Part shown: in pieces, positions 1 to 64,000 of the stretch
How the letters are laid out: each line of letters starts with the position of its first letter
Position numbering within the stretch: the stretch's first letter is position 1
NCBI GenBank assembly: GCA_964655915.1
Contig: CAZZNV010000001.1
Coordinates: 102,250-166,249, forward strand
Length of the DNA stretch: 64,000 nt
Origin: an uncultured Azospirillaceae bacterium
GTDB taxonomy: Bacteria; Pseudomonadota; Alphaproteobacteria; RF32; CAG-239
Direction of reading: 5' to 3'
Made by a program: the position numbers and the translations under genes
The notes under the pieces: model-generated
What the model saw: the letters and a program-made list of their open reading frames with translations, nothing else
Database searches by the model: none
What the model was told of the DNA's origin: nothing

Positions 1-2347
1 TCAAATTGCGGGATTTCTTGTCCGTTTTCATCAAGAAATTGCAGATTACCCAAATTGGAAATAAGCTCCGGACTAAGCGACATATTTTCCATTCGCTTGG
101 AAAGTTTATCTGCATTATCGCTTAATCTGGTTGCATCGCCTTCCTTAATGGAAGTCAAGCCATAAACCTCATCATATTGCCCAATTTCTCTATCTAATTT
201 TTCTTGGCAACTATCTATCACGCTTTGCCGTTCTTCATCGACATCAGGTTTACGAACATTAAACATGTTTGTATAGCCGTCATAAATATCAGCAATATTC
301 GTTTCTGTATCGTAGTTATAAGCCTGTAAGGCTATGGGCATTGCCGTTCCGCTGTGATACTGATTTGTCAGGTCATCTATTCTGTCGGCAACCTTGTGAT
401 AATCTCTATTGATTTTTTGCTTTTCTTCATCCGAGGTATCATCAGTGGCATTCTCTTGTTTGGTTTTAACATACGTGTAAAGGTCTGCCAACACCTGCGG
501 CGGCAAATCATCAAACCGCACTTCTATCCTGACATCATTACCGTTTTCATCTTTAACAACATTGCCTTCAGCATCTTTTACTTCTGTATAGGCATTATCC
601 AAAGACAACAGCTTTTCAGACACTCTTGTTCCAAACTCTTTTTGTTGTTTTTCCTTCAGCAAATCTCTTTTGGCTATGGCCTCCATAGCTTTTTCCGGAT
701 CTTTAAGCGCGGCTTGCATTACTTCATCATTAATAACGCCCATTTCATACAAAACCACAACTTTTACTTTATCTAATTTTTCTTCATTTTTATCGGAATT
801 GTCGCTTCTTTCACGGTAAAGACCATCATATTCCTCCTCTACGGGAACATTTCCTCTTCCTTTATTTTCCTGATTGGGGTGAATATGTTGAGGTGTCTCT
901 TCATTTTCATCTTGATTGATTTCAAGAACATTCTCTACAACATCGTTATCTTCACTCTGATTAACAATTATCGGCTGCCCACTTCTGGCAACTTCTTCAG
1001 CCCGTCTAAGAGCTGAGTCCAGCCTGTTGTCTTGGTTCTCTTGTTTTGCTCCAATAACTTCAATAGATTTTCTTCTCGTAGAATACGGTTCTTTAACACC
1101 ATTTGAAGTTGGATTAACCGGATCATCATATCCATAGACATTCTTAGCGATAAAATCACCAACCTTAACATCCGCCTCGTTTTGAATAATATCATTCAAA
1201 GAATATTTGGTATTTGTATATTTTCTGGCTTCTGACAGCATGTAAAGAGCCAATAATCTATCCCGAGCGAAAGTACTATCTTCTCCGTTGATTTTATTTT
1301 CAAAATTTCTAAACCCTGTTGTCTCTAAACGTCTATTGCGTTCTTCCGCCGGCATATTTTGAACATTGTTATAAATTTCTTGAAAATCTGTACTTGCAAA
1401 AGAATCTAAAACATCTTGATTGGATAATTCTGCTTGAGACTGTTTAATCGCCAAAACCATTCTTTTCAAGCGATCTGCATCCAGATTTTCCGTGGTGGCA
1501 TTAATATTATCAAGCTGAGACATCAATTCTGCTACCGTATGATTAGCTCCGGCTTCGCGATTGTCCGTCACAACCATTAGCATATTCGGAACATCTCGTT
1601 CTTCCATATGTGTTTGAATTTCCTGAGCAGGAACCTCCTGCAACACTTGTTTTTCTTCCTCTGCGGCAACTCGTTTTCCTTTCCAAAATTCCATCAAGTA
1701 TTGATCTATTGAGGAATCTTCATCTCTCTCGGTCGGGTTCATTCTTCTGATGTAATCCAACACTTCTTCTTTGCCGCGATATTGTTCACGGAGCTCATCT
1801 CTTTCTTTTTCCGTCAGATCCAGATATTCCAAATCACCTTCTTTATCTTCGACAAGCTGGGTTTTCTGTTCTTGCTCCGCTTGTCGGGCCGCTTTCAGCG
1901 TTGCTAACTTTTCTCTGGCCGCTTTTTCAAGAGATTGCATTTCCGGCGTGTTTTGATACCCCGCAAAAACACTTATAAACTCTTCCATTTTTTCATATGC
2001 TGCCGGTTCAATTTCCACAGAACCGTTAACAAATCCTTGCAAATCTTCTACGCCGACTTCATGAATATCCTCAAAAGCATCAGCCTTTTCCGGATCGTTC
2101 AGATATTCATCTTGTTTGTTAAGATATGTTTCTATATCGGCTAACCCATAAACCCTCGGTTGCTCTTTTTAGCCTCGTCCTGAAAGCGCTTTGCCCATTT
2201 TTCACGATTGCCGGCAATATTTAAAAAGTCCTCAATTCCTATTCTGTCGCTTCCCGCTGCTCTTTGTTTTTTCAAAAAGTCCTCAAATTCCGGACTATTT
2301 ATAATTGTCAACTCTTGTTCGGAAGTAAAAATTGTATCATCAGCCAT
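1..2347 (-). CDS. Large acidic hypothetical protein (>780 aa). Its 3' end lies beyond the window and the reading frame is interrupted. The first 68 codons run 2347->2141, then the ORF continues in the -1 frame from ~2168 down to position 1.
   Basis: A strong SD (AAGGAGAATACCC) precedes the ATG at 2345-2347. Frame a stops at 2141-2143. My own translation of the -1 frame finds no stop from ~2168 to the window edge (…KEQPRVYGLADIETYLNKQDEY…SNLGNLQFLDENGQEIPQF). The frame switch maps to the T5/A5 run at 2166-2170. The track omits it because it runs off the edge. Confidence 0.6.
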
Positions 2348-2463
2348 GGGTATTCTCCTTTGGAGACAAGTTTAAAGATTAATCATTAATATCAGATTAA
2401 CACAAAAAAGAGGGGGATTCAACAAATTTCGACAATTTTGTCAAAAAACAAACCTTGAAAAAT

Positions 2464-3552
2464 CTAATCAAAATTTATGCGGGGATCAATTAATGAATAT
2501 GTTACATCCGATACCAATTTGAGAATCAAACCCAGCAATGCAAAAATATACATCGTACCAAAAATCACAGGATAATCGCGCGTCATTATAGCCTCATACC
2601 CCAACAACCCCAGACCATTTAGAGAAAAAATAACTTCAATAAGCAATGAACCGGTAAACAACATTTTTATTAGCAATGTTGGAAATCCGGCAATAACAAT
2701 CAGCATTGCATTTCGAAAAACATGGCCATACAGGACACGTCTTTCACTCAACCCTTTAGCTCGTGCCGTTAAAACGTAAGGTTTGTTGATTTCATCTAAA
2801 AATGAATTTTTTGTCAGCATTGTTAAACTGGCAAATCCACCTATGGTCATGGCTGTTACGGGCAAAGCAATATGCCAAAAATAATCTCCGATTTTTCCTA
2901 AAATACTCAAATTTTCCCAATTATCCGACGTTAGTCCGTGTAGAGGAAACCAGTGCAAATATGTTCCGCCGGCAAAAAAGACTATCAAGAATACGGCCAA
3001 CAAAAAAACCGGTATGGCAGACCCCAAAATGACAAAAAAAGATGTCCATATATCAAAAGCATCTCCGTCACGGGTGGCTTTTTTTATGCCCAAAGGAATA
3101 GAAACCAGATAAATTATCAGTGTTGACCACAAACCCAAAGAAACGGAAACCGGCATACGCTCTTTTATCAATTGCCACACAGTCTTATCCTGATAAAAAC
3201 TTTTACCGAAATCGAAACGGGCATAGTCGGTTATCATCTTAAAAAATCGAACAAGCGCCGGCTTATCAAAGCCAAACTGCTTTTCCAGCTCTTTAACCAA
3301 TTCTTCCGGAACTCCACGGGCTCCCTGATATTGGGATTGAGAAGAGGATACCGCGTTATTCATCGTGGCCGTACCGGAAAATTGCCCCTTGCTGTCAACA
3401 TTCATTCCTTGATATTTTGCCAGAGTATGTTCTATCGGACCGCCGGGGGCAAATTGAATTATAGCGAAATTCACTGCTAGAATTCCCAACAACGTTACGG
3501 GAATTAAGAGTAATCGCTTGATAATATAATCCCTCATATTTCCCTCCACCAT
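2464..3552 (-). CDS. yejB: ABC peptide/microcin-type transporter permease (OppB/DppB/YejB family)
   Basis: 362 aa with an N-terminal TM segment and the conserved permease core of binding-protein-dependent peptide ABC transporters. It overlaps the upstream SBP gene by 19 nt. Confidence 0.8.
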   Translation of the reverse strand: MVEGNMRDYIIKRLLLIPVTLLGILAVNFAIIQFAPGGPIEHTLAKYQGMNVDSKGQFSGTATMNNAVSSSQSQYQGARGVPEELVKELEKQFGFDKPALVRFFKMITDYARFDFGKSFYQDKTVWQLIKERMPVSVSLGLWSTLIIYLVSIPLGIKKATRDGDAFDIWTSFFVILGSAIPVFLLAVFLIVFFAGGTYLHWFPLHGLTSDNWENLSILGKIGDYFWHIALPVTAMTIGGFASLTMLTKNSFLDEINKPYVLTARAKGLSERRVLYGHVFRNAMLIVIAGFPTLLIKMLFTGSLLIEVIFSLNGLGLLGYEAIMTRDYPVIFGTMYIFALLGLILKLVSDVTYSLIDPRINFD

Positions 3553-5327
3553 GTAAAAATATTAAAACCAGACTTGCTTCTTGTTTGAGGGTGTTTAAGC
3601 CCTTTTTTGTAGGCAACCCTGCTATGAGGAGAGTACCATTGCGGAATTAGATAATGCTCATTCAACAAAACTCTATCCAAAGCCTTAACCGCAGCAACAT
3701 AATCGGATTTTTTATGAGCAGAAACCAACTTTTGGACTAAATCATCCACCACGGGGTTTTTTACGCCTAATAAATTATAGCTTCCTCTGACATCTGCGGC
3801 CTGAGAACCCCATATTTCTTTTTGCTCATTTCCGGGAAGATTACTGACGCCTATTGAAAGAATTGCCATTTCATAATCAAAATTGTCCATACGATTTTTA
3901 TAGACGTTAACCTCCAAGTTTCTGAAAACCATTTTAATTCCGATTTTTTTAAGATTTTCAATAAACGGGAGCATTACTCTGGTGAAGGCAGAGCCATTTG
4001 CCGCATTGCTCAAAACCTCTATTGTCAGGGGCTCACTGCTTTTTAAATGGGTCATAACACCATCTTTGAAATCATAACCCGCCTCGTTCAACAATTCTAC
4101 CGCTCGCCGTAAATTTTGTCTGGTTTGCAGATAATCAGCATGAACGGGGAACTCGGGTTCTCGGGTGAAAACCTCCGAAGGAAGATTGGCTTTATACTTG
4201 TTCAAAAGGCTCAATTCTCTACCTTGCGGCAAGCCTGTGGCTTCCATGCCCGTATTGGTAAAATGACTGTAAAGTCTTTTATATTGGTTATAAAACAACT
4301 TATCCGCCGCCCATTCGAAATTAAATGCCAAACCGATGGCCTCTCGCACTCGACGGTCTGAAAATTTGGGAAGCCTGCTGTTGAAACCGAAGAACTGCAA
4401 TGTTGCCGGTTGGTTATGCTCTAAATTCTCTTGAATTATCTCTCCTGATTTGACCAAATCATTATCATAGCCTGTTACCCAGATTTTGGCTATATACTCT
4501 TCCCTTACATCAATATTTCCGGCAAACAAAGCTTGCAAGGTGACTGTTGTATCCTGATAATAGTCGTATCGCACTTCGTCAAAATTGAAGAAACCTTTGC
4601 GCGAGGGTAAATCTTTTGCCCAATAATTCGGATTTCTGCGAAACACGAGATTCTTTCCAACCTCAAATCCCTCCAAAATATAAGGTCCGCTGCCTAAGGG
4701 AACTCGAAGCTCCGGCTTGGAAAAATCTCTTCCTTCCCAATCTTTGGCGGAATAAATTTTAAGTTGGGCCAAAATAAGCGGCAATTCCTTGTTACGCACT
4801 CCGGCCTTAAAATGAAAACGGACGTGATATTTATTCACTTTTTCAGCCCGATCCACATCTCCATAATAGACCTTATAAAAAGGGCTCCCCTTCTCTATCA
4901 AAGCATTGTAGCTGAACAAAACATCATCTGCGGTTACAGGTTCTCCATTGCTAAATCTGGCTTTTTTATTCAGGATAAATCCGACGTACGAATTATCCGG
5001 TGAAACTTCAAATTTTTCCGCCAGCAGAGGATAAACCGTTGTCGGATCGTCTATGGGGACAACTCCCAGACTATCCAAGCTCAATAAAGCGTGTTCGGGA
5101 GAGGCTATGCCCTTAAAAATATACGGATTAAAATTATCAAAACCGCCGTATGCAGGCATCACCACGCGACCGCCCTTGGGTGCGTTTGGATTCACATAGG
5201 AGAAATTATTAAACGAATCTTTGTACAAGGCCTCGCCATACAAAGCCAAAGACGGTACTATCTCAGCGTGCACCGCATGCACCATTCCCAGAAAAGCGAA
5301 ACAAAAAAAGCTAATTATCTTCAGCAA
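3534..5327 (-). CDS. yejA: Periplasmic solute-binding protein, family 5 (peptide/microcin type, YejA-like)
   Basis: 597 aa with a signal peptide (…MVHAVHA) and a family-5 SBP length and architecture. It is co-oriented with and overlaps the permease gene. Confidence 0.8.
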   Translation of the reverse strand: MLKIISFFCFAFLGMVHAVHAEIVPSLALYGEALYKDSFNNFSYVNPNAPKGGRVVMPAYGGFDNFNPYIFKGIASPEHALLSLDSLGVVPIDDPTTVYPLLAEKFEVSPDNSYVGFILNKKARFSNGEPVTADDVLFSYNALIEKGSPFYKVYYGDVDRAEKVNKYHVRFHFKAGVRNKELPLILAQLKIYSAKDWEGRDFSKPELRVPLGSGPYILEGFEVGKNLVFRRNPNYWAKDLPSRKGFFNFDEVRYDYYQDTTVTLQALFAGNIDVREEYIAKIWVTGYDNDLVKSGEIIQENLEHNQPATLQFFGFNSRLPKFSDRRVREAIGLAFNFEWAADKLFYNQYKRLYSHFTNTGMEATGLPQGRELSLLNKYKANLPSEVFTREPEFPVHADYLQTRQNLRRAVELLNEAGYDFKDGVMTHLKSSEPLTIEVLSNAANGSAFTRVMLPFIENLKKIGIKMVFRNLEVNVYKNRMDNFDYEMAILSIGVSNLPGNEQKEIWGSQAADVRGSYNLLGVKNPVVDDLVQKLVSAHKKSDYVAAVKALDRVLLNEHYLIPQWYSPHSRVAYKKGLKHPQTRSKSGFNIFTWWREI

Positions 5328-5339
5328 GGCATTTTCCGA

Positions 5340-6578
5340 TTAACGACTATATTTTTCTTCGTCCATCCACCCGCCAAACGGATATGCAAAGTTTTCATCT
5401 TCGTCAGATACCCGTGGCGATTCCTTAAAACCGTTCCACTCCTCTTTTAGATTGTTGAGCTGTTTTTGTGTTTGAGACATATCGACTTCCGGCATTGAAA
5501 CTTCCGGGTTTGTCAAAGATGTTTCCTCCGGCAGGGATATTTCAAAATGCGGCTCTTCCTTTTCTAAAACAGGCTCATTTTGCGGAACAGCATCAAAAAA
5601 CACTTCATTTTCCGTGTTCAGTTGCGGTTCAGGATCATCAACCGCGCCAAAACTACGCTCCAACGCGATGGAGAAAGGGTCTCTCTCTTTCGAAACCGGC
5701 TCTTCAATCTCAGGTTTCTTTTTGAACGGATTTATCTTGCTCATTAATGATTCGGGTGTCTTTTGTTCCCTATAAGCATCTATCGGTGCCGAGGTTTCTT
5801 GACGAACCGTAATCGGCGCAGATTGAGCCTCAACACCAAAACTTCTCGGACGAACAAAAGCATTGGTACTTTCCCGAACTTTTCTTACCTCATCAGACAC
5901 GGGAGCAAAGATTGAGAAAACTTTTCCCATTACGCCTGTTTCTATCATATTCAAAAAGATTTTCTCTCTGTCATATTTTTCTAAAAGTCCAACTACTGAT
6001 TGGTAGCGAGCACAAAATTCCATAATCGTTCCCGCTAAAACAACATCGTGGCAAGCTTTTTCATAAACACGCATCTGGAAATTTGCCTGCGCGTTATTCA
6101 CCTCTATAATCACCTTTCCAAACGTCCATTTTCCGCCATCGCGCACCTGTTGCCACAAGTGCTCAATTTGTTCTTTAGAGGCTATTTTGCAACAACGGAT
6201 AATCTCGGACAACAGTTCATTCAAATCCGCAATCAACAGATCAAAACGCCCCATCATAAATCCTTCTTTCACCTGTTGTTCCGTTTCGATAAGGACCCGA
6301 GCCAACAGGTCTGAATAGTCTTGGTTTTTCTTCATCTGAGAGAACAGTTTATGGAACAACCCCTCTGTCCGACGGTTTTGTAGATATTGGTTAACACCAC
6401 CAAACACAACCCACATTACAAACACCGGCAAAAACAAAACCAACAAAGCGCCGACAACGACCTCTGAACCCGCAGAAAAAAATGACTGTCCGCCAAGACT
6501 TTCCGCCACAAAACGAAAAGCGTAAATCAGCCAGACTAATGATGAAAATATTAAGGCGAAAAACGACACCGCAACCAC
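5340..6578 (-). CDS. Hypothetical membrane protein (2-3 N-terminal TM helices, acidic disordered C-terminal half)
   Basis: 412-aa ORF. Hydrophobic N-terminus followed by a Glu/Pro-rich low-complexity tail. No recognisable catalytic motif. Confidence 0.5.
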   Translation of the reverse strand: MVAVSFFALIFSSLVWLIYAFRFVAESLGGQSFFSAGSEVVVGALLVLFLPVFVMWVVFGGVNQYLQNRRTEGLFHKLFSQMKKNQDYSDLLARVLIETEQQVKEGFMMGRFDLLIADLNELLSEIIRCCKIASKEQIEHLWQQVRDGGKWTFGKVIIEVNNAQANFQMRVYEKACHDVVLAGTIMEFCARYQSVVGLLEKYDREKIFLNMIETGVMGKVFSIFAPVSDEVRKVRESTNAFVRPRSFGVEAQSAPITVRQETSAPIDAYREQKTPESLMSKINPFKKKPEIEEPVSKERDPFSIALERSFGAVDDPEPQLNTENEVFFDAVPQNEPVLEKEEPHFEISLPEETSLTNPEVSMPEVDMSQTQKQLNNLKEEWNGFKESPRVSDEDENFAYPFGGWMDEEKYSR

Positions 6579-6746
6579 AGTTAAAACTCCTGATTTTTGA
6601 TTTAGTTAATTTATTTTATTCAATTAAATGCTTTTTCCAATAAAAAATCCTACTTCTTGCACAAAAACTAAAATTAAGAGTCGAATTTTGCAAAAAAATA
6701 TGCTAAGTGTGGCGTAACATTCAGAGATTTATGAAAGAGGAAGTTT

Positions 6747-7724
6747 ATGAGTAATACATCCAGTCCCCTTGTTTTGGACTTTGAAAAGAATATTTTTGAA
6801 ATAGAATCCAAAATTGAAAGTTTAAAGCTTTTGGCACAGAATGAAGATGTTGATATTTCACAAGAAATCACACGCTTGCAACAAAAGCTCGAAAAGCAAA
6901 TGAAATCATCTTATTCCAATTTAACCCCGTGGCAGAAATCTCAAGTTGCCCGCCACCCTCAGCGCCCTCACTGCCTAGACTATGTTCGCGCACTGATTGA
7001 AGACTTTACTCCGTTATGCGGTGATCGTTTGTTTGGCGATGATGAGGCTATGATTGGCGGAATCGGAAGATTCAAAAATATTTCCGTTGTGGTTCTGGGA
7101 CAGGAAAAGGGACATGACATCGAGTCTCGCGTTAAATATAATTTCGGCATGGCCAAACCGGAAGGTTATCGCAAGGCGCAAAGATTAATGGATTTGGCAG
7201 ATAAATTTAATATGCCGGTTTTGGCTTTTGTTGACACCTCGGGCGCATTCCCCGGTGTTGAAGCTGAGGCTCGCGGACAGGCCGAAGCCATTGCATCATC
7301 CATACAAAAATGTTTGCAAATCAAAACTCCTATTATCTCTGTTGTTATCGGCGAAGGCGGCTCCGGCGGAGCTATCGCCATTGCCGCGGCAAACAGGGTT
7401 TTGATGCTCGAACATTCCATATATTCTGTCATTTCTCCGGAAGGGTGCGCTTCCATTTTGTGGCGCTCTGCCGATAAGGTTAAGGAGGCGACAGAGGCCT
7501 TAAAACTGACAGCTCAAGATTTGCGCCAGCTTGGAGTTATTGATGAAATTATCGCGGAACCTTTGGGCGGTGCACACCGAGATCAGTCGGTAGCTATTGA
7601 ACGTGTTGGAGATGCTATTCTCAAGCATTTAAAAGAGCTGCTTCCCTTGAGCGGTGATGAACTAAAAAAACGCCGCAATGAGAAATTTTTAAGGATGGGG
7701 CGTCGCTTTGCAGACTCTAAATAA
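6747..7724 (+). CDS. accA: Acetyl-CoA carboxylase carboxyltransferase subunit alpha
   Basis: 325 aa with canonical AccA sequence (…GDRLFGDDEAMIGGIGRF…PEGYRKAQRLMDLADKF…). An AGAGGAAG SD precedes the ATG. Confidence 0.95.
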   Translation: MSNTSSPLVLDFEKNIFEIESKIESLKLLAQNEDVDISQEITRLQQKLEKQMKSSYSNLTPWQKSQVARHPQRPHCLDYVRALIEDFTPLCGDRLFGDDEAMIGGIGRFKNISVVVLGQEKGHDIESRVKYNFGMAKPEGYRKAQRLMDLADKFNMPVLAFVDTSGAFPGVEAEARGQAEAIASSIQKCLQIKTPIISVVIGEGGSGGAIAIAAANRVLMLEHSIYSVISPEGCASILWRSADKVKEATEALKLTAQDLRQLGVIDEIIAEPLGGAHRDQSVAIERVGDAILKHLKELLPLSGDELKKRRNEKFLRMGRRFADSK

Positions 7725-8850
7725 ATTTTTCGCGGAGTATTCTTTTATTTTTGCGGTGACGGCGGTTGTTTTGTTGTTGCTGAACTTGGTTCTGTTGATT
7801 TTTCAGCGGAATCGTAAAGATTTGGCCGGGTTTAGCGACCTTTTGTTGAGAGGACAGGCTGAACTGGCCGGACGCCTAACCCAATTCGGCGAACACAGCT
7901 TACGCGAACAAAACCAAATTTCTCAGGCGATGAACGAGCAAAAAATGGCCGTGTTAAAGATTATGGACGAAAAGTTACTGGCTGTTACCAAGAGCGTGGG
8001 AGAGGGATTGCAAAAAAATACGGCAAAAACAACCGAAACACTGATGGATTTGCGAGAACGGCTGGCTAAAATTGATATTGCCCAGCAAAAAATCTCGTCT
8101 CTTTCGGAGCAGGTTGTGTCTTTGCAAGAAGTTCTGTCTAACAAGCAAGCTCGAGGCGCATTCGGCGAGATTCAACTTAACGATTTAGTTTCCTCTATTC
8201 TCCCTCCCAATGTTTATGAATTTCAAGCTGTTTTAACTAACGGCAAAAGAGCAGACTGCGTTTTAAAGCTACCGAATCCTCCGGGAACAATTGTGGTTGA
8301 CGCAAAGTTTCCGTTGGAAAGTTATCAGGCTTTGCGGCAAGCCTTTTCCGAAAGAGAGAGGGGAGATGCCGAGCGTTTTTTCAGGGCTTCTATGCTCAAA
8401 CACATAAAAGATATTTCTGAAAAATATATTATTTCAGGGGAGACCGCCGAATCGGCTCTGATGTTTTTGCCGAGCGAAGCCGTATATGCTGAGTTACATG
8501 CCAACTTCACCGATGTGGTTGAGGCTTCTTACCGTTCAAAAGTCTGGATTGTATCGCCAACAACCTTGATGGCAACCTTAAACACAATACGCGCCATATT
8601 GAAAGATGCGAAAATGCGTGAACAAGCCGGCGTCATCCAAAGAGAAGTCGGGGTTTTGACCGAAGATATCGGGCGCTTAGACAACCGCATCGAAAGTCTG
8701 GAAAAGCACTTCAAACAAGCCTGTGAAGACGTTGACGGCATAAAGATTTCATCGGGAAAAATCGGGAAAAGAATCCAACGTATTGAAAACATTGAGCTGG
8801 AGGAGGTTCCCTCTGCGGCTCATCTTCCCCAACTGGCAAATGATGATTAA
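7708..8850 (+). CDS. rmuC: DNA recombination protein RmuC
   Basis: 380 aa with an N-terminal TM, a coiled coil and an RmuC C-terminal domain. It overlaps accA by 17 nt, so the two are likely one operon. Confidence 0.8.
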   Translation: MQTLNKFFAEYSFIFAVTAVVLLLLNLVLLIFQRNRKDLAGFSDLLLRGQAELAGRLTQFGEHSLREQNQISQAMNEQKMAVLKIMDEKLLAVTKSVGEGLQKNTAKTTETLMDLRERLAKIDIAQQKISSLSEQVVSLQEVLSNKQARGAFGEIQLNDLVSSILPPNVYEFQAVLTNGKRADCVLKLPNPPGTIVVDAKFPLESYQALRQAFSERERGDAERFFRASMLKHIKDISEKYIISGETAESALMFLPSEAVYAELHANFTDVVEASYRSKVWIVSPTTLMATLNTIRAILKDAKMREQAGVIQREVGVLTEDIGRLDNRIESLEKHFKQACEDVDGIKISSGKIGKRIQRIENIELEEVPSAAHLPQLANDD

Positions 8851-8955
8851 AATTCCTTGGATAAGTAAATATTTAAATTTTGGCTTTTTTTTAAATTGTA
8901 ATATTGATAAATAAAGTAAAAAAAGATAACTTAGAACAAAAATGATAATAAAGAG

Positions 8956-9243
8956 GTGGTTAAAGTGACAAGATCAGAATTAATTGAACGAATTGCAAGT
9001 AAAAATCCGCATTTACTCTTGAAAGATGTTGAAAAGATTGTAGCGGTTATTTTTGATAAAATCGTGTCTTCGCTTGCAGCCGGAGACCGTGTTGAGTTTC
9101 GCGGTTTTGGAGCATTTTCTGTCAGGACAAGAACTCCTCGGGTGGCAAAAAACCCTCGCACGGGAGAGCCTGTTAAGGTTGATGAGCGAAAAATACCTCA
9201 TTTTAAAACTGGAAAACAATTGTTTGAACTGTTAAATAAGTAA
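8956..9243 (+). CDS. ihfB: Integration host factor subunit beta (HU/IHF family); probable true start GTG ~8965 (MTRSELIERIA…)
   Basis: N-terminus MTRSELIERIA… and the RGFGAFSVR…NPRTGEPV arm are IHF-beta-like. An AAGAGG SD lies upstream. Confidence 0.8.
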   Translation: MVKVTRSELIERIASKNPHLLLKDVEKIVAVIFDKIVSSLAAGDRVEFRGFGAFSVRTRTPRVAKNPRTGEPVKVDERKIPHFKTGKQLFELLNK

Positions 9244-9270
9244 TAACTTGTTTTTTGCAGGAGAGCATTT

Positions 9271-9696
9271 ATGGGCTTTATAAAATTGCTGATAGGTTTG
9301 CCGTTGATTGTTGTTATTACGGTGTTTGCCTTCGTTAATAACGATTTGGCTACTTTTAATCTATGGCCTTTTTATATTGAAATCACGGTTTCTCTCAGCG
9401 TGGCTATAATTTTCTTTATCTTAATCGGTTTTTTGTGGGGAAAGCTCTTTTCTTGGCTTTCGTACGCTCCTGTTAGAAAGGCTTTGCGTCAGCAGAAAAA
9501 ACAAAACAAAAAGTTGAACAAAGAACAGATGAAACTTGTTAAGGAAGTTGAGAACCTGCATGGGGATTTGGAAATTCTGAAGGAAAAAACACCTAAACCT
9601 CAAAAGCTGTCTTTGCAAGATAAAATTAAGAGATTTTTTAAAGTACAAACCGCTCAAGAAGATGACGCCGGTTATCACCCTGTTGCTAAAAATTAA
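9271..9696 (+). CDS. LapA-family (DUF1049) inner-membrane protein
   Basis: 141 aa with two N-terminal TM helices and a Lys-rich coiled C-terminus. The position directly after ihfB is conserved in alphaproteobacteria. Confidence 0.6.
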   Translation: MGFIKLLIGLPLIVVITVFAFVNNDLATFNLWPFYIEITVSLSVAIIFFILIGFLWGKLFSWLSYAPVRKALRQQKKQNKKLNKEQMKLVKEVENLHGDLEILKEKTPKPQKLSLQDKIKRFFKVQTAQEDDAGYHPVAKN

Positions 9697-9713
9697 ATTT
9701 ATAAGGAAAAAAC

Positions 9714-10595
9714 ATGAACTGGCTTTCTGACTTTGTTCGTCCGAAACTGAAAAAGATAACAACAAAAGAAATAGCGGACAATCTATGGACCAAATGCCCT
9801 GTCTGCGGTCAAATGCTATTTACAAAGGAACTGGAAAAAAACAACTTTGTTTGCTCCTCTTGTGATCACCATTTACGCATGCCTTTAAAAAAGCGTTTTG
9901 AGCTTTTGTTCGATAATGGCGAATATAAGAACATTACCCTTCCGAAGTTGCAGGAAGATCCTTTGAATTTTAAAGATTCTAAAAAATACAGTGAGCGTTT
10001 GCGTACCTACCGTAAAGCTACGGGACACGACGACGCTATACAGGTTGCTCAAGGGGAGATCGGCGGTATAAATTGCGTAATCGCAGCCTTGGACTTTTCT
10101 TTTATGGGGGGATCCATGGGCACAACTGTCGGAGAAGGAATTGTCAAAGCTGCAGAAATTGCTTCCAGAGGAAACTATCCGCTTATCACAATATCAGCTT
10201 CCGGCGGAGCGCGTATGCAGGAAGGAATTTTGTCCTTGATGCAAATGGCGCGCACAACAGTCGCCGTTAATATGGTTAAAGAAAAGGGACTCCCTTTTAT
10301 ATCTGTTCTGACAGATCCCACTACCGGCGGTGTTTCGGCCTCTTTTGCTATGCTCGGCGATATTCACATTGCCGAACAAGGGTGTGTTATCGGTTTTGCC
10401 GGCGCACGCGTTATTGAACAAACAATCCGAGAAAAGCTTCCTGAAGATTTCCAGAGAGCGGAATATCTTAAAGAACATGGAATGGTTGATATTGTTGTTC
10501 GGCGCTCCGAATTGAAGAACGAGTTGGTCAAGGTGTTGAGCATTCTAACCCACCGTAAACCGCAAACAAGCACTTTGTCTATTGAACAAAAATAG
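9714..10595 (+). CDS. accD: Acetyl-CoA carboxylase carboxyltransferase subunit beta
   Basis: 293 aa with the N-terminal Zn ribbon CPVCG…CSSCDHH and a carboxyltransferase core. An AAGGA SD is present. Apparent ihfB-lapA-accD operon. Confidence 0.95.
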   Translation: MNWLSDFVRPKLKKITTKEIADNLWTKCPVCGQMLFTKELEKNNFVCSSCDHHLRMPLKKRFELLFDNGEYKNITLPKLQEDPLNFKDSKKYSERLRTYRKATGHDDAIQVAQGEIGGINCVIAALDFSFMGGSMGTTVGEGIVKAAEIASRGNYPLITISASGGARMQEGILSLMQMARTTVAVNMVKEKGLPFISVLTDPTTGGVSASFAMLGDIHIAEQGCVIGFAGARVIEQTIREKLPEDFQRAEYLKEHGMVDIVVRRSELKNELVKVLSILTHRKPQTSTLSIEQK

Positions 10596-10596
10596 T

Positions 10597-10630
10597 AAAA
10601 AGCCGGAAATCAAATTCCGGCTTTTTACTA
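10597..10630. terminator. Bidirectional rho-independent terminator between convergent accD and the Sel1 gene
   Basis: AAAAAGCCGGAA-ATCAA-ATTCCGGCTTTTT is a perfect hairpin flanked by an A-run and a T-run. Confidence 0.7.
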
Positions 10631-11758
10631 CTTGGTGTTATCAATATAACCTCGGGTATCTCGTCCGAAAGTTTGGCGAATATATGATGTCAACTCTGAA
10701 GGTGTTTCTTTGAAATGCTCCGCATCAGACTGGGCTTGCAAAAGCTCTTCAATCTTCAGTTTTTCTCCTAACTGATTACGTTTTACCGCGGCATCTTTTG
10801 AACCTCTGACCGCTGCTAAGTTTAGCATGATATGCGCTGTGTAGGGATCTTTACCATATTTTTCACCTCGGGTCAAAATCTCCCCCAAAGACAACATGGC
10901 GCCCACATGCCCCTGAGCGGCAGCCAATTTAAGATTTTTTACGGCATTTCCGTAGTTTTGCGGCAGTCCTAAACCATTTAAATACATCAGCGCCAATATA
11001 TATTGTGCCTCGTCATATTTCGCATTGGCGGCAGCTCTGATATTCTTTGCCGCTTTATCATAATCTAAAGGCTGGAGTTTCCCTCTATATTGGGCATATC
11101 CGACCATAAACTGAGCCGTCGGATTTTTAGCGGCGGCCGCCTGTTTAAACATTTTCATGGCTAATTCGGCGTCTGTTTTAACCCCATTACCGCTAATCAG
11201 AATAAATCCCAAATTTACAGCGGCTTCAGCGTTGCCCTGCACTGCAGATTTTTCAAATAAAACGGCGGCTTTAGCGGTATTTCGCTTTATTCCTATGCCA
11301 TTATAATATAAACTTCCTAAATTATTTAATCCGACAGGGTCATTTTGCATGGCTGCTTTAGCATAATATTCAAAAGCTTTGTCATGATCGGGGGTGACAT
11401 CTTTATTACCATACAAATATAAATAGCCCAAGGCTAATTGCGCATTAACATTTCCTTTGTCGGCCAATCTGATTGCCTGCTCCATTTGGGAAAGAGATTT
11501 TCCATCTTCAGAAACCGGTATATCTTCTTTTTTTATACCAAATTTGAAATTCAAAAAAGAAAACAACCCGCCATCATCTTCTTTTTTATCTTTTTTTATC
11601 GTCTTACTCTCCGGTTTGGCGGCAGCGGTGCCTTCAAACAGAGAAACATAAGCCCCATCATCGGCAGCCCATGCTGGAAAACCTAGAAAAAGAATCATTA
11701 ACACACAAATATTCTTCATACCCAGTCCCATCATTAGATTAAAACGTAGGTATATCAT
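10628..11758 (-). CDS. Secreted Sel1-repeat (TPR-like) protein; probable start at MKNICVLMILFLGFPAWA signal peptide
   Basis: Multiple ~36-aa Sel1 repeats (…LGYLYLYGNKDVTPDHDKAFEYYAKAA…LGSLYYNGIGIKRNTAKAAVLFEKSA…) and an N-terminal signal peptide. Confidence 0.8.
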   Translation of the reverse strand: MIYLRFNLMMGLGMKNICVLMILFLGFPAWAADDGAYVSLFEGTAAAKPESKTIKKDKKEDDGGLFSFLNFKFGIKKEDIPVSEDGKSLSQMEQAIRLADKGNVNAQLALGYLYLYGNKDVTPDHDKAFEYYAKAAMQNDPVGLNNLGSLYYNGIGIKRNTAKAAVLFEKSAVQGNAEAAVNLGFILISGNGVKTDAELAMKMFKQAAAAKNPTAQFMVGYAQYRGKLQPLDYDKAAKNIRAAANAKYDEAQYILALMYLNGLGLPQNYGNAVKNLKLAAAQGHVGAMLSLGEILTRGEKYGKDPYTAHIMLNLAAVRGSKDAAVKRNQLGEKLKIEELLQAQSDAEHFKETPSELTSYIRQTFGRDTRGYIDNTK

Positions 11759-11790
11759 AACAGGCTTTTATTAAATTTTTGACAATATTT

Positions 11791-13398
11791 TTAACGGTCT
11801 TTTTGTTTTTTTACCGCCTGTAAATTCAAATGTTTTTTATCCACATTTGAAAGCATCTCATCTTCTTCCTTTGAGCGCCCCTCAAACAAACTATCATCTG
11901 ACAGCAACTCTTTTCTATCGCCGTAAACCGTGCCCATATATCGCCCCGTAATACAATGCATATAGCGATGCATTGTTTCTCTGACATGCTTAGGACAATT
12001 TTTGAACAATTTTTGCAGATACGGTGAATTATCATATATCTCGTAGACTTTTTTCATATCCTCAGAAATTGTTTTATCTTCAGGATTCCTCTTGAACCGG
12101 AGAAATTCCCTTTTTATGGAGACTGGAATATTCCAGATAGGATCTTCACAAACAAACGCCTGTTTGGGACGAGCAAGAAAATTACGCTCTAAAATCTGCA
12201 AAGCGTCCATATCTAAGCCTTCACTGTTAAGACGTTGATTTCCTGAAATGCGGTTCTGTTCTTCGACTCGGTAAACCTTATCAAAAACCTCATTTTGGTT
12301 ATGTTTTTCGATTCCTGTGCGATAGATTGCCTGAATTAACGTGTTCAGCTTATAGATTTCCATCTGCATTTTGAGTTTTTCTTTTTTATCTTTCTCAGAT
12401 TTGATTTCCCGCTGGAGATCTCGTAACTTCTCATAAAGCGGATGCGTTAATTTATCAACCTCATCCAATGCTGTAATTTTGAGCTGGATTTCTATCTTTA
12501 TCCCATTGGGCAACTCTGCATAGCAGACATAGTTGCGGAAGTTATTCGCCGTAAACTTATGCGCATTGCGAACATTATTTGCACAGAACTTGTCTTTAGT
12601 TTTTTGCGGATCAACCCGTATATCCGGTGATTGTTCGAAAAAGTTTGCCCACATACGAATATTTTGCAACCGCTTAACACTAATGGAGCAACGTGCAATA
12701 TCTCCCAAAGCCTCTGTTGGTGTGACCAGTGCGCTTATGGCATCTCGGCAGGCTTGCGTATCTTCCCCATATTTCTTGATACAGTTCTCCTTTTTTGCTT
12801 CGTAAGCGCTCCAATATTTTTCATACTTAGCCAATGCACGCTTTATGCTTTTCAGCCCCGGCATCGTCAAATAAACAGGATTAAGCGTTTCAGGAATATC
12901 AAAAAAATCCCTGTTCCTGTTACTTCCCAGACTTAAATGCGCTTCATACTCCAAGCGGTCCATAAATTCTAAGATTGCACAGTTATTCGGTGTTATTTGC
13001 CCCAGGCGTGCATCGTCAACCTTAACAGCTCCGCTGGACGGGTCTACGATTTTTATTTTTTGTTTAATGCCTAATTTATTACTGATGGAGAAAAAAACCT
13101 CTTTGTAGGTTTCCATTCCGTCATGATAATAAAAACGCAACAACTCAGCATAATCTTTATCTATTTTCCCTTGGCGCACCGCCTCAAGTGTCATCGTTTC
13201 AAGAGTATAATCCTCTCCCGTTTTCTCATTTAAAACGGCCTCATCAATCATTTCCATGCAGATGGCATCTTTTTCATGCTGTTCGCTGTTAATTTGTTCG
13301 CGAGATTTGGAATAATCAACATCAACTAAAGGAAAAGAAACACCTTTATCAAATTGATCCGCTCTTTGGTTGCTGTTTTCTTTATTTTTATCAGACAT
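11791..13398 (-). CDS. Hypothetical 535-aa cytoplasmic-type charged protein, lineage-specific (candidate effector)
   Basis: Long ORF with no signal peptide or TM. It sits 32 nt upstream of and co-oriented with the Sel1 gene. It carries a weak EIQLKIT…HxxYE motif that loosely recalls a nucleotidyltransferase. Confidence 0.55.
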   Translation of the reverse strand: MSDKNKENSNQRADQFDKGVSFPLVDVDYSKSREQINSEQHEKDAICMEMIDEAVLNEKTGEDYTLETMTLEAVRQGKIDKDYAELLRFYYHDGMETYKEVFFSISNKLGIKQKIKIVDPSSGAVKVDDARLGQITPNNCAILEFMDRLEYEAHLSLGSNRNRDFFDIPETLNPVYLTMPGLKSIKRALAKYEKYWSAYEAKKENCIKKYGEDTQACRDAISALVTPTEALGDIARCSISVKRLQNIRMWANFFEQSPDIRVDPQKTKDKFCANNVRNAHKFTANNFRNYVCYAELPNGIKIEIQLKITALDEVDKLTHPLYEKLRDLQREIKSEKDKKEKLKMQMEIYKLNTLIQAIYRTGIEKHNQNEVFDKVYRVEEQNRISGNQRLNSEGLDMDALQILERNFLARPKQAFVCEDPIWNIPVSIKREFLRFKRNPEDKTISEDMKKVYEIYDNSPYLQKLFKNCPKHVRETMHRYMHCITGRYMGTVYGDRKELLSDDSLFEGRSKEEDEMLSNVDKKHLNLQAVKKQKDR

Positions 13399-13525
13399 TA
13401 TTTTCTCTTTTTTATTTTGTCTATTAACTCAATTGTCTCAGTATAGCAAACAATCACCGGTTTTTCAACAAATAAAACCAATTTCTTTCACTTTTTGTCA
13501 AAAAGAGTCAATTTTTACAGAGAGC

Positions 13526-14035
13526 TTAATCTATCACTTCATTCGGATAGACGCCGTAAATATTTTGGCGAGGAACCCAGCCCTCAATATTTCCAAATTT
13601 TATTTTACAAAAGGCGTTCACTGCCGGACATTTACTGACTTCGCCCACAACCTCGTCTTCCACACGGGCAATAACTTTAGACTTATAATCCGCCTTGTCG
13701 TAAATATTATTCTCCCCCGGTGTTACCACCTTTGCAAAACGCTTGCCGGCCAACATTGACTTATGAACCCAAGATTCAGACCCTTGCCAGTCTTTTATTT
13801 TGCGCCACAATTCAAATTCGGCGATAATCTCCACCGGCGCCGATTTTTGCATATAGACCCAGTCTATGGGATAACGTGCTCCCGGACCGGAACGGGCATT
13901 GATATGATTGGAACGCAGTGAAACAAAACGAGGAAGGGTTAACCCCGTTTCCCCCTCATCTACTGCGGTTTCCTGTGCGAGAGCCAGATTGAGAGAGAAA
14001 AGCATACCTGCAACAAGTCCCAAAAATATCCGCAT
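13526..14035 (-). CDS. Periplasmic bacterial SH3-like domain protein
   Basis: 169 aa with a signal peptide (…NLALAQE) and an SH3b-like core. This is the conserved Rhizobiales small SH3-domain protein. Confidence 0.6.
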   Translation of the reverse strand: MRIFLGLVAGMLFSLNLALAQETAVDEGETGLTLPRFVSLRSNHINARSGPGARYPIDWVYMQKSAPVEIIAEFELWRKIKDWQGSESWVHKSMLAGKRFAKVVTPGENNIYDKADYKSKVIARVEDEVVGEVSKCPAVNAFCKIKFGNIEGWVPRQNIYGVYPNEVID

Positions 14036-14132
14036 TTTTTCACCTTCTTAATTCTTTGTTATTCACTTTGCGCATATTATGACGGCATTGTATGAATAAA
14101 ACGTAAAAAAACAAAATCCGGAGGAAAATTTT

Positions 14133-15251
14133 ATGGATATTTTAAAAACAGCGCAGGACCTTATTCGTTTTAGAACGGAAACGGGAAACAAACAAGAAAT
14201 TAACTCTTGTTTAGCCTATATTAAAAAACTGTTTGACGGCTCTTCCGCAAAAATTGATATTTTTCGCGCCAATGAGGAAACGGCACCGGTTATTTTCCTC
14301 CGCAACACTGATGTTGAAAGTTTTGATGTGTTGGTTTTAGGGCATGTAGACGTTGTGCCGGCCGGAGATGATATGTTTTCCCCTTATGTGAAAGACGGAA
14401 AAATGTTTGGCCGCGGGACCTTAGATATGAAATCTTTCGCTGCTGTCGCCCTGAATTCAATGGAATATGTTTTGGAGAATAAATTACCCTTAAAATTCGG
14501 CGTTATCCTTTCAACCGATGAAGAAAAAGGCAGCAAAGGAACAGAAGCTTTTTTGGCACAACATTCGCAAATCAGCGCTAAAATCGTCCTTGATAACGAT
14601 GTTGGTGGCGATATTTTGAAAATTGTTACCAAATGTAAAAACCCCGTCTTTGTCAAAATCATCTCCAAGGGCTTGGAAGCGCACGGCTCTACTCCTTGGG
14701 AGGGAATCGATGCTAATGAAAACATGCTTCATGTTTTGCAAAATATCCGTCGTTTTTACCCTTATTATGCAAAAAACGGGGTTAACCCCGAGGATAAATG
14801 GATAGACACCGTGCATTTTGCCAAAATTTGCGGCGGCGATGTTTCTAATATCATTAGCAACCACTGCGAAACGCTCTGCGATTTTCGATTGACGGAAACT
14901 TCCAGTGTTGAAAATCTGAAAAACAATCTTGATAAGTGTATGATTGAGGGCGTTTCTTACGAAGTTGTTTCTGACAGTACACCCGTGGTTATGGATGAGA
15001 ACAATCCCTATATTTTGAGTTATAAAAAATTTGCAGAAGATCTTTTGGGACACTCTCTTGAATTTGAGCATATTGGCGGAGCAACAGATTCTCGAGAGTT
15101 TGCCGTTAAGGGCTCCACGGTTATTATGCATTCCGGAACAGGAGAAGGCATGCATGCGGCAGGAGAATATGTGGAAATCGACTCGGTTTTGAAAATAGCC
15201 GATATTCAAATAAAATTCTTAGAGAAGTTATCTTCAGACTTAACTCGGTAA
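14133..15251 (+). CDS. M20-family metallopeptidase/deacylase (ArgE/DapE-like)
   Basis: 372 aa with the GHVDVVPAG…GRGTLDMKS motifs of M20 peptidases. A GGAGGA SD is present. Confidence 0.8.
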   Translation: MDILKTAQDLIRFRTETGNKQEINSCLAYIKKLFDGSSAKIDIFRANEETAPVIFLRNTDVESFDVLVLGHVDVVPAGDDMFSPYVKDGKMFGRGTLDMKSFAAVALNSMEYVLENKLPLKFGVILSTDEEKGSKGTEAFLAQHSQISAKIVLDNDVGGDILKIVTKCKNPVFVKIISKGLEAHGSTPWEGIDANENMLHVLQNIRRFYPYYAKNGVNPEDKWIDTVHFAKICGGDVSNIISNHCETLCDFRLTETSSVENLKNNLDKCMIEGVSYEVVSDSTPVVMDENNPYILSYKKFAEDLLGHSLEFEHIGGATDSREFAVKGSTVIMHSGTGEGMHAAGEYVEIDSVLKIADIQIKFLEKLSSDLTR

Positions 15252-15270
15252 ACCATTTGAAAGGATTGGA

Positions 15271-16155
15271 ATGAAAAAGGTTCTGGCTTTTGACATCGGA
15301 GGCACTAAGATTGCTCATGCTCTTGTTAACGAAGACGGGCAACTATTGGCGGAACCCGTCAAAGAAAAGACGCCTGATACAGTGCAAGAAATTGAAAAAC
15401 TTCTCAAAAAAAACATTCAACAATATGAAGCAGAGATTGATGCGGTGGCGATTGCCACGGCAGGAGGCGTTAATCCGGAAAATTCGAAAATTGTTTCTCC
15501 GGTTTCAAATCTGCCACAAGGGTATGATGCTTTAGATTTTCAAAATCTTTCATCTAAACCTGTTTTTTTGGAAAACGATGCCAACGCCGTTGCTTGGGCC
15601 GAGTACAGAAAAGGAGCCGGAGAAGGTTGCCGACACGTGGTTGTCGTCGCAATAGGTACCGGACTCGGTTTGGGCATTATTGTTGACGGAGTTTTATTGA
15701 AGGGGAAATCAGGTGTCGCCGGAGAGGCTCACTACCCCATCAATCTGGGGCGTAAAAGAAAATGTGGGTGCGGCGCTTATGACTGCTTTGAAATTTACGC
15801 CTCCGGAAAAGCTCTTGCTCTAGATGCGCAAGAGGCTTTTAATGACCCTCAAATGACCAGCTATGAATTGATTAAGCTCTTAGAAAAAGGAAATCCTCTG
15901 GCAACGTCTGTTTTTAACCGCTGGTGCAGTGATATTATCGTCGGCATTCGCGGTCTGGCAACATTGTTTGACCCTGAGATGGTGGTTCTGTTTGGCTCTT
16001 TGGTTGAATTTATTGATACGGAAAAAATGGAAAAAGAAGCAAATAAAGAAATTATCACCAATCCGTTTAAGTTGAAAAGAGCCAAATTCGGCAACAATGC
16101 CGCTCTTATCGGAGCGGCATTGCGGACTTTTGATAAAATGAAAAAGAACAACTAA
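15271..16155 (+). CDS. ROK-family sugar kinase (glucokinase/N-acetylhexosamine kinase-like)
   Basis: 294 aa with the N-terminal FDIGGTK ATP motif and the ROK zinc motif CGCGAYDCFE. Confidence 0.8.
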   Translation: MKKVLAFDIGGTKIAHALVNEDGQLLAEPVKEKTPDTVQEIEKLLKKNIQQYEAEIDAVAIATAGGVNPENSKIVSPVSNLPQGYDALDFQNLSSKPVFLENDANAVAWAEYRKGAGEGCRHVVVVAIGTGLGLGIIVDGVLLKGKSGVAGEAHYPINLGRKRKCGCGAYDCFEIYASGKALALDAQEAFNDPQMTSYELIKLLEKGNPLATSVFNRWCSDIIVGIRGLATLFDPEMVVLFGSLVEFIDTEKMEKEANKEIITNPFKLKRAKFGNNAALIGAALRTFDKMKKNN

Positions 16156-16176
16156 ATAATCTTGGTTGATGTGCGA

Positions 16177-16207
16177 GAAAGCCCCGAATATTGGGGCTTT
16201 CTTTATT
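16177..16207. terminator. Bidirectional rho-independent terminator between the ROK kinase and the Lon-like protease
   Basis: AAAGCCCC-GAATATT-GGGGCTTT followed by CTTTATT. Confidence 0.65.
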
Positions 16208-18644
16208 AACACATACTGCCGTGAGTTTCTTTGGCAAAGTGTGCGTAACGCTTATACAACCTTTCCAGCTCCTTCTGTACGGCATAATTTACCGTTCCTC
16301 TTCTGAAGCGTCCGTTTTTATCCGGTTTTCCAGCTTTAACACCGGTTAAAATCTCTATCCCATCATCAACCGTATCTACGGCCCAGACGTGGAATTGACC
16401 ATTCTCAACCGCCGTTAAGATATCCTCTCGCAGCATTAAGTCTTTTACGTTGGTTCTTGGAATCATAACACCTTGATTTCCGGTTAAACCACGATGATTG
16501 CAAACATCAAAGAAACCTTCTATTTTTTCGTTTACACCACCGATGGGCTGTATTTCCCCAAACTGGTTAACCGAACCGGTTACAGCAATGCTTTGCTTAA
16601 TCGGGATACCCGAAATAGCTGACAGCAGGCAATAATACTCTGTTGATGACGCGCTGTCTCCGTCAACACCGCCGTATGACTGTTCAAAAACTATGGAAGC
16701 ACTTAATGAAAGAGGTGTGTCTTTGGCAAAGCGGTTGGCCAACAGACTTGAAAGGATGAGCACTCCTTTGGTATGAATCGGGCCGCTCATTTCCACTTCT
16801 CGTTCAATATTTACAAACTCTCCGCGACCTATGCGAACTTGGGTTGTAATTCTTGCCGGCTTACCAAAACTCGTGCGTGAGAAATTATAAACGACCAAGC
16901 CATTAATTTGTCCGACACGAGTTCCTTCAACATCCATAAGAATTGTACCCTTATCAATTTGTTCCAGCATCGCTTGCTTAATGCGATCACTGCGATAGAT
17001 TTGAGCTTGAATAGCTTGTTCTATATGGTTTTTGCCGATTTGATTGGCTTTGGACTTACGCGCCCAATAATCTGCCTCACGAAGCAAATCGCCGATAGAT
17101 GCAATATGCGCCGTCAATTTCTCGGAATCTTCAGCCAAACGAGATGAGTATTCGATTACTTTTGCCACCGCCTGCTTATTCAGAGAACGGAGTTTTTTCT
17201 TTTTAGACAAAGAGCCGATAAGCTTGGCATATTCAACCTCATTTTCAGGGGTTCTATCCATCAAAACGCCAAAATCAGCTTCAACTTTGAAGTAATCTGA
17301 AAAATCAGAATCTTTTTCACTCAAAATCTCATACAGTTCTTCATCTCCCGTTAAAATGATTTTTACATTTAAGGGAATCGGTTCAGGATCAAGCGAAATC
17401 GTGGTAAAGGTCGTTTCTTCACTCGGAGCCTCAATCTTAACACATTTGGAAGCCAGAGCGCGTTTTAGTGAATCCCATGCATACGGTTGCATCAGCATTT
17501 TTCGGGCATCTATCAGCAAGAAACCGCCATTTGCTTGATGTAGCGCACCAGCCTTGATTAAGCTGAAATCAGTCAACAAGGCCCCGTATTGTTGAATTCT
17601 TTCCACCTTGCCCACCAAATTGCCTTGTGTCGGATGATCCAGATGAATAATCGGCGCTCCTGAATTTGGCTCGTTTTTAACAATAACATTAACCTTAAAC
17701 TTTGCAAACTTATCCTCTTCAGGTTGTTTCATTCTGGAAAAAAGCTGGCTTAGCGCACCTTCCCCACCTTCATCCCCGACAGGGGGAACATCTTGGTTAG
17801 GAAGAAATTCATCAACGTTATTAATTATATATTTTTGAATGTTTTTCAAAAAATCATTAGAGGCTTTGTGACCCTTGTATTTTTTATGCAGTTCATCAAT
17901 GGGATTTTTAACCGCTATTTTAAGGAATTTTTCGCGCAAGTCATTGATTTCCTTGCGTTGTTTATCTTCCCACTGCGGCAAATCCTGCGCCGTGTTTTCA
18001 ATTTCTTCCTGCATGGCGTTAAGGTCGTCCAGAAGTTGTTTTTTCTCATCTTCAGGAAGCTCATCAAACGCCTCCGGACTCAGAACTTCACCATTTTTTA
18101 CGGGGGCGACAACTAATCCAACCGGCATATGAAGCAAGGAAACGCTCTTCCCTTTTGCTTTCTTTTGCAGAATTTTTATATACTCTTCTTTACGCTGCTT
18201 ATATTTTTCATGAATAATACTGATACCGGCTTTATATTCATCGCTTTCTAAAACAGCCGGAATGGCACCGGATAATGTCTCGGTAAGTTTATCAACATCT
18301 TTAGCAAACTCTGTTGCCGTGCCGGCGGGAAAGCTGATTGCTCGCGGTTTATAGGGTTCTTCAAAATTATATATGTAAGCCCAATCTTCCGGAGTGGGGC
18401 GATTGCAAGCCTCTCGCTGCAAGACTCTCTTTACCAAACTGGTCTTCCCTGTTCCTTCGGGACCAAGGCAAAACAAATTGTAGCCTTTTGACTGGATATT
18501 GATACCGATTTCAACGGCGCTTAAGGCTCTATCCTGCCCTAACTCTGACAAGCGTTCCTCCAACTCCGCCGTGGTTGTGAAATTAAACTTTTTTGGGTCG
18601 CATTTAGTATATAAATCACTTGATTGCAGCTTACTGATTGTCAT
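16206..18644 (-). CDS. Lon-like ATP-dependent protease (AAA+ ATPase with C-terminal Lon S16 protease domain, COG1067 type)
   Basis: 812 aa with Walker A GPEGTGKTS and a C-terminal Lon proteolytic domain (…GGVDGDSASS…GSVNQFGEIQPIGGVNEKIEGFF…) carrying the catalytic Ser and Lys. Confidence 0.85.
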   Translation of the reverse strand: MTISKLQSSDLYTKCDPKKFNFTTTAELEERLSELGQDRALSAVEIGINIQSKGYNLFCLGPEGTGKTSLVKRVLQREACNRPTPEDWAYIYNFEEPYKPRAISFPAGTATEFAKDVDKLTETLSGAIPAVLESDEYKAGISIIHEKYKQRKEEYIKILQKKAKGKSVSLLHMPVGLVVAPVKNGEVLSPEAFDELPEDEKKQLLDDLNAMQEEIENTAQDLPQWEDKQRKEINDLREKFLKIAVKNPIDELHKKYKGHKASNDFLKNIQKYIINNVDEFLPNQDVPPVGDEGGEGALSQLFSRMKQPEEDKFAKFKVNVIVKNEPNSGAPIIHLDHPTQGNLVGKVERIQQYGALLTDFSLIKAGALHQANGGFLLIDARKMLMQPYAWDSLKRALASKCVKIEAPSEETTFTTISLDPEPIPLNVKIILTGDEELYEILSEKDSDFSDYFKVEADFGVLMDRTPENEVEYAKLIGSLSKKKKLRSLNKQAVAKVIEYSSRLAEDSEKLTAHIASIGDLLREADYWARKSKANQIGKNHIEQAIQAQIYRSDRIKQAMLEQIDKGTILMDVEGTRVGQINGLVVYNFSRTSFGKPARITTQVRIGRGEFVNIEREVEMSGPIHTKGVLILSSLLANRFAKDTPLSLSASIVFEQSYGGVDGDSASSTEYYCLLSAISGIPIKQSIAVTGSVNQFGEIQPIGGVNEKIEGFFDVCNHRGLTGNQGVMIPRTNVKDLMLREDILTAVENGQFHVWAVDTVDDGIEILTGVKAGKPDKNGRFRRGTVNYAVQKELERLYKRYAHFAKETHGSMC

Positions 18645-18734
18645 TGTAAAAAACCCCTATACATTATGCTCGTAATAAGATAGGCTGATTATAGATAGTA
18701 AAAAACTAACATTGCGTAAAGAAGCAGAAAAATT

Positions 18735-20156
18735 ATGAATTATTTTTATTTTCTCGCCTGCTTGGGCTTTTTTGCTGCTGGATTATTGGGGTTCTGGCAT
18801 TTTTGGCAGCACCTGAAACAGGATTTTGTACTTAAAATGCTAGGGAAAAAAATTTTAAAACAACAAGCCCTTCAGAAAAAAACAACTTATTTTTCAACGC
18901 TTCTATTAAGAAAAGCCCTTGGTCGAATTAATAATATTTCATCTTTTGACCTTCGGAAAAACCCCTTCCCGAAACACTCTGTTTCCGCCTTGGAATGGGA
19001 GGCTCTTTTTAATCCTGAAAAAGCTCTTAGCAGCCTAAAAAAACTCAATAAAAAAAATGATGACGCAACTGTTTTAACTATTGCTCTGGAAATGCTTTCG
19101 GGGAAAGAAAACGAGGCAAAAAAACTTTTCGTTTCTTTGAAAAAGAATCGTTTTTCCACTTATCATAAAGCTCAAACGCTCGTATGGGAAGCGATATTTT
19201 GCCTAAGAGAAGGAGACTTGCTTACCGCTTCACAAAATTGCGGAATCGCCCTGCGGTTGTTCGGGAAAGAGAACGCTTATCACGAAATAGCGGAAACTTA
19301 TCTGCTTATGGGCAATATTTATCGAGTTTCCGCGGGGTACGATGTTGCGCAATTGATGTTTGAAAATGCGAAAAAAATATTTTCAAATTTGGGTTCTCTT
19401 CACGGGAAAGCGGCTGTTCTCGGTTATCTGGGAATGTTAACTGCCGCCCAAAACAGGGAAGAAGAGGCTCGGGCTTATTTTTCTGAAGCAAAAGATATTT
19501 TTAACTCGCTCGGTCGCAAATTGGAATCCGCAGAAATTGGTAATCAGTATGCTATTATGCTTATCGGTAGCGGCAAGTATAAAGAAGCCCTTTCATTTAT
19601 TAGAAAAAACAGATTTAAGGGAAAAGGGTTTCGCTATAATTTATTTTCCGGATTAAATTTGGAGCTGGAAAGTCAAGTTCTGGCGTTGCAAAAAAAATGG
19701 ACAGCTTCATTATCTGCTGCACAAAAAGCAGCCACATTTTATGCTAAAACAAAAAATTTTTCCGGCTATGCGGAGACTCTTTTTTTGCAAGCGCAAGCTT
19801 TTTACAAAAAATGTGAGCTTGATAAAGCTGAAAAGGCCTGCCGAACACTTATCGACTTTTACAACAAAAAAACTTGTTACTTCTATATTGCCAATGTTTA
19901 CAGCCTGTTAGCACTGATTTACGTTCAGAAAAAAGATTTTGCCAGGGCTAAAGCTTTGTTGTTGCAATCAGCCAATCAGGAAATGAGACTCAACCGATTT
20001 AGCGGTGCAGCTATTGACTATGCTAATATCTCTTGGCTGGAAAGCTGCTGTAATCATTCTTCAGAAGCCGCGCAGAACAAAGAAAAAGCTCTTGAATTTG
20101 CGCAAGAAGCCGGTGAAACAGAACTTTATGATTTATTGAAAAACAACTTATCTTAG
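18735..20156 (+). CDS. TPR-repeat protein with N-terminal TM anchor, hypothetical
   Basis: 473 aa with a hydrophobic N-terminus and repeated TPR-like helical hairpins. Divergent from the Lon-like gene. Confidence 0.5.
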   Translation: MNYFYFLACLGFFAAGLLGFWHFWQHLKQDFVLKMLGKKILKQQALQKKTTYFSTLLLRKALGRINNISSFDLRKNPFPKHSVSALEWEALFNPEKALSSLKKLNKKNDDATVLTIALEMLSGKENEAKKLFVSLKKNRFSTYHKAQTLVWEAIFCLREGDLLTASQNCGIALRLFGKENAYHEIAETYLLMGNIYRVSAGYDVAQLMFENAKKIFSNLGSLHGKAAVLGYLGMLTAAQNREEEARAYFSEAKDIFNSLGRKLESAEIGNQYAIMLIGSGKYKEALSFIRKNRFKGKGFRYNLFSGLNLELESQVLALQKKWTASLSAAQKAATFYAKTKNFSGYAETLFLQAQAFYKKCELDKAEKACRTLIDFYNKKTCYFYIANVYSLLALIYVQKKDFARAKALLLQSANQEMRLNRFSGAAIDYANISWLESCCNHSSEAAQNKEKALEFAQEAGETELYDLLKNNLS

Positions 20157-20938
20157 TAGAAACTGAGATCTACATCAATTTGCAGATACGGGCGAGTATC
20201 ACCTGTTCGGACATCTATATTTTCAACCATGGTGTTTGAAAACGCCAAAACATAAAACGACGGCAAGGCAAAGGGATTAAAACGCCGTTCGTCATCCATA
20301 AGCATTATCTTATTTTTTACTCGTAAATTTGTTTGTTGTAAAAAACGATTAAAACTCCGTGACCACGGGGTTTCTCCAAAGTCACCCACAACAATCACCG
20401 GATTGTCCTGCATGGTGATAAAAGTCTTTAATTGACGAAAAGCTTTGCGACGCTCCTTCTCGCCTAACCCTGCAAAGTTAACATCAATAGCCGTGAAGAT
20501 GTGTTTGTTTTTATCAAACGTAACAAAATTAGCCTGAACAGTGGGCAACAGGTTCAGATGCCCCGAACGCAGAACTGTTTGCCCTTTTGCTTTTATGACC
20601 AATGGGGTTGTTTTTTGATATTCCAGTCGAAAATGTTCAGATGTTTTAATCTGAGGGGAAAAAAATATATCGGCCTGAGCTGATAGGATAAAAAAAGCTA
20701 TAATCCCATATACCGATAAAAACAAAGCACAAAGTACACGCCCTAAAAGCAAAGCGAAAACAAAGGCAATGATATTGATTACATAAGCCTGAAAGAGGTA
20801 TTGCCGAATCTCCGACAAAAAAGGAATATCTTCAGACTGAAAAAACAGGAAAAATGTATAAAATCCTAAAACAATCGTTATAAGACTTAAAAATATTTTT
20901 TCCCGCTCACGACGTTTTCTTTGACTGAAGTAACCCAT
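20153..20938 (-). CDS. Endonuclease/exonuclease/phosphatase (EEP)-family membrane protein
   Basis: 261 aa with N-terminal TM helices and an EEP-type C-terminal region (…VIVVGDFGETPWS…). Confidence 0.55.
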   Translation of the reverse strand: MGYFSQRKRREREKIFLSLITIVLGFYTFFLFFQSEDIPFLSEIRQYLFQAYVINIIAFVFALLLGRVLCALFLSVYGIIAFFILSAQADIFFSPQIKTSEHFRLEYQKTTPLVIKAKGQTVLRSGHLNLLPTVQANFVTFDKNKHIFTAIDVNFAGLGEKERRKAFRQLKTFITMQDNPVIVVGDFGETPWSRSFNRFLQQTNLRVKNKIMLMDDERRFNPFALPSFYVLAFSNTMVENIDVRTGDTRPYLQIDVDLSFY

Positions 20939-21006
20939 TTTTAATCTATTTTGAATATTGTTTTTGCGTGTTGTCTAGTGTATCATTCGATTAGCGACAT
21001 CTTAGT

Positions 21007-22467
21007 GTGCTTTTTTATATTTGTAAATGGTTTGAACAAAATATGCATAAACAAATTGTAGCATTTTTAGCAAGTGAAAGCGTTTTCAGTTCCGTTTCCA
21101 GTTCTCTTGATGAACTGGTTAACATTGTCGGTAACTATCTTTCCGATGCTAACGGTTTACGCATACTCTCTTTCGGGCTTATAATCTTCGCTATATTGCT
21201 GTTTTTGGTTGTTATTGCAATCGTCTATGTTAAATCTATTGTCGCCTTTGTAAAAAACGAAAACAGACCCTCCGAAGATGACTATGACGACAGTTTTGAT
21301 GATGACGAGGATAATGATAGCGACGAAGGTGACGCCCTGTTTGAAGATTCAACAGAGCAACGGAATCGTTCTATTGAAGAACGGGAAAGAGAAAGAGAGC
21401 TTGAAAAGGAATTACAAAAAGAACTAGAAATTGCTATGGCGGAAAAAGAGATGTTTGCCATGGCTGAGATGCGTCGCGCTAATGAGGAAGAAAAAAAACG
21501 CAAAAAAGAAGAACAGGAAGAGGAAGAAAAAAGTCTTTCACAGGCAGCAGCGACTAAAAAAACAGAAGCGGTAATAGATCTTGACTGGGCAAAAGGTAAA
21601 AGCAGAAAACAAGAAGTATTGTCATCACCTCTTGATAGCGACCTTTTGTCTTATAAGCAAGCTCATAAAAAACTGATCGATTTAACAGGTCTTATTATCG
21701 ACATGATCGGCCGTGGTGTAGACGACCTTAAAATTGCGCAAACCGTTATGTTTCGCACTCAAGGATCTTATAGCGAAGATGATGTTTTGCAGCTGATAGA
21801 GTCAATAAAAGACTTCATAAACTTATGTATTTACGGAAATTTTGAAAAAATAGCTCAATATGTTTCTATTCCTAAGGAAGAAGATGCTCTTTATCATTTG
21901 GCTCAGGGTGACCCTTCTTTAGCATTGGCCATGATTGAGGCTCTTATGGACTATAATATTGACCGGAGCAACATGGTTTCTGCCTCTAAAAAAGAAGACC
22001 TTTTCAAAGACATTTCAAATCAAGCCAGTATTTTTGGGACAATGGCATCTATTAACGATGTTCGCTTGGCAACCAGCGCTTTTGAAATGGCCATTGAACT
22101 AAACCCCAACAATATTAACGCGTGGAGTCGGTTGGGCGACATGTTTGCTCTGGCTGAGACAAATAACAAAGCCATTTGGGCTTATCAAAATGTTTTGAAT
22201 CAGGCTGATGAAGATATTTATGCCCGACAAGTTGCCAACGCCAATAAAAAGATGTCGCAATATCTTTATGACCAAGGCAACAGTTTGCAAGCGGCAAAGC
22301 TCTACAACAGCAGTAAGCAATACTATGATGCTTTGGGAATAAACCGCCAGCTTGACAAACAGGAAATGGACATCATTGAGATTATCGAATCTCGCCAAAG
22401 TGAAGACATTAAGCAGACAATTTTAACCATTCTCCAACAGAAAAACTCTGCCGTTTATAATTTTTAG
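21007..22467 (+). CDS. Hypothetical single-pass membrane protein with acidic coiled-coil region and C-terminal TPR-like module; probable start MHKQIV ~21043
   Basis: 486 aa with one TM (~aa 45-70), a DE/KE-rich low-complexity segment and a C-terminal TPR-like repeat (AIELNPNNINAWSRLGDMFALAETNNKAIWAYQNVL). Confidence 0.5.
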   Translation: MLFYICKWFEQNMHKQIVAFLASESVFSSVSSSLDELVNIVGNYLSDANGLRILSFGLIIFAILLFLVVIAIVYVKSIVAFVKNENRPSEDDYDDSFDDDEDNDSDEGDALFEDSTEQRNRSIEERERERELEKELQKELEIAMAEKEMFAMAEMRRANEEEKKRKKEEQEEEEKSLSQAAATKKTEAVIDLDWAKGKSRKQEVLSSPLDSDLLSYKQAHKKLIDLTGLIIDMIGRGVDDLKIAQTVMFRTQGSYSEDDVLQLIESIKDFINLCIYGNFEKIAQYVSIPKEEDALYHLAQGDPSLALAMIEALMDYNIDRSNMVSASKKEDLFKDISNQASIFGTMASINDVRLATSAFEMAIELNPNNINAWSRLGDMFALAETNNKAIWAYQNVLNQADEDIYARQVANANKKMSQYLYDQGNSLQAAKLYNSSKQYYDALGINRQLDKQEMDIIEIIESRQSEDIKQTILTILQQKNSAVYNF

Positions 22468-22468
22468 G

Positions 22469-23149
22469 CTATCTGTTTTTGGGAAGGCTGACGTCAGGAG
22501 CACGCAGATACAAGGGCTTGGGGAAGTCTAAATGTTTATCCTTAAGGCGGGTAAGCCCCGCTTCAGCCAAGAAATCAACCGACAACGCGGAAGGCATTTT
22601 TACAGAATGCAACCTCAATCCGCTCGGGCGACTCAAAAAACGCTCAACCCCATCTCCGATTAGTGAAACTTTTTTGTGTTTGTGCGTGAGAATCGTCTTT
22701 ATGTCATCATACGTGGCGGCTGTGGGTTGGATTTGCGCCGTCAGTTTTTGATCAAACAGTTGAACATAAAAGTCGTCACGTTTGGTTTCTATAATCACCG
22801 CATTTAATTCAGCCAACTCATCTGCAGAAAAACTCAATACATAAGCCTCAAAAGCCGATACTCCACAAACTTTTAAATCTTCGTTGGCAATGGAAAATGC
22901 TCTGGCGGCGGCAATTCCCGCGCGCACTCCGGTAAAGGATCCAGGACCCGTACAAACAGTCAGCAAGTCGATATCTTTGAAATTAAGTTTTGCTTCTTCA
23001 AGCATGTTTTTCATCTGCGGAATGAGGACTTCTGCCTGACCGAAATCCATATATTCCGAATAACGACTTATGCTCTTGCCATCTTTTTGCAAAAGTAAAG
23101 CACACTGAGCCGCTGTTGTGTCATAAGTTAAACTGTACATCTTTTCCAC
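22469..23149 (-). CDS. tsaB: tRNA threonylcarbamoyladenosine biosynthesis protein TsaB (YeaZ)
   Basis: 226 aa with the TsaB core …LLTVCTGPGSFTGVRAGIAAARAF… Its stop codon abuts the stop of the convergent upstream gene. Confidence 0.85.
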   Translation of the reverse strand: MEKMYSLTYDTTAAQCALLLQKDGKSISRYSEYMDFGQAEVLIPQMKNMLEEAKLNFKDIDLLTVCTGPGSFTGVRAGIAAARAFSIANEDLKVCGVSAFEAYVLSFSADELAELNAVIIETKRDDFYVQLFDQKLTAQIQPTAATYDDIKTILTHKHKKVSLIGDGVERFLSRPSGLRLHSVKMPSALSVDFLAEAGLTRLKDKHLDFPKPLYLRAPDVSLPKNR

Positions 23150-23228
23150 TTGCTAAAAAATTCGGTTTGATTAATGCTTTTTATATACTAAAATCCGGAA
23201 AGAAACAATAATTTTTGCATATTTTGAA

Positions 23229-24902
23229 ATGATGTTGTTTAACGAAGACCTCTTAATTGACATGTATTACGCAGCACCCGAGCTTTGGTTTTGTGTCGGG
23301 GGTGTTTTTATCGTTTTAACTTCCTTGCTTTTTTGGCAGTTTTTTAGGCTTTTGCATCTTAAACGCGTGAACTATTTTCTTAACCGTGACCGTGAGCGAT
23401 ATGCCGAAACCCTTTACGCTTCCAGAGATGGTTATTTTGCTTTTATTTACCCTGATCAAAAAGTCAATGACCCAAGGAAAAACATTGTTGAAAGATGTTC
23501 GCGTCGTCTGGCTGTTATGTTAAATCTTCCTGATGGAACAAAATCCGGTTTTGAAGATATTTTAAAAAACTTTTATAAAGACGATATAAAAAAAATAGTG
23601 AAGTATGTAAATCTGTTGCATGAGGACGGGGTTTCTTTTGATGATGAATTTATATTGAAAACCGACAGCCGTTATTTAAGACTTTCCGGTGCAAGAATAA
23701 GCGGAAGTGACGGCAATATTTACTGCGATATGATTTGGTTTCGGGATATTAATTTTGAAACGAATAAAATTGTTCGTCTGGAACAAGAAAAAGAAAAAAC
23801 ATCTGAAAAGCTCAGACAAATGGAAGATATGATTGACAACATACCCTTCCCTGTTTGGCTCAGAGATGACAAGCTGAATCTCACTGCTTTTAATAAAAAA
23901 TACGAAGAGTTTTTGGAAAAAAAGAATCCTGAAATCGCCGCTAATGAAATAACCAATGCCAGCGGCGAGAATATTTCTCATGAATTAGCCAGAATCGCAC
24001 ATACCACAAACAAAGTGAAAAAAAGCGTTGTTAATGTGGTTAAAGGAGGACAACGTCTTGTCATGGAGGCGATTGAAACGCCCTTCCATGTTGATTTGGA
24101 AACAATTTGCACGGCCGGCGCTTTGATTGATATTAGTGAGCTTGATGACTTAAAAAGAAATCTGAAACAACATCAAAACGCTCAATTAGAAATATGGGGA
24201 TCTTTAGGAACGGCTTTTGCCGTTTTTGACCAGCATTTGAAATTGGCTTTTTATAATCAAGCCTTTGCCCGTCTTTGGAATTTAGACGCTTCTTGGCTGG
24301 AAAGCAGCCCTAACTATTCGTTATTCTTAGACGCCTTGCGTGAAAAAAGATTATTGCCGGAAGTTCCCGATTTTAAAGTTTTTAAAGGCTCTGAACAGCA
24401 AGACTTTTCAAAAATTATTGAGCCTAAAGAAGATATGCTTCATCTTCCCAACGGGAAAACACTGCGAAGAGTTCGCGCCCCTCACCACATGGGCGGATTG
24501 ATTTTTGCTTATGAAGATATTTCCGATAAATTGGCCGCCACCAGCGCCTATAATGCCTTATTATCCGTACAAAAGGAAATTTTGGACAATTTGTTTGACG
24601 CTGTCGTGGTTTTCGGATCTGATAACAGGTTGAAATTTTACAATCAGGCCTATGTTAAGCTATGGACAGGGAATCGGCGATTTTTGGAAAACGAACCGAC
24701 TCTGAATGAGCTTTTGGAATCGCAAAAACAGTTTTTCAGCCATGATAACAATTGGACTGTCTTAAAACAGGATATTCTGGTACATCTGTTGGATATGACA
24801 ACAAAAACTTTTGTTCTAAACCGGAATGAGATTGACGATATAGAAGTAACCTCTGTTAACCTTTCCGATGGCTCTCTTATGATTGCTTACAAAAAGCTTT
24901 GA
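23229..24902 (+). CDS. Membrane-anchored multi-PAS-domain protein without recognisable output (kinase/GGDEF) domain
   Basis: 557 aa with one N-terminal TM followed by 2-3 PAS-like modules. No H-box or ATPase motifs. The ORF ends before the next gene. Confidence 0.55.
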   Translation: MMLFNEDLLIDMYYAAPELWFCVGGVFIVLTSLLFWQFFRLLHLKRVNYFLNRDRERYAETLYASRDGYFAFIYPDQKVNDPRKNIVERCSRRLAVMLNLPDGTKSGFEDILKNFYKDDIKKIVKYVNLLHEDGVSFDDEFILKTDSRYLRLSGARISGSDGNIYCDMIWFRDINFETNKIVRLEQEKEKTSEKLRQMEDMIDNIPFPVWLRDDKLNLTAFNKKYEEFLEKKNPEIAANEITNASGENISHELARIAHTTNKVKKSVVNVVKGGQRLVMEAIETPFHVDLETICTAGALIDISELDDLKRNLKQHQNAQLEIWGSLGTAFAVFDQHLKLAFYNQAFARLWNLDASWLESSPNYSLFLDALREKRLLPEVPDFKVFKGSEQQDFSKIIEPKEDMLHLPNGKTLRRVRAPHHMGGLIFAYEDISDKLAATSAYNALLSVQKEILDNLFDAVVVFGSDNRLKFYNQAYVKLWTGNRRFLENEPTLNELLESQKQFFSHDNNWTVLKQDILVHLLDMTTKTFVLNRNEIDDIEVTSVNLSDGSLMIAYKKL

Positions 24903-24976
24903 CGGGGTTTTAATTGACAACTGGAGCTTTTTGTGTCAACATTGAAACAGTTATTCGTTGATAAGAAGAGAACAAA

Positions 24977-25792
24977 ATGAGCGACGAAACATCTAATCCG
25001 AACATTGAATGGAAGAAAAATAAGGGATTTGGCAACAAAGATCGTTTGACTCGCAAAATTGATCCCCAAAAAGCTCTTCAACAAGAAGCTCTTGAAAAGA
25101 AATCCGTTGCCAAGACTTTTAGCGCAAAACCGACTGAGTTGCCTAAAAACCTGAAGAAAATTCGAAAAAAAATTCGCGACATTTACGATGATGAGGAAGA
25201 GGACGAAAACGACTACCTTATTGCTCCGCTTGATTTGAGCAACTCTTTGATGGAAGCTTTGCACGAAGATGAGAAGCTTCAGCTTATGCAGAAGAGAACG
25301 ACAAATCATCAAAACATGCAACAGCAAGCCGGAAAGGCGGCGGCTTTACTGGAAGCTGACAAGGTTGCTAAAAGCTTTGGTCTTAAAGGTTTGGATAAAA
25401 AAATAGTAAACGACCACATGTTGAATGCCGTTCAGAGCACTTATACTTTTGAGTTTGCCATAAAGGAAGATGTTGCGAAAAAATCTAAGATAGCAACAAA
25501 AAAACTTTCGGAGGGCGAAACGATTGACCTTTTGCGCGGAATAAAAAGGATTCAGGCGCTGTCCGCGGCGGCAGATGAAAAACAACTAAAAGCTATTGAA
25601 GGTTGGAAATTGTCAGAAATTGTAGATGCCGGAAAAACATCTGCCAATGATAAAGAAATTGCGGAAAAAATATTAGAAAAATCAGGACGCAAAAAAGATA
25701 AAAAAACCATCAACAAAATGGTTCAAAAGAAAAGCAAAACGAAAGATAAGGCCTCAGACGTCAATGTACAAAGGGACTTTTTTCGAGACTAG
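24977..25792 (+). CDS. Lys/Glu-rich hypothetical protein
   Basis: 271-aa ORF, highly charged, no TM or signal peptide and no identifiable motif. Confidence 0.45.
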
Positions 25793-26331
25793 CCTTTTGA
25801 CAACTTCTGCATAAGGCATTTGTAGGCGTTTCCTAACTGCTTAAATTTTTCTTCCGCTTCGGCATCACCTCTGTTGACGTCGGGATGGTATTTTTTTACA
25901 AGTTTTTTGTATTGCTTCTTCAGCAATTCCATGGTTAAGCCGTCAGCATTCAGTTCCATGATTTTTAAGCTTTTAAGCTCTTCAGCGTTAAACCTGTTTT
26001 CTGCCGAAGAATATTCCGTCCCATAATCAAAGAAATCAAAATTTCCGTAAAAATCAAAACCAAAGTTATATTTAACATCGGCGCTAAATCGAAAATGATG
26101 TTTTTTTTCATTTCCGACATCCTCCTCCGCATCCATACCATCGTAGTAGTTCCAACGCGCGTTGTATTCCTGAACATGTTTCAGGCAGAACCAGTAATAA
26201 TCTTTCAGATTTCTGTTTTTGGGAGCGCGAAACTCCCCTTTTTCCTGACAACCGGGAAAATCACAGGTATGGTGCACCCCTTCGTTTTGGGGGGCGTAAT
26301 ATTTACTCTTTCGTCTAACGGACTTGACCAT
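25789..26331 (-). CDS. J-domain (DnaJ-like) protein with N-terminal Cys/His zinc-ribbon-like region
   Basis: 180 aa with a C-terminal J domain (…[38 protein letters not shown]…, HPD motif) and N-terminal CDFPGC…C..H. Confidence 0.75.
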
Positions 26332-26396
26332 GTCTTTCTCGAAAATTTACGAAACTTTTTGAGTATACACGTTTTGCACTTTAGAGCAATGCATTT

Positions 26397-27506
26397 CTAA
26401 AAAAACAAGATTAATATCATAAATATCAGAAGCAACGGAAGCCAGTAAAATATGGATGACTTTGCAAACATTTTTTCATTTTTCAGTTTTGGCGGCTGTA
26501 AAAGTTTGGAAAGCGAATCCATATCCGGAGCCGGAACATGGGTTTGCGGCTGTAAGACCATACCGTGTTTGGATAAAAGTTCCATAGATAGTCCCTCTGA
26601 AGATGAAGAAGCCGAAATATTTAACGGATTTTTTGATATATTATCCAACAAAAACATATCTATATCCAGATGCGGACAATACAGACGCAGTGTTTCAACA
26701 CTTCGACGCAATTTTTCTTCCGCTAAATTTTGCGGAACGGCTTTGTTTTGGATATACTCTTTCAGATACAGACGCAATGAAGAATCGACTGAATATAAAT
26801 AATCAAAATCAACAAAATTTACTTTATTGTTTTCATCAACAGCTACGCCGGAGTAATTGGCAACAAATACCGACTTTTCAAAAAAAAGAAACGCGTACAA
26901 TTTGGCCAGATTCTCTTCCGCCTCTTGAGATAAAATTTGAGTAAAGGTTAGTGGAGATAATATATCCAGATACAATTCCGGTTTATCCGTCAAGCTCCAA
27001 TCCACTGCAACGGGACAAGCCTCCGGACAAAGTGCCGTATATTCTCCCAATCTTTCCAATTCTGCTCCGTAAAAGCGCATGTCTTTTTGCAAACCAACCA
27101 CCGTGAAAAAATTTGATTTTGCAGAAGCTAAAGACGGATATTCCGAAGTAATTTCATTCCATACGAATGAGAAAAAAGAATCGTCTTTTTCAGAAACCGC
27201 TTTCTTGAAGGATCGTCCTTCCTCCAGCAATCGCTCATCTTGAGTTTGCAAATAATAAAATTCATCATGTAAAACGACTCGTGCTCCGGCCAGCTCGTTA
27301 AATAAGTGGGGCAACAGAGGGCTTTTTTCCTGCTTGATAAGTTCCTGAATTCTTTGAATCGGGGGCAGTTCGTTTTTTACGATATACCAACGCGCCAGTT
27401 TATTCACAGCAGAAAAGCTTTTTAGTTTCTCGAGCACGAACAGACAATCTTGTTTTGCAAGCTTTGCCGCTAAATTTAACTTATTAAAAAATTGTAAAAT
27501 ATTCAT
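26397..27506 (-). CDS. Hypothetical protein with C-terminal tail anchor (TM at extreme C-terminus)
   Basis: 369 aa, soluble-type sequence ending …SSIFYWLPLLLIFMILILFF. Confidence 0.45.
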   Translation of the reverse strand: MNILQFFNKLNLAAKLAKQDCLFVLEKLKSFSAVNKLARWYIVKNELPPIQRIQELIKQEKSPLLPHLFNELAGARVVLHDEFYYLQTQDERLLEEGRSFKKAVSEKDDSFFSFVWNEITSEYPSLASAKSNFFTVVGLQKDMRFYGAELERLGEYTALCPEACPVAVDWSLTDKPELYLDILSPLTFTQILSQEAEENLAKLYAFLFFEKSVFVANYSGVAVDENNKVNFVDFDYLYSVDSSLRLYLKEYIQNKAVPQNLAEEKLRRSVETLRLYCPHLDIDMFLLDNISKNPLNISASSSSEGLSMELLSKHGMVLQPQTHVPAPDMDSLSKLLQPPKLKNEKMFAKSSIFYWLPLLLIFMILILFF

Positions 27507-27537
27507 TTTTATCTATACTCGTTGGTAGTGAGAATCT

Positions 27538-28389
27538 GTGGAGGAAAAAATGCCCGAACTTCCTGAAGTTGAAACAATCAAAACCGCCATCTCCCATTCT
27601 ATCGGAAAATGTGTTATTAAAGACTTAATCATCCGAAACGGACACTTGCGGCAGCAAGTGCCTGATGATATGCCTCAGAAAATTATCGGTGCCAAAATCT
27701 CGGATTATACAAGAATCGCCAAATATATTGTTATTAAACTGGATAACGGACTAAGTATTGTTTGGCATTTGGGTATGAGCGGCAAAGTAAAAATCAGCAA
27801 TCAAAAACCGAATCCTCCGGAAAAACATGACCACATCTTAATGCAGACGGAAAACGGGTGGCTGATTTTTAATGATGCTCGTCGTTTTGGCTTGTTTTGC
27901 TTGTGGGAATCGGACAAAATCTTCAGTAGTCCTTGGTTTGGTAAAATCGGCATGGATCCTTTTGATAAACAACTGACCGCAACATATCTTTTTGAAAAAC
28001 TGCAAAAAAGAAAAACACCTATCAAAGTTGTCTTGCTTGACCAAGAAATTATCACCGGAATCGGAAATATTTATGCTTCCGAAAGTCTTTTTCGAGCTCA
28101 TATTTCCCCTGAACGCTCCGCCGACAAAATCACGCACAAAGAATGCCAAACAATTATCGAATCCGTCAGAGAGGTTTTAAAACAAGCTATTGAGGCCGGC
28201 GGCTCAACATTAAAAGATTATCAAAAACCTGACGGAAGTCTGGGGTATTTTCAAAATTTACATTGTGTTTATAATAAAATTGGGCAAAGATGTCCTTGTT
28301 GCAATTGTGATGTCGGTAAAACAGGCGGCATTAAGAAAATTGTCCAAGCGGGGCGTTCGACCTTTTATTGCCCGAGCAAACAACATTAG
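27538..28389 (+). CDS. mutM: Formamidopyrimidine-DNA glycosylase (Fpg/MutM); likely start ATG ~27550 (MPELPEVETI)
   Basis: N-terminal PELPEVE catalytic Pro and a C-terminal zinc finger CPCCNCDV…TFYCPSKQ. Confidence 0.9.
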   Translation: MEEKMPELPEVETIKTAISHSIGKCVIKDLIIRNGHLRQQVPDDMPQKIIGAKISDYTRIAKYIVIKLDNGLSIVWHLGMSGKVKISNQKPNPPEKHDHILMQTENGWLIFNDARRFGLFCLWESDKIFSSPWFGKIGMDPFDKQLTATYLFEKLQKRKTPIKVVLLDQEIITGIGNIYASESLFRAHISPERSADKITHKECQTIIESVREVLKQAIEAGGSTLKDYQKPDGSLGYFQNLHCVYNKIGQRCPCCNCDVGKTGGIKKIVQAGRSTFYCPSKQH

Positions 28390-28399
28390 AGCCAAGATT

Positions 28400-28765
28400 A
28401 TGAAAAAACTATATATTTTGATATTGACCGCAATATGTTTTTTTAATTTTTCCTTCGCGCACGCTTCCTTCATCGAAGGGTTGGAAGATGTGCCTTTGCT
28501 GGATGGAATGAAACAACTTCCCAGTGATACGATTAGTTTTGGCAATGAGGAAAGCCGCTTGGTAGAGGTTTTGCTGACCAGCGATGTCCTATCTTTTAAA
28601 ACCGCCAGCACTTTTTACCAAAACACTATGCCTCAAATGGGGTGGATTTTTCAGGGAAAGCGCGGACAAACTCTGGTATTTGAACGTGAAGGTGAAGTTT
28701 TGGAGGTTGCTCATGAAGCCGATGGACCGCTTTTGGTTCGAATTACCGTTAAAAGCAAAATTTAG
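28400..28765 (+). CDS. Small secreted/periplasmic hypothetical protein
   Basis: 121 aa from ATG 28400 with a clear signal peptide MKKLYILILTAICFFNFSFAHA. The track ORF 28265-28765 overlaps fpg and probably over-extends the true gene at its 5' end. Confidence 0.5.
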   Translation: MKKLYILILTAICFFNFSFAHASFIEGLEDVPLLDGMKQLPSDTISFGNEESRLVEVLLTSDVLSFKTASTFYQNTMPQMGWIFQGKRGQTLVFEREGEVLEVAHEADGPLLVRITVKSKI

Positions 28766-28775
28766 GATATGAAAA

Positions 28776-29528
28776 ATGTCAAACGAATCTACAATTTCTG
28801 TTGAAACTATGGGCGCTATCGGTGTTATTACACTTAACCACCCCCAGACAATGAATGCACTAACCCTTGAAATGCTTAATGAGTTGGCTTGTCAGGTACA
28901 GACTTTTGATTATGACGAAAACATACGCTCTATTGTTATTCAGGGAACAGATCAGGCTTTTGCCGCCGGAATCGACCTGAAACAGCTCAGTGAAGAAATT
29001 TCTCAACAAAGTTTTGCGCTGGATTTGTGGCGGGAAGAGTTTGTTAAAATAGAAAACTGCACAAAACCGATTATCGCGGCTGTTGCCGGTTATGCTTTAG
29101 GAATCGGATGCGAACTAGCTCTTGCTTGTGATATTATCTTAGCTGCTGACAACGCTCGTTTCGGGCATCCGGAAATCAGTCTCGGGACTCTCCCCGGATT
29201 TGGAGCTTGCAGTAAGTTGACACACGCCATAGGACGAGCCAAAACGATGGAAACGATTTTGACAGGAAAAGGTTTGACCGCCGATGAGGCTGAGAGAAGC
29301 GGTTTGGTCAGTCGGATTGTTCCTTTGTCCGACCTCAAAGCCGAGGCCTTAAGAGTTGCAGACAGAATCGTCGCTCTGCCGCCGCAGGCCGTTATCCAAT
29401 GCAAGGACACTATTAAACAGGCCGCTAACATGACACTTCCCAACGCTATCAGTTTGGAGCAAAAAACAACTAAATTAACGCTGAATACACGTGAATTTTA
29501 CCAACAAATCGGAAAAATCGGCGGATAG
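28776..29528 (+). CDS. Enoyl-CoA hydratase/isomerase (crotonase) family protein
   Basis: 250 aa crotonase fold (…AAVAGYALGIGCELALACDIILAADNARFGHPEISLG…). Confidence 0.85.
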   Translation: MSNESTISVETMGAIGVITLNHPQTMNALTLEMLNELACQVQTFDYDENIRSIVIQGTDQAFAAGIDLKQLSEEISQQSFALDLWREEFVKIENCTKPIIAAVAGYALGIGCELALACDIILAADNARFGHPEISLGTLPGFGACSKLTHAIGRAKTMETILTGKGLTADEAERSGLVSRIVPLSDLKAEALRVADRIVALPPQAVIQCKDTIKQAANMTLPNAISLEQKTTKLTLNTREFYQQIGKIGG

Positions 29529-29641
29529 AGCCGATTTTTGACCTTTTTTATAAAATTATGTTGACTTTCAAGGCTTTTAGAGTTTATAAAGCATTACATT
29601 TAAAAATTTGGTATAACTTAGATTAAGAATGGAATTTAGAT

Positions 29642-29905
29642 ATGGCCAATCATAAATCGGCAAAAAATAGAATTATAAGAAACGACAAACGCAACGTTAT
29701 CAACGCTGCTCGCAGAAATCGTGTTCGCACTTTTGTAAAAAAGGTTGATGCTTTGATTAGTGCCGGCAACAAAGAAGCTGCCGCAGAGGCTTTCAAAGTT
29801 GCAGAATCTGAAATGATGTCTGCTGCCCGTAAAGGTATTTTCGCATTGAACAAAGCTTCTCGCACTGTTTCTCGCTTGTCAAAAAAGATTAAAGCTTTAG
29901 CCTAA
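29642..29905 (+). CDS. rpsT: 30S ribosomal protein S20
   Basis: 87 aa, MANHKSAKNRIIRNDKRNVINAARRNRVRTF…. Confidence 0.95.
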   Translation: MANHKSAKNRIIRNDKRNVINAARRNRVRTFVKKVDALISAGNKEAAAEAFKVAESEMMSAARKGIFALNKASRTVSRLSKKIKALA

Positions 29906-30137
29906 AAAACGGCTTAAAGTTTCTTTTTTTCAAAACACAAATTCTTTCGCCCTTTTTATTTATAAGGGTGTTTGGGTTTGTGTTTTTTTGTTGGGAAAAC
30001 AAGAGAATCTAAGCGACTCTGTAAAAAAGCTTTGTCAAGAAATTTAATTACAATGTTCTTGAAATGTTCTGTTGTATTTTTGTTTTTGTACCGTTACTAT
30101 CCGAATCACTTTCTGAGGGGTTGCCTAAAATTTAACG

Positions 30138-30217
30138 GGTGATTATCAGAGTGTTTGGTTGATAGACCAGCCGGTAATTATCAGAATGTTTGATTGGTAA
30201 ATTGTTGAAACATTCAG
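30138..30217. repeat. Two 29-bp direct repeats at a 35-bp period, each with a DnaA-box-like core (TTATCAGAG / TTATCAGAA). Plus an adjacent 10-bp inverted repeat and three TTGATAG copies in the dnaA upstream region.
   Basis: Unit 1 is GGTGATTATCAGAGTGTTTGGTTGATAGA (~30138-30166). Unit 2 is GGTAATTATCAGAATGTTTGATTGGTAAA (~30173-30201), with 24/29 identity and all mismatches G<->A. The inverted repeat is CAGAATGTTT/AAACATTCAG (~30182-30217). Confidence 0.45.
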
Positions 30218-30575
30218 TTGGTAAAACGGTTGGAGTTGGCTGATAAGACAGTCGGCAACGGCCAGATATTCGATTGATAGGAAAGCGTGATGAAACGCAA
30301 CTTCTCTTTAAGCGGCTTAACTGAGGCCTCCGCAGTTTATTGGGGAACGGTTTTGTTGATAGACATTTACTGTTTGATGTTGCGGAAGGTTTTCTGAAAA
30401 AGTTGTGGGGACAATTTTTTTGGGAAAAAGGTAAGCCTTTGATTTGGAAGGTTAACGCCGGAAGAATCGGATTGTCTGACATTTGACGAATTGTTCGCCG
30501 GAACAGGCTTTGGGCTTTAGTCGACCGAACAGGACGGATAATTAAGAGAACGGCAAGCTTGATTGCCTTATAATT

Positions 30576-32054
30576 TTGAATGTTTTTGGATTTAATTTAT
30601 TTGATTGGGGAGCGGAAATGGCTGAAGAAGCAATAAGTAATAACACTGTTCAAGACCAATGGGGACAAATTTGCAGCCAATTGAAAAACGAGGTTGGAGA
30701 AACCGCTTTTGAAAGCTGGTTAAAACCTCTGACTTTAGGAACTTTTAACGACGGCGTTATGAATATCTGTGTTCCGACACGCTTCATGAGAAACTGGGTC
30801 ATCACTCATTACAGCGACCGCATCCACAAAATTTGGGAAAAGAAAAATCCGGCGATAAAGAACGTTAACTTCATTGTTCAAGCTGTTCAAGAAGAGGCTC
30901 ACGGTCTTTACAATCCGACATGCCGTTCGTTATTGAAAAAAATATCGTCGACTCCAGTTCCTCAAAATATTTACCAATCAGGATCTTCTGCCTTTGTGGC
31001 CAACAGCAACAATGGCGTTATGAACGACACTTTATCTGTTCCTCTTAACCCGCAATACACGTTTGACAATTTTGTTGTCGGGAAAACAAATGAGTTTGCT
31101 TATGCGGCAGCTCGCAAGGTTGCCGAATCTCGCAATGTTTCTTTTAATCCTCTGTTTCTTTATTCAGGTGTCGGATTGGGGAAAACCCACCTGATGCACG
31201 CCATTGCATGGCACATCAAACAGCAGGATCCGAGCCGCAACATTGTTTATTTGTCTGCTGAAAAGTTTATGTATAAGTTTGTTCGCGCTTTGCGTTACAA
31301 AGACACGACAGCTTTCAAAGAGCAATTCCGTTCCGTTGACGTGTTGATGGTTGATGATGTTCAATTCATGGGCGGGAAAGACAACACCCAAGAGGAATTT
31401 TTCTATACCTTTAACTCCTTAATTGAAGAAGGCCGCCAGATTATTATCTCAGCCGATAAATCTCCTGCTGATTTGGAGGGCATTGAAGCCCGTCTGAAAT
31501 CACGCTTGGGCTGCGGACTGGTTGCCGATATTCACCCGACAGATTTTGACTTAAGAATGGGGATTCTTAACAACAAAGCACAACAGCTCGGTATTGAATT
31601 GCCAACCAAGGTTGCCGAATTCTTGGCTCAGAAAATTACATCTAATATTCGTGAGTTGGAAGGGGCTTTGCGTCGTGTTATTGCTCACTCTCAATTATTG
31701 TCCGACAAAGAGATTACGCTGGACATGACCCAAGATGTCTTGAAGGATATGTTGCGTTCTTACGACAAACGCACAACAATTGATGAAATTCAAAAGAAAG
31801 TTGCAGAACACTTCAATATATCGGTTAAAGAAATGCAATCTTCTCGCAGAGCTCGCACAGTTGCCAGACCTCGCCAGATTGCAATGTATTTGGCAAAGCA
31901 ATTGACTTCTCGCTCATTACCGGAAATCGGACGCAAGTTTGATCGTGATCACACAACAGTTATGCATGCCGTTCGTAAAGTAGAGGAGTTGATTCTTGAG
32001 GATTCCTCTTTAGCTGAGAGCATTGATACTCTGAGAAGGGCTTTAGACGCCTAA
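30576..32054 (+). CDS. dnaA: Chromosomal replication initiator DnaA; likely true start at internal ATG ~42 nt downstream (MAEEAISNN…)
   Basis: AAA+ Walker A GVGLGKTHL, Walker B/sensor motifs and a C-terminal DnaA-box-binding domain (…HTTVMHAVRKVEEL…). A GGGGAGCGG SD precedes the internal ATG. Confidence 0.95.
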   Translation: MNVFGFNLFDWGAEMAEEAISNNTVQDQWGQICSQLKNEVGETAFESWLKPLTLGTFNDGVMNICVPTRFMRNWVITHYSDRIHKIWEKKNPAIKNVNFIVQAVQEEAHGLYNPTCRSLLKKISSTPVPQNIYQSGSSAFVANSNNGVMNDTLSVPLNPQYTFDNFVVGKTNEFAYAAARKVAESRNVSFNPLFLYSGVGLGKTHLMHAIAWHIKQQDPSRNIVYLSAEKFMYKFVRALRYKDTTAFKEQFRSVDVLMVDDVQFMGGKDNTQEEFFYTFNSLIEEGRQIIISADKSPADLEGIEARLKSRLGCGLVADIHPTDFDLRMGILNNKAQQLGIELPTKVAEFLAQKITSNIRELEGALRRVIAHSQLLSDKEITLDMTQDVLKDMLRSYDKRTTIDEIQKKVAEHFNISVKEMQSSRRARTVARPRQIAMYLAKQLTSRSLPEIGRKFDRDHTTVMHAVRKVEELILEDSSLAESIDTLRRALDA

Positions 32055-32076
32055 AATACGGTTTTCTCGCATCTCT

Positions 32077-32110
32077 GGAAGCAGCCTTAGAAAACAAGGC
32101 TGCTTTTTTG
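32077..32110 (+). terminator. Rho-independent terminator after dnaA
   Basis: GGAAGCAGCCTT-AGAAAAC-AAGGCTGCTT followed by TTTTTG. Confidence 0.6.
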
Positions 32111-32167
32111 TGCAAAGGCGCAAAAAATTGTTGAAGAATAGAGCTTTCACCTTTTGATTTGCACTGA

Positions 32168-33343
32168 TTGTGCTACTATGGTCTCAGAAAAAGCTTTTTT
32201 ATACTTAAATTAGGTGATGATACAATGAAATTTACTATTGAGCGCGCAAATTTATTAAAAACTCTCAGCCATGTTCAGAGCATTGTTGAGAAGAGAAATA
32301 CAATTCCTGTATTGTCTAATGTTAAAATTGAGGCTTTGGGTGACGGCATCAGTTTTAAAGCGACGGATATGGACACTGAAATTACAGAGATTGTTGATGC
32401 AAAAATCGCAGAGACGGGTGCAACGACTGCTCCTGCGCATATGTTTTATGATATTGTCCGCAAACTTTCCGACGGTGCACAGGTTGAGATTACTTTTCCC
32501 GATGAAAAAGGGCAATTGACGATTGCCTCCGGACGTTCAAAATTCTCTTTATCCACTATCGGTGTTGAAGATTTTCCGGTTATCTCAGGTGATAAACTCC
32601 CGACGTCTTTTGTTATGCCAAAAGATGAATTGAAAGATGTTATTGACCGGACACAATTTGCCGTATCTACGGAAGAGACTCGTTATTATCTGAACGGCCT
32701 TTATGTTCATGCCAAGAAAGAAGGAGCTTCTAATGTTTTGCGCGTGGTAGCCACAGACGGCCATCGGTTGGCTTGCGTTGAAACACCTTTACCGCAAGGT
32801 GCAGAGAATATGTCCGGCGTTATCATTCCCAGAAAAACGGTTTCGGAAATTCGCAAACTTTTAGATGACACCGGTGTTGAGAATGTAATGGTGGAATTTT
32901 CCGAAAACAAAGTTCGCTTTACAATGGAAGATATTACGTTGACATCTAAACTGATTGACGGAACATATCCGGATTACGAAAGAGTTATTCCGACAGACAA
33001 TGACAAGAATCTTGAGTTAAATGTTAAAGCTTTAGCCTCTGCCGTTGATCGTGTTTCAGTTGTTGCAGAACGGACTCGCGCCATTAAAATGCTCACTCAC
33101 GAGAATCGGGTTACGATTACGACATCCAGCCCCGATTTAGGCAGCGCTTCAGAAGATTTGGAAGCTGTTTATGAGAACGAATCTCTGGAAATCGGTTACA
33201 ACTTCCGTTACTTGCTGGATATTTTATCAGAAGTTAAAGGTGACAGCGTCAGAATTTCGTTCTCAGATGCCTCATCCCCTTCGGTTATTCATGATACATC
33301 TGATTCCAGTGCTATTTATGTTTTGATGCCGATGAGGGTATAA
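32168..33343 (+). CDS. dnaN: DNA polymerase III beta sliding clamp; likely start ATG ~32225 (MKFTIERANLLKTL)
   Basis: Canonical DnaN N-terminus and three-domain length (372 aa from the internal start). Confidence 0.95.
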   Translation: MCYYGLRKSFFILKLGDDTMKFTIERANLLKTLSHVQSIVEKRNTIPVLSNVKIEALGDGISFKATDMDTEITEIVDAKIAETGATTAPAHMFYDIVRKLSDGAQVEITFPDEKGQLTIASGRSKFSLSTIGVEDFPVISGDKLPTSFVMPKDELKDVIDRTQFAVSTEETRYYLNGLYVHAKKEGASNVLRVVATDGHRLACVETPLPQGAENMSGVIIPRKTVSEIRKLLDDTGVENVMVEFSENKVRFTMEDITLTSKLIDGTYPDYERVIPTDNDKNLELNVKALASAVDRVSVVAERTRAIKMLTHENRVTITTSSPDLGSASEDLEAVYENESLEIGYNFRYLLDILSEVKGDSVRISFSDASSPSVIHDTSDSSAIYVLMPMRV

Positions 33344-33353
33344 CAGATAAGAA

Positions 33354-34586
33354 ATGAGCGACAATCTGGCTTATAATTTATCCGATTTTTCTTCGTTAAA
33401 GTCAGGCGTTACACGTCTGACTTTAACTGACTTTAGGAATTATCAGTTTTTACGCATAGAAGCTGACTTAGAGCCTGTTGTTATTTATGGTGAAAACGGA
33501 AGCGGAAAAACAAATATCTTGGAAGCTATTTCGTTTTTGACTCCGGGGAGAGGGCTGCGTGGCGCTAAGCTGTCTGACATAAAAAGAATCACCCCTCAAA
33601 ACTTTAATGATGAATATCGTCCAACCGCTATAAATCCTTTCAGCTGGGCTGTTTCCACAGAAGTTTGTTGCAACGGAGATTATATAAACATAGCTACTGC
33701 CGTTGAAAGATCGTCACGAGAAATCGAAGAAGATGATGGGACTCGCTCTTTTGAAAGGCGGATTGTTAAGATAGACGGCAACAAAATTTCTTCTCAGGGC
33801 GAACTTGGAAAATATATTTCCGCTATTTGGCTTACTCCGCAGATGGACAGAATGTTTCGCGGCGGCGCTCAACCCAGACGCAGTTTCTTAGACCGATTGG
33901 TTTTTGCCTTTGATACGGAACATGCCAAGAGAACTGCAAACTTTGAACATTTGTACAAAGAATGGTATCGTTTGCTGAAAGAAGGAAAAAACGACCCTCA
34001 CTGGCTTTCCGGATTGGAGGAAAACATGGCGGCCATCGGCGTGGCGATTGCCGCGGCCAGACGTGAACAAATTGCCCGATTGAACACTTTTATCGAGCAT
34101 GAACCTGACGATGTTTTCCCTTCTGTTCGTTTGGAATTAGACGGCTTGGTTGAAAAGTGGCTGGATACAATGCCGGCTATTGAAGCGGAAGACAGATACC
34201 GCAGTTTGTTGCACAACCAGCGTAAGCGAGTGCTGTATAACGACTCGGTGGATGGAGTTAATCGTACAGATTTCAAAGTTTTTTATAAAAAGAAAGGCAT
34301 GCCTGCCGAGCTATGTTCAACCGGAGAACAAAAATCTTTACTTATCAGCGTTATTTTAGCGCAAAGCAAATGTCAGACACTGCACAAAGGATTTGCTCCG
34401 GTTTTGTTGCTTGATGAAGTTGTGGCACACTTAGACGAACTGAAAAGAGAGGCTTTGCTCGAAAAAATTTGTAATCTTGGCGCTCAGGCGTGGATTACTT
34501 CGACTGATGAGGATTTGTTTGCCAGTTTGCGAGGTTATGCGCAATTTTGGGAAGTGAAGAACAACACCGTGACATCTCGTTCATGA
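33354..34586 (+). CDS. recF: DNA replication and repair protein RecF
   Basis: 410 aa with Walker A GENGSGKTNILEAI, an SMC-like signature, and Walker B/D-loop LLLDEVVAHLD. It starts 11 nt after dnaN. Confidence 0.9.
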   Translation: MSDNLAYNLSDFSSLKSGVTRLTLTDFRNYQFLRIEADLEPVVIYGENGSGKTNILEAISFLTPGRGLRGAKLSDIKRITPQNFNDEYRPTAINPFSWAVSTEVCCNGDYINIATAVERSSREIEEDDGTRSFERRIVKIDGNKISSQGELGKYISAIWLTPQMDRMFRGGAQPRRSFLDRLVFAFDTEHAKRTANFEHLYKEWYRLLKEGKNDPHWLSGLEENMAAIGVAIAAARREQIARLNTFIEHEPDDVFPSVRLELDGLVEKWLDTMPAIEAEDRYRSLLHNQRKRVLYNDSVDGVNRTDFKVFYKKKGMPAELCSTGEQKSLLISVILAQSKCQTLHKGFAPVLLLDEVVAHLDELKREALLEKICNLGAQAWITSTDEDLFASLRGYAQFWEVKNNTVTSRS

Positions 34587-34593
34587 TTTAAGG

Positions 34594-34761
34594 TCAGCGT
34601 CCGCTGTTGCCACCTCTTCCTCCGCGACCGGCTACCGCCATTTGCTGCGCTTTAGCTGAGTTTGTCTCTCTTGCTTTTTCTTCTGCCTGTTTTTGGCGAG
34701 CTAAGGCATAATTTAAAGCATCTTCTTCATCATATTCGATTTCTTTGTCATCTTCAGTCAT
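34594..34761 (-). CDS. Small 55-aa acidic protein with Gly/Arg-rich C-terminus (MTEDDKEIEYDEEDALNYALARQKQAEEKARETNSAKAQQMAVAGRGGRGGNSGR), translationally coupled to the upstream ABC exporter gene
   Basis: Own translation. Its ATG overlaps the exporter stop in an ATGA arrangement (34758-34761). It is not in the ORF track because it is <60 aa. Confidence 0.4.
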   Translation of the reverse strand: MTEDDKEIEYDEEDALNYALARQKQAEEKARETNSAKAQQMAVAGRGGRGGNSGR

Positions 34762-36503
34762 TTGACAAATCCTTCGGCCTGCATTTTATATAGTTTGGCA
34801 TAAACCCCTTTTTGGCGAAGCAAACTCCGATGGGTTCCTTCTTCAACAATACGCCCTTTTTCAAAAACCAGAATCCTATCCATCTCCCGTAGCGTGCTCA
34901 ATCGATGAGCTATGGCTATAACTGTTTTTCCTTTCATCAAATTATTCAAAGACTTTTGGATATAAGCTTCGCTGGCGCTGTCCAGTGCAGATGTCGCCTC
35001 ATCAAAAATTAGAATCGGAGCATTTTTCAATATCGCCCGCGCAATGGCAACTCTCTGTTTCTCTCCACCGGAAAGAACGACTCCTCGCTCGCCGACTTTC
35101 GTTTCATAACCTTTGGGAAACTGATTGATGAATATATCTGCAAAGGCTTGTTTGGCTGCATTTTCAACTTCTGCATCAGAGGCATTGGTTTTGCCGTAAC
35201 GGATATTTTCAGCCAATGTGCGATTAAACAGGCACACATCTTGAGGCATAACGGAAATATTACGATGCAGCGAATCTTGCTTAAGGTCGCGAATATCAAT
35301 ATCGTTTATTTTGATGCCCCCCTCTGTTACGTCAAAATAGCGGGACAATAGTTTAATAAAGGTGGATTTTCCGGCGCCTGAAGCACCAACCAAACCTATT
35401 TTTTCACCTGCTTTTATGGTCAAACTCAGGTTTTCAAAAAGATCTCCCTTGTCGGCATAGGAAAATTTCACATTTTCAAACGTGATTTGTGCAGTCTTAA
35501 ATGTTTGGTCAATAGCTTTGGGGCTATCAACAATTTCCGGTTCTATTGCTAAAGTTGACAAGGCCGAATTAATTTTGCCAACATTGCTTGAAATGTTGTT
35601 CGTTATCCACGAAATGCCAAAAACCATTCCCGACAAACGCAAAAAGACCGTACAAATGAAGATAAATTCAGCTGTTGAAATCTTGTTAAAATACAACAAA
35701 GCCAGAGCAAAAAAGCTAAAACCGATAGAGGATAGAGTAGAAATACTCTCCAGAAATAAATGTGCAATCGCGCTGAAACGACGCTCCTTTGTTTCAGCAG
35801 ACCGATATTTCCGCAAATATTTCAACAAGTTCAGGCGTTCAAATTTGTAATTGGCAAAACTTTTTATCTCACTGTAATTAGCAATAGAATCGACAACCAT
35901 TGCACTTGCCATACTTTGCATTTTGCCACTTTCTTTGGAATAAGCCGCTCTGGTTTTTCCCAGTTTAATCCCGACCAATGCTGTCAGAATAAACCATATA
36001 AAAGTTCCCAAACCCAACCAGCCGTTTACAGTGCTTAATATTACGATGTTTACAAATATGAATAAAAAGTGGAATGCCACATTTGTTAAATCGCGCAAAA
36101 TATCCGTTACTCCGCTATGAAGCAATCCGACTTTGTTGGATATGTTTCCTGACATTTCGTTGTAAAAGTAAGAAATCGAGTGTTTATTAACATATTCAAA
36201 GGCATCTTTAACGACCATTGAACGAATTATCGGTAGAAGTTTTGATGTTAAAAACATCCCTCCAAAGCCTGATATTACAGTTATTGCCCCTAAGGCCAAT
36301 GAGATTAATAAGGCGTATGCCATCGGTTTCCATTCCGGATTACCCAGAGCTGAACGCCCTGCCATATCAAAAACTTTGGCCAAATAGAGTGTTGCCATTT
36401 GTTCGCAAAATTGGCTGACCAAAATGAAAAACAATAAAAAGAAAATGCGTAGAGCAAACTTTTTAAGATATTCAATAATAAACGGAAGGGCTGTTTTTTT
36501 CAT
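34758..36503 (-). CDS. ABC exporter, fused permease/ATPase (MsbA/multidrug-type)
   Basis: 581 aa with six TM helices followed by an NBD carrying Walker A GASGAGKST, the signature LSGGEKQR and Walker B ILIFDEATSALD. Confidence 0.85.
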   Translation of the reverse strand: MKKTALPFIIEYLKKFALRIFFLLFFILVSQFCEQMATLYLAKVFDMAGRSALGNPEWKPMAYALLISLALGAITVISGFGGMFLTSKLLPIIRSMVVKDAFEYVNKHSISYFYNEMSGNISNKVGLLHSGVTDILRDLTNVAFHFLFIFVNIVILSTVNGWLGLGTFIWFILTALVGIKLGKTRAAYSKESGKMQSMASAMVVDSIANYSEIKSFANYKFERLNLLKYLRKYRSAETKERRFSAIAHLFLESISTLSSIGFSFFALALLYFNKISTAEFIFICTVFLRLSGMVFGISWITNNISSNVGKINSALSTLAIEPEIVDSPKAIDQTFKTAQITFENVKFSYADKGDLFENLSLTIKAGEKIGLVGASGAGKSTFIKLLSRYFDVTEGGIKINDIDIRDLKQDSLHRNISVMPQDVCLFNRTLAENIRYGKTNASDAEVENAAKQAFADIFINQFPKGYETKVGERGVVLSGGEKQRVAIARAILKNAPILIFDEATSALDSASEAYIQKSLNNLMKGKTVIAIAHRLSTLREMDRILVFEKGRIVEEGTHRSLLRQKGVYAKLYKMQAEGFVK

Positions 36504-36538
36504 AATAAGGGACTTTGTTAACGTAAAATTGACACATT

Positions 36539-37012
36539 TTGCTTATTGTTATAGCATATTTTTCGGTCTTTCACAAGCAAAAGGAAGCTTTTATGGAAAC
36601 ACAGTATTACACTTTGATTGAAAAACAAGACTTTTACGAGATTATCGAAAATAAGTATGGTGAGCTGGCAATCTTTATTGATGCACGCGACGGGCACCCT
36701 GAAAATCCCGTATTGGAGTTTGACAGTAAAAAAACAGCCTTGCTTAAAAGAGATGAACGTTTGGCTGTTCGCTTGGACGAGATTCATCCTGATTCTGTCG
36801 CTCCGCTGGCGGAAGCCGAGTTTGTTATGATTGTGGAACTTAAAGGCAAGATGGTTGAGCGTGTTTATGCCTGTCCGGTTGAAAATGTGGAAGAAATTGT
36901 TTTTGAAGGACGCCAGACTCGCGCCGATGAATTGGTTAAAGCGAAAACAAAAGATGATTTACTCAAAAACTTTGGCGCTGTTAAATCTTGGGTTGGCGGA
37001 AGCTCTAAATAA
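36539..37012 (+). CDS. Hypothetical protein (probable start METQYYTL ~36593, ~140 aa), first gene of the EIIA-HPr operon
   Basis: The ORF ends 8 nt before the EIIA gene. It has no P-loop, so it is not an HprK. Confidence 0.5.
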   Translation: MLIVIAYFSVFHKQKEAFMETQYYTLIEKQDFYEIIENKYGELAIFIDARDGHPENPVLEFDSKKTALLKRDERLAVRLDEIHPDSVAPLAEAEFVMIVELKGKMVERVYACPVENVEEIVFEGRQTRADELVKAKTKDDLLKNFGAVKSWVGGSSK

Positions 37013-37020
37013 AATAGGAT

Positions 37021-37425
37021 GTGAACATGATTGGTTTGGTTTTGGTTACGCATGGAAATTTGGCAAATGAGTTTATATCTGCCATGCAGCATGTTGTCGG
37101 CAAGCAAGAACAAATTGCCGCCGTGTGCATTGGGCCGGAAGATGATATGGAAATGCGTCGTTCTGAGATAATGAAAAAGGTTGAGGAAGTCAACAGCGGA
37201 AACGGTGTTGTTGTTCTAACGGATATGTTCGGCGGAACACCTTCCAATTTGGCAATTTCCTTGATGGATCACGCTCCGGTGGAGATTATCGCCGGCGTAA
37301 ATTTGCCAATGTTAATTAAAATTGCCTCTTTGCGCAAAGAGCACGACCTGAAACAAACGGTTGAAGGAGCACAAGAGGCCGGAAAGAAATATATTACGGT
37401 TGCATCGAAGTTGTTGGGAGTTTAG
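37021..37425 (+). CDS. PTS EIIA component, mannose/fructose family (regulatory PTS of alphaproteobacteria)
   Basis: 134 aa with an N-terminal GLVLVTHG (phospho-His) EIIA-Man fold. Confidence 0.85.
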   Translation: MNMIGLVLVTHGNLANEFISAMQHVVGKQEQIAAVCIGPEDDMEMRRSEIMKKVEEVNSGNGVVVLTDMFGGTPSNLAISLMDHAPVEIIAGVNLPMLIKIASLRKEHDLKQTVEGAQEAGKKYITVASKLLGV

Positions 37426-37430
37426 GCGTA

Positions 37431-37703
37431 ATGAGTGAATTTAGTAAGGATTTGGAAATTCAGAATCGCAAAGGTCTGCATGCTCGTGCTGCAGCTGCTT
37501 TTGTTAAAACTCTGGAACCCTTTGATGCTGATGTTGAGGTTGAAAGAATCGGACAAAGTGTAAGCGGTAGTTCTATCATGGGATTGATGATGCTGGCTGC
37601 AGCCAAAGGAACAACCATTCATGTTAAGGCTTCCGGAAAACAAGCTGAGCAGGCTTTAGCCGCTTTAGAAACGCTAATTAACAACAAATTCGGTGAAGAT
37701 TAA
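37431..37703 (+). CDS. ptsH: Phosphocarrier protein HPr/NPr
   Basis: 90 aa with the His-15 region QNRKGLHARAAAAFV and a conserved Ser region. Confidence 0.85.
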   Translation: MSEFSKDLEIQNRKGLHARAAAAFVKTLEPFDADVEVERIGQSVSGSSIMGLMMLAAAKGTTIHVKASGKQAEQALAALETLINNKFGED

Positions 37704-37708
37704 TCCTC

Positions 37709-38629
37709 ATGAAAGGAAAAGCGCCCCGAAACAAAACCATTGAACTGACAGCAACAGAGACACGACGTTATGTTTCGGAAGCTGTTAGGCTGGGGCGAAA
37801 GGTTGACTTATCTGAAGTATTAAACAAAGTCATTTGCCAAGACAGCTTTAAAGCCATGGAATATCTCCCTGACGGCTGCGTTGATTTGATGATTGCCGAC
37901 CCGCCTTATAATCTAACAAAAAATTTTGGAAAATCCGTTTTTAAGGAGATGGATCTTCAATCTTATAAAGAATGGTTGGATAGTTGGCTTTCCAAGACCG
38001 TGCGTCTGTTAAAAGACAATGCCTCTGTTTATATTTGCTCTGACTGGAAAACCTCTATTGCCATTCCTGAGATTGCCGGACGATATTTTTTACTGCAAAA
38101 CCGTATCTCTTGGGAAAGGGAAAAAGGAAGAGGCGCTCAAAATAACTGGAAAAACTGTTTGGAAGATATTTGGTTTTTTACAAAGGGCAAGGACTACACT
38201 TTTAATTTAGACGCCGTTAAAATTCAAAGACCTGTTTTGGCTCCTTATCGTGATGAATGCGGCGCGCCTAAAGATTGGAAACAAAGCGGTAAACAAAAAT
38301 TTCGTTTAACACACCCTTCCAATGTATGGACGGATATTTCCGTGCCTTTTTGGTCAATGCCCGAAAACACGCCGCACCCGACACAAAAGCCCGAAAAACT
38401 TATTGCTAAATTGATTTTGGCTTCCAGCAACGAAAACGATGTTGTGTTTGACCCCTTTTTGGGCTCCGGAACCACCGCTGTTACGGCTAAAAAACTTATG
38501 CGACGATTTATTGGTATAGAAAGAGAAAAAGAATATGTTGCTTTAGCTCTTAAACGATTGTATCTCGCTGATACGGATAAGGAGATTCAAGGTTTCTCCG
38601 ACGGCGTTTTCAAAACCCGTAATAATTAA
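37709..38629 (+). CDS. Beta-class N6-adenine (N6/N4) DNA methyltransferase, CcrM/M.HinfI-like but lacking the CcrM C-terminal domain; no restriction partner
   Basis: 306 aa with motif IV DLMIADPPYNL near the N-terminus and motif I VFDPFLGSGTT near the C-terminus. The …HPTQKPEKLIAKLI… and …FIGIEREKEY… blocks closely resemble CcrM. It starts 5 nt after the HPr stop. Confidence 0.85.
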   Translation: MKGKAPRNKTIELTATETRRYVSEAVRLGRKVDLSEVLNKVICQDSFKAMEYLPDGCVDLMIADPPYNLTKNFGKSVFKEMDLQSYKEWLDSWLSKTVRLLKDNASVYICSDWKTSIAIPEIAGRYFLLQNRISWEREKGRGAQNNWKNCLEDIWFFTKGKDYTFNLDAVKIQRPVLAPYRDECGAPKDWKQSGKQKFRLTHPSNVWTDISVPFWSMPENTPHPTQKPEKLIAKLILASSNENDVVFDPFLGSGTTAVTAKKLMRRFIGIEREKEYVALALKRLYLADTDKEIQGFSDGVFKTRNN

Positions 38630-38765
38630 TCTTAGACTGTAACATTGTCTAGGTGCTATTGTCTTTCTTTTTTTTCAAATTAAATTATTCATCGAACTGA
38701 TTATTGAACGTTATTCTAATGAGAAATTCTACCGTTTTTATAACCATTGATTAAGGAGAAAAAAC

Positions 38766-38933
38766 ATGACTTGCAATGATATGAGAGACTCTTATTCTAA
38801 AATGTCAGCTTCTGACACATCAAAGGAAAATAAAGAAATGAACTCAAGCAACAGCAAATCTTCTCACTCAAGCAGTAGTTCCGCTTCTTCAACCCCTAAA
38901 AGCGGTGGCTGCGGTTGCTCCGGAAACTACTAA
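38766..38933 (+). CDS. Small 55-aa Ser-rich peptide ending in GGCGCSGNY (MTCNDMRDSYSKMSASDTSKENKEMNSSNSKSSHSSSSSASSTPKSGGCGCSGNY)
   Basis: Own translation. A consensus SD (AAGGAG) lies 7 nt upstream of the ATG, and a strong terminator follows. Not in the ORF track because it is <60 aa. Confidence 0.4.
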   Translation: MTCNDMRDSYSKMSASDTSKENKEMNSSNSKSSHSSSSSASSTPKSGGCGCSGNY

Positions 38934-38954
38934 GCCTTCGAATTAAGCTTTTTA

Positions 38955-38995
38955 CCCCTCTGTTTAACCCCGTGTTTACAGAGGGGTATTTTGTA
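38955..38995 (+). terminator. Rho-independent terminator after the small Ser-rich ORF
   Basis: CCCCTCTGT-(14-nt loop)-ACAGAGGGG is a perfect 9-bp stem followed by a T-rich tract. Confidence 0.6.
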
Positions 38996-39012
38996 TTTAC
39001 TATTTTATTTTA

Positions 39013-39669
39013 TTGATTATATTAAAAATGTTAAATTGGTTAGGAATAAGGTTTTGGAATATGAATAAATGGCTGTTGCTTTTGGGATTGGGGCTATGTA
39101 GTTCGTCGGCTTTTGCACAGAGCGCGGAAAATGTACGAAGGATTGAGACTTATCTGAACAATATTCAGAGTATGGAAGCTGATTTTGTACAAACCGCAAG
39201 CAATGGTGCTACCGCAGAAGGGCGCCTGTTTATTGAAAAGCCTAACAAAATACGCATGGAATATGCTGACCCCACAAACGTTTTAATTGTCGGCGACGGT
39301 AAGTACATCATTTATAACGATACAGATCTCGACCAAGTTACCCACATTGATTATGATGATATTCCTGCCACTTTAATTTTGGCTAATGATATTAAGATTG
39401 ACGGCAAAAAAATAAAGGTTAGCGATTTCTACCAAGATTCAGGCACGACAAGCATTACTCTTGATTACATGAATAAAGGAGATTTGGGTCCCATCACTCT
39501 GGTTTTTTCCAACAATCCCATGGAGTTGAAGCAATGGAAAATTGTTGACCCCCAAAGTGTGGAAGTCTCTGTTTCTCTTTACCAAACGAAAAAAGATGTG
39601 GCTTTGGACGAACGCTTGTTTAAGTTTAAAAATAAAAAGAGCAGTCCTTTGAACTATAAGAAACGGTAA
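39013..39669 (+). CDS. lolA: Outer-membrane lipoprotein carrier protein LolA; likely start MNKWLLLLGL ~39061
   Basis: Signal peptide followed by a LolA core (…EADFVQTASNGATAEGRLFIEKPNKIRMEY…). Confidence 0.8.
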   Translation: MIILKMLNWLGIRFWNMNKWLLLLGLGLCSSSAFAQSAENVRRIETYLNNIQSMEADFVQTASNGATAEGRLFIEKPNKIRMEYADPTNVLIVGDGKYIIYNDTDLDQVTHIDYDDIPATLILANDIKIDGKKIKVSDFYQDSGTTSITLDYMNKGDLGPITLVFSNNPMELKQWKIVDPQSVEVSVSLYQTKKDVALDERLFKFKNKKSSPLNYKKR

Positions 39670-39670
39670 T

Positions 39671-40477
39671 ATGGATTTTTTTAAACTAACTACTTGGAAT
39701 GTAAACTCCGTTCGTATCCGCTTGGAATTACTGAAAAAGCTTGTTGCAGAAGTTTCTCCGGACATTGTCTGCTTGCAGGAAGTGAAAGCTAAAGAAGATG
39801 ACTTTCCTTTTGAGGCCGTGAAAGAGCTCGGATTTCCATATATTGCCCTTTACGGACAGCCTTCTTACAACGGGGTGGCTATCTTATCTAAATTTCTGCT
39901 TAAAGATATTAAACCGCATGATTGGGTCGGCAAACACGATGCCAGACATATCTCAGCAAAGATTTTTGATGATATTGAAATTAATGATATGTATATTCCC
40001 GCCGGAGGGGATATTCCCGATCCGATAGAGAATCTTTCTTTTGCTCACAAATTATGTTTTATGGACGATGTTGCCGAACATTTTGAGCAACACAAAGAGG
40101 CTTTGGTGAAAAAGAAAATGTTGCTTTGCGGCGATTTTAATGTAGCTCCTTCCGAAAATGATGTTTGGAATCATAAGCAGCTACTTAAAATTGTTTCACA
40201 CACTCCCATTGAGATCAGCCGCCTAAATCGCCTGTTTTCTTCATTAGATTTTGTAGATGCGGTTCGTAAAATATATCCGGAACCGGAGAAGATGTTTTCT
40301 TGGTGGAGCTATCGCAACCCCAACTGGGCAACAAACAACAAAGGACGGCGGTTGGATCATATTTGGGTGACGCCACCTTTGGAATCACGCATTTTAGATG
40401 TGCAGATATTGAAAGAAGCTCGCCTTTGGGAGCGCCCTTCCGACCACGTTCCCGTGACGGCAACGATTAAACTTTAA
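39671..40477 (+). CDS. xthA: Exodeoxyribonuclease III (AP endonuclease)
   Basis: 268 aa, …TWNVNSVRIR…VCLQEVKA…, EEP fold, Xth length. Confidence 0.9.
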   Translation: MDFFKLTTWNVNSVRIRLELLKKLVAEVSPDIVCLQEVKAKEDDFPFEAVKELGFPYIALYGQPSYNGVAILSKFLLKDIKPHDWVGKHDARHISAKIFDDIEINDMYIPAGGDIPDPIENLSFAHKLCFMDDVAEHFEQHKEALVKKKMLLCGDFNVAPSENDVWNHKQLLKIVSHTPIEISRLNRLFSSLDFVDAVRKIYPEPEKMFSWWSYRNPNWATNNKGRRLDHIWVTPPLESRILDVQILKEARLWERPSDHVPVTATIKL

Positions 40478-41087
40478 GCTTGTAGCCTCCTTCAAGAGTT
40501 ATGATAAGCTGAGCCGATGAGTCATCGTGCTCAACTTTTTGTCGCAGTCGATAAATGTGCGTTTCTATTGTGTGGGTTGTTGCATCCGGAGCATAACCCC
40601 AAACTTCTTGCAACAACTCATTTTTTGAAACAACTCTTTCGTTTGCTTTAAAAAGATATTTGATAACGGCAACTTCTTTTTCCGTCAGTTTTATCACTTC
40701 ATTATTTCGGTGATTGATAATATCTTTCTTGATTGGACGAACCTCATAATCGTTAAAAGACAAATAACCGTCCGTACTGTTTTCAAAAAGATTTAAGCAG
40801 GCATGCAACTCATCTAAAAATGTCGTTAATTTCATGGGTTTGAAAATTAGATGGTTTGCAGAGCAACTCGAAAGATCGGTCACAGATGTAAATAAGAAAG
40901 AAGGAATATTCTCATATTTTTTTTGCCATGCTTTTAGAACAGACAAATCATCATCAACCATTAAAATATCCGGCACAACCCCGTCTTCCTGATAGAAAAC
41001 CTCAAACTCTTTGGCGTATTGCGCTATCTGGCTAACCAAATCAGATTTAAAATCATCATTGGTTGAGTAAAACAAGATGTTCGGCAT
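40467..41087 (-). CDS. Response regulator, OmpR/PhoB family (short receiver + winged-helix DNA-binding domain), orphan
   Basis: 206 aa with receiver residues (DD, D~47, T/S, K in FKP) and a C-terminal wHTH …THTIETHIYRLRQK…. Confidence 0.7.
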   Translation of the reverse strand: MPNILFYSTNDDFKSDLVSQIAQYAKEFEVFYQEDGVVPDILMVDDDLSVLKAWQKKYENIPSFLFTSVTDLSSCSANHLIFKPMKLTTFLDELHACLNLFENSTDGYLSFNDYEVRPIKKDIINHRNNEVIKLTEKEVAVIKYLFKANERVVSKNELLQEVWGYAPDATTHTIETHIYRLRQKVEHDDSSAQLIITLEGGYKLKV

Positions 41088-41098
41088 TATTTTCTGTC

Positions 41099-42217
41099 CT
41101 AAAAGTTAAAACCAGCACCGATAATGAGAGCATACCCCTGATTATTATTTTCGGTCAAGCCCTTTTGCCCCTCAAAATCAACATGGGCGGCGGCCAAATA
41201 GAGCTCTGCATGTTTGTTAAACTGGTAGCGATTTGCAAAAGTGATTATTTTATCTTGATTTTCAGCGTGTGCAGCCTTTGATTCAAAATATGTTAAAGCA
41301 GACTTAAACGGACCAAATTTATAACCGATACCGACATTCCAGGCCTCTGCCTCTCGATAGCCGTCAAAAAATTCCGGTGTTTGAGCCGTTACGGGTGTCT
41401 TATATCTCTGCTTGCCATCGATATCTGTTTTGCGATATCCGCCGCCCAAGCTCCAATTGCCCACACCAAATTGCATGCTTGCCGTATATTCTTTGTCATC
41501 ATCGTGAAATTCTGCATAACCAACCGTTGTTTTCAGCTCCGCAAAAACCAAATCCTGATAATTATACAAAGAGGCGATATAACCATCGTCCTTCTGATAA
41601 TCCGCAAACTTGTTAATCAAACCTCGACGGTTATAGGCATCCGGAACATATGAAAAACCCAAGATTGTGCTGTAAACTTCCGGTGAAATATAACTGATTT
41701 TCGGAGCAACGCCGTCTGTGTTTATGTAAGTAGTGTTTAGTGTTGCAAATTTTGTGGTCTTACCGTTACGTTTCCAATTTGGGTTAGCCAAAAAATCAAC
41801 AACATCATCGTTTGATGATAAAACTCCGGCGGACGGTGCACCTTCATGAAACTGCGCATCAACGTTAAATGTCTGCCCCAGCATTAGACGTCCGTAAGGA
41901 CTGTCTGCTATAACATAAGCCTCTTCACCCCATGCGCCTTGATTATAGTTTTTAAGCTCTTTATCCGCTCCGCCATTTATATCTAAATTAAAACTTACAC
42001 GGTAATCATCACTAACATCGTATCCGGCGGTGAAGCTTATATCGGCCGTTTCCACGCTCTTATTCTTTTTATTAAGACTGTTAAAACGATGTGGTGAATT
42101 TACGTTACCATACAATCCTTGCGCATGTCCAGAAACGTCCAAATCCCACTGTCCGGCATGGGCGAAACCAGAGAGCAACAGAAAACACGACAGCAGAAAA
42201 GTTCCTTTTAACTTCAT
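41099..42217 (-). CDS. Outer-membrane porin (Rhizobiales Omp2/RopA-type beta-barrel)
   Basis: 372 aa with a signal peptide (…GFAHA), alternating amphipathic beta strands and the C-terminal …GAGFNF. Confidence 0.7.
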   Translation of the reverse strand: MKLKGTFLLSCFLLLSGFAHAGQWDLDVSGHAQGLYGNVNSPHRFNSLNKKNKSVETADISFTAGYDVSDDYRVSFNLDINGGADKELKNYNQGAWGEEAYVIADSPYGRLMLGQTFNVDAQFHEGAPSAGVLSSNDDVVDFLANPNWKRNGKTTKFATLNTTYINTDGVAPKISYISPEVYSTILGFSYVPDAYNRRGLINKFADYQKDDGYIASLYNYQDLVFAELKTTVGYAEFHDDDKEYTASMQFGVGNWSLGGGYRKTDIDGKQRYKTPVTAQTPEFFDGYREAEAWNVGIGYKFGPFKSALTYFESKAAHAENQDKIITFANRYQFNKHAELYLAAAHVDFEGQKGLTENNNQGYALIIGAGFNF

Positions 42218-42361
42218 TTAGAACACCTTTTGTTAGTTTTATTTCATTTTACGATGCGAATCGATAGTGTCAATATAAATCATGCATTCAAAAATTAAAG
42301 GTTTACGGGAATTTATTGCTGGACAAATTTTGCCAAACTCCATTTACATTATATTAAAATT

Positions 42362-44629
42362 ATGATATTATCCTGCTCAGAGAGGCTCTATTTAAAGGAT
42401 GATTTTATCATGGTTGACTTTACAGATACAAATGGACAAATAATCACTGACATTAATAAAAGCAATGTTGAGGCTTTTAGTGATTGGCTTTTATCATTAC
42501 CCCCGAAAGAGAATGTCGGGCGTGTTTACTCCTTTGAAGACAGTTGCGTCTTAGATGTTGCCGCCAATTTCAACCGCTTAAACGACAACGCCAAATATGT
42601 TTTTTACCAAGCTGCCAAAAATGGTTCTTCACGTTGTCTTGACTCTATCATTACAGATATGTCCCCTAAATCTCCGGAAGCTTTTGCTTGGCTTGTGGAT
42701 CGCTCCGGTAACGAGACGTTTTCCGGCGCAACCATTTTTAGTAGATGTGTTAAAGACTACGAAAATTCAGACCCTGATGAAGTGCTTGATAATTTGGTTG
42801 CTCAGTTGAAATATTCCAAAACACCTTGGTACATAGGCTATTCCGTTCCCGACAAAAACAAAGGAGTGCCTTTAAATTTATCATCTTCAGAAAAAAATAA
42901 TCTTAAAACAATTTTGGATATTTCTTTAGGCGAAAACTTCTTAGCCAGATTAAACAACGAGCAAAATAACGAATATATCCAGCGCAAAGAGGCTTCTCAA
43001 TATGCTGCCCAACAGATTATGGAAAATCTGATTAAGGCCTCTTGTCTGGATAACTGCGAGCTTGGAGGCTTTTCCGGAAAAACTCTGCGCGAAAAAGTTG
43101 ATGCCTCTATTCTTGCGGAAAGAGGAAATGCATTTAAATCCCGTCTTAAAAACATGAAACCCAAATTTTACAGCGAACCGCTTGTTGCTGCTGTTGTGGA
43201 GCGGGGTTGTTTCTCTGAATTTTATAAAGATATTCCGCTTGAAAAAATCACACAAAATGTTGTGGCCGCGGCTTTTAAAAGTTCTCACTATCGAAGAGTT
43301 CTCACCCTTGCCGATGCGCTGAAAGAAAAGAAAAAGAAAGGTGAAAAAATTACAGCTCAGGAAGAGAAAAATGCTAAACTTATTGACCCCTCTTATCTGA
43401 AACTGAGAGATGCTCTGGTCAGATTGGCGGATAAACGCGAAATCCATGATCGCAATAATCATGGAGAGGAAAAAACTCTCAACCAACGATACCAAGAACT
43501 TTGCTGCGAAATTTTTTCTGTTAAGGAATTTAAAGATATTCCGGAAAGTTATGTTCCCGGTCTTCTTCAAGATACTTTCGAGCATACAGCCAAAATAGAT
43601 GTTTTGCAAGGTCGCGGAGAAAAGCTCGGTGAAAGAGCTTTACACGCTGTTTTTGTAAAGAAAGAAAATGCTTCTTTGATAGAAAAACTCCCTGATGAAA
43701 CTCGCGTGATTGCAGGAAGATATTCTTATGAACTGGGATTGCAACAAAGAAAATATCAAGAAAAAGGTAATAAAGAACAAAATAATGACATAAGAGTATA
43801 TGCGGCCAGCCTTTCTTTGCAAAAGAGAAAGAAATTTCTTCAGGAAAAAGCCGCCGAATTAGAAAATGACAGAGCAAAATATGAGAACGGTAAAAAAGCC
43901 TTAACGGATGTTCAAACGCTTGAAAAACGCTACGATGAACAAATAAAAATTTTAGATAATAAAATTACCTCAGCAAAAGCTGTTGAAGAATTAAATCGAG
44001 CCTATGTCAATATCCAAGGTTGTTTCAAAGACGGCAAGCCAAACAAACATGAAACGGATTTGATTGCTTCTGTTGTTGAAGAAAAGCTCGGAGAACGATA
44101 TTTTCAACTTTCCGTTCCGGAACAGGGAAGTTTGCCTTTGTTTGGAAGAAAGGCGGAAGCCGAACGAAGAGATAATTTGGAAAGAGCCATAAAAACATTT
44201 AATCAAGGGCTTAAAAACATCCAACCAGACGGGATTGACATTAAACCTTATCTCGGACAGGTTTTGTCTTCTGATGTCTTTAATCGCACAAGAAATGATA
44301 TTTTCAACGCAGAAAAAACAAAGCAAGACCTTCGTTCCGATTGCAAAAACAAAAAAAATGAGATTCTTTACAGTGCGGGCTACCCCTCTGCGAGATACAT
44401 TGCGGAATATGAAGAGAGGGACTTGCTTATAAAACAAGAATTAAAGAAAATAAAAGAAAAAGAAAACAAGCACCGAGAGATTTTTGACGAAGTAATCGGT
44501 CACTCCGGTAAGTCAGAACTGAAACCTGTAACCAAAGATATGGATAAGGGTACGAAAATGAAAGTTCGCGCCGAAAATAAACAGATTCAAGATAAACTGC
44601 TGGCAAAACAAAAACAACAGCGTCATTAA
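42362..44629 (+). CDS. Large hypothetical charged protein (probable start MVDFTDTNGQ ~42410, ~740 aa), lineage-specific candidate effector
   Basis: Long ORF with no signal peptide or TM and Lys/Glu-rich coiled regions. An AAAGGA SD precedes ATG 42410. A strong terminator follows. Confidence 0.55.
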   Translation: MILSCSERLYLKDDFIMVDFTDTNGQIITDINKSNVEAFSDWLLSLPPKENVGRVYSFEDSCVLDVAANFNRLNDNAKYVFYQAAKNGSSRCLDSIITDMSPKSPEAFAWLVDRSGNETFSGATIFSRCVKDYENSDPDEVLDNLVAQLKYSKTPWYIGYSVPDKNKGVPLNLSSSEKNNLKTILDISLGENFLARLNNEQNNEYIQRKEASQYAAQQIMENLIKASCLDNCELGGFSGKTLREKVDASILAERGNAFKSRLKNMKPKFYSEPLVAAVVERGCFSEFYKDIPLEKITQNVVAAAFKSSHYRRVLTLADALKEKKKKGEKITAQEEKNAKLIDPSYLKLRDALVRLADKREIHDRNNHGEEKTLNQRYQELCCEIFSVKEFKDIPESYVPGLLQDTFEHTAKIDVLQGRGEKLGERALHAVFVKKENASLIEKLPDETRVIAGRYSYELGLQQRKYQEKGNKEQNNDIRVYAASLSLQKRKKFLQEKAAELENDRAKYENGKKALTDVQTLEKRYDEQIKILDNKITSAKAVEELNRAYVNIQGCFKDGKPNKHETDLIASVVEEKLGERYFQLSVPEQGSLPLFGRKAEAERRDNLERAIKTFNQGLKNIQPDGIDIKPYLGQVLSSDVFNRTRNDIFNAEKTKQDLRSDCKNKKNEILYSAGYPSARYIAEYEERDLLIKQELKKIKEKENKHREIFDEVIGHSGKSELKPVTKDMDKGTKMKVRAENKQIQDKLLAKQKQQRH

Positions 44630-44640
44630 TATTTTTACGA

Positions 44641-44670
44641 AAAAGCCCTCTTTGGAAGAGGGCTTTTTTA
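44641..44670. terminator. Bidirectional rho-independent terminator between the large hypothetical gene and gyrB
   Basis: AAAA-GCCCTCTT-TGG-AAGAGGGC-TTTTTT. Confidence 0.7.
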
Positions 44671-44674
44671 CCGG

Positions 44675-47182
<2,508 letters not shown>

Positions 47183-47231
47183 TTACCAAGCAAAAAAGCA
47201 TTGTTTTCTGCTGTTTTGGGGATAAAAACGT

Positions 47232-48620
47232 ATGAAATATACGACTCGATTTTTCTTGATGAAAAAGCTTAATTACGATATAATGATTCTATATTCTTTA
47301 TGGGAGGTATTTATGGCTGAATATAAGAAAAAATTTATCTTGAATTTTGAGTCCGGATTAAGTGAACAACATAAAAAATGGGCGAAAGAAGCCGTAAAGG
47401 AATTTATCGCTTTGTTTCCCGAATATGAGGACTGTTTTGAAATCAGTCAGGAAAAAAACAGATTTACAAAAGAACAAGCAGAGGAATTTCTAAACGAAAT
47501 AAGAAGAAAAAATCCGAACGTAACTGATGCTCAGCTTTCTAGCCTTATTGAAAAACAGCCTGACGGTTCATACCTGTATAAATGGGGCGCAGATTATATT
47601 TTTCAAAAATCTTCCACCGACGAAAAACTTGATTTGTTAAAATGGCCCACAGTAGATGAAACACTTCATCCTTCCGGTCAAACCGCCAAAGACCCTCTAA
47701 ATATTTACATATCAAACAGAGAAACCACCTTTGCTTACGGAAGAACATCTGCTGTGGGAAATGTTTGTATTTCCGCTCCGGAAGCTGATAAAATAATGCC
47801 GGAACACAGAGAACGTCATTTTAAGGATATTATTCTTCATGAGATGGGACACCATTTTGGTGCCGTAAACTCTAACAGCCCTAACGCCATTGATGATTTA
47901 GGCTGGCATTCGACAGACCCTGATTGCTTAATGTACCACAAGGCCTACACAAAAGAAGCCTTCCTTAATCGGCATAGTTCTCCTGAAAAACCTTTATTTT
48001 CTCAAGAATGCATGAATAATATGCGCCATAATATGGAGCAGCATCTCGGTTTTACGCAAAAACAACAAAGACCTGCAGACTTGACCATTAGCGATACGGA
48101 AGAAAATCTACCACCGGTTTCTCCTAAACAGGTACCTATTTACAAGAAACACTGGCGGGAATTTGCTCAATCCGTTGCAGAAAAAATTGGCGCAGAATAT
48201 GAAGAAAATACCGAGGTCAACCATTTTAGCGCACAACTCAAAAACAGAGATAATTCTTTTGTTCAAATTGCCGCAACTTCCGAAACGAATGTTTCCCTCA
48301 GTGCAAAAGATAAAAACGGAGAAAAAGCTATTCCTCCGCTGAAAGTATTTAAAGAACTTGCGGCTAAAGCTGCTTCGGAAAACAAGCCTATTTCTTTTGG
48401 CTCTATCCAAGATGCTGAATTTAAAGCACGCCTTTTGATTGCCTGCATGGAAAGCAATCCGCCCGTTAAAATGCAAAACGCTCCGGAAATCAACGAAGAA
48501 TTCTTGGCCGGTCTTGATAAAAACAGCGCTCAAAAGCTTAGAAGCTTACAAAACAAAGAACAAACGGTAGGACAGCCGTTGATTCTTAATCAGCTACCGA
48601 AAAAGCAACGAGATTCTTAA
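47232..48620 (+). CDS. Metzincin-like zinc metalloprotease candidate (HEMGHHFG…H…CLMY), no signal peptide; probable start MAEYKKKF ~47313
   Basis: HExxHxxG zinc-binding motif followed by a Met-turn-like CLMY (…ILHEMGHHFGAVNSNSPNAIDDLGWHSTDPDCLMYH…). A GGGAGG SD precedes ATG ~47313. Confidence 0.55.
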   Translation: MKYTTRFFLMKKLNYDIMILYSLWEVFMAEYKKKFILNFESGLSEQHKKWAKEAVKEFIALFPEYEDCFEISQEKNRFTKEQAEEFLNEIRRKNPNVTDAQLSSLIEKQPDGSYLYKWGADYIFQKSSTDEKLDLLKWPTVDETLHPSGQTAKDPLNIYISNRETTFAYGRTSAVGNVCISAPEADKIMPEHRERHFKDIILHEMGHHFGAVNSNSPNAIDDLGWHSTDPDCLMYHKAYTKEAFLNRHSSPEKPLFSQECMNNMRHNMEQHLGFTQKQQRPADLTISDTEENLPPVSPKQVPIYKKHWREFAQSVAEKIGAEYEENTEVNHFSAQLKNRDNSFVQIAATSETNVSLSAKDKNGEKAIPPLKVFKELAAKAASENKPISFGSIQDAEFKARLLIACMESNPPVKMQNAPEINEEFLAGLDKNSAQKLRSLQNKEQTVGQPLILNQLPKKQRDS

Positions 48621-48930
48621 CTTCTAACTTTGGATTCGTTTTGGATTCGCGCCGAATTTGTTGAAATTCGGCGTTTATTTTAAGGACGAATCCATATTTT
48701 TTTATTTTTCGCAAAGTGAATCTGGACTTGATTTTGGCGCGAATCGGCAGATTGATTCAACAGAATCGGTAATAAAATATTAACTTTTATCTTTTTAGAA
48801 TCCTCTCATAACAGCAATTCTGCAGGTTGTTGTTTGACAAAGCTTTGTTTCTTGATGAAAAATTATTGAGGTTGAAAAGGCATTATTTTTACCGGTTGAG
48901 TTGTCGCAGCCGATGAAAGTAGGATTCGTC
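48612..48930. promoter_or_regulatory. Dense cluster of ~10 GANTC sites (four as GGATTCG/CGAATCC) in a gene-free convergent intergenic region
   Basis: GANTC sites at ~48612, 48633, 48644, 48688, 48718, 48741, 48754, 48763, 48798 and 48923. A TTGACA -35-like hexamer sits at ~48832. Confidence 0.4.
48649..48681 (+). terminator. Rho-independent terminator after the metzincin-like gene
   Basis: CGCCGAATTT-GTTGA-AAATTCGGCG is a 10-bp perfect stem followed by TTTATTTT. Confidence 0.6.
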
Positions 48931-49016
48931 CGGCAAAAGAATTTTGCGCTATGACCAAGCATGGTTGAAACCTCATTCCATATTATCTTTGTGGTTATTA
49001 TGTGAAAAGCTTTATC

Positions 49017-51770
49017 TTAGTGTGCTTCTGCCCAGTTATCTCCTATTCCGGCTTCAGCGATAAAGGGCACTTTGAGTTTTACAATATTTTCCATCGTTTC
49101 TTTGATTAATAACCGAGCTGTTTCCGCCTCGGACTCCGGTGCTTCAAAAACAAGTTCATCGTGAACTTGCAGCAACATACGTGTTTGCATGCCGCGATGC
49201 TTTAATTCATTTTCAATTTTATTCATTGCCAATTTGATAATATCTGCTGCACCGCCCTGAATTGGAGCGTTGATTGCTGCTCGTTCCGCATTAGACACTA
49301 CTCTTTTATTGCTGTCATTAATCCCAAATATGGAACACTTTCGCCCAAAAGGTGTTTCCACATAGCCATGCGCATGAGCAAACTTTATCGTTTCTTCCAT
49401 ATAGGCTTTGATTTCCGGCATTTGCGCAAAATAAGCGTCTATATAGGCCTTTGCCTCTTCGGTACTGACATCTATATTTTTGGACAAGCCATAAGCGGAT
49501 ATGCCGTAAACAATCCCAAAATTAATAGCTTTAGCCTGGCGGCGTAAGTTAGCATCAACCTGTTCCAAGGGAATGCCAAAAACATGAGAAGCTGTTGCCG
49601 CATGGACATCTACGCCATCGGCAAAGGCCTTTTGCAATCTTTTGACATCGGCGACAGAAGCCAATAAACGAAGTTCTACTTGGGAATAATCGCAAGAAAT
49701 TAATTTCCACCCCTGACGAGCAATGAAACAGGCTCTTATCTTTTTGCCCTCTTCACTGCGAATTGGAATATTTTGCAAATTCGGATTATTAGACGCCAAA
49801 CGCCCCGTGTTGGCTACAATTTGTGCGTAGGTTGTGTGAACTCGCTGGTCTTTATCCATTAGAGAAAACAGGGAATCTGTATAGGTTGACCTGAGCTTGC
49901 TAAATTCTCGCCATTCTAAAATTCCTGCCGCCAATTCAACGCCATCTTCCGCTAATTTTTCTAAAACATCAGCTCCTGTCTGCCACGCTCCCGTCGCTGT
50001 CTTTTTGCCTTTTCTGCCTTGTTTGCTGAACAATATTTCCCCGATTTGCTTCGGAGAACCAATGTTAAATTCCTCTCCGGCCAAAGCAAACACTCTTTGC
50101 TCAATCTCGCGCAAACGACTATCAAAATAAGCGCTTAACCCTTTCAGCGCCTCTGCATTCACTTTTATGCCTCTCTTTTCCATTGCTTGCAGTGTCGCAA
50201 TTAACGGGCGGTCAAAATTTTCATAAACGGCAACTTTTTTTTCGCTTAACAATCTGGGTTTCAGAATTTGCCACAGTCGCAAAATATAATCTGCACGCTG
50301 CGCCATATATTCCATCGCCTGTTTGGCATCAACATTTTCAATTGGTGTTTTATTTTTTCCTGAACCGGTGATGTCTTCAAAATGCAGCGGTTTAACATCT
50401 AAGAACTTTACCATTAAATCTTCAACATTATGTCCGTGTTCAGAACTGTCTAAATCATACGACATAACACTGATGTCTTCTATGGGGAAAAACTCGCTTT
50501 GCTCTACCGCTTTACCCAAGAAATGCATAACAGATTTGATATTATGACCTATTTTCAAGATTGACTTATCCGCCAGTAAAGGCTGCAAAAACTTTCCCAC
50601 CTCTTTTGCGGATAAACATGAAGCTGTTTTTAAGGCAAAAAGATCCAAATTTTGCGTTTGACAATCGCTGCCTAAAGGAATGTAACAAGCTTTTCCAGCC
50701 GAACACCCCAAAGACAAACCTATCATGTTATCAAAAACGGGATCGAGTCCTGTTGTCAACACTGCCAGAGAAAAAAATCTTTGTTCTTTTATTTTTTTAA
50801 TCCATTTTTCTAGGGCAGAAGCCGTCTGTACCAGTTCATATTCCGTTTTTACGCCCTCTGATTTAAATACAGCGTTCTTCTCTATAATCTCTGACACTTT
50901 AGAACACCGTTCATACAGCCATTTATCAGCTCTTAAGCGCAACGAACGGAAACCATATTTTTCTATGAAACTCATCAAAATTTCTTCATCAGGCAAGCAA
51001 CATTCAAAATCAGAAATCGCTTTTTCAACGGGAACGTCCGTTTTTAGCGTTACTAATTGCAGTGATATTTTGGCGTTTTCAATATTCTCAAGCAATGCTT
51101 CTCGGCGCTTATTTTGTTTGATTTCTCCGGCATGCGCCAAAACTTCTTCTAAAGAACCATATTCATTTATCAATTGTGCCGCCGTTTTGGGACCAATCCC
51201 CGGCACGCCGGGAACGTTATCTATGCTATCTCCGGACAAGGCTTGAACATCTACAACTTTATCCGGATAAACGCCAAATTTTTCGCGAACATCTTCCGGG
51301 GTGAAAAACTTATCTTTCATGGGATCATAAAGCTCCACCCCCGGACGAATCAGTTGCATGAGGTCTTTATCCCCTGAGACGACAACAACATCTATTCCCT
51401 GTTCTTCTGCCTGTTTGGCATAGGTGGCTATCAGGTCATCAGCTTCATAACCTTCCATTTCCATGTAACTCAGGTTTAGTGCTTTAACCGCCTCGCGAAT
51501 GATAGAAAACTGCGGAATCAAATCCTCCGGCGTTTCTTTGCGAGTTCCTTTATAATCCGGAAAAATATTGTTACGAAAATTTTGACGCTTAGCATCAAAC
51601 AAAACCAGACAATAATCACACGGAATTTGAGTTGTCAGCTTCATAAACATATTAGTGAAGCCGAAAACGGCATTAACCGGTGTTCCTTCAGGAGAAGTTA
51701 GTGGCGGCAAACCGTAAAAAGCCCGAAAAATATAACCGGAGCCATCAATCAAACAAATCTTTTGCGCCAT
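49017..51770 (-). CDS. polA: DNA polymerase I
   Basis: 917 aa with a 5'-3' exonuclease N-terminus (MAQKICLIDGSGYIFRAFY), a 3'-5' exonuclease domain and a polymerase domain. Confidence 0.95.
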   Translation of the reverse strand: MAQKICLIDGSGYIFRAFYGLPPLTSPEGTPVNAVFGFTNMFMKLTTQIPCDYCLVLFDAKRQNFRNNIFPDYKGTRKETPEDLIPQFSIIREAVKALNLSYMEMEGYEADDLIATYAKQAEEQGIDVVVVSGDKDLMQLIRPGVELYDPMKDKFFTPEDVREKFGVYPDKVVDVQALSGDSIDNVPGVPGIGPKTAAQLINEYGSLEEVLAHAGEIKQNKRREALLENIENAKISLQLVTLKTDVPVEKAISDFECCLPDEEILMSFIEKYGFRSLRLRADKWLYERCSKVSEIIEKNAVFKSEGVKTEYELVQTASALEKWIKKIKEQRFFSLAVLTTGLDPVFDNMIGLSLGCSAGKACYIPLGSDCQTQNLDLFALKTASCLSAKEVGKFLQPLLADKSILKIGHNIKSVMHFLGKAVEQSEFFPIEDISVMSYDLDSSEHGHNVEDLMVKFLDVKPLHFEDITGSGKNKTPIENVDAKQAMEYMAQRADYILRLWQILKPRLLSEKKVAVYENFDRPLIATLQAMEKRGIKVNAEALKGLSAYFDSRLREIEQRVFALAGEEFNIGSPKQIGEILFSKQGRKGKKTATGAWQTGADVLEKLAEDGVELAAGILEWREFSKLRSTYTDSLFSLMDKDQRVHTTYAQIVANTGRLASNNPNLQNIPIRSEEGKKIRACFIARQGWKLISCDYSQVELRLLASVADVKRLQKAFADGVDVHAATASHVFGIPLEQVDANLRRQAKAINFGIVYGISAYGLSKNIDVSTEEAKAYIDAYFAQMPEIKAYMEETIKFAHAHGYVETPFGRKCSIFGINDSNKRVVSNAERAAINAPIQGGAADIIKLAMNKIENELKHRGMQTRMLLQVHDELVFEAPESEAETARLLIKETMENIVKLKVPFIAEAGIGDNWAEAH

Positions 51771-51829
51771 AAAGGGCCTCCTTTAAAAACTCAGAAGCTG
51801 AAAACACTTTCAATATAAACGACAAAAAA

Positions 51830-52030
51830 CTATTCGCCAATAGATAAAAAGAAAGAACGCTCTAAACTGTCAACCGCACACAAATCTGTTTTGTAATTAT
51901 CTTGACTCGTTTCAATATATTCATAAAGAGCCTGATTTACGCAATCTTCAAAGCTTTGTTTCTTTTGTTCTGCCAATATCATGATTTTTTGCCTTAAATC
52001 TTCAGAGATTGCTACGGAAAAACGTCTCAT
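51830..52030 (-). CDS. Ribbon-helix-helix (CopG/ParD/Arc-like) small DNA-binding protein, orphan
   Basis: 66 aa, MRRFSVAISEDLRQKIMILAEQKKQSFEDCVNQALYEYIE has the beta-alpha-alpha RHH pattern. Sits 59 nt upstream of polA on the same strand. Confidence 0.55.
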   Translation of the reverse strand: MRRFSVAISEDLRQKIMILAEQKKQSFEDCVNQALYEYIETSQDNYKTDLCAVDSLERSFFLSIGE

Positions 52031-52117
52031 AAAACCTTCCTTAACTTCTTTATGTTATTGCATAGTTTATTTGTAGAACAGACAGAGACTCCAGACAAGC
52101 GTTAAAAGGGTAAAAAA

Positions 52118-53908
52118 GTGGCTAAAGTTCAGAAAAAAAAGAAAAAATCAAAAAAAAGAGAGTCAAAACAAAGGGTTGTTAAACGGCGGCGACTCTTGAA
52201 ATTATTTGCTTTTCTGGTGATAACTTTGCTGTTATATATCGGATATTGCGCTCTTACTATGCCCAATATTGAAGATGCTGTTTCTCGCACCAGACAACCG
52301 TTTACAACCATTGTCGCAGAAAACGGTAACGAAATCAAAAGTTTTGGAACGGTTTATTCCGAAGTTATTCGATCGGAACAACTCCCGCAGTATGTTGTTG
52401 ACGCCATTGTTTCTACTGAAGACCGGCGTTTTTACAGCCATTTCGGGTTTGATGTTATTTCCTTTACCAGAGCCATGATTGCTAATTTGTGCGCCGGGCG
52501 TTACGCTCAAGGCGGCAGCACCATTACCCAACAAGTTGCAAAAAATTTATTTTTGACAAATCAAAAAAACCTGAAACGTAAAGTTCAAGAATTGTTACTG
52601 GCTTTTTGGCTGGAAAAAAAATTCAGCAAAGAACAGATTTTGACCTTGTATCTAAACAGAGTTTATCTGGGTTCCGGAACATACGGCATTGAAGCTGCCA
52701 GTCAGCGATATTTTCAAAAATCATCTCAAGACATGAATTTGCTTGAAGCCGCCGTTATTGCCGGCATGCTCAAAGCTCCTTCCCGCTATAACCCTATTGC
52801 TTCACAAAAACGAGCCCTTGACAGAGCCTCCGTGGTTCTTAAAACCATGGTGGAAACAAAATCTATTACAAACACTCAAAGAGAAAAGGCTCTTAAAATG
52901 AGGTTGGGACAGGAAAAAAGTTTTACTGTTGAAAATGCCGGATATTTTGCCGACTGGGTCTATAATGATGTTAATTCTTATGTCGGTGAGCGCGGTGATG
53001 ATGTTTATGTCATGACAACACTCGACCAAAACATGCAAGAAGAAGCTGCGAAAATTTTAACTCGCACGCTGACTGAAAACAGAAACAAAAATGTGTCGCA
53101 AGGGGCGATTGTTGTTTTAGACTACGAAGGTGCCGTAAAGGCGATGGTGGGCGGCGCGAATTATTCCAAAAGCCAGTTTAACAGAGCAACGCAAGCTTTA
53201 CGTCAACCAGGCTCCGCTTTTAAGCCTTTTGTATATTTGACGGCTTTACAAAAAGGTTTTTCTCGTGAAGATAAAATTTCGGATACTCCCATTTCCATTA
53301 ACGGGTGGCACCCTGAAAACGCCGATAAAAAATATTACGGTGACGTATCATTGGAATATGCTTTAATAAAATCGTTAAACTTGGCAACCATTCGTCTGGC
53401 GCAGGCTATATCCGGCAATGCTATTATACGAAATGCTCGAAAAATGGGCATCTCCACAACAATTCAAAATACACCTTCTTTGGCTCTCGGAACTTTTGAA
53501 GTCAAAGTTATTGACCTTGCGACGGCTTATGCCTCTCTCGCCAATGGCGGTTTTAGTGTTTGGCCTTATGCCATTAAAGAAATTTACACTCGTGACGGCT
53601 ACCAGATTTATCAACGTGATCGGGCAGAAAAAATGAAAATTTTGGACGATACCTCGGTGTCTGAACTGACAAAAATGCTGACAAACGTTGTTAACTACGG
53701 CACGGGAAAACGCGCACAAATTCCGGGGTTTGCCGCGGGAAAGACCGGAACATCCCAAGATAACAGAGATGCTTGGTTTGTCGGTTTTAATGACAAGTAT
53801 GTTACAGCTGTTTGGCTCGGTAATGACAACAACAGTCCTATGAAAGGCGTTTCAGGCGCAAATCTGCCGGCAGAAATTTGGAGAAAAGTTATGCTTTCCG
53901 GCAAATAA
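52118..53908 (+). CDS. Class A penicillin-binding protein (GT51 transglycosylase + transpeptidase), short PBP1-type
   Basis: GT51 motifs (…EDRRFYSHFGFD…GGSTITQQVAKN…) and transpeptidase SxxK (SAFKPF), SLN and KTGTS. GTG start with an AAAGGG SD. Poly-Lys N-terminal tail. Confidence 0.8.
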   Translation: MAKVQKKKKKSKKRESKQRVVKRRRLLKLFAFLVITLLLYIGYCALTMPNIEDAVSRTRQPFTTIVAENGNEIKSFGTVYSEVIRSEQLPQYVVDAIVSTEDRRFYSHFGFDVISFTRAMIANLCAGRYAQGGSTITQQVAKNLFLTNQKNLKRKVQELLLAFWLEKKFSKEQILTLYLNRVYLGSGTYGIEAASQRYFQKSSQDMNLLEAAVIAGMLKAPSRYNPIASQKRALDRASVVLKTMVETKSITNTQREKALKMRLGQEKSFTVENAGYFADWVYNDVNSYVGERGDDVYVMTTLDQNMQEEAAKILTRTLTENRNKNVSQGAIVVLDYEGAVKAMVGGANYSKSQFNRATQALRQPGSAFKPFVYLTALQKGFSREDKISDTPISINGWHPENADKKYYGDVSLEYALIKSLNLATIRLAQAISGNAIIRNARKMGISTTIQNTPSLALGTFEVKVIDLATAYASLANGGFSVWPYAIKEIYTRDGYQIYQRDRAEKMKILDDTSVSELTKMLTNVVNYGTGKRAQIPGFAAGKTGTSQDNRDAWFVGFNDKYVTAVWLGNDNNSPMKGVSGANLPAEIWRKVMLSGK

Positions 53909-53976
53909 AATTGCTTTCATAATGTTATTTATTATATATAATATGAACAAATTTTTGGATAGAAAAGGATATTATA

Positions 53977-55518
53977 ATGACTCAAAAACCTGTATTGCTG
54001 ATGATTTTAGACGGTTGGGGATATAGAGAGCCCGTATCGGCTGACAATGCTATTGAAATGGGAAACACGCCGAACTGGCATCGCGTGTATGCTGATAATC
54101 CGCATTGCCTGTTGGAAACATACGGTCTATCCGTCGGTTTGCCTGAAGGACAGATGGGAAATTCGGAGGTCGGGCATACTAATATCGGTGCCGGACGCGT
54201 TGTTATGCAGGATTTACCGCGTATTGACCAATCTATAAAAGACGGCTCTTTGGCTCAAAACACAGCCTTACAGGAAATGATTTCTGCTTTGAAAGCCTCC
54301 GGCGGAACGGCTCATGTTATGGGGTTGATGTCTCCGGGAGGTGTTCATTCATCACAAAAGCATATTGTTGCTTTGTGCAAAATTTTATCTGACAACAAAA
54401 TTAACGTTAAGGTTCACGCTTTTTTGGACGGACGTGACACTCCTCCGGCATCCGCGAAAGAATATATTACCGAATTTGAAAAAGACATTCAGAATATGAA
54501 CGGTGTTAAAATCGCTACTCTTGAAGGACGTTTTTATGCTATGGATCGCGATAAACGCTGGGATCGTGTGGAAGCCGCTTATGACAACATGGTTTTGGCT
54601 TCGGGTAAACGTTTTTCAACGGCCCAAGAAGCTATTGAGGCATCTTATACAGACAAAGTTACCGACGAGTTTGTTGTTCCTGCCGTTGTCGGAGATTATC
54701 AGGGAATGAGCGATGGAGACGCTATTTTGATGGCTAACTTCAGGGCCGATCGTGCTCGGGAGATTCTTTATGCTTTGGCTGATGCTGAATTTAATGGTTT
54801 TGCTCGTAAAAAAATCGTAAACTTTGCCAAACATCTGGGAATGACTGAATATTCCGTCGACCATAACCGTTTTATGACAACCATGTTCCCTCCGGAGGCC
54901 TTGACCAAAATTTATGGAGAGGTGGTTTCCGAACACGGGTTAACCCAATTGAGAATCGCAGAAACCGAAAAATATGCTCATGTTACGTTTTTCTTTAACG
55001 GTGGCGAAGAAAAAGAATTTAAGGGTGAAGAAAGAATCCTTATTCCCAGCCCTAAAGTTGCAACATATGACCTCAAACCGGAAATGAGTGTTTATGAAGT
55101 AACGGACAAATTGGTGGAAGCTATCGAATCTAAAAAGTTTGATACGATTATCTGCAATTTTGCTAATGGCGATATGGTTGGACATACCGGCATTATGGAG
55201 GCTGCACTCAAGGCGGTTGAAGCTGTGGATGTGTGCTTGGGACGTGTTGAAAAAGCTCTTATAAATTCCGGTGGTGTAATGATTGTTACGGCAGATCACG
55301 GTAATGCCGAAAAGATGGTTGATGAAAAAACCGGAGCGCCCTATACAGCCCATACCGTAGGAAAAGTTGCCGCTATTCTCGTGAACGACCAGAGCGGCGT
55401 ATGTCGGCTTAAAGACGGAAAATTAGCAGATTTGGCACCGACCATGCTGGATTTATTGAATATTGAACAACCAAAGGAAATGACTGGAACATCCTTGCTG
55501 GTTAAATGTTCTAAATAA
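53977..55518 (+). CDS. gpmI: 2,3-bisphosphoglycerate-independent phosphoglycerate mutase
   Basis: 513 aa, …LLMILDGWGYRE…, with a metal-binding phosphatase core. Confidence 0.95.
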   Translation: MTQKPVLLMILDGWGYREPVSADNAIEMGNTPNWHRVYADNPHCLLETYGLSVGLPEGQMGNSEVGHTNIGAGRVVMQDLPRIDQSIKDGSLAQNTALQEMISALKASGGTAHVMGLMSPGGVHSSQKHIVALCKILSDNKINVKVHAFLDGRDTPPASAKEYITEFEKDIQNMNGVKIATLEGRFYAMDRDKRWDRVEAAYDNMVLASGKRFSTAQEAIEASYTDKVTDEFVVPAVVGDYQGMSDGDAILMANFRADRAREILYALADAEFNGFARKKIVNFAKHLGMTEYSVDHNRFMTTMFPPEALTKIYGEVVSEHGLTQLRIAETEKYAHVTFFFNGGEEKEFKGEERILIPSPKVATYDLKPEMSVYEVTDKLVEAIESKKFDTIICNFANGDMVGHTGIMEAALKAVEAVDVCLGRVEKALINSGGVMIVTADHGNAEKMVDEKTGAPYTAHTVGKVAAILVNDQSGVCRLKDGKLADLAPTMLDLLNIEQPKEMTGTSLLVKCSK

Positions 55519-55533
55519 TTTTGAAAGAAACTT

Positions 55534-56787
55534 ATGAAACTCAAGACCGCTTTGAAATACACTCTTATCCCCCTGACAATCGGAATGGTTTTGCCCTCTT
55601 CGGTTGAGGCGGTTAAAGTTTCTAAAGTTGAACTGGAAAAAATGGAAAAACAGGTTGAGGCGGAGGCTTTAGAGCATAAGAAACTTATGGCTCAAGCAAC
55701 GCAGATTAATTTGGAGCTTACATCTGTCAGCAAAGAAATGGTACGCGCCGCCCGCCTTATCCAAAACAATGAAGAAAAGCTCTCCTTAATGGAAACACAG
55801 CTCGAAAAGCTGAAAACAGATTTGAAAAACGCTGAAGAAGGCTTCTCGGAAGAAGATGATAATTTAATAAAAACACTTTCCGCTTTACAAACATTAGCTA
55901 TGAAGCCAACGGAATCGCTTTTTGTGCAACCGCTGACCCCCGTTGATATTATTCGCAGCGCCATGCTTTTACGCGAAACGGTTCCCTATTTGCAGGAAAA
56001 CGCCGAAAGAATTCGTAAAGAGCTTGAAAATATTGAGAAGAAAAAAGAATTGATAGAAAAACAATATCAACAAATTTCAAAGCAGAAAAAAGTTTTGGAA
56101 GCTGAACACGAGCGAATGCGACAATTGGTTCAGAAAAAATCTAAAATGCGCAACGCCGTGGAAATCAAAAGCGAAAAAACAAAACGCAATATTGACAAGT
56201 TGGCCGGTCAAGCTCAGGATTTACGGGACTTATTGAGCAAATTGGAACAACAACGGTTAGAAAAACAACGCAAAGAAGCCGAACAAAGAAGATTGGCAAA
56301 AATCAAAGAAGAGGCTCGAAAAGCACAACAAAAAAATAACGAGGAAAAACAAACTGCTGACTTGATAAAATCGCATTCTGGCGCTATAACCGGAATAGGT
56401 GGAGATTTTGCAAAAGCAAAAGGAACTCTTCCTCTGCCGGCGAGGGGAAAAATCTTAACCGTTTACGGGGAGCAAAAAGTTAAAGGGGTGTCCTCTAAGG
56501 GAATTATAATAAAAACCCGTGACAATGCGCAAGTTATCTCGCCTTTTGACGGCACGGTCATTTTTGCGGGACCTTTTCGTGGTTATGGCAACCTTATTAT
56601 TGTTGAACACGGCAACGGATATTTGACTTTGCTGGCGGGATTGAGTACTTTTGATGTAGAACTCGGGCAGCTTTTGTTGGCGGGTGAACCTGTCGGACAA
56701 ATGCCTGTTGGTGAAGATGCAAAGCTCTATGTCGAGCTACGGAAGGATAATCAACCTATTGACCCGTTAGCATGGATGACACTTTAA
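55534..56787 (+). CDS. Murein hydrolase activator / M23 (LytM) peptidase-family protein (EnvC-like)
   Basis: 417 aa with a signal peptide, a long coiled coil and a C-terminal LytM domain (…GNLIIVEHGNGYLTLLAGL…). Confidence 0.8.
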   Translation: MKLKTALKYTLIPLTIGMVLPSSVEAVKVSKVELEKMEKQVEAEALEHKKLMAQATQINLELTSVSKEMVRAARLIQNNEEKLSLMETQLEKLKTDLKNAEEGFSEEDDNLIKTLSALQTLAMKPTESLFVQPLTPVDIIRSAMLLRETVPYLQENAERIRKELENIEKKKELIEKQYQQISKQKKVLEAEHERMRQLVQKKSKMRNAVEIKSEKTKRNIDKLAGQAQDLRDLLSKLEQQRLEKQRKEAEQRRLAKIKEEARKAQQKNNEEKQTADLIKSHSGAITGIGGDFAKAKGTLPLPARGKILTVYGEQKVKGVSSKGIIIKTRDNAQVISPFDGTVIFAGPFRGYGNLIIVEHGNGYLTLLAGLSTFDVELGQLLLAGEPVGQMPVGEDAKLYVELRKDNQPIDPLAWMTL

Positions 56788-56806
56788 CAAACAAAGGACA
56801 ATAAAA

Positions 56807-58090
56807 ATGTTGAAAAAAACAGGACTTATCATTTTATCTGCTCTTTATACCTTTTTAGGTTCTGCAGCTCTTAGTGCGAAAGAAACCGTGCCGGAGGTTG
56901 ACACCTATGAGCTGTTAAATCTGTTTGGTGAAGTGATGGAACGGGCAAAGACTTCTTATGTTGAAGAAGTTGATGATAAAAAACTTATTGAATCCGCCAT
57001 AAACGGTATGCTCGTCGCTTTGGATCCCCATTCAAGCTACTTAGATGCTCAAAGCTTTAAATATATGAATGAGCAAACTAAAGGGAAATTCGGCGGTTTG
57101 GGTATTGAGGTTACACAGGAAAACGGAATTGTTAAAATTGTATCCCCTATTGATGAAACTCCCGCGGCAAGAGCCGGTTTAAAATCAGGCGATTACATCA
57201 CAAATATTGATGGTGAACAGGTTGTCGGAATGAGCTTAAACGATGCCGTGGATAAAATGCGCGGAAAAATAGGAACAAAGGTAAAATTAACCATACGTCG
57301 CCTTAATGAAAAGCCATTTGACGTCACTCTAAAGCGTGAAGAGATAAAAATACAATCGGTTAAACATGACATAAAAGCTGATGATGTTGTTTATATTCGA
57401 ATCAGTTCTTTCAGCGAAGATGTAGATAAAAACATTGAAAAGGCCGTTGAAAAAATCAAAAAAGAAAACAAAGGCCATCTGAAAGGTCTTGTTTTAGACG
57501 TGCGCAACAATCCCGGTGGATTACTGGATCAGGCCGTTGGTGTTTCCGACCTGTTTCTTAACCAAGGCGAAATCGTTTCGACCCGTTCTCGCAATGAAGA
57601 AGACACTGTACGATACAATGCAAAAGAAGGAGATATTTTAGACGGTCTGCCCATTGTTGTCTTAATAAACGACGGTTCCGCTTCTGCCTCTGAAATCGTT
57701 GCCGGCGCACTTCAAGATCATAAGAGGGCTGTTATTCTGGGCGAAAAATCTTTCGGTAAGGGTTCTGTTCAGACGGTGGTTCCTTTAGATAAGCACGGAG
57801 CTATGCGACTAACGACGGCTCGTTACTATACTCCATCCGGACGTTCTATTCAGGCAACAGGTATTGTTCCTGATGTGGAGGTTCATCCCGCAAAAATAGA
57901 GGAAGTTAAAAACGAATATGGCTTCAGCGAAGCTGAGTATAGTAATGCTCTGAAAAATGAAACTGTTAGTGAGGATAAGAAAAAGAGCAAGGAAAAAACG
58001 GATAAAGATGAAGAATGGAAGAAAGACTATCAACTCTCCAGAGCTGTTGATTTGGTTAAGGCTTTGGGCATCTACAACAATGGCAAATAG
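56807..58090 (+). CDS. ctpA: Carboxy-terminal processing protease (S41)
   Basis: 427 aa with a PDZ domain and an S41 core (…VVLINDGSASASEIVAGALQD…GEKSFGKGSVQ…). Confidence 0.9.
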   Translation: MLKKTGLIILSALYTFLGSAALSAKETVPEVDTYELLNLFGEVMERAKTSYVEEVDDKKLIESAINGMLVALDPHSSYLDAQSFKYMNEQTKGKFGGLGIEVTQENGIVKIVSPIDETPAARAGLKSGDYITNIDGEQVVGMSLNDAVDKMRGKIGTKVKLTIRRLNEKPFDVTLKREEIKIQSVKHDIKADDVVYIRISSFSEDVDKNIEKAVEKIKKENKGHLKGLVLDVRNNPGGLLDQAVGVSDLFLNQGEIVSTRSRNEEDTVRYNAKEGDILDGLPIVVLINDGSASASEIVAGALQDHKRAVILGEKSFGKGSVQTVVPLDKHGAMRLTTARYYTPSGRSIQATGIVPDVEVHPAKIEEVKNEYGFSEAEYSNALKNETVSEDKKKSKEKTDKDEEWKKDYQLSRAVDLVKALGIYNNGK

Positions 58091-58099
58091 GAGCGTTTC

Positions 58100-59275
58100 T
58101 TGCTAAAAAAACTTAAACAATATCGTTTATTGATTTTCATGATTTTAGCGGCATCGGCAGCTGTCGCCGCGACGGGGTATTATTTTGCACAAGAGAAAAG
58201 CGAACCGGAATATCTGTCGAAAATAGATAAACTTATGTTTAACAGCAAGAATACTCCGCCAAAGGTTATTTTAACTTTGCCGGACTTTAAAGTTCCTGAA
58301 AAAAACAAAAAAAAGGCACCTGTGGTTAATGATGTTCCTCCGGAGGAAGAAGAACTTCCCAGAAAAGAGCCGAAGAAAGAAATAACTTTAGATGATTTGA
58401 TGGAGGCCATTCCTAAGCTGGTGTCATTAAAACCCAAAGAAGCAACACAAAAATTAAAATTTGTCGATTTAGATGAAGCCTTAACAGAAACAACCGAAAC
58501 GACAAAACTTCCGCGTATATCGGATAAGGGAAAGAAACCTTGGGTGGAATATGGAAAAATGGTTACAATCCTACCGACATTTAAAAAGGTGGGGATTGTT
58601 ATTAAAAACATGGGGTTTGACGATTTCTCTCTTGATCAAATCAGTAAAGGGCTTCCCTCTGAAATATCTTTGAGTTTTTCGCCTTACGGACAGGAACTGG
58701 ATAAGAAAATAACCAGAGCGCGCCTCCATGGGCACGAAACTTATATGGACTTGCTTTTATCATCAAAAGATTTTCTTAAATCCGACAGCGGTCCGATGGC
58801 TATCAATATGAGTGTCGGCGAAGACGAAAACATCGGCCGCGTTATGAAACTGCTTAATGTGGGAGCCCCTGTTGGTGGTGTTGTTGTTAATGACGGCATT
58901 GCCGATGACAGCAACAAGGCTTTGATGGAAAAAATCTTTACAATATTGAAAAATCGCGGTTTACTTATGCTTGACGCGATTGGCAGCAATGAGCTGCAAG
59001 ATATTAAAGTTGAACAGCTTTCTCGCCGAAAAGCCGATGTTGTTATTGAAACTTTTGACAGAGCAGAGATACGAAAAAAACTTCAGGAAGCACAAAATAT
59101 CGCTTTAGAAAACGGTCAAGTCTTGATTGCGGCGGAAAATAAGCCGATTATTGTGGTTGAGATAGCCCGTTGGGTAGATACATTTTCTCCTCAACTCGGT
59201 TATGATAAAAATAAAAATCAAGAGGTTCCTATGCCCCTTGCCTTGGTACCAATATCTAATCTGGTGACGGAATAA
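58100..59275 (+). CDS. Divergent polysaccharide deacetylase family protein (YibQ-like)
   Basis: 391 aa with an N-terminal TM and a C-terminal domain matching the divergent polysaccharide deacetylase family. This is the conserved neighbour of ctpA in alphaproteobacteria. Confidence 0.65.
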   Translation: MLKKLKQYRLLIFMILAASAAVAATGYYFAQEKSEPEYLSKIDKLMFNSKNTPPKVILTLPDFKVPEKNKKKAPVVNDVPPEEEELPRKEPKKEITLDDLMEAIPKLVSLKPKEATQKLKFVDLDEALTETTETTKLPRISDKGKKPWVEYGKMVTILPTFKKVGIVIKNMGFDDFSLDQISKGLPSEISLSFSPYGQELDKKITRARLHGHETYMDLLLSSKDFLKSDSGPMAINMSVGEDENIGRVMKLLNVGAPVGGVVVNDGIADDSNKALMEKIFTILKNRGLLMLDAIGSNELQDIKVEQLSRRKADVVIETFDRAEIRKKLQEAQNIALENGQVLIAAENKPIIVVEIARWVDTFSPQLGYDKNKNQEVPMPLALVPISNLVTE

Positions 59276-60339
59276 TGAGTCTTTTTTACAGAAAAAATGT
59301 CGGAATTGTTGTTTTTAGAAGAGATTTAAAGGTTTTAATGTGTGCCAGAGCAGACCAAGAAAACGCTTGGCAATTTCCCCAAGGAGGGATTGAGGAAGAT
59401 GAGGAGATTATTACCGCTGGATTGAGGGAATTGCGCGAAGAAACAGGAATTACCTCTGTCAGAATGATGCTTCAGTTTCCAAGGCTGTTACGATATAAAT
59501 ATCCTCCCGAAGTGGTTTCATCTAATAAAAATTCGGGATTCCCGGCCTATATCGGTCAAGAACAAGCTTGGCTGTTGATGTATTTTTACGGCAAAGATGA
59601 TGAGATAAACTTTGAAACGAATCCTGATGAGATTGAATTTAAAGATTATCGATGGGTTGATATTGACGAAGCCCCGTTAAGAGTTGTTGACTTTAAGAAA
59701 GATGTTTATAAGGAAATTTCTTCCGGTTTCAAGATTTATATGAATGCTTTGGTGGTTGACAAAGAACAGGAAGAGGAAAAGCCCATTAAAGAAAAAAAAG
59801 ACATTATGGCCGCTATCCATAAGGGAATTGACACTAATATTTTATTATCCAGTTTGCAGAAGAAGTATCTCAAAAATCTTTTGATATTTTCATTTATGAC
59901 GGTATCTGCTGACAAAGAAATCAAAGGATCCGATTTGATTAAACTGGTTAACGGATTATTCAAGAAGCTGATTATTGATATTTTAAAAGATGAAGACGGA
60001 GAGGAAGTTGAGAATTATGACAACGCCTTGACTATTGATCTTAATCAGATTATTGCGGATGACAAACAAATCAGTTTTCAGAAAATTCAGGAAAAAATAA
60101 CGCCTTCCAGCATTATTGGCGTTATAAAAACAAACACACAGGGTTTTTCTCAACGACAACTCCTGAACAGGCTTTTATCTTTGCGCAATGAAAAAGCACG
60201 GAAAAAAGACGATATTGAAGAAGAAGAAAAGAAGAAGAAAAGAGAAAAAGAAGATTTTGATTATGAGCTGCAACAGCAACGAGAGCAAATGATGGATAAT
60301 TTCATCAGAGAAGCATATACTCCAAGAGGAAGAGGTTAA
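59275..60339 (+). CDS. rppH: RNA pyrophosphohydrolase RppH (Nudix; IalA homologue) fused to a ~190-aa C-terminal domain of unknown function
   Basis: The N-terminal ~165 aa carry the Nudix box GGIEEDEEIITAGLRELREETGI. A non-Nudix charged domain then continues in frame to 60339. Confidence 0.85.
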   Translation: MSLFYRKNVGIVVFRRDLKVLMCARADQENAWQFPQGGIEEDEEIITAGLRELREETGITSVRMMLQFPRLLRYKYPPEVVSSNKNSGFPAYIGQEQAWLLMYFYGKDDEINFETNPDEIEFKDYRWVDIDEAPLRVVDFKKDVYKEISSGFKIYMNALVVDKEQEEEKPIKEKKDIMAAIHKGIDTNILLSSLQKKYLKNLLIFSFMTVSADKEIKGSDLIKLVNGLFKKLIIDILKDEDGEEVENYDNALTIDLNQIIADDKQISFQKIQEKITPSSIIGVIKTNTQGFSQRQLLNRLLSLRNEKARKKDDIEEEEKKKKREKEDFDYELQQQREQMMDNFIREAYTPRGRG

Positions 60340-60365
60340 TTCTATCGCTGTTTTTTCAAAAACAA

Positions 60366-60394
60366 TTGTTAACATCCGCAAAATAGTGTATATT
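60366..60394 (+). promoter_or_regulatory. Sigma70-like promoter for the stand-alone paralogue gene
   Basis: TTGTTA-N17-TATATT. Confidence 0.4.
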
Positions 60395-60433
60395 ATGACA
60401 TGTCGACGAATTGTTCGGTGTTTTTAGGATTTC

Positions 60434-61003
60434 ATGGGTATGACAGCAGAATTAAAATTCAAAAAAGAAAGAGATCTGGTCTTGGCCGCCGCCAAAAAGG
60501 GAATCGAAAGCAATGTTCCTCTTTCCGGTTTGCAGAAAAAATATTTGAAAAACCTGTTGCTGTTCTCCTTGATGAACGCATCTGCTAATGAAACGGTTAC
60601 AAAACCAAATTTTGTAAAGTTGGTTAATCGGTTTTATAAAAAATTGATTATTGACATCATCAAAGAAGAAGATGATGACGACGATGGCGAATTTGATACG
60701 GCTTTAAGTGTAGACTTAAATAAAATAATGGCCGATGCCGATAAATTAGATTTGCAAGAAATTCAAGCTTTATTAACCCCGGCTAATATTGTCGGTATCA
60801 TAAAAAAGAACACCAACGGCATGTCTCAACAGCAAATCATAAAAAACATTCTGGCTTTAAGAGATGCAAAGGCTAATCATAGAGAAACTCCTGAGGAGGC
60901 CAAAGAGCGCGAACGTCGACAAAAAGAATATAAGATGATGAGGCAACGCCAAATGATGATGGATTCTCGTATTTTAACCAGAGGCGAACGCAGCCGTCAT
61001 TAA
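60434..61003 (+). CDS. Stand-alone paralogue (189 aa) of the RppH C-terminal extension domain
   Basis: Clear collinear similarity to RppH residues ~175-354 (LQKKYLKNLLLFSLM / LQKKYLKNLLIFSFM; KLVNRFYKKLIIDIIKEEDDDDDGEFDTALSVDLNKIMAD / KLVNGLFKKLIIDILKDEDGEEVENYDNALTIDLNQIIAD). It has its own AGGA SD and promoter. Confidence 0.6.
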   Translation: MGMTAELKFKKERDLVLAAAKKGIESNVPLSGLQKKYLKNLLLFSLMNASANETVTKPNFVKLVNRFYKKLIIDIIKEEDDDDDGEFDTALSVDLNKIMADADKLDLQEIQALLTPANIVGIIKKNTNGMSQQQIIKNILALRDAKANHRETPEEAKERERRQKEYKMMRQRQMMMDSRILTRGERSRH

Positions 61004-62067
61004 ACTTTTTCTTTTTTTGATTTTAACTGTCCGCAAGCCGCTAAGATGTCTTGTCCTCGAGCCACCCGTATCGGAGCCTCGTATCCGGCTGATTCCAATT
61101 CCCTTGAAAAGGCGTGGACTTTATTGTTGGAACTCGGTTCATAACCACATCCCGGCCACGGGTTAAAAGGTATAAGGTTGAATTTTGCCCCCAACTTGTA
61201 CTTCTTCATCAGTGCTATTAATTCTTTGGCATCGTCCAAAGAATCGTTAAAATCTTTGAGCATTAAATACTCAAAAGTTATCATGCGACTAAAACCCATA
61301 ACATCTTGGTATTTTTGACAGGCAGTCAACACCTTATCAATATTGTATGTGTTGGTTACGGGCATGATTTTTGAGCGTTTTTCATCATTTGGCGCATGCA
61401 GACTTATTGCAAGCTTTACACCCAATTCTGTCGCCACTAAGGGGATTTTTGGAGCAATACCCGATGTTGACAAGGTAATTCGACGCTTGGATATGGCTAT
61501 ACCATCACCATCGGAAAGAATTTTCAGCGCTTTGATGACATTATCCGTATTTTGCAACGGCTCGCCCATTCCCATAACAACAATATTTGACAGGTATCGT
61601 GTTTCATTTGTCGGGCTCGGCCACTCACCGTAAGCATCTCGAGCAACCATAAACTGCGATACAATTTCGCCAGCGGTTAAATTACGTGTGATTTTTTGGC
61701 TTCCGGTATGGCAAAACCTACACCCCATAGCGCAACCGACCTGAGTAGAAATACAAACGGCTCCTCGGTCTTCTTCCGGAATATAGACGGTTTCTATACG
61801 CTGTCCGTCAGCAAATTCCAGAAGCCATTTATGGGTTTTATCCGAAGAAATTTGCTCTGTAATGATTTTTGGGCGTGTGATTGTAAAATTTTCCGCCAGC
61901 TTTCCTCGCAAATCCTTTGACAGATTGGTCATCTGTTCAAAATCTGTTACGCCTCTGAAGTATATCCATTGCCATAATTGCTTCGCACGGAAATCTTTTT
62001 CTCCGATAGCCTCTATTTCCGCTGACAGCTCATCTTTTGACAAGCCGATAAGCTCTTTCTTTTCCAT
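61000..62067 (-). CDS. rlmN: 23S rRNA m2A2503 / tRNA m2A37 methyltransferase RlmN (radical SAM)
   Basis: 355 aa with the CAMGCRFCHTG radical-SAM cluster and the RlmN C-terminal Cys. Confidence 0.9.
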   Translation of the reverse strand: MEKKELIGLSKDELSAEIEAIGEKDFRAKQLWQWIYFRGVTDFEQMTNLSKDLRGKLAENFTITRPKIITEQISSDKTHKWLLEFADGQRIETVYIPEEDRGAVCISTQVGCAMGCRFCHTGSQKITRNLTAGEIVSQFMVARDAYGEWPSPTNETRYLSNIVVMGMGEPLQNTDNVIKALKILSDGDGIAISKRRITLSTSGIAPKIPLVATELGVKLAISLHAPNDEKRSKIMPVTNTYNIDKVLTACQKYQDVMGFSRMITFEYLMLKDFNDSLDDAKELIALMKKYKLGAKFNLIPFNPWPGCGYEPSSNNKVHAFSRELESAGYEAPIRVARGQDILAACGQLKSKKEKV

Positions 62068-62071
62068 ATCT

Positions 62072-62581
62072 TTATCTTTTACATTTGTTGGTTATGGCTC
62101 GATAAGCACTGCTAAAACCAGCCAGCGAATAAGTATCTTTTGTTTGCGTTCCCTTACTGGAGGTTCCGTGAACAACCATTCTGGAGCCCCGCTTCATAGC
62201 CTCAACAATCTCTTTATCAACTTTTTCGCTTACAGACCATGCTTTATCACCATTGGTAAACATTCTATCAAATGTTTTTGCGCCTATTTTTACAACAAAT
62301 TTCGAATCGGATTTAAATGTGTAGCCTGCATTAAAATTAACGACGTCGTAGCTTTTTTCTGCCGGACGATGTGTAATTACGGCATAAATATCTCCGCGTC
62401 GAGTATACTTTCCTTCATCTTTTTTAGGGGTGGATGCCATGTAGCAAACGGGCCCCGCCTTATCTCTGTAATAATAAGCAACCCAGTCGTCATATTCTCC
62501 AATCATTTGCGGCGCTTCGGCAAACGCTTCCGGAATGCGGCACAAAACAGCTAATCCCAGCAAAAATATAATTTTTTTCAT
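62072..62581 (-). CDS. ialB: Invasion-associated locus B (IalB) family periplasmic protein
   Basis: 169 aa with a signal peptide and an IalB-family core (…DDWVAYYYRDKAGPVCYMAS…). It lies 4 nt upstream of rlmN. Confidence 0.75.
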   Translation of the reverse strand: MKKIIFLLGLAVLCRIPEAFAEAPQMIGEYDDWVAYYYRDKAGPVCYMASTPKKDEGKYTRRGDIYAVITHRPAEKSYDVVNFNAGYTFKSDSKFVVKIGAKTFDRMFTNGDKAWSVSEKVDKEIVEAMKRGSRMVVHGTSSKGTQTKDTYSLAGFSSAYRAITNKCKR

Positions 62582-62640
62582 ACTTTTCTACCCACATCTA
62601 GTTGATTTTGAAATAATAGTAATTGCAAAATATATAAAAA

Positions 62641-63918
62641 ATGTTAACTTCAAGAAAAAATTTTAAGGCAACAGTTATGATGAGAGACAACTTTCTGGAT
62701 GTTTCAAAACTGTCCGGAAATAAGGATATTTTCAAAATATTTAAATTGGTTGAGCGGCACGGCGGGGTCGTTCGCTTTGTTGGCGGTGCCGTTCGCGATG
62801 CTCTAAAGGGAATTAAGGGGTTTGACCTCGACTTGGCGACTGATTTATCTCCTGATGAATTGGTTGAAGCTTGTCAGGAAGAGGGTATTCGCACAATTCC
62901 TATCGGAATTAAGTATGGTACTGTCGGTGTTATTATTAACGACACCGTTTTGGAAGTGACCTCTTTACGCAAAGACATTAAGACAGACGGACGCCATGCG
63001 GAAGTTGAGTTTACCGACAATTGGGAAGAAGACGCTTCAAGGCGCGATCTGACAATAAATGCCGTCTATGCCGACGAAAAAGGCAATGTTTTCGATTATT
63101 ATAACGGAATTGAGGATTTGGAAAAAGGGCGAGTTCGTTTTATAGGTTCTCCCTCTCAGCGGATTAGAGAAGATTATTTGCGAATTTTACGGTTTTTCCG
63201 TTTTTATTCTATTTTTGGGGTTGGAGATATTGACCGAAAGGCTCTTCAGGCTTGTGTAGATAACCGCGAAGGTCTTAAAACCTTGTCTATGGAAAGAATT
63301 CGCGACGAAATGTTCAAAATCCTTTTAACCCCGAATGCGGCTAAAACTTTACAAATTATGATGGATAATGGCATTTTAAGTTATATTATGCCTGACCCTA
63401 AGCACTTGGATAAGCTAAACTTTTTATCGCAGCTGGTTGAAAAAGAGCGTATTGCTCACGATGCGTTACGGCGACTTTTCCTTATTTATCAGCCTGATGT
63501 GGCTTTGGCAAAAAACTTATCTTTGCGTCTGCGTTTGAGCAAAAAACAGAAAAATTTATTTATTGATTTGGCGCAATATTCCGCTTCCTTAGGTGATTTT
63601 TATGATGAAAAGAAGTTACTGCGTTTGGCGTATTTGCACGGAAAAGATTTTTGCGCGGAAAAGCTTTTGCTTTTACTGGCTGAAACACAGCAAAGTGTTC
63701 CTAATTTGGCTGAAAAAATTGAGAATATACAACAAACTGAACTTCCCGAATTTCCTTTACACGGAAAAGATTTAATTGACCATGGCATTGCTGACCCTAA
63801 ACAAATCGGGGCAACAATTAAAGAACTTGAAAAGATTTGGCTCGACAGCGGTTTGGTGGCAAAAAAAGATGATTTATTAGATCGGCTTAAAGAGTTTAAT
63901 ATGGCTTGCGGTGAATAA
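62641..63918 (+). CDS. cca: CCA tRNA nucleotidyltransferase / poly(A) polymerase family protein (likely start MMRDNFLDV ~62677)
   Basis: N-terminal nucleotidyltransferase head (…FVGGAVRDALKGIKGFDLDLAT…RRDLTINAVY…). Confidence 0.8.
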   Translation: MLTSRKNFKATVMMRDNFLDVSKLSGNKDIFKIFKLVERHGGVVRFVGGAVRDALKGIKGFDLDLATDLSPDELVEACQEEGIRTIPIGIKYGTVGVIINDTVLEVTSLRKDIKTDGRHAEVEFTDNWEEDASRRDLTINAVYADEKGNVFDYYNGIEDLEKGRVRFIGSPSQRIREDYLRILRFFRFYSIFGVGDIDRKALQACVDNREGLKTLSMERIRDEMFKILLTPNAAKTLQIMMDNGILSYIMPDPKHLDKLNFLSQLVEKERIAHDALRRLFLIYQPDVALAKNLSLRLRLSKKQKNLFIDLAQYSASLGDFYDEKKLLRLAYLHGKDFCAEKLLLLLAETQQSVPNLAEKIENIQQTELPEFPLHGKDLIDHGIADPKQIGATIKELEKIWLDSGLVAKKDDLLDRLKEFNMACGE

Positions 63919-63923
63919 AACTA

Positions 63924-63952
63924 TTGACAAAGCACAAACTATTTTTTATAGT
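63924..63952 (+). promoter_or_regulatory. Consensus sigma70 promoter for tRNA-Ala
   Basis: TTGACA-N17-TATAGT ends ~12 nt before the mature tRNA 5' end. Confidence 0.5.
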
Positions 63953-63964
63953 CTGCTCGTCTTC

Positions 63965-64000
63965 GGGGTTGTAGCTCAGTTGGGAGAGCGCTTGAATGGC
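63965..64000 (+). tRNA. tRNA-Ala (anticodon GGC), 5' portion only (continues past window end)
   Basis: GGGGTTGTAGCTCAGTTGGGAGAGCGCTTGAATGGC has an acceptor/D-arm typical of tRNA-Ala and an anticodon loop …TTGAATGGC…. Confidence 0.7.

What the first reader, a model, noticed from the sequence alone, without database searches (positions are those of the whole stretch)
36539..38629. Orphan CcrM-like methyltransferase apparently co-transcribed with the regulatory PTS (EIIA-Man, HPr); HprK absent
Four co-oriented genes are separated by 8, 5 and 5 nt: a 140-aa hypothetical, EIIA-Man, HPr and the methyltransferase. The 306-aa beta-class methyltransferase (DPPY…FDPFLGSGTT) shares the catalytic blocks of CcrM and M.HinfI, both GANTC-specific. 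It lacks CcrM's C-terminal domain and has a 40-aa N-terminal extension. No restriction enzyme is nearby. In Rhizobiales the conserved cluster is hprK-EIIA-HPr. Here the kinase gene is replaced by an unrelated 140-aa ORF without a P-loop, and a DNA methyltransferase is appended instead. This hints at nutritional PTS signalling coupled to DNA methylation in this lineage, or at a second non-CcrM methyltransferase.
Basis: partly seen in the sequence, partly recalled or inferred. Interest (0 to 1): 0.6.

Follow-up and report, generated by a model that had tools for sequence, protein, structure and literature searches.

The report
Orphan DNA methylase in PTS operon
A group of uncultured gut Alphaproteobacteria carries a tightly packed four-gene operon: an unknown small protein, two sugar-signalling (PTS) phosphocarrier proteins, and a lone DNA adenine methylase that is a former restriction-modification methylase, not the cell-cycle methylase CcrM.

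Summary
ORF139 (36593-37012), EIIA-Man (37027-37425), HPr (37431-37703) and a 306-aa beta-class N6-adenine methyltransferase (37709-38629) are co-oriented, with gaps of 8-14, 5 and 5 nt and no terminator between them.

The module is conserved. All 25 related MAG species keep the four genes, and the HPr-to-methylase junction is -4 to +13 nt. Sixty-one metagenome contigs extended far enough beyond HPr to judge. All kept EIIA, 60 kept HPr, and 42 kept the methylase. The methylase is ancestral in the clade and was lost at least three times.

The methylase is not a CcrM orthologue. It lacks CcrM's C-terminal domain and its GANTC-contact residues, and it scores far below the CcrM model cut-off. It belongs to a cross-phylum family (57-61% identity). 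In 15 of 55 loci from other phyla, a HincII-like endonuclease gene follows it. It is best read as a domesticated Type II methylase. Its target site is unknown.

ORF139 is not HprK. It has no P-loop and no Pfam match, and its confident predicted fold has no PDB match. Its domain is fused to TIR and STAND proteins elsewhere.

Genome-wide absence of hprK or ccrM could not be tested. Biochemical coupling between PTS and methylation is unproven.

The parts
36518..36557 (+). Operon promoter: TTAAC-N6-TTGACA (-35), a 17-nt spacer, then TAGCAT (-10)
   Evidence: The promoter scan scored it 10 of 12. The TTAAC-N6-TTGACA...TAnnAT block is conserved upstream of ORF139 in about 20 of 27 relatives. Its resemblance to a CtrA box is unproven: TTAA-N7-TTRAC occurs in the window at chance frequency.
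36593..37012 (+). ORF139: conserved 139-aa protein of unknown function, at the position hprK holds in other Alphaproteobacteria
   Evidence: It has 808 homologues at about 80% identity and no Pfam match. It has no Walker A motif. The AF2 model has pLDDT 87, with 96-98 over residues 10-100. No fold match was found in PDB or BFVD. Residues 8-102 form a domain also found alone, in tandem, and fused to TIR or STAND-TPR proteins.
37027..37425 (+). EIIA of the mannose family (PtsM/ManX-like), 132 aa; an alternative GTG start lies at 37021
   Evidence: Pfam EIIA-man, 1.7e-31. The THG phosphorylation-site histidine is invariant in 27 sequences.
37431..37703 (+). HPr/NPr phosphocarrier protein, 90 aa
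   Evidence: Pfam PTS-HPr, 1.4e-28. The GLHARAA histidine and the serine that aligns with the HprK target (S before IMG) are invariant in 27 sequences.
37709..38629 (+). Orphan beta-class N6-adenine DNA methyltransferase, 306 aa (DPPY ... FDPFLGSGTT); the last gene of the operon
   Evidence: Pfam N6_N4_Mtase, 9.8e-47. PADLOC Type II MTase models score 228 and 203 bits, against 115 for the orphan CcrM-like model. The best PDB hits are M.BceJIV at 1e-31 and M.MboIIA at 3e-29; CcrM scores 3e-24 in two pieces. Full-length homologues at 57-61% identity occur in many phyla.
38631..38676 (+). Weak hairpin followed by a T-run after the methylase stop codon; a possible operon terminator
   Evidence: The fold energy is -9.2 kcal/mol with z -0.56, so it is not significant on its own. 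The terminator scan did not call it.

Best explanation
This is a conserved operon, translationally coupled in its deepest-branching members, in a clade of uncultured, low-GC (0.40) gut and rumen Alphaproteobacteria. It is transcribed from a conserved sigma-70-type promoter upstream of ORF139.

The stable core is ORF139-EIIA(Man)-HPr. This is a regulatory PTS branch in which a small protein of unknown function and unmatched fold sits where hprK sits in Rhizobiales.

The fourth gene is a solitary beta-class N6-adenine DNA methyltransferase. It is not CcrM. It comes from a cross-phylum family of Type II methylases, some of which are still paired with a HincII-like endonuclease. The clade's ancestor captured it once at the 3' end of the PTS operon. 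It was then inherited vertically and lost at least three times.

Shown: the gene content, the conservation, the junction geometry, the family relationships and the loss pattern.

Inferred: the methylase is made whenever the PTS operon is transcribed, so its level follows that promoter. It methylates an unknown, probably palindromic adenine-containing site, and not GANTC by CcrM's mechanism. Nothing shows that HPr or EIIA acts on the methylase.
For: Geometry:
- Gaps are 8-14, 5 and 5 nt with no terminator between the genes.
- In 26 loci the HPr-to-methylase gap is -4 to +13 nt. The four deepest-branching loci have ATGA overlaps at all three junctions.
- The promoter is conserved.

Conservation:
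- 25 of 25 species found with the methylase carry all four genes, although the flanking genes differ.
- Of 61 contigs found with ORF139 that extend at least 900 nt beyond ORF139, 42 carry the methylase.
- On a core-gene NJ tree, Fitch parsimony gives an ancestral presence and 3 losses.

Not CcrM:
- The CcrM model scores 118 bits against a cut-off of 830; the YhdJ-like model PRK11524 scores higher at 157 bits.
- Arg44/Pro45, Met122/Pro123, Arg129 and Tyr93/His94 of CcrM (PMC6787082) have no counterparts in the sequence.

Restriction-modification ancestry:
- 55 loci in Ignavibacteria, Acidobacteria, Cyanobacteria, Planctomycetes, CPR and Firmicutes hold homologues at 57-61% identity.
- In 15 of them a conserved ORF of about 221 aa follows about 85 nt downstream. 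Its only Pfam and PDB similarity is to HincII, over the DVK catalytic motif.
- R-M-linked and solitary members interleave on the tree, while the alphaproteobacterial copies are monophyletic.
- No endonuclease homologue occurs in any alphaproteobacterial locus.
Against: - No transcript data exist, so co-transcription is inferred.
- The similarity to the HincII endonuclease is below Pfam's cut-off (20.4 against 23.7 bits; PDB E = 0.05).
- The trees are NJ, midpoint-rooted and without support values.
- In the M- clades the methylase could have moved elsewhere in the genome rather than been lost.
- Strict retention in most lineages, with overlapping stop and start codons, could reflect a real functional tie to the PTS proteins that sequence analysis cannot see.
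- In Brucella the gene co-transcribed after ptsO is sahH, a methyl-cycle enzyme. That parallel hints the link to methylation may not be accidental.
Confidence: 0.6

Rival explanations
1. The methylase is this clade's functional replacement for CcrM. It would be a GANTC-specific, cell-cycle or nutrient-timed orphan methylase whose expression is wired to the regulatory PTS.
For: - It is an orphan, ancestral, vertically inherited beta-class adenine methylase in an alphaproteobacterial clade.
- Its promoter has a TTAA-N7-TTGA element overlapping the -35 hexamer, like CtrA-activated promoters.
- Dense GANTC clusters exist: 10 sites in 343 bp at 48581-48923, and clusters upstream of dnaA in relatives.
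- Pooled intergenic GANTC has O/E 1.41 against 0.84 in coding sequence. This resembles the pattern reported for CcrM-bearing orders (PMC3973325).
Against: - CcrM's GANTC-contact residues and C-terminal domain are absent.
- Homologues at 60% identity in other phyla show no intergenic GANTC bias.
- The pooled GANTC enrichment did not replicate in 80 independent metagenome loci, where GANTC ranked 11th and 15th of 16 motifs. It is therefore driven by a few homologous regions.
- All nine intergenic sites of the window's cluster are GAWTC, which suggests a protein-binding repeat.
- The methylase was lost in at least three lineages.
- The CtrA-like motif occurs at chance frequency in the window.
Confidence: 0.15
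2. The methylase serves a defence-related role rather than a regulatory one. It could be a recently orphaned or still active Type II modification enzyme with its endonuclease elsewhere, or a protective methylase against invading restriction-modification elements. On this reading its place in the PTS operon is incidental.
For: - The best PADLOC matches are Type II MTase models.
- Family members pair with a HincII-like endonuclease gene in 15 of 55 loci.
- Its patchy loss is typical of accessory genes.
Against: - No endonuclease homologue occurs in any of the roughly 100 alphaproteobacterial loci.
- It has been inherited vertically at one locus across a clade whose copies have diverged to 53-62% identity.
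- Start and stop codons overlap with HPr in the deepest branches.
- No candidate GTNNAC-type site is clearly avoided in the clade.
Confidence: 0.15
3. ORF139 is a highly diverged HprK, or the adjacency of the four genes is a chance or annotation artefact.
For: ORF139 is about the length of the truncated alphaproteobacterial HprK and sits at the same position (PMC2937029).
Against: - It has no Walker A motif.
- No Pfam, NCBIfam, PADLOC or PHROG match was found.
- The beta-rich predicted fold has no PDB match.
- The weak PabI hit (E 0.65) was not supported by the fold search.
- The adjacency recurs in all relatives.
Confidence: 0.03

Closest known systems
CcrM (Caulobacter crescentus; PDB 6PBD) and M.HinfI
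   Same: Both are beta-class N6-adenine methyltransferases with DPPY before FxGxG. Like CcrM, this one is an orphan in an alphaproteobacterium and is inherited vertically.
   Different: Identity is only about 29-31%. The CcrM model scores 118 bits against a cut-off of 830. The C-terminal DNA-binding domain of about 80 aa is missing. Loop-2B and Loop-45 differ in length and lack Arg44, Pro45, Met122, Pro123 and Arg129. The gene is lost in some sublineages.
M.BceJIV (Burkholderia cenocepacia; PDB 8URK; target GTWWAC) and E. coli YhdJ (PRK11524)
   Same: These are the best PDB and NCBIfam matches. Loop lengths after DPPY and in loop-45 are similar. M.BceJIV also has an N-terminal extension, was crystallised as a delta-29 construct, and is an orphan with regulatory roles (PMC11380664).
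   Different: The similarity is distant (113 bits). By the alignment, none of the M.BceJIV base-contact residues (Arg180, Leu182, Phe183, Trp188, Arg203, His205, Gln207) is conserved. The target site is therefore probably different.
Type II restriction-modification systems with a HincII-like endonuclease
   Same: Homologues at 57-61% identity are followed by a conserved PD-(D/E)XK-type ORF of about 221 aa. It aligns with HincII over the catalytic DVK segment and the downstream PN-containing segment.
   Different: No endonuclease gene occurs in the window or in any alphaproteobacterial locus. Here the methylase is embedded in a PTS operon.
bvrR-bvrS-hprK-ptsM-ptsO-sahH operon of Brucella melitensis, and the chvI-chvG-hprK-manX-ptsH cluster of Rhizobiales
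   Same: EIIA(Man)-like and HPr/NPr genes are adjacent and co-transcribed, and a gene tied to SAM-dependent methylation follows ptsO (sahH there, a methylase here). The phosphorylatable His and Ser of HPr are conserved.
   Different: hprK is replaced by an unrelated 139-aa gene. No two-component genes lie upstream; the neighbours are recF or an ABC transporter. The trailing gene is a DNA methyltransferase, not SAH hydrolase.

Membership tests
Beta-class N6/N4 DNA methyltransferases (Pfam PF01555) | Motif IV (D/S)PPY lies N-terminal to the SAM-binding motif I FxGxG, and the Pfam gathering score is passed | tested here: met
   DPPY lies near residue 64 and FDPFLGSGTT near residue 247. The score is 160.2 bits against a cut-off of 26.7.
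CcrM family | Passes the curated CcrM equivalog model | tested here: not met
   NF050803 scores 118.1 bits in two stretches against a cut-off of 830.
CcrM family | C-terminal domain of about 80 aa, specific to the family and binding the non-target strand | tested here: not met
   The protein ends about 20 residues after the catalytic core. The alignment to 6PBD stops at chain residue 258 of 366. PMC3973325 and PMC6787082 describe this domain as family-specific.
CcrM family | Conserved GANTC-contact residues (Arg44, Pro45, Leu38/Leu42, Tyr93/His94, Met122/Pro123, Arg129) | tested here: not met
   The residues are taken from PMC6787082. The corresponding loops here read NLTKNFGKSVFKEMD, CSDWKT and EREKGRGAQNNWKNC, with no equivalents.
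CcrM family | Methylates the adenine of GANTC | not testable with these tools
   Only indirect motif statistics were possible, and they gave conflicting results.
Type II restriction-modification system | A cognate endonuclease gene adjacent to the methylase | tested here: not met
   None occurs in the window or in about 100 clade loci. One is present in 15 of 55 homologous loci from other phyla.
Alphaproteobacterial hprK-EIIA(Man)-HPr cluster | Adjacent EIIA-Man and HPr/NPr genes with a conserved phospho-His and the HprK-target Ser | tested here: met
   Pfam matches were found. The His of EIIA and the His and Ser of HPr are invariant in 27 sequences.
Alphaproteobacterial hprK-EIIA(Man)-HPr cluster | hprK immediately upstream of the EIIA gene | tested here: not met
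   The upstream gene is ORF139 in all relatives. Whether hprK lies elsewhere in the genome could not be tested.
HprK/P family (as a candidate identity for ORF139) | Walker A P-loop and the Hpr_kinase_C signature | tested here: not met
   No G-x4-GK[ST] motif. No Pfam or NCBIfam hit. The predicted fold has no PDB match.

The most novel reading that the evidence does not exclude
ORF139 is a new kind of partner or regulator of the HPr/EIIA(Man) branch, taking the place of HprK. It uses a fold without a PDB match that it shares with TIR and STAND immune proteins. The operon's methylase then gives these gut Alphaproteobacteria nutrient-coupled epigenetic control, possibly substituting for CcrM.
Probability: 0.12. 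Interest if true: 0.75.

Novelty: new variant of a known kind. Interest (0 to 1): 0.4.

Why it matters
Regulatory PTS branches (EI-Ntr, NPr, EIIA) link nutrient status to the cell cycle and to virulence in Alphaproteobacteria, and orphan adenine methylases such as CcrM are their best-known epigenetic regulators. An operon that hard-wires synthesis of a solitary methylase to HPr and EIIA across a whole uncultured gut clade gives a concrete, testable case of possible coupling. It also shows a Type II methylase being domesticated into a housekeeping operon. Separately, ORF139 defines an unannotated domain family whose predicted fold has no structural match. It sits exactly where HprK is expected and is fused to TIR and STAND proteins elsewhere. 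If it binds HPr or EIIA, it would be a new PTS regulator.

Tried and rejected
- **ORF139 as a PabI-like endonuclease.** The phmmer hit had E 0.65. The confident AF2 model matched neither PabI nor anything else in PDB, so this was rejected.
- **First AF2 run.** A shallow alignment gave pLDDT 42 and the model was discarded. A 72-sequence alignment gave pLDDT 87.
- **Profile search for ORF139 relatives.** The search returned almost only orthologues and no names.
- **Target site from structural homologues.** Neither CcrM's nor M.BceJIV's contact residues are conserved.
- **Target site from motif avoidance.** GTGCAC is the most depleted palindrome in the endonuclease-bearing loci (0.33). It is also depleted elsewhere, so the result is inconclusive.
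- **GANTC intergenic enrichment as a sign of CcrM.** It was strong in pooled loci (z 4.4) but failed to replicate in independent loci. I downgraded it to a matter of local clusters.
- **CtrA-box reading of the promoter.** The motif occurs at chance frequency in the window.
- **Rfam.** No family reached its gathering score across the window.
- **Plasmid search.** It gave only a solitary Prevotella homologue at 52% identity and YhdJ-like genes at about 34%.
- **Literature.** No report of a PTS-methylase operon was found.
Full report
**What is in the sequence.** The + strand between 36.5 and 38.7 kb carries four co-oriented ORFs.
- ORF139 runs from 36593 to 37012. Its real start is the ATG at 36593, because every homologue begins METQYYT.
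- HPr runs from 37431 to 37703.
- A 306-aa methyltransferase runs from 37709 to 38629.

The gaps are 8-14, 5 and 5 nt. Pfam confirms EIIA-man (1.7e-31), PTS-HPr (1.4e-28) and N6_N4_Mtase (9.8e-47), and finds nothing for ORF139. A sigma-70-like promoter (TTGACA-17-TAGCAT, 36529-36557) precedes ORF139, and no terminator-like site separates the genes. After the methylase there is only a weak hairpin with a T-run. The neighbourhood is dnaA-dnaN-recF and a divergently oriented MsbA-like ABC transporter upstream, and lolA-xthA downstream.

**Conservation of the four-gene unit.** The source is an uncultured low-GC (0.40) alphaproteobacterium. The methylase and ORF139 each have hundreds of homologues at 73-86% identity in gut metagenomes and MAGs labelled 'Alphaproteobacteria bacterium'.

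A scan of species-representative genomes with the methylase returned 25 such species at 62-77% identity. All 25 have ORF139-EIIA-HPr-methylase in that order, even where recF/dnaN or lolA/xthA have moved or are absent. Across 26 loci the HPr-to-methylase gap is -4 to +13 nt. In the four deepest-branching loci all three junctions are 4-nt ATGA overlaps, the signature of translational coupling. The promoter block TTAAC-N6-TTGACA...TAnnAT is conserved in about 20 of 27 upstream regions.

That scan was biased towards presence of the methylase, so I scanned metagenome contigs with ORF139 instead. Sixty-one contigs extended at least 900 nt beyond ORF139. All kept EIIA and 60 kept HPr, but only 42 kept the methylase. 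In the other 19, unrelated genes follow HPr, among them a long membrane-protein ORF that looks like ftsH (not scanned), an inverted recF and an acetyltransferase-like ORF. On an NJ tree of concatenated ORF139+EIIA+HPr, the methylase-less loci form two clades plus one singleton. Fitch parsimony gives an ancestral presence and three losses. The stable core is therefore the three-gene unit. The methylase is an ancient, mostly retained but dispensable fourth gene.

**What the methylase is.** It is a beta-class N6-adenine enzyme, with DPPY before FDPFLGSGTT. It is not a CcrM orthologue, for these reasons.
- NCBIfam's CcrM equivalog scores 118 bits against a cut-off of 830. The YhdJ-like PRK11524 model scores higher at 157 bits.
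- PADLOC's best models are Type II restriction-modification methylases (228 and 203 bits). The CcrM-like orphan model scores 115 bits in two pieces.
- In the PDB, M.BceJIV (8URK/9C3U; 1e-31) and M.MboIIA (3e-29) outrank CcrM (3e-24, two stretches).
- Identity to Caulobacter CcrM is 29-31%, no higher than for homologues from other phyla.
- Horton et al. 2019 (PMC6787082) list the residues that read GANTC: Arg44 and Pro45 in Loop-2B, Tyr93/His94, and Met122/Pro123/Arg129 in Loop-45. The corresponding loops here differ in length and sequence, and the family-specific C-terminal domain is absent.
- By the alignment, M.BceJIV's GTWWAC-contact residues (PMC11380664) are not conserved either.

The target site therefore cannot be read from solved structures.

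**Where the methylase came from.** The genome scan also returned 55 full-length homologues at 57-61% identity. They cover the N-terminal extension too, which is therefore a family trait. They come from Ignavibacteria, Acidobacteria, Cyanobacteria, Planctomycetes, Chloroflexi, CPR and Cohnella, and none sits beside PTS genes.

In 15 of these loci a conserved ORF of about 221 aa follows the methylase about 85 nt downstream on the same strand. Its only Pfam similarity is to restriction endonuclease HincII (E 3.6e-4, 20.4 bits, below the 23.7 cut-off). A profile of 11 members finds HincII as the top three PDB hits (E 0.05). The alignment covers HincII's catalytic D-V-K and the following PN-containing segment.

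On an NJ tree, R-M-linked and solitary members interleave, whereas all alphaproteobacterial copies form one clade. No homologue of the endonuclease occurs in the window or in any clade locus. The most economical reading is a single capture of a Type II methylase, followed by vertical inheritance as an orphan. A GTNNAC-type site is a lead from the HincII link, not a result. Motif-avoidance statistics were inconclusive.

**ORF139 and the 'missing HprK'.** Dozot et al. 2010 (PMC2937029) document the canonical alphaproteobacterial order chvI/bvrR-chvG/bvrS-hprK-ptsM-ptsO, with truncated HprK proteins. They also show by RT-PCR that ptsO is co-transcribed with the following gene, sahH.

Here ORF139 occupies the hprK position.
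- It has no Walker A motif.
- It matches nothing in Pfam, NCBIfam, PADLOC or PHROGs.
- A weak phmmer hit to the PabI endonuclease (E 0.65) was not borne out.

An exhaustive HMMER search showed that residues 8-102 form a domain of about 95 aa. The domain also occurs as stand-alone proteins of about 100 aa, as tandem pairs, and C-terminal to TIR domains or inside STAND-TPR proteins. With a 72-sequence alignment, AlphaFold gave a confident beta-rich model (pLDDT 87 overall, 96-98 across the domain). The model has no match in the PDB (best E 0.25, TM 0.23) or among viral structures.

ORF139 is thus an uncharacterised domain family, unrelated to HprK. In HPr, the phospho-histidine and the serine that aligns with the HprK target are invariant in 27 sequences. 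This is compatible with an hprK elsewhere but does not prove one. Whether hprK or a canonical ccrM exists elsewhere in these genomes could not be tested, because only the 64-kb window and flanks of up to 10 kb were accessible.

**GANTC statistics.** The window and 26 related loci were pooled (about 470 kb). In that pool GANTC was the most over-represented of 112 palindromic motifs in intergenic DNA (160 observed, 113 expected, z 4.4). It was under-represented in coding DNA (O/E 0.84). This resembles the pattern Gonzalez et al. 2014 report for CcrM-bearing orders (PMC3973325). It was absent from other phyla that carry the methylase family.

The loci are homologous, however, so the counts are not independent. 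In 80 independent metagenome loci the enrichment vanished (GANTC ranked 11th and 15th of 16). What remains solid is local clustering. Ten GANTC sites lie in 343 bp at 48581-48923, and the nine intergenic ones are all GAWTC, mostly GATTCG. Clusters also lie upstream of dnaA in relatives. This is suggestive of GANTC-based regulation by some enzyme, but it does not assign GANTC to this methylase.

**Verdict.** The CcrM/HinfI/GANTC framing is not supported. 'PTS-coupled methylation' remains an operon-level inference, weakened by three losses of the methylase. The sahH parallel and the translational coupling keep it alive.

I rate it a new variant of known kinds: an orphan Type II-derived methylase and a regulatory PTS cluster. 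It has one unknown component, ORF139, and is of moderate interest overall.

Noticed in passing
window 48581-48923: Ten GANTC sites lie in 343 bp. Nine of them fall in the roughly 400-bp gap between the 3' ends of an unknown 462-aa ORF and polA. All nine are GAWTC, mostly within GATTCG/CGAATC repeats. About one site would be expected. This could be a protein-binding array, an origin-related element or a methylation-sensitive element. The only Rfam hit is weak (RAGATH-21, 25 bits against a 70-bit gathering score).
   Followed up: partly
window 29804-30103; L004 2330-3182; L010 3499-4574; L012 1955-2643; L018 3654-3949: Clusters of GANTC sites lie in the rpsT-dnaA upstream region of the window and of several relatives. 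This recalls methylation-regulated dnaA promoters in Caulobacter.
   Followed up: partly
window and L004-L029 (about 470 kb pooled): GATC is strongly avoided in both coding and intergenic DNA (O/E 0.32-0.35). CTAG (0.45) and GGCC (0.60) are also avoided. This suggests long exposure to GATC-cutting restriction systems.
   Followed up: no
window 38766-38933 (+); L122, just after HPr: A conserved small ORF of 55 aa, Ser-rich and ending in GGCGCSGNY, lies between the methylase and lolA. A similar 62-aa ORF ending in SGGCGCGK directly follows HPr in a methylase-less relative. Its function is unknown.
   Followed up: no
L030, L031, L052 and other Ignavibacteria loci, around 6400-11600: In 8-14 of the loci from other phyla, led by L030 (the Ignavibacteria-type set), the homologous solitary methylase sits between a large hybrid histidine kinase with PAS, receiver and HPt-like regions (domains read by eye, not scanned) and a convergent sixA phosphohistidine phosphatase gene (TIGR00249, 83.9 bits against a cut-off of 74.5). 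This is a second case of this methylase family next to phospho-histidine signalling genes.
   Followed up: partly
L034, L037, L046, L058, L072 (Acidobacteria), just downstream of the methylase: An xthA (exonuclease III) homologue follows the methylase homologue in several Pyrinomonadaceae loci. In the window, xthA lies about 1 kb downstream of the methylase.
   Followed up: no
L086-L089, around 5001-5584 of L086: A stand-alone ORF139-type domain protein (103 aa) overlaps by 4 nt a 91-aa ORF that has no Pfam match. The pair lies between gatB and a phage-type integrase. It looks like a two-gene cassette, possibly toxin-antitoxin-like or defence-related.
   Followed up: no
window 40467-41087 (-): An OmpR-family winged-helix regulator (Trans_reg_C) has an N-terminal half too degenerate to be recognised by Pfam as a receiver domain. 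It is syntenic with lolA-xthA-porin in most relatives.
   Followed up: no
L170 (Prevotella sp. oral taxon 299 F0039, NC_022111) 3995-5525: A cultured Prevotella carries a solitary homologue at 52% identity (317 aa), followed by an HD-motif protein of 161 aa. This strain could be used to determine the family's methylation motif experimentally.
   Followed up: no

Follow-up and report, generated by a model that had tools for sequence, protein, structure and literature searches.

A conserved GANTC-dense non-coding element near polA and gyrB in uncultured gut Alphaproteobacteria

Introduction

What does a dense array of GANTC sites do between the ends of two genes? The question is raised by a locus in the 64-kb stretch of DNA analyzed here (the window), where a gene for a 462-aa metzincin-like protein and polA end in a shared 396-bp spacer (48621-49016). 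A sequence-only reading had described this spacer as convergent, which it is, both flanking genes ending inside, and had proposed that it harbors an epigenetically controlled element, an unannotated small RNA or a binding array for a factor recognizing CGAATCC. Knowledge of how adenine methylation controls the cell cycle in Alphaproteobacteria comes almost wholly from Caulobacter and a small number of its cultured relatives, whose regulated promoters have one to three GANTC sites. The cluster described here belongs to a clade-specific, single-copy and strongly conserved non-coding DNA module of uncultured gut Alphaproteobacteria, of which it is the copy in this genome. The module is apparently undescribed; literature searches turned up no comparable GANTC-dense element.

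Results

GANTC sites start at positions 48612, 48633, 48644, 48688, 48718, 48741, 48754, 48763, 48798 and 48923, nine of the ten inside the spacer and one in the last codons of the 462-aa gene. The mean over the 64-kb window, 2.59 per kb, corresponds to 0.83 sites per 320 bp, and the initial count of about ten sites in some 320 bp against roughly one expected was thus accurate. The Poisson probability of at least ten sites in 320 bp is 2e-8, or about 4e-6 when corrected for 200 windows, and none of 300 first-order Markov simulations, in which the sequences hold 40% more GANTC overall than the real window, placed ten sites in any 320-bp window (maximum 9, mean maximum 5.7). The second-densest real 320-bp window in the 64 kb contains five sites, and none of the other intergenic gaps compared within it comes near the 22.7 GANTC per kb of the spacer. 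The longer words singled out earlier are also present, GGATTCG/CGAATCC four times (48632, 48643, 48687 and 48922, with only five more in the remaining 64 kb) and GAATCGG twice (48741 and 48763). As a binding unit, however, GGATTCG/CGAATCC does not hold up, since three of its four copies are arms of a lineage-specific terminator and the word is not kept across species; the commonest context of GANTC across species is CGATTC(T/G). The terminator in question belongs to the metzincin-like gene, folds into a hairpin of -32.8 kcal/mol (z = -5.7), includes a tandem TTTGGATTCG pair (48629-48649) and supplies the GANTC sites at 48633, 48644 and 48688.

Table 1 Features of the GANTC cluster, the conserved element and neighboring signals in the window.
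Feature	Position	Strand	Basis or remark
Whole GANTC cluster	48612..48927	.	10 sites in 316 bp
Conserved core, read on polA strand	48680..48848	-	nhmmer 115 bits, E = 1e-33; alignments
Most conserved block CGATTC-N4-CAAA-N10-GATTC-N2-TTTG, sites E and G	48712..48746	-	Invariant alignment columns
TTAA-N7-TTAC (+ strand: GTAA-N7-TTAAC)	48769..48783	-	Kept in 11/14 copies
TAGAAT overlapping GANTC site B	48796..48801	+	Alignment columns
Left-end palindromes	48810..48848	.	Modest covariation
A/T tract and site I (GGATTCGTCC), 3' extension of the element	48684..48710	-	Alignment
Intrinsic terminator of the 462-aa metzincin-like gene	48631..48694	+	Followed by T-run 48697-48710; lineage-specific
gyrB core promoter (TTGCTTGGTA...TATATT)	47161..47193	-	1.5 kb from the element, beyond the 462-aa gene

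The conserved core measures about 170 bp and contains sites B (48798), C (48763), D (48754), E (48741) and G (48718). The element was also found in 13 other species-level sequences of the same clade, giving 14 copies with that of the window: nine lie downstream of polA (L002, L073, L007, L010, L011, L014, L026, L019 and L090) and four, more distant, in further contexts (L083, L089, L086 and L096). Identity of the window core is 62-75% to the nine polA-linked copies and 48-57% to the other four, compared with 30-36% at the four-fold degenerate sites of polA, which are saturated; judged by this higher identity, the core is under purifying selection. There is one copy in the 64-kb window and one per locus, and nhmmer detected none elsewhere in ~0.95 Mb of clade DNA.

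The 35-bp block around sites E and G is identical in 10 of 10 copies that had been discovered without use of its pattern. Both of these sites are invariant, and most of the 14 copies also have sites B and C. The three copies lacking TTAA-N7-TTAC have TTAG or TTGA as its 3' half-site; we take the word to resemble the CtrA box TTAA-N7-TTAAC. TAGnnT occurs in all 14 copies, including those in which the overlapping GANTC is lost, and in the window looks like a -10 box pointing away from gyrB, which may indicate a promoter. The left end is formed by a hairpin with arms around CTGCAG (48810-48834) and the 12-bp palindrome ACAAAGCTTTGT (48837-48848), in place of which other lineages have different palindromes (AACGGCCGTT, GCATATGC, TTATGAATTCATAA). 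At the opposite end an A/T tract (~16 nt) follows site G, and site I aligns with CGATTCG of L002, L073 and L090. Within the window CAAAGCTTTG has 14 matches against 5.8 expected, mildly above chance and not clustered, and TTAA-N7-TTAC is at chance level; for both, only conservation across species carries weight. A 55-aa ORF (48795-48962, minus strand) was rejected as a gene, having no Pfam match and lying in a region full of indels in relatives.

Over the 14 copies GANTC reaches 31 per kb against 1.96 per kb in the clade background (0.89 Mb), a 16-fold enrichment, compared with at most 2.8-fold for other words of the form XYNY'X'. All four central bases occur, sites turn over, and unalignable stretches contain additional sites; in this comparison of species, selection is seen to act on GANTC itself. 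Of the earlier proposal of an epigenetic element or binding array, what survives is a selected non-coding element with GANTC as the selected unit, for which an array read epigenetically or bound by protein is the best-fitting reading, and what falls is the CGAATCC 7-mer in that role. In the surveyed polA loci (~0.7 Mb) the element is the only place with at least six GANTC per 320 bp. Each array consists of 5-10 sites spaced at ~11 bp or multiples thereof, with distances between sites peaking at 10, 22-23, 32-34, 43-45 and 55-56 bp (best period 11.25-11.75 bp), and is bordered by the palindrome, TAGnnT and TTAA-N7-TTAC on one side and by the A/T tract on the other. Core sites mostly read GATTC on one strand (48 vs 8), and GAATC is favored beyond the A/T tract, giving a dyad layout with the GATTC of the core. 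GACTC and GAGTC sites are enriched as well, and flanking positions are only weakly constrained, with 43% of element sites fitting YGAKTCK against 29% in the background. The observed/expected ratio of GANTC in the lineage is 0.77-0.84; in CcrM-bearing Alphaproteobacteria the motif is under-represented overall and enriched in intergenic DNA (PMC3973325).

The usual gene order is polA, element, gyrB promoter and gyrB, the element being located upstream of gyrB or its operon in nine of ten polA-linked loci. In seven copies of different lineages, a sigma-70-like promoter (TTGC(T/A)(T/A), alternatively TTGGTA-N17-TATATT) starts 86-90 bp past site G, and this distance is kept even with a different downstream gene or an unalignable intervening sequence. 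In the window, the promoter has remained with gyrB, and the element is detached from any protein-coding promoter because the metzincin-like gene and its terminator intervene; despite this detachment it is conserved as well as the other copies. On the gyrB-facing side no promoter was found in four copies, that of the window included, and these are still conserved. Since L004, L005 and many other close relatives have polA and then gyrB with a ~100-bp spacer that lacks the element, the array is not needed for gyrB expression. In some genomes the element is flanked by a gene on its other side too, besides the gyrB promoter, and recF immediately precedes it in L083 and L089. A search for RecF homologues returned relatives at 73-84% identity, only with the arrangement seen in the window, and no further recF-adjacent copies. 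In the polA-operon promoter of the clade, CGATTCG lies between the -35 and -10 boxes (TTGTCA-CGATTCG-CAAAAT), so that a GANTC-in-promoter architecture is used in the lineage. The TTGACA -35-like hexamer reported from the spacer is present (48834-48839) and promoter-like together with AAAAAT (10/12), but is not conserved in relatives.

A CcrM-like methyltransferase had also been announced for the window, which is true in a weak sense. The only methyltransferase encoded there (37709-38629) is a beta-class adenine enzyme that scores 118 bits against a CcrM-model cut-off of 830, is closer to M.BceJIV (GTWWAC) and M.MboIIA, its best solved relatives, and shares 29% identity with an approximate CcrM query sequence; by these comparisons it is not a clear CcrM orthologue. 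A tblastn search with an approximate GcrA N-terminus gave no match in the window or in ~100 loci, a sliver of each genome, and no orthologue of CcrM, GcrA or CtrA was demonstrated in the window or the examined loci. An OmpR-type DNA-binding protein (206 aa) with no receiver-domain match is encoded at 40467-41087.

Discussion

Our leading explanation, to which we give a little less than even chances, is that the element is a GcrA/CcrM-type epigenetic regulatory array, normally located upstream of gyrB. The array would be a platform acting as DNA, with adenine methylation as the signal that is read. In this scheme the sites would be marked by a GANTC methyltransferase and become hemimethylated when the replication fork passes, and a GcrA-type reader of methyl-GANTC, possibly with a CtrA-like regulator at TTAA-N7-TTAC, would set the activity of flanking promoters. 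The main target, ancestrally and usually, would be the gyrB promoter beyond site G, with the gene on the other flank as an additional target in some genomes. Methylation, reader protein and regulatory effect are what we infer here from the organization of the locus. Conserved targets of GcrA/CcrM in Caulobacterales include gyrB, gyrA and parC, whose promoters carry an extended GANTC (YGAKTCK; PMC7987155). The element is like GcrA/CcrM promoters (ctrA P1, ftsZ and mipZ as well as the three genes just named) in that GANTC is conserved across species upstream of the gene to be regulated, gyrB, in that C is preferred before the site and G or T after it, as in YGAKTCK, and in that GANTC is mildly avoided elsewhere (PMC7987155, PMC3973325). 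It differs from them in having 5-10 sites in a discrete module of 170-250 bp instead of one to three, and in surviving without any attached promoter. The position differs as well, since the array lies ~90-250 bp upstream of the gyrB start site. Sites in GcrA-dependent promoters typically fall between -35 and +1. Site E fits YGAKTCK and has no flanking promoter hexamers; an extended site between -35 and +1 is present at the polA-operon promoter. The GATTC strand bias of the core is not required by a purely palindromic methylation signal and counts against this explanation, as do the position of the array, the negative result for CcrM, GcrA and CtrA orthologues in the window and the examined loci, the close relatives with gyrB but no element, and the four conserved copies with no gyrB-facing promoter.

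The array could instead be a dedicated hemimethylation sensor, a phased platform on which a methyl-GANTC reader oligomerizes after fork passage, although we consider this distinctly unlikely. Such a sensor would do for GANTC what SeqA does on GATC clusters, built from other parts, and would act autonomously, by sequestration, by control of local topology near gyrB or through a short unannotated transcript, and not as a promoter-proximal operator; acting autonomously, it would account for copies conserved though detached from gene starts. GATC clusters of the E. coli oriC and dnaA promoter (Dam/SeqA) are alike in the ~10-fold over-representation of target sites within ~250 bp, in helically phased spacing and in the nearness of replication genes. 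They are unlike the element in motif and methyltransferase family, and the element has no DnaA boxes and is not marked by GC skew. We know of no SeqA in Alphaproteobacteria.

An account at the level of RNA is unlikely, yet it draws on several features of the locus. Transcription on the polA strand would here yield either a small RNA or the distal leader of gyrB; the block from E to G would function as RNA, and the hairpin preceding the A/T tract would form a terminator-like end. A discrete RNA of ~150 nt would start near the ACAAAGCTTTGT/TCAAAGCTTTGA palindrome, or, in a variant, a short RNA would run on the opposite strand from the TAGAAT box. In L011, a 10/12 promoter (TTGACG-18-TAAAAT) ends 8 bp before the element, whose end has a hairpin and T-run, and L019 has a 9/12 promoter ahead of it; the window, L002 and L073 lack such a promoter there. 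A hairpin stands just before the A/T tract in every lineage (GCAAA.../...TTTGC or GACTCA/TGAGTC), but the T-run is 6-14 nt off it, and in the window an A-run takes its place. Several copies occupy convergent spacers, where promoters have no gene to serve. The left-end palindromes vary in sequence and are constant in position, two pairs covary, and G-U pairs favor the plus strand of the window; against this, single-sequence folds of both strands with manual pair counts gave covariation for only one short hairpin (one or two events), the RNAalifold consensus has essentially no structure for either strand (-3.7 and -1.2 kcal/mol), and folding energies consistently favor neither strand. Neither gathering nor relaxed thresholds gave an Rfam 15 match in the window, the best relaxed hit being RAGATH-21 on the terminator hairpin (25 bits vs 70), and there was none over the element in nine relatives at gathering thresholds, where only tRNAs matched. 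That GANTC sites turn over, with any base at the center, is more readily expected of a DNA signal than of an RNA. The unannotated small RNA of the sequence-only reading is thus left with no Rfam match, no consensus fold and no conserved pair of promoter and terminator. The GANTC phasing of ~11 bp and the strong strand bias, with its dyad layout of GATTC and GAATC, would suit an array for a protein that reads directional (C)GATTC(G) repeats on one face of the DNA irrespective of methylation. Candidates are an OmpR-type winged-helix protein, the window encoding one OmpR-type DNA-binding protein, or an iteron-like binder. A recombination or attachment site would fit as well and would explain the variable accessory genes inserted alongside. 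The weak constraint on flanks and the enrichment of GACTC and GAGTC speak against such an array, and no recombinase or integrase adjoins any copy, so that we regard this account as improbable. One copy per locus, none elsewhere in the clade DNA searched, and no match in PLSDB, a phage collection or viral contigs also count against it, and on these grounds an origin from a mobile element, plasmid or phage was rejected. A dispersed repeat or MITE was likewise dismissed, with one copy per locus and a 10-nt inverted repeat that brackets the window copy and is not conserved in relatives.

Very improbable, in our judgement, is that the element is a chromosomal replication origin or part of one, like the GATC-rich E. 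coli oriC and Caulobacter Cori. It is single-copy and non-coding, has replication genes around it (dnaA-dnaN-recF at 30576-34586, gyrB and polA close by, and recF immediately before it in L083 and L089), brings together clustered methylation sites, an A/T tract and a word like a CtrA box, and is accompanied by a weak strand-corrected GC-skew switch within 48-58 kb (permutation p = 0.04 for GC, 0.15 for GC3). The best switch, however, is at 54-58 kb and not at 48.8 kb, and polA and PBP1a both look left-side; across genomes the gyrB-minus-polA GC3 skew is -0.16 with the element and -0.08 without it, opposite to what an origin predicts. DnaA boxes (TTATCCACA with at most one mismatch) within 350 bp of the copies are not enriched (0.33 vs 0.28 per kb elsewhere), and the spacer in the window has none. 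As for A/T-rich unwinding, the tract after site G is present and no initiator sites were identified. Furthermore, an origin here would be met head-on by transcription of polA and, in L083 and L089, of the dnaA operon, and close relatives have the same syntenic spacer without the element. Cori has five GANTC sites, CtrA boxes and also a small RNA gene (PMC6393856); the element shares with it several GANTC sites, a TTAA-N7-TTAA-type box and an A/T-rich stretch, and differs from it in lacking G- and W-type DnaA boxes and hemE or duf299 neighbors, in having one box instead of five, and in an orientation and skew that argue against an origin.

An uncultured gut clade thus keeps a module of up to ten sites under strong selection beside gyrB, polA or recF. 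As a marker at the sequence level, the element may point to epigenetic regulation in organisms that have so far resisted cultivation, and it offers a concrete target for mining existing gut methylome and metatranscriptome data. Were it a sequestration-type sensor or an unconventional origin component, the SeqA/oriC paradigm of E. coli would extend to a lineage without SeqA. Because some copies adjoin gyrB, some adjoin other genes and some, like that of the window, are orphans, they constitute a natural experiment separating promoter-linked from autonomous function. The accessory genes abutting the element vary, and include the metzincin-like gene, ORFs of 265 and 288 aa, an autotransporter and a pilin.

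A conserved GANTC-dense module beside polA

Crowding of GANTC sites between the convergent 3' ends of the metzincin-like 462-aa gene and polA, proposed in a sequence-only reading, was borne out by counting. The cluster holds ten sites where the window mean of 2.59 per kb predicts 0.83 in 320 bp (Poisson P = 2e-8); the second-densest 320-bp stretch of the window has five, and ten per 320 bp was never attained in 300 Markov simulations. The 7-mers and the TTGACA hexamer listed in that reading were also found in the sequence. The 462-aa gene, whose product carries a HEMGHHFG zincin motif and has no Pfam match, has as its terminator a strong hairpin (-32.8 kcal/mol, z = -5.7) and the T-run that comes after it. 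Three of the ten GANTC sites, and all but one of the four GGATTCG/CGAATCC 7-mers, stem from the terminator arms and a tandem TTTGGATTCG duplication. A perfect 10-nt inverted repeat (GGACGAATCC / GGATTCGTCC) lies on both sides of the conserved core, and its outer arm is not kept in the related loci L002 or L073.

Features of the window and of two distant loci
Feature	Position	Strand	Remark
rpsT	29643-29905
rpsT-dnaA stretch	29906-30575		670 bp, non-coding
Direct repeats (~30 bp)	30140, 30175
Adenine methyltransferase	37709-38629	+	beta-class, clade-conserved
Winged-helix protein	40467-41087	-	206 aa, OmpR/PhoB-type
gyrB start, mechanical ORF	47161		TTG
gyrB start, from relatives	47119		ATG (MSEMT...)
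gyrB promoter	~47193-47161		TTGCTTGGTA...TATATT
DnaA-box-like TTATCCCCA	47217-47225	-	~30 bp upstream of gyrB -35 box
462-aa gene	47232-48620	+	metzincin-like
Convergent spacer	48621-49016		between stop codons of 462-aa gene and polA
GANTC starts	48612, 48633, 48644, 48688, 48718, 48741, 48754, 48763, 48798, 48923
Terminator hairpin	48631-48694
Inverted repeat arms	48684-48693, 48922-48931
polA	49017-51770	-
66-aa ORF	51830-52030	-	directly upstream of polA
PBP1a start region	52030-52230		further conserved GANTC sites
Pre-element stretch, L086	3042-3353	-
Pre-element stretch, L096	840-1137	+

In a set of 80 polA loci drawn from different species, five to ten GANTC sites likewise follow polA directly in nine relatives; in L019 an intervening gene separates polA from the sites. 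The copies share an alignable core of ~170 bp that comprises, in order on the polA strand, a 12-bp palindrome (ACAAAGCTTTGT, or TCAAAGCTTTGA by symmetric change), a hairpin around CTGCAG, GGATTCTAA, TTAA-N7-TTAC, CCGATTCC, the block CGATTC-N4-CAAA-N10-GATTC-N2-TTTG and an A/T tract, usually followed by more GANTC sites. The 35-bp block was exact in 10/10 copies found independently of it, and a metagenome scan with it returned five additional distinct true copies and nine chance matches in coding DNA. An nhmmer profile detected exactly one copy per locus and zero elsewhere (~0.95 Mb).

The element is under selection, and GANTC is the selected unit. Four-fold degenerate sites of polA are saturated between the window and its relatives (30-36% identity); the core keeps 62-75% identity when compared with the nine polA-linked copies, and 48-57% with the more distant L083, L089, L086 and L096. 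Over 14 copies GANTC reaches 31 per kb, 16-fold above the clade background of 1.96 per kb, compared with 2.8-fold for the next-best palindromic XYNY'X' word. All four bases are represented at the central position, and beyond the A/T tract the sites occur at non-homologous positions. Flanks are weakly constrained (preceding C in 43%, following G or T in 66%), with YGAKTCK fitting 43% of element sites versus 29% in the background, and inter-site distances peak at ~10, 22-23, 32-34, 43-45 and 55-56 bp.

Genomic context

The source of the window is an uncultured gut alphaproteobacterium; its PolA relatives are without exception from gut MAGs (human, ruminant and other animals) that carry the label Alphaproteobacteria or "Azospirillum sp.". 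Besides PBP1a, a 66-aa ORF, polA and gyrB, a block that is widely conserved across the clade, the window encodes fpg, enoyl-CoA hydratase, rpsT, dnaA-dnaN-recF and an orphan-looking methyltransferase. In many genomes gyrB comes only ~100-150 bp after polA and the element is absent, and in others an inverted metzincin-like homologue lies between the two genes; such homologues (30-43% identity) occur in at least 20 species (polA loci L013-L042), and variants of 750-800 aa also exist. Element carriers form one polA subclade (the window, L002/L073, L090, L010 and L007/L011/L014/L026), joined by the distant L019. At the non-polA loci, the element lies between the recF 3' end and an autotransporter gene start (L083, L089), upstream of a tRNA (L086) or in a convergent spacer (L096). 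In L086 and L096, ~250-300 bp of conserved non-coding sequence with a hairpin (AAAGCTTGCTCCGACAC..GCAAGAGCTTTT) and no Rfam match precedes it.

In seven copies, TTGC[T/A][T/A], the signature of a sigma-70-like promoter, starts 86-90 bp past the GANTC site at 48718 (window numbering). This spacing persists despite intervening sequence that is unalignable between lineages, and also in L002 and L073, where a 265/288-aa ORF precedes gyrB. The window promoter remains directly upstream of gyrB, now separated from the element by the metzincin-like gene and its terminator. The DnaA-box-like TTATCCCCA is also found upstream of gyrB in L010.

Possible function of the element

Several readings were rejected. 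No Rfam match was obtained, and RNAalifold gave no consensus fold on either strand; some covariation was seen at the CTGCAG hairpin only (one or two events), and the folding strand preference was inconsistent. No ORF is conserved. Against a replication origin, DnaA boxes are not enriched, any sign change in the strand-corrected GC skew of the window falls at 54-58 kb, and the gyrB-minus-polA GC3-skew contrast is shifted opposite to the direction expected of an origin between these genes. Comparison with plasmids, phages and viral contigs showed no similarity.

The most likely mechanism is an unusually large methylation-read regulatory array, for which we infer methylation, a reader protein and a regulatory output, and whose ancestral partner would be the gyrB promoter. 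This reading is favoured because the polA-operon promoter of the clade has CGATTCG between its -35 and -10 boxes, because in Caulobacterales GcrA/CcrM have gyrB, gyrA and parC among their conserved targets, which carry extended GANTC motifs (PMC7987155), and because CcrM-bearing lineages show GANTC depleted overall and enriched between genes (PMC3973325), the observed/expected ratio here being 0.77-0.84. The element may be bidirectional, since two of its words, GTAA-N7-TTAAC and the invariant TAGnnT, point away from gyrB and genes start on the non-gyrB side in L083, L089 and L019. The window copy and three others are conserved without a promoter on the gyrB-facing side, and in close relatives gyrB manages without the element. 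These observations leave room for an autonomous role, as well as for a forward-strand RNA, in keeping with a predicted promoter immediately ahead of the element in L011 and L019, and for a methylation-independent binding array, which would fit the strand bias of GATTC.

Methyltransferase and neighbouring features

The methyltransferase called CcrM-like in the sequence-only reading is a beta-class enzyme that stands nearer to M.BceJIV (GTWWAC), its closest solved structure, and to M.MboIIA than to CcrM. It has no obvious restriction partner nearby, and in L083 and L092 it is likewise found in this gene neighbourhood. CCNGG (observed/expected 0.29) and GGNCC (0.47) are strongly avoided across the window, which suggests restriction-modification pressure on those words. 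The match of the winged-helix protein is limited to its DNA-binding domain, and no receiver domain was detected.

The rpsT-dnaA stretch, possibly an array of DnaA-related or origin type, contains five same-strand TTG[A/G]TA[A/G] words in 300 bp (0.34 expected), two direct repeats and four GANTC sites. The 66-aa ORF (...EDVYKTDLCAVDNLERSFFLSIGE), without a Pfam match, is conserved in all relatives examined, and its promoter is TTGTCA-CGATTCG-CAAAAT.

What the first reader, a model, noticed from the sequence alone, without database searches (positions are those of the whole stretch)
59275..61003. RppH (IalA homologue) fused to a novel ~190-aa domain that is tandemly duplicated as a separate gene
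Canonical RppH/NudH is ~160-175 aa. Here the Nudix module (aa 1-~165) continues in frame into a ~190-aa charged domain. The next gene (60434-61003) is a diverged copy of that same domain, at roughly half identity by eye and collinear over ~170 aa, with its own SD and TTGTTA-N17-TATATT promoter. In Bartonella the Nudix hydrolase IalA and IalB sit adjacent as the invasion-associated locus. Here ialB lies ~1.7 kb further on, separated by the extra domain gene and rlmN. A fused-plus-free domain pair points to a functional partner of the RNA pyrophosphohydrolase, acting in cis and in trans, that has not been characterised. The domain has a conserved hydrophobic core (LQKKYLKNLL[IL]FS[FL]M), an acidic patch and a basic tail.
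Basis: partly seen in the sequence, partly recalled or inferred. Interest (0 to 1): 0.72.

Follow-up and report, generated by a model that had tools for sequence, protein, structure and literature searches.

The report
RppH fused to its duplicated neighbour gene
In one lineage of uncultured gut alphaproteobacteria, the RNA 5'-end pyrophosphohydrolase RppH has merged in frame with a copy of the small uncharacterised gene that normally sits right after it, while a second free copy remains; this marks that orphan protein as a candidate RppH partner, with no function shown.

Summary
ORF 59275-60339 (354 aa) is an intact RppH Nudix module (aa 1-~161) joined in frame to a ~185-aa helical domain. The next gene (60434/60440-61003) is its paralogue: 47% identity over 155 aa, E 3e-41.

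The fusion is not an artefact. The identical protein occurs in two other assemblies, and an 89%-identical fusion plus free copy occurs in a third. dN/dS for the fused domain is 0.05.

The domain ("X") is an orphan family with no Pfam, NCBIfam, PDB or viral-structure match. It has only 37 clusters among 1.84 billion proteins, all traced ones from gut or rumen alphaproteobacterial MAGs.

In 60 unfused relatives X is a separate gene downstream of a normal 153-191-aa rppH. The stop and start overlap in 33 and lie 0-20 nt apart in 13. Only two fused proteins exist among 5.8 billion.

The most likely history is tandem duplication of X followed by in-frame merging of the upstream copy with rppH. The fused copy diverged faster, losing the invariant NHRETP motif and the basic tail.

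Tight operon coupling plus fusion suggests X is an RppH accessory subunit. This is inferred, not shown, and a mirror-tree test was inconclusive. Verdict: a new variant of a known kind, of moderate interest.

The parts
58100..59275 (+). Upstream operon gene: divergent polysaccharide deacetylase (YibQ-like). Its stop overlaps the rppH start by 1 nt (TAATG).
   Evidence: Pfam PF04748, E 3.9e-21. ORF coordinates. The same order ctpA-deacetylase-rppH is seen in relatives.
59275..59757 (+). RppH (NudH/IalA-type) Nudix module of the fusion, aa 1-161, with an intact Nudix box (aa 37-59).
   Evidence: NCBIfam NF001938 at 138.3 bits against a cutoff of 116; Pfam NUDIX. Aligns end to end with the 163-165-aa RppH of relatives. 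dN/dS 0.034 against L007.
59758..59787 (+). Junction or linker, aa 162-171 (DKEQEEEKPI). It occupies the position of the rppH stop and X start of relatives; both ancestral codons are gone.
   Evidence: Protein alignment with unfused RppH. DNA alignment of the junction with L006 and L011. L006 has TAA-TCC-ATG with X in frame.
59788..60339 (+). X1: fused copy of the orphan X domain (aa 172-354 plus stop). It keeps the core fold but has lost the NHRETP motif and the basic tail.
   Evidence: Family HMM E 6.2e-65. 47% identity to X2. AF2 pLDDT 87-95 over aa 170-290 with the same secondary structure as X2. dN/dS 0.053. 29 of 50 conserved positions retained.
60366..60394 (+). Sigma-70-like promoter candidate for X2 (TTGTTA-N17-TATATT; overlapping alternative TTAACA-N16-TATTAT at 60369-60396).
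   Evidence: Consensus scan. The motif is conserved in L007 although coding synonymous sites between the two are near saturation. No terminator-like site lies between the two genes. Function was not tested.
60426..60429 (+). Shine-Dalgarno-like AGGA, 4 nt before ATG 60434 and 10 nt before ATG 60440.
   Evidence: Sequence. Public gene calls start at 60440, giving 187 aa.
60434..61003 (+). X2: free-standing copy of the X family (189 aa, or 187 aa from 60440). It retains the ancestral sequence features: NHRETPEE at aa 148-155 and a basic C-terminal helix.
   Evidence: Family HMM E 2.5e-86. 94 homologues of 143-229 aa. AF2 pLDDT 80.7, pTM 0.66. dN/dS 0.036.
61000..62067 (-). rlmN (context). It is convergent with X2 and the ORF ends overlap by 4 nt.
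   Evidence: ORF list. Pfam RlmN_N and Radical_SAM on the identical gene in L001.
62072..62581 (-). ialB homologue (context).
   Evidence: Pfam PF06776 IalB, E 2.6e-14.

Best explanation
**What it is (shown).** A genuine, selectively maintained gene fusion in one lineage of uncultured gut-associated alphaproteobacteria. The clade includes 'Proteobacteria bacterium CAG:495'. That this is GTDB order RF32 is from memory; the one paper checked names RF32 and CAG-495 but does not link them.

**Ancestral state (shown).** Throughout this clade a normal single-domain rppH is followed, usually with overlapping stop and start codons, by a ~185-aa gene of an orphan helical family (X).

**History (inferred from gene order and a weakly supported tree).**
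1. In the window's lineage X was tandemly duplicated.
2. The upstream copy, at the ancestral position, merged in frame with rppH. Both the stop and the start codon were lost, giving RppH-linker-X1.
3. The downstream copy (X2) kept the ancestral sequence and is expressed separately, probably from its own promoter.
4. X1 then diverged faster. It kept the folded core but lost the invariant NHRETP motif, the N-terminal F9 and the net-basic C-terminal helix.

**How it most likely works (inferred, not shown).** X is an accessory subunit of RppH. Translationally coupled gene pairs and gene fusions are classic signatures of physically cooperating proteins. X would bind RppH, RNA or both through its basic tail, and would tune or target 5'-triphosphate or diphosphate removal, the step that triggers RNase E-dependent decay. 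This is functionally analogous to DapF for E. coli RppH.

In the fusion lineage the tether makes X1 constitutive. Peripheral docking or RNA-binding motifs may then have become dispensable in X1. X2 keeps the ancestral trans-acting role and may pair with X1.
For: **Real and selected**
- The identical 354-aa protein is on contigs from SRR9335148 and SRR9130108.
- An 89%-identical 353-aa fusion plus free copy is on a contig from SRR7774474.
- dN/dS window against L007: Nudix 0.034, X1 0.053 (dS 1.5), X2 0.036.

**Paralogy**
- 47% identity over 155 aa, E 3e-41.
- Both copies hit the family HMM: 216 and 286 bits.
- X1 is modelled with the same secondary structure at high pLDDT.

**Ancestral arrangement**
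- In 60 unfused loci, rppH (153-191 aa) lies upstream of X.
- The stop-to-start distance is negative in 33, 0-20 nt in 13, 21-140 nt in 8 and about 1.65 kb in 6.
- In the closest relative, L006, the junction reads TAA-TCC-ATG, so X is already in frame.

**Rarity**
- Only P0129 and P0097 are fused among 5.8e9 proteins.
- One fused representative appears among the 37 hits in 1.84e9 proteins.

**Lineage-specific duplication**
- The four copies from the window and L007 cluster together in an NJ tree.
- A second, independent tandem paralogue (X') exists in L069 and L073.

**Divergence of X1**
- Median identity to the family is 38%, against 54% for X2.
- 21 of 50 conserved positions changed, including N148, R150, E151, T152 and P153. 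Tail charge is -1 against +6.

**Precedent for RppH cofactors.** DapF binds and stimulates E. coli RppH (PMC4227774, PMC6061855, PMC6061791).
Against: - No direct evidence of an RppH-X interaction. The AF2 model of the whole fusion failed for the Nudix half (pLDDT below 50), so it gives no interdomain information.
- The mirror-tree test is not specific. The RppH-X distance correlation is 0.61 (partial 0.30). X correlates better with the upstream deacetylase: 0.78 (partial 0.48).
- X is not always next to rppH. A 492-500-aa gene on the opposite strand separates them in 6 loci. In L008 and L012 X sits after cca, with no rppH within the available upstream flank (3-4 kb).
- X2 here probably has its own promoter.
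- The duplication clade has only 71/200 bootstrap support, so an older duplication with losses is not excluded.
- X has no recognisable fold or motif that points to RNA or Nudix binding.
Confidence: 0.6

Rival explanations
1. **Neutral operon-neighbour fusion.** X has a function unrelated to RppH. It could be a general nucleic-acid-binding or housekeeping protein, or something tied to the envelope genes M23 peptidase-ctpA-deacetylase in the same operon. The adjacency would reflect only co-transcription. The fusion would be an accident (stop loss in an abutting gene pair) tolerated because a flexible linker lets both halves work independently, with X2 supplying the original function.
For: - X is displaced from rppH in some species.
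- X co-varies more with the deacetylase than with RppH.
- X2 has its own conserved promoter-like site.
- L006 shows how trivially a fusion can arise: the gap is 3 nt and in frame.
- X1 lost the family's most conserved motif, as expected if X2 carries the essential role.
Against: - 46 of 60 unfused pairs have overlapping or at most 20-nt stop-to-start spacing. That arrangement is maintained across species whose RppH and X differ by a mean distance of about 0.66.
- X1 is under strong purifying selection (dN/dS 0.053 at dS about 1.5), so the appended domain is used and not merely tolerated.
- The fusion has been kept across a species-level split.
Confidence: 0.32
2. **Assembly or sequencing artefact, or a decaying pseudogene.** A stop codon after the Nudix module was lost by error, or the C-terminal extension is a degenerating remnant of a duplicated gene.
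For: Only two protein clusters worldwide carry the fusion. X1 is the more diverged copy.
Against: - The same ORF appears in three independent read sets, in addition to the NCBI assembly that also holds the identical protein (contig of 311,621 bases).
- The reading frame stays open over 193 codons despite near-saturated synonymous divergence, with dN/dS 0.053.
- The X1 core is confidently folded in AF2, pLDDT 87-95.
Confidence: 0.03
3. **X as a self-associating scaffold.** The primary role of X is homo- or hetero-oligomerisation, hence the recurrent tandem paralogues. The fusion would serve to dimerise RppH or to localise it, for example to an RNA-decay body through charged tails, without X modulating catalysis allosterically.
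For: - Tandem paralogues arose twice: X1/X2 here, and X/X' in L069 and L073.
- The C-terminal helices are long and highly charged, with mixed or basic charge.
- In mycobacteria, charged regions of RppH drive condensate-like localisation with RNases (PMC12988327).
Against: No oligomer prediction or experimental data were available. The X core is a compact folded domain, not an intrinsically disordered region. This reading overlaps with the best explanation and does not exclude it.
Confidence: 0.15

Closest known systems
RppH / NudH (E. coli RppH; Bartonella IalA) - single-domain Nudix RNA pyrophosphohydrolase
   Same: The N-terminal 161 aa match the RppH equivalog model above its cutoff, have an intact Nudix box and are collinear with the 163-165-aa RppH of relatives. 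The genomic setting after ctpA and the YibQ-like deacetylase is the same as in relatives.
   Different: The protein is 354 aa, carrying an extra folded ~185-aa helical domain at the C-terminus. Only two such proteins were found among 5.8 billion.
DapF-RppH complex of E. coli (a trans-acting protein activator of RppH)
   Same: Conceptually the same: a separately encoded protein proposed to associate with RppH and modulate 5'-end deprotection (PMC4227774, PMC6061855, PMC6061791).
   Different: X has no sequence or structural similarity to DapF or to any solved protein. X is encoded next to rppH, and the interaction is only inferred here.
Eukaryotic Dcp2 (Nudix decapping enzyme with a helical regulatory domain and partner Dcp1) and mycobacterial RppH with flanking IDRs
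   Same: A 5'-end-modifying Nudix catalytic domain carries an extra non-catalytic module that, in those systems, mediates partner binding or localisation. PMC12988327 draws this parallel for mycobacterial RppH and Dcp2.
   Different: The Dcp2 regulatory domain is N-terminal and did not appear among the listed fold-search hits. The mycobacterial extensions are disordered, whereas X1 is a confidently folded domain.
Rosetta-stone (domain-fusion) gene pairs and translationally coupled operon pairs
   Same: Proteins that are separate and adjacent in most genomes are fused in a few. From established comparative-genomics knowledge, this pattern is used to predict functional or physical association.
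   Different: Here the fusion coexists with a retained free paralogue, and the fused copy has diverged in its most conserved motif.

Membership tests
RppH/NudH RNA pyrophosphohydrolase (Nudix) | Nudix fold or domain match | tested here: met
   Pfam PF00293, E 9.7e-21, aa 5-146.
RppH/NudH RNA pyrophosphohydrolase (Nudix) | Score above the curated cutoff of an RppH equivalog model | tested here: met
   NF001938 at 138.3 bits against a cutoff of 116. The four other RppH equivalog models score below their cutoffs.
RppH/NudH RNA pyrophosphohydrolase (Nudix) | Nudix box GX5EX7REUXEEXGU with catalytic glutamates | tested here: met
   G37...E43...R51 E52 L53 x E55 E56 x G58 I59, read from the translation. 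The regex is positive for the window.
RppH/NudH RNA pyrophosphohydrolase (Nudix) | Single-domain architecture of about 155-190 aa | tested here: not met
   354 aa here. Relatives have 153-191 aa. This is an architectural variant; the catalytic module is still a member.
RppH/NudH RNA pyrophosphohydrolase (Nudix) | Pyrophosphohydrolase activity on 5'-ppp or 5'-pp RNA | not testable with these tools
   Needs a biochemical assay.
Orphan X family (~185-aa helical protein of gut alphaproteobacteria; no existing name) | Significant full-length match to the family profile | tested here: met
   X2 scores 285.8 bits and X1 216.0 bits against the HMM built from A1. X2 is a member of the alignment from which the model was built, and X1 was also included in it.
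Orphan X family (~185-aa helical protein of gut alphaproteobacteria; no existing name) | Invariant NHRETP(E)E motif before the C-terminal helix | tested here: met
   Met for X2 (aa 148-155). Not met for X1, where N148R, R150K, E151D, T152D and P153I have changed.
Orphan X family (~185-aa helical protein of gut alphaproteobacteria; no existing name) | Position immediately downstream of rppH | tested here: met
   46 of 60 unfused pairs lie within 20 nt or overlap. X1 occupies that position, and X2 lies 94 nt after X1 (100 nt if it starts at 60440).
DapF-type RppH activator | Diaminopimelate epimerase fold or sequence | tested here: not met
DapF-type RppH activator | Physical binding to RppH and stimulation of it | not testable with these tools
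   The AF2 model of the fusion was uninformative for the Nudix half. No multimer prediction was available.
ialA-ialB invasion-associated locus (Bartonella) | Nudix ialA homologue adjacent to ialB | tested here: inconclusive
   Both genes are present: RppH and IalB by Pfam, E 2.6e-14. They are 1.73 kb apart, on opposite strands and separated by X2 and rlmN. The same rlmN-ialB-cca block is conserved in relatives. No invasion role can be inferred.

The most novel reading that the evidence does not exclude
X would be the founding member of a new, structurally novel class of RppH cofactors, specific to one clade of gut alphaproteobacteria. It would bind RppH, and RNA through its basic C-terminal helix, to target or activate 5'-end deprotection. 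The invariant NHRETP motif would be the docking element that became dispensable once X1 was covalently tethered. In the fusion lineage, RppH-X1 and free X2 would form a heteromeric decapping-like holoenzyme.
Probability: 0.35. Interest if true: 0.65.

Novelty: new variant of a known kind. Interest (0 to 1): 0.5.

Why it matters
**Why the lead is useful**
- Control of bacterial 5'-end-dependent mRNA decay is understood mainly in E. coli, where DapF stimulates RppH. Among the RppH papers consulted here, the only extended RppH orthologues described are the mycobacterial ones with disordered regions (PMC12988327). This was not a systematic literature search.
- Comparative genomics here points to a candidate RppH partner of unknown fold. 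The pair is translationally coupled across a whole clade, and nature has fused it once.
- That gives a concrete, cheap experiment: co-express RppH and X from an unfused species, or the natural fusion with and without X2, then assay binding and pyrophosphohydrolase activity.
- It also gives a first functional handle on an orphan protein family in a poorly studied group of gut bacteria.

**Limits**
- The family is tiny: 37 clusters at 50% identity.
- The hosts are uncultured.
- The functional link is inferred only from gene order and fusion.

Tried and rejected
1. **C-terminal domain as homology query.** It returned only one hit and missed the query's own protein, a limit of the word index. The exhaustive profile search and the full-length query replaced it. 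In one search I set max_evalue to 1e-20, which left only 7 Nudix homologues. This was a poor choice for building an MSA.
2. **AF2 model of the whole fusion, to look for docking of X1 on the Nudix domain.** MAFFT repeatedly misaligned the plant and other Nudix sequences onto the C-terminal half, even after trimming and adding an anchor. The job was run without them (A6). The Nudix half came out unmodelled (pLDDT 27-49, pTM 0.43), so there is no interdomain information. Only the X1 fold was confirmed.
4. **Sequence-family searches.** Pfam and NCBIfam on both ORFs, Pfam on 41 family members at E up to 1, and a PDB profile search gave only scattered sub-threshold noise. PHROGs and PADLOC were not searched.
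5. **Mirror-tree co-evolution of RppH and X against CtpA and deacetylase controls.** It was not specific to RppH-X and counts as inconclusive.
6. **DNA-level traces of the duplication.** Only short 14-21-nt chance-like direct repeats were found. Paralogue dS is saturated at 2.8, so duplication boundaries cannot be recovered. The exact mutational path at the junction cannot be read from the ~60%-identical DNA alignment.
7. **Internal translation start for X1 at M178 (ATG 59806).** Considered, but the nearest SD-like GAGGA is 28 nt upstream, too far. The ancestral X start codon is absent (sequence).
8. **Bootstrap for the lineage-specific duplication.** Support is weak at 71/200. A first Biopython attempt timed out.
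Full report
**1. The observation**

The ORF list shows 59275..60339 (+, 354 aa) and 60434..61003 (+, 189 aa), exactly as described. Residues 3-155 of the first ORF match the NCBIfam RppH equivalog NF001938 at 138.3 bits, above its cutoff of 116. Pfam NUDIX covers aa 5-146. The Nudix box G37-x5-E43-x7-R51-E52-L-x-E55-E56-x-G58-I59 is intact (sequence).

BLASTP of the two ORFs gives 73/155 identities (47%) with no gaps, E 3e-41, fusion aa 172-326 against free aa 11-165. Neither the C-terminal half nor the 189-aa protein matches any Pfam or NCBIfam model.

The promoter-like TTGTTA-N17-TATATT at 60366-60394 is found by the scan. An AGGA precedes the start. Public gene calls use the second ATG at 60440, giving 187 aa. 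The ialB homologue (Pfam IalB, E 2.6e-14) lies on the minus strand at 62072-62581, after rlmN.

**2. The fusion is not an artefact**

The exact 354-aa protein is encoded on contigs assembled from two other read sets, SRR9335148 and SRR9130108, with the same neighbours. A third read set, SRR7774474 (L007), carries an 89%-identical 353-aa fusion followed by a 186-aa free copy.

Nei-Gojobori estimates between the window and L007 are as follows:

| Segment | dN/dS | dS |
|---|---|---|
| Nudix module | 0.034 | 0.79 |
| Fused domain (X1) | 0.053 | 1.52 |
| Free copy (X2) | 0.036 | 1.34 |
| Upstream deacetylase | 0.082 | 1.00 |

The frame has stayed open through near-saturating synonymous change. The appended domain is under purifying selection as strong as that on its neighbours.

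**3. What the domain is**

I call the family X.
- A word-indexed search with the free copy found 94 proteins of 143-229 aa, all unnamed or 'hypothetical protein' from Alphaproteobacteria or Proteobacteria MAGs.
- An exhaustive HMMER profile search of 1.84 billion representatives found only 37 proteins at E up to 1e-3. One of them is a fusion (P0097, the domain at aa 167-345).
- A search with the whole fusion found only two fused proteins among 5.8 billion: P0129 (the window) and P0097.
- A scan of one genome per GTDB species returned 62 loci. All are from gut, rumen or faecal MAGs labelled Alphaproteobacteria or Proteobacteria, including 'Proteobacteria bacterium CAG:495'. From memory that genus belongs to GTDB order RF32. 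One paper mentions RF32 (order), CAG-239 (family) and CAG-495 (genus) together among gut taxa, but does not state the lineage (PMC9253600).

AlphaFold2 on a 41-sequence alignment gives a confident model of X2, with pLDDT 80.7 and pTM 0.66. It has eight helices, a small beta-hairpin (aa 91-100) and a long C-terminal helix (aa 153-183).

**4. The ancestral arrangement**

I built HMMs for X and for the RppH module and scanned every ORF in the fetched loci. I then measured the distance from the rppH stop to the X start. In 60 unfused loci a 153-191-aa rppH lies upstream of X.

| rppH stop to X start | Loci |
|---|---|
| Overlap, -1 to -19 nt | 33 |
| 0-20 nt | 13 |
| 21-140 nt | 8 |
| About 1.65 kb | 6 |

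In the six loci with a 1.65-kb gap, a 492-500-aa gene on the opposite strand (no Pfam hit on record) has been inserted. In two loci (L008, L012) X sits elsewhere: after cca in L008, with no rppH within the upstream flank held in either locus. L018 is cut by a contig end and is uninformative.

The flanking order is conserved: M23 peptidase, ctpA, deacetylase, rppH, X, then rlmN and ialB on the minus strand, then cca. So X is not an extra domain born in the fusion. It is the standard downstream, mostly translationally coupled partner gene of rppH in this clade.

**5. How the fusion arose**

The closest relative by X sequence, L006, reads ...AGA TAA TCC ATG.... X starts 3 nt after the rppH stop and in the same frame.

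In the window both the stop and the start codon are gone. RppH runs through a ~10-aa linker (DKEQEEEKPI, aa 162-171) into X1 at the point that aligns with residue ~11 of free X. The exact mutations cannot be reconstructed from the diverged DNA.

In an NJ tree of 65 X sequences, the two fused and two free copies of the window and L007 form one clade. Bootstrap support is only 71/200. X1 has a median identity of 38% to the family, against 54% for X2.

The favoured history is tandem duplication in this lineage, fusion of the upstream copy and its accelerated divergence. An older duplication with losses is not excluded. No DNA-level repeat survives, and paralogue dS is 2.8.

A second tandem paralogue arose elsewhere. 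In L069 and L073, X (193 aa) is followed by a very diverged X' (235-236 aa; P0119, E 4e-8 to the profile).

**6. What changed in the fused copy**

Fifty alignment positions are at least 90% conserved among 63 free copies. X1 keeps 29 of them, including the GI..N, QKKYLKNLL, LV...FK, N96/A100, TP..I and G129 core. It has lost the 100%-invariant N148, R150, E151, T152 and P153, which form the NHRETP motif between the core and the last helix. It has also lost F9 and N59/F60.

The C-terminal tail changes from net +6 (X2 pI 9.4) to net -1 (X1 domain pI 5.7). AF2 still folds X1 aa 170-290 at pLDDT 87-95, with the same secondary structure as X2. X1 is therefore a folded, selected, functionally diverged copy, and X2 keeps the ancestral features.

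**7. Mechanism**

*Shown:* the architecture, its conservation, and the clade-wide coupling of rppH and X.

*Inferred:* X works with RppH. Overlapping stop and start codons in most species, plus a natural fusion, are the classic comparative-genomics signatures of proteins that act together or bind each other (established knowledge on gene-order conservation and Rosetta-stone fusions).

RppH is known to be regulated by a protein partner in E. coli, where DapF binds and stimulates it (PMC4227774, PMC6061855, PMC6061791). Mycobacterial RppH carries disordered extensions that localise it with RNases, and these are described as the only RppH orthologues known with large IDRs (PMC12988327).

My best model is that X is an accessory subunit that binds RppH and, through its basic helix, RNA. 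It would target or stimulate 5'-end deprotection. After fusion the tether would make peripheral docking or RNA-binding motifs dispensable in X1. X2 would keep the trans role and may pair with X1.

*Against:*
- I could obtain no interaction evidence. The whole-fusion AF2 model failed on the Nudix half because the MSA was too shallow.
- A mirror-tree test was not specific. RppH-X r = 0.61 (partial 0.30), whereas X-deacetylase r = 0.78 (partial 0.48).
- X has moved away from rppH in some species.

I put about 0.9 on 'real, selected fusion derived from the neighbouring gene'. I put about 0.5 on 'X is an RppH partner'. The combined statement is reported at 0.6.

**8. Rivals**

- **Neutral fusion of an unrelated operon neighbour** (0.32). 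It is consistent with the relocations, the own promoter and the mirror-tree result. It is weakened by the clade-wide translational coupling and the strong purifying selection on X1.
- **Artefact or pseudogene** (0.03). It is refuted by independent assemblies and dN/dS.
- **X as a self-associating or localising scaffold** (0.15). This overlaps with the main model.

**9. Comparison with known systems**

The N-terminal module is a bona fide RppH/NudH member, apart from its architecture. X is not a member of any described family.

Functionally the closest analogues are DapF-RppH (a trans activator with an unrelated fold) and extended Nudix 5'-end enzymes: Dcp2 with its helical regulatory domain, and mycobacterial RppH with its IDRs. 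None is homologous to X.

The ialA/ialB framing is only nominal. The rlmN-ialB-cca block is simply conserved context in this clade.

**10. Verdict**

This is a real and well-supported architectural novelty of narrow taxonomic scope: a new variant of a known kind. It yields a testable hypothesis for a new RppH cofactor, but its function is unproven. Interest is 0.5.

Noticed in passing
L004 3356-4834 (-); L069 2332-3813 (-); L073 1679-3181 (-); same position in L057, L058, L060, L067: In one sub-lineage a 492-500-aa gene with no Pfam hit on record sits on the opposite strand between rppH and X. It breaks the otherwise tight rppH-X coupling, leaving a gap of about 1.65 kb.
   Followed up: partly
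L069 4687-5397 (+); L073 4001-4708 (+): A second, very diverged tandem paralogue of X (X', 235-236 aa; P0119, E 4e-8 to the family profile) lies directly after X and before rlmN. This is an independent duplication of the same gene in another lineage. X' also lacks the NHRETP motif at the equivalent position.
   Followed up: partly
L008 3064-3630; L009; L010; L012: In these genomes X is relocated. In L008 it lies after cca, and in L008-L010 it is followed by a 159-aa gene with no Pfam hit on record, then tsf and rpsB on the minus strand. L012 has no rppH within 4 kb upstream; its neighbours were not listed. Where rppH lies in these genomes was not determined.
   Followed up: no
window 59273-59277 and 61000-61003: The deacetylase stop and the rppH start overlap (TAATG), extending the translational coupling upstream. 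The convergent X2 and rlmN ORFs overlap by 4 nt at their 3' ends, with no terminator-like hairpin detected between them.
   Followed up: no
L003 1515-4361 (GCA_047017225.1, 1.08-Mb contig): The M23 peptidase, ctpA and deacetylase genes upstream of rppH are called as short fragments (107, 85, 83 and 213 aa). This suggests frameshift errors in that assembly or pseudogenisation. The C-terminus of X in this genome (P0028, 202 aa) also diverges abruptly from the family.
   Followed up: no
L006 8200-9014: A phage-integrase-family gene lies about 4 kb downstream of the rppH-X locus in the closest unfused relative. No link to the duplication or fusion was examined.
   Followed up: no
(tool behaviour): The word-indexed protein search with the X1 domain failed to return its own parent protein (P0129) and returned only one homologue, whereas the exhaustive profile search found them. 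Negative results from the indexed search on low-complexity, charged queries should not be trusted.
   Followed up: yes
L015, L016, L020, L026-L028, L063-L065, L070 (rppH genes): A strict Nudix-box regex (G-x5-E-x7-RE[LIVMFA]xEExG[LIVMF]) failed on the RppH of 11 loci. This is probably conservative substitutions rather than inactivation, but it was not inspected.
   Followed up: no
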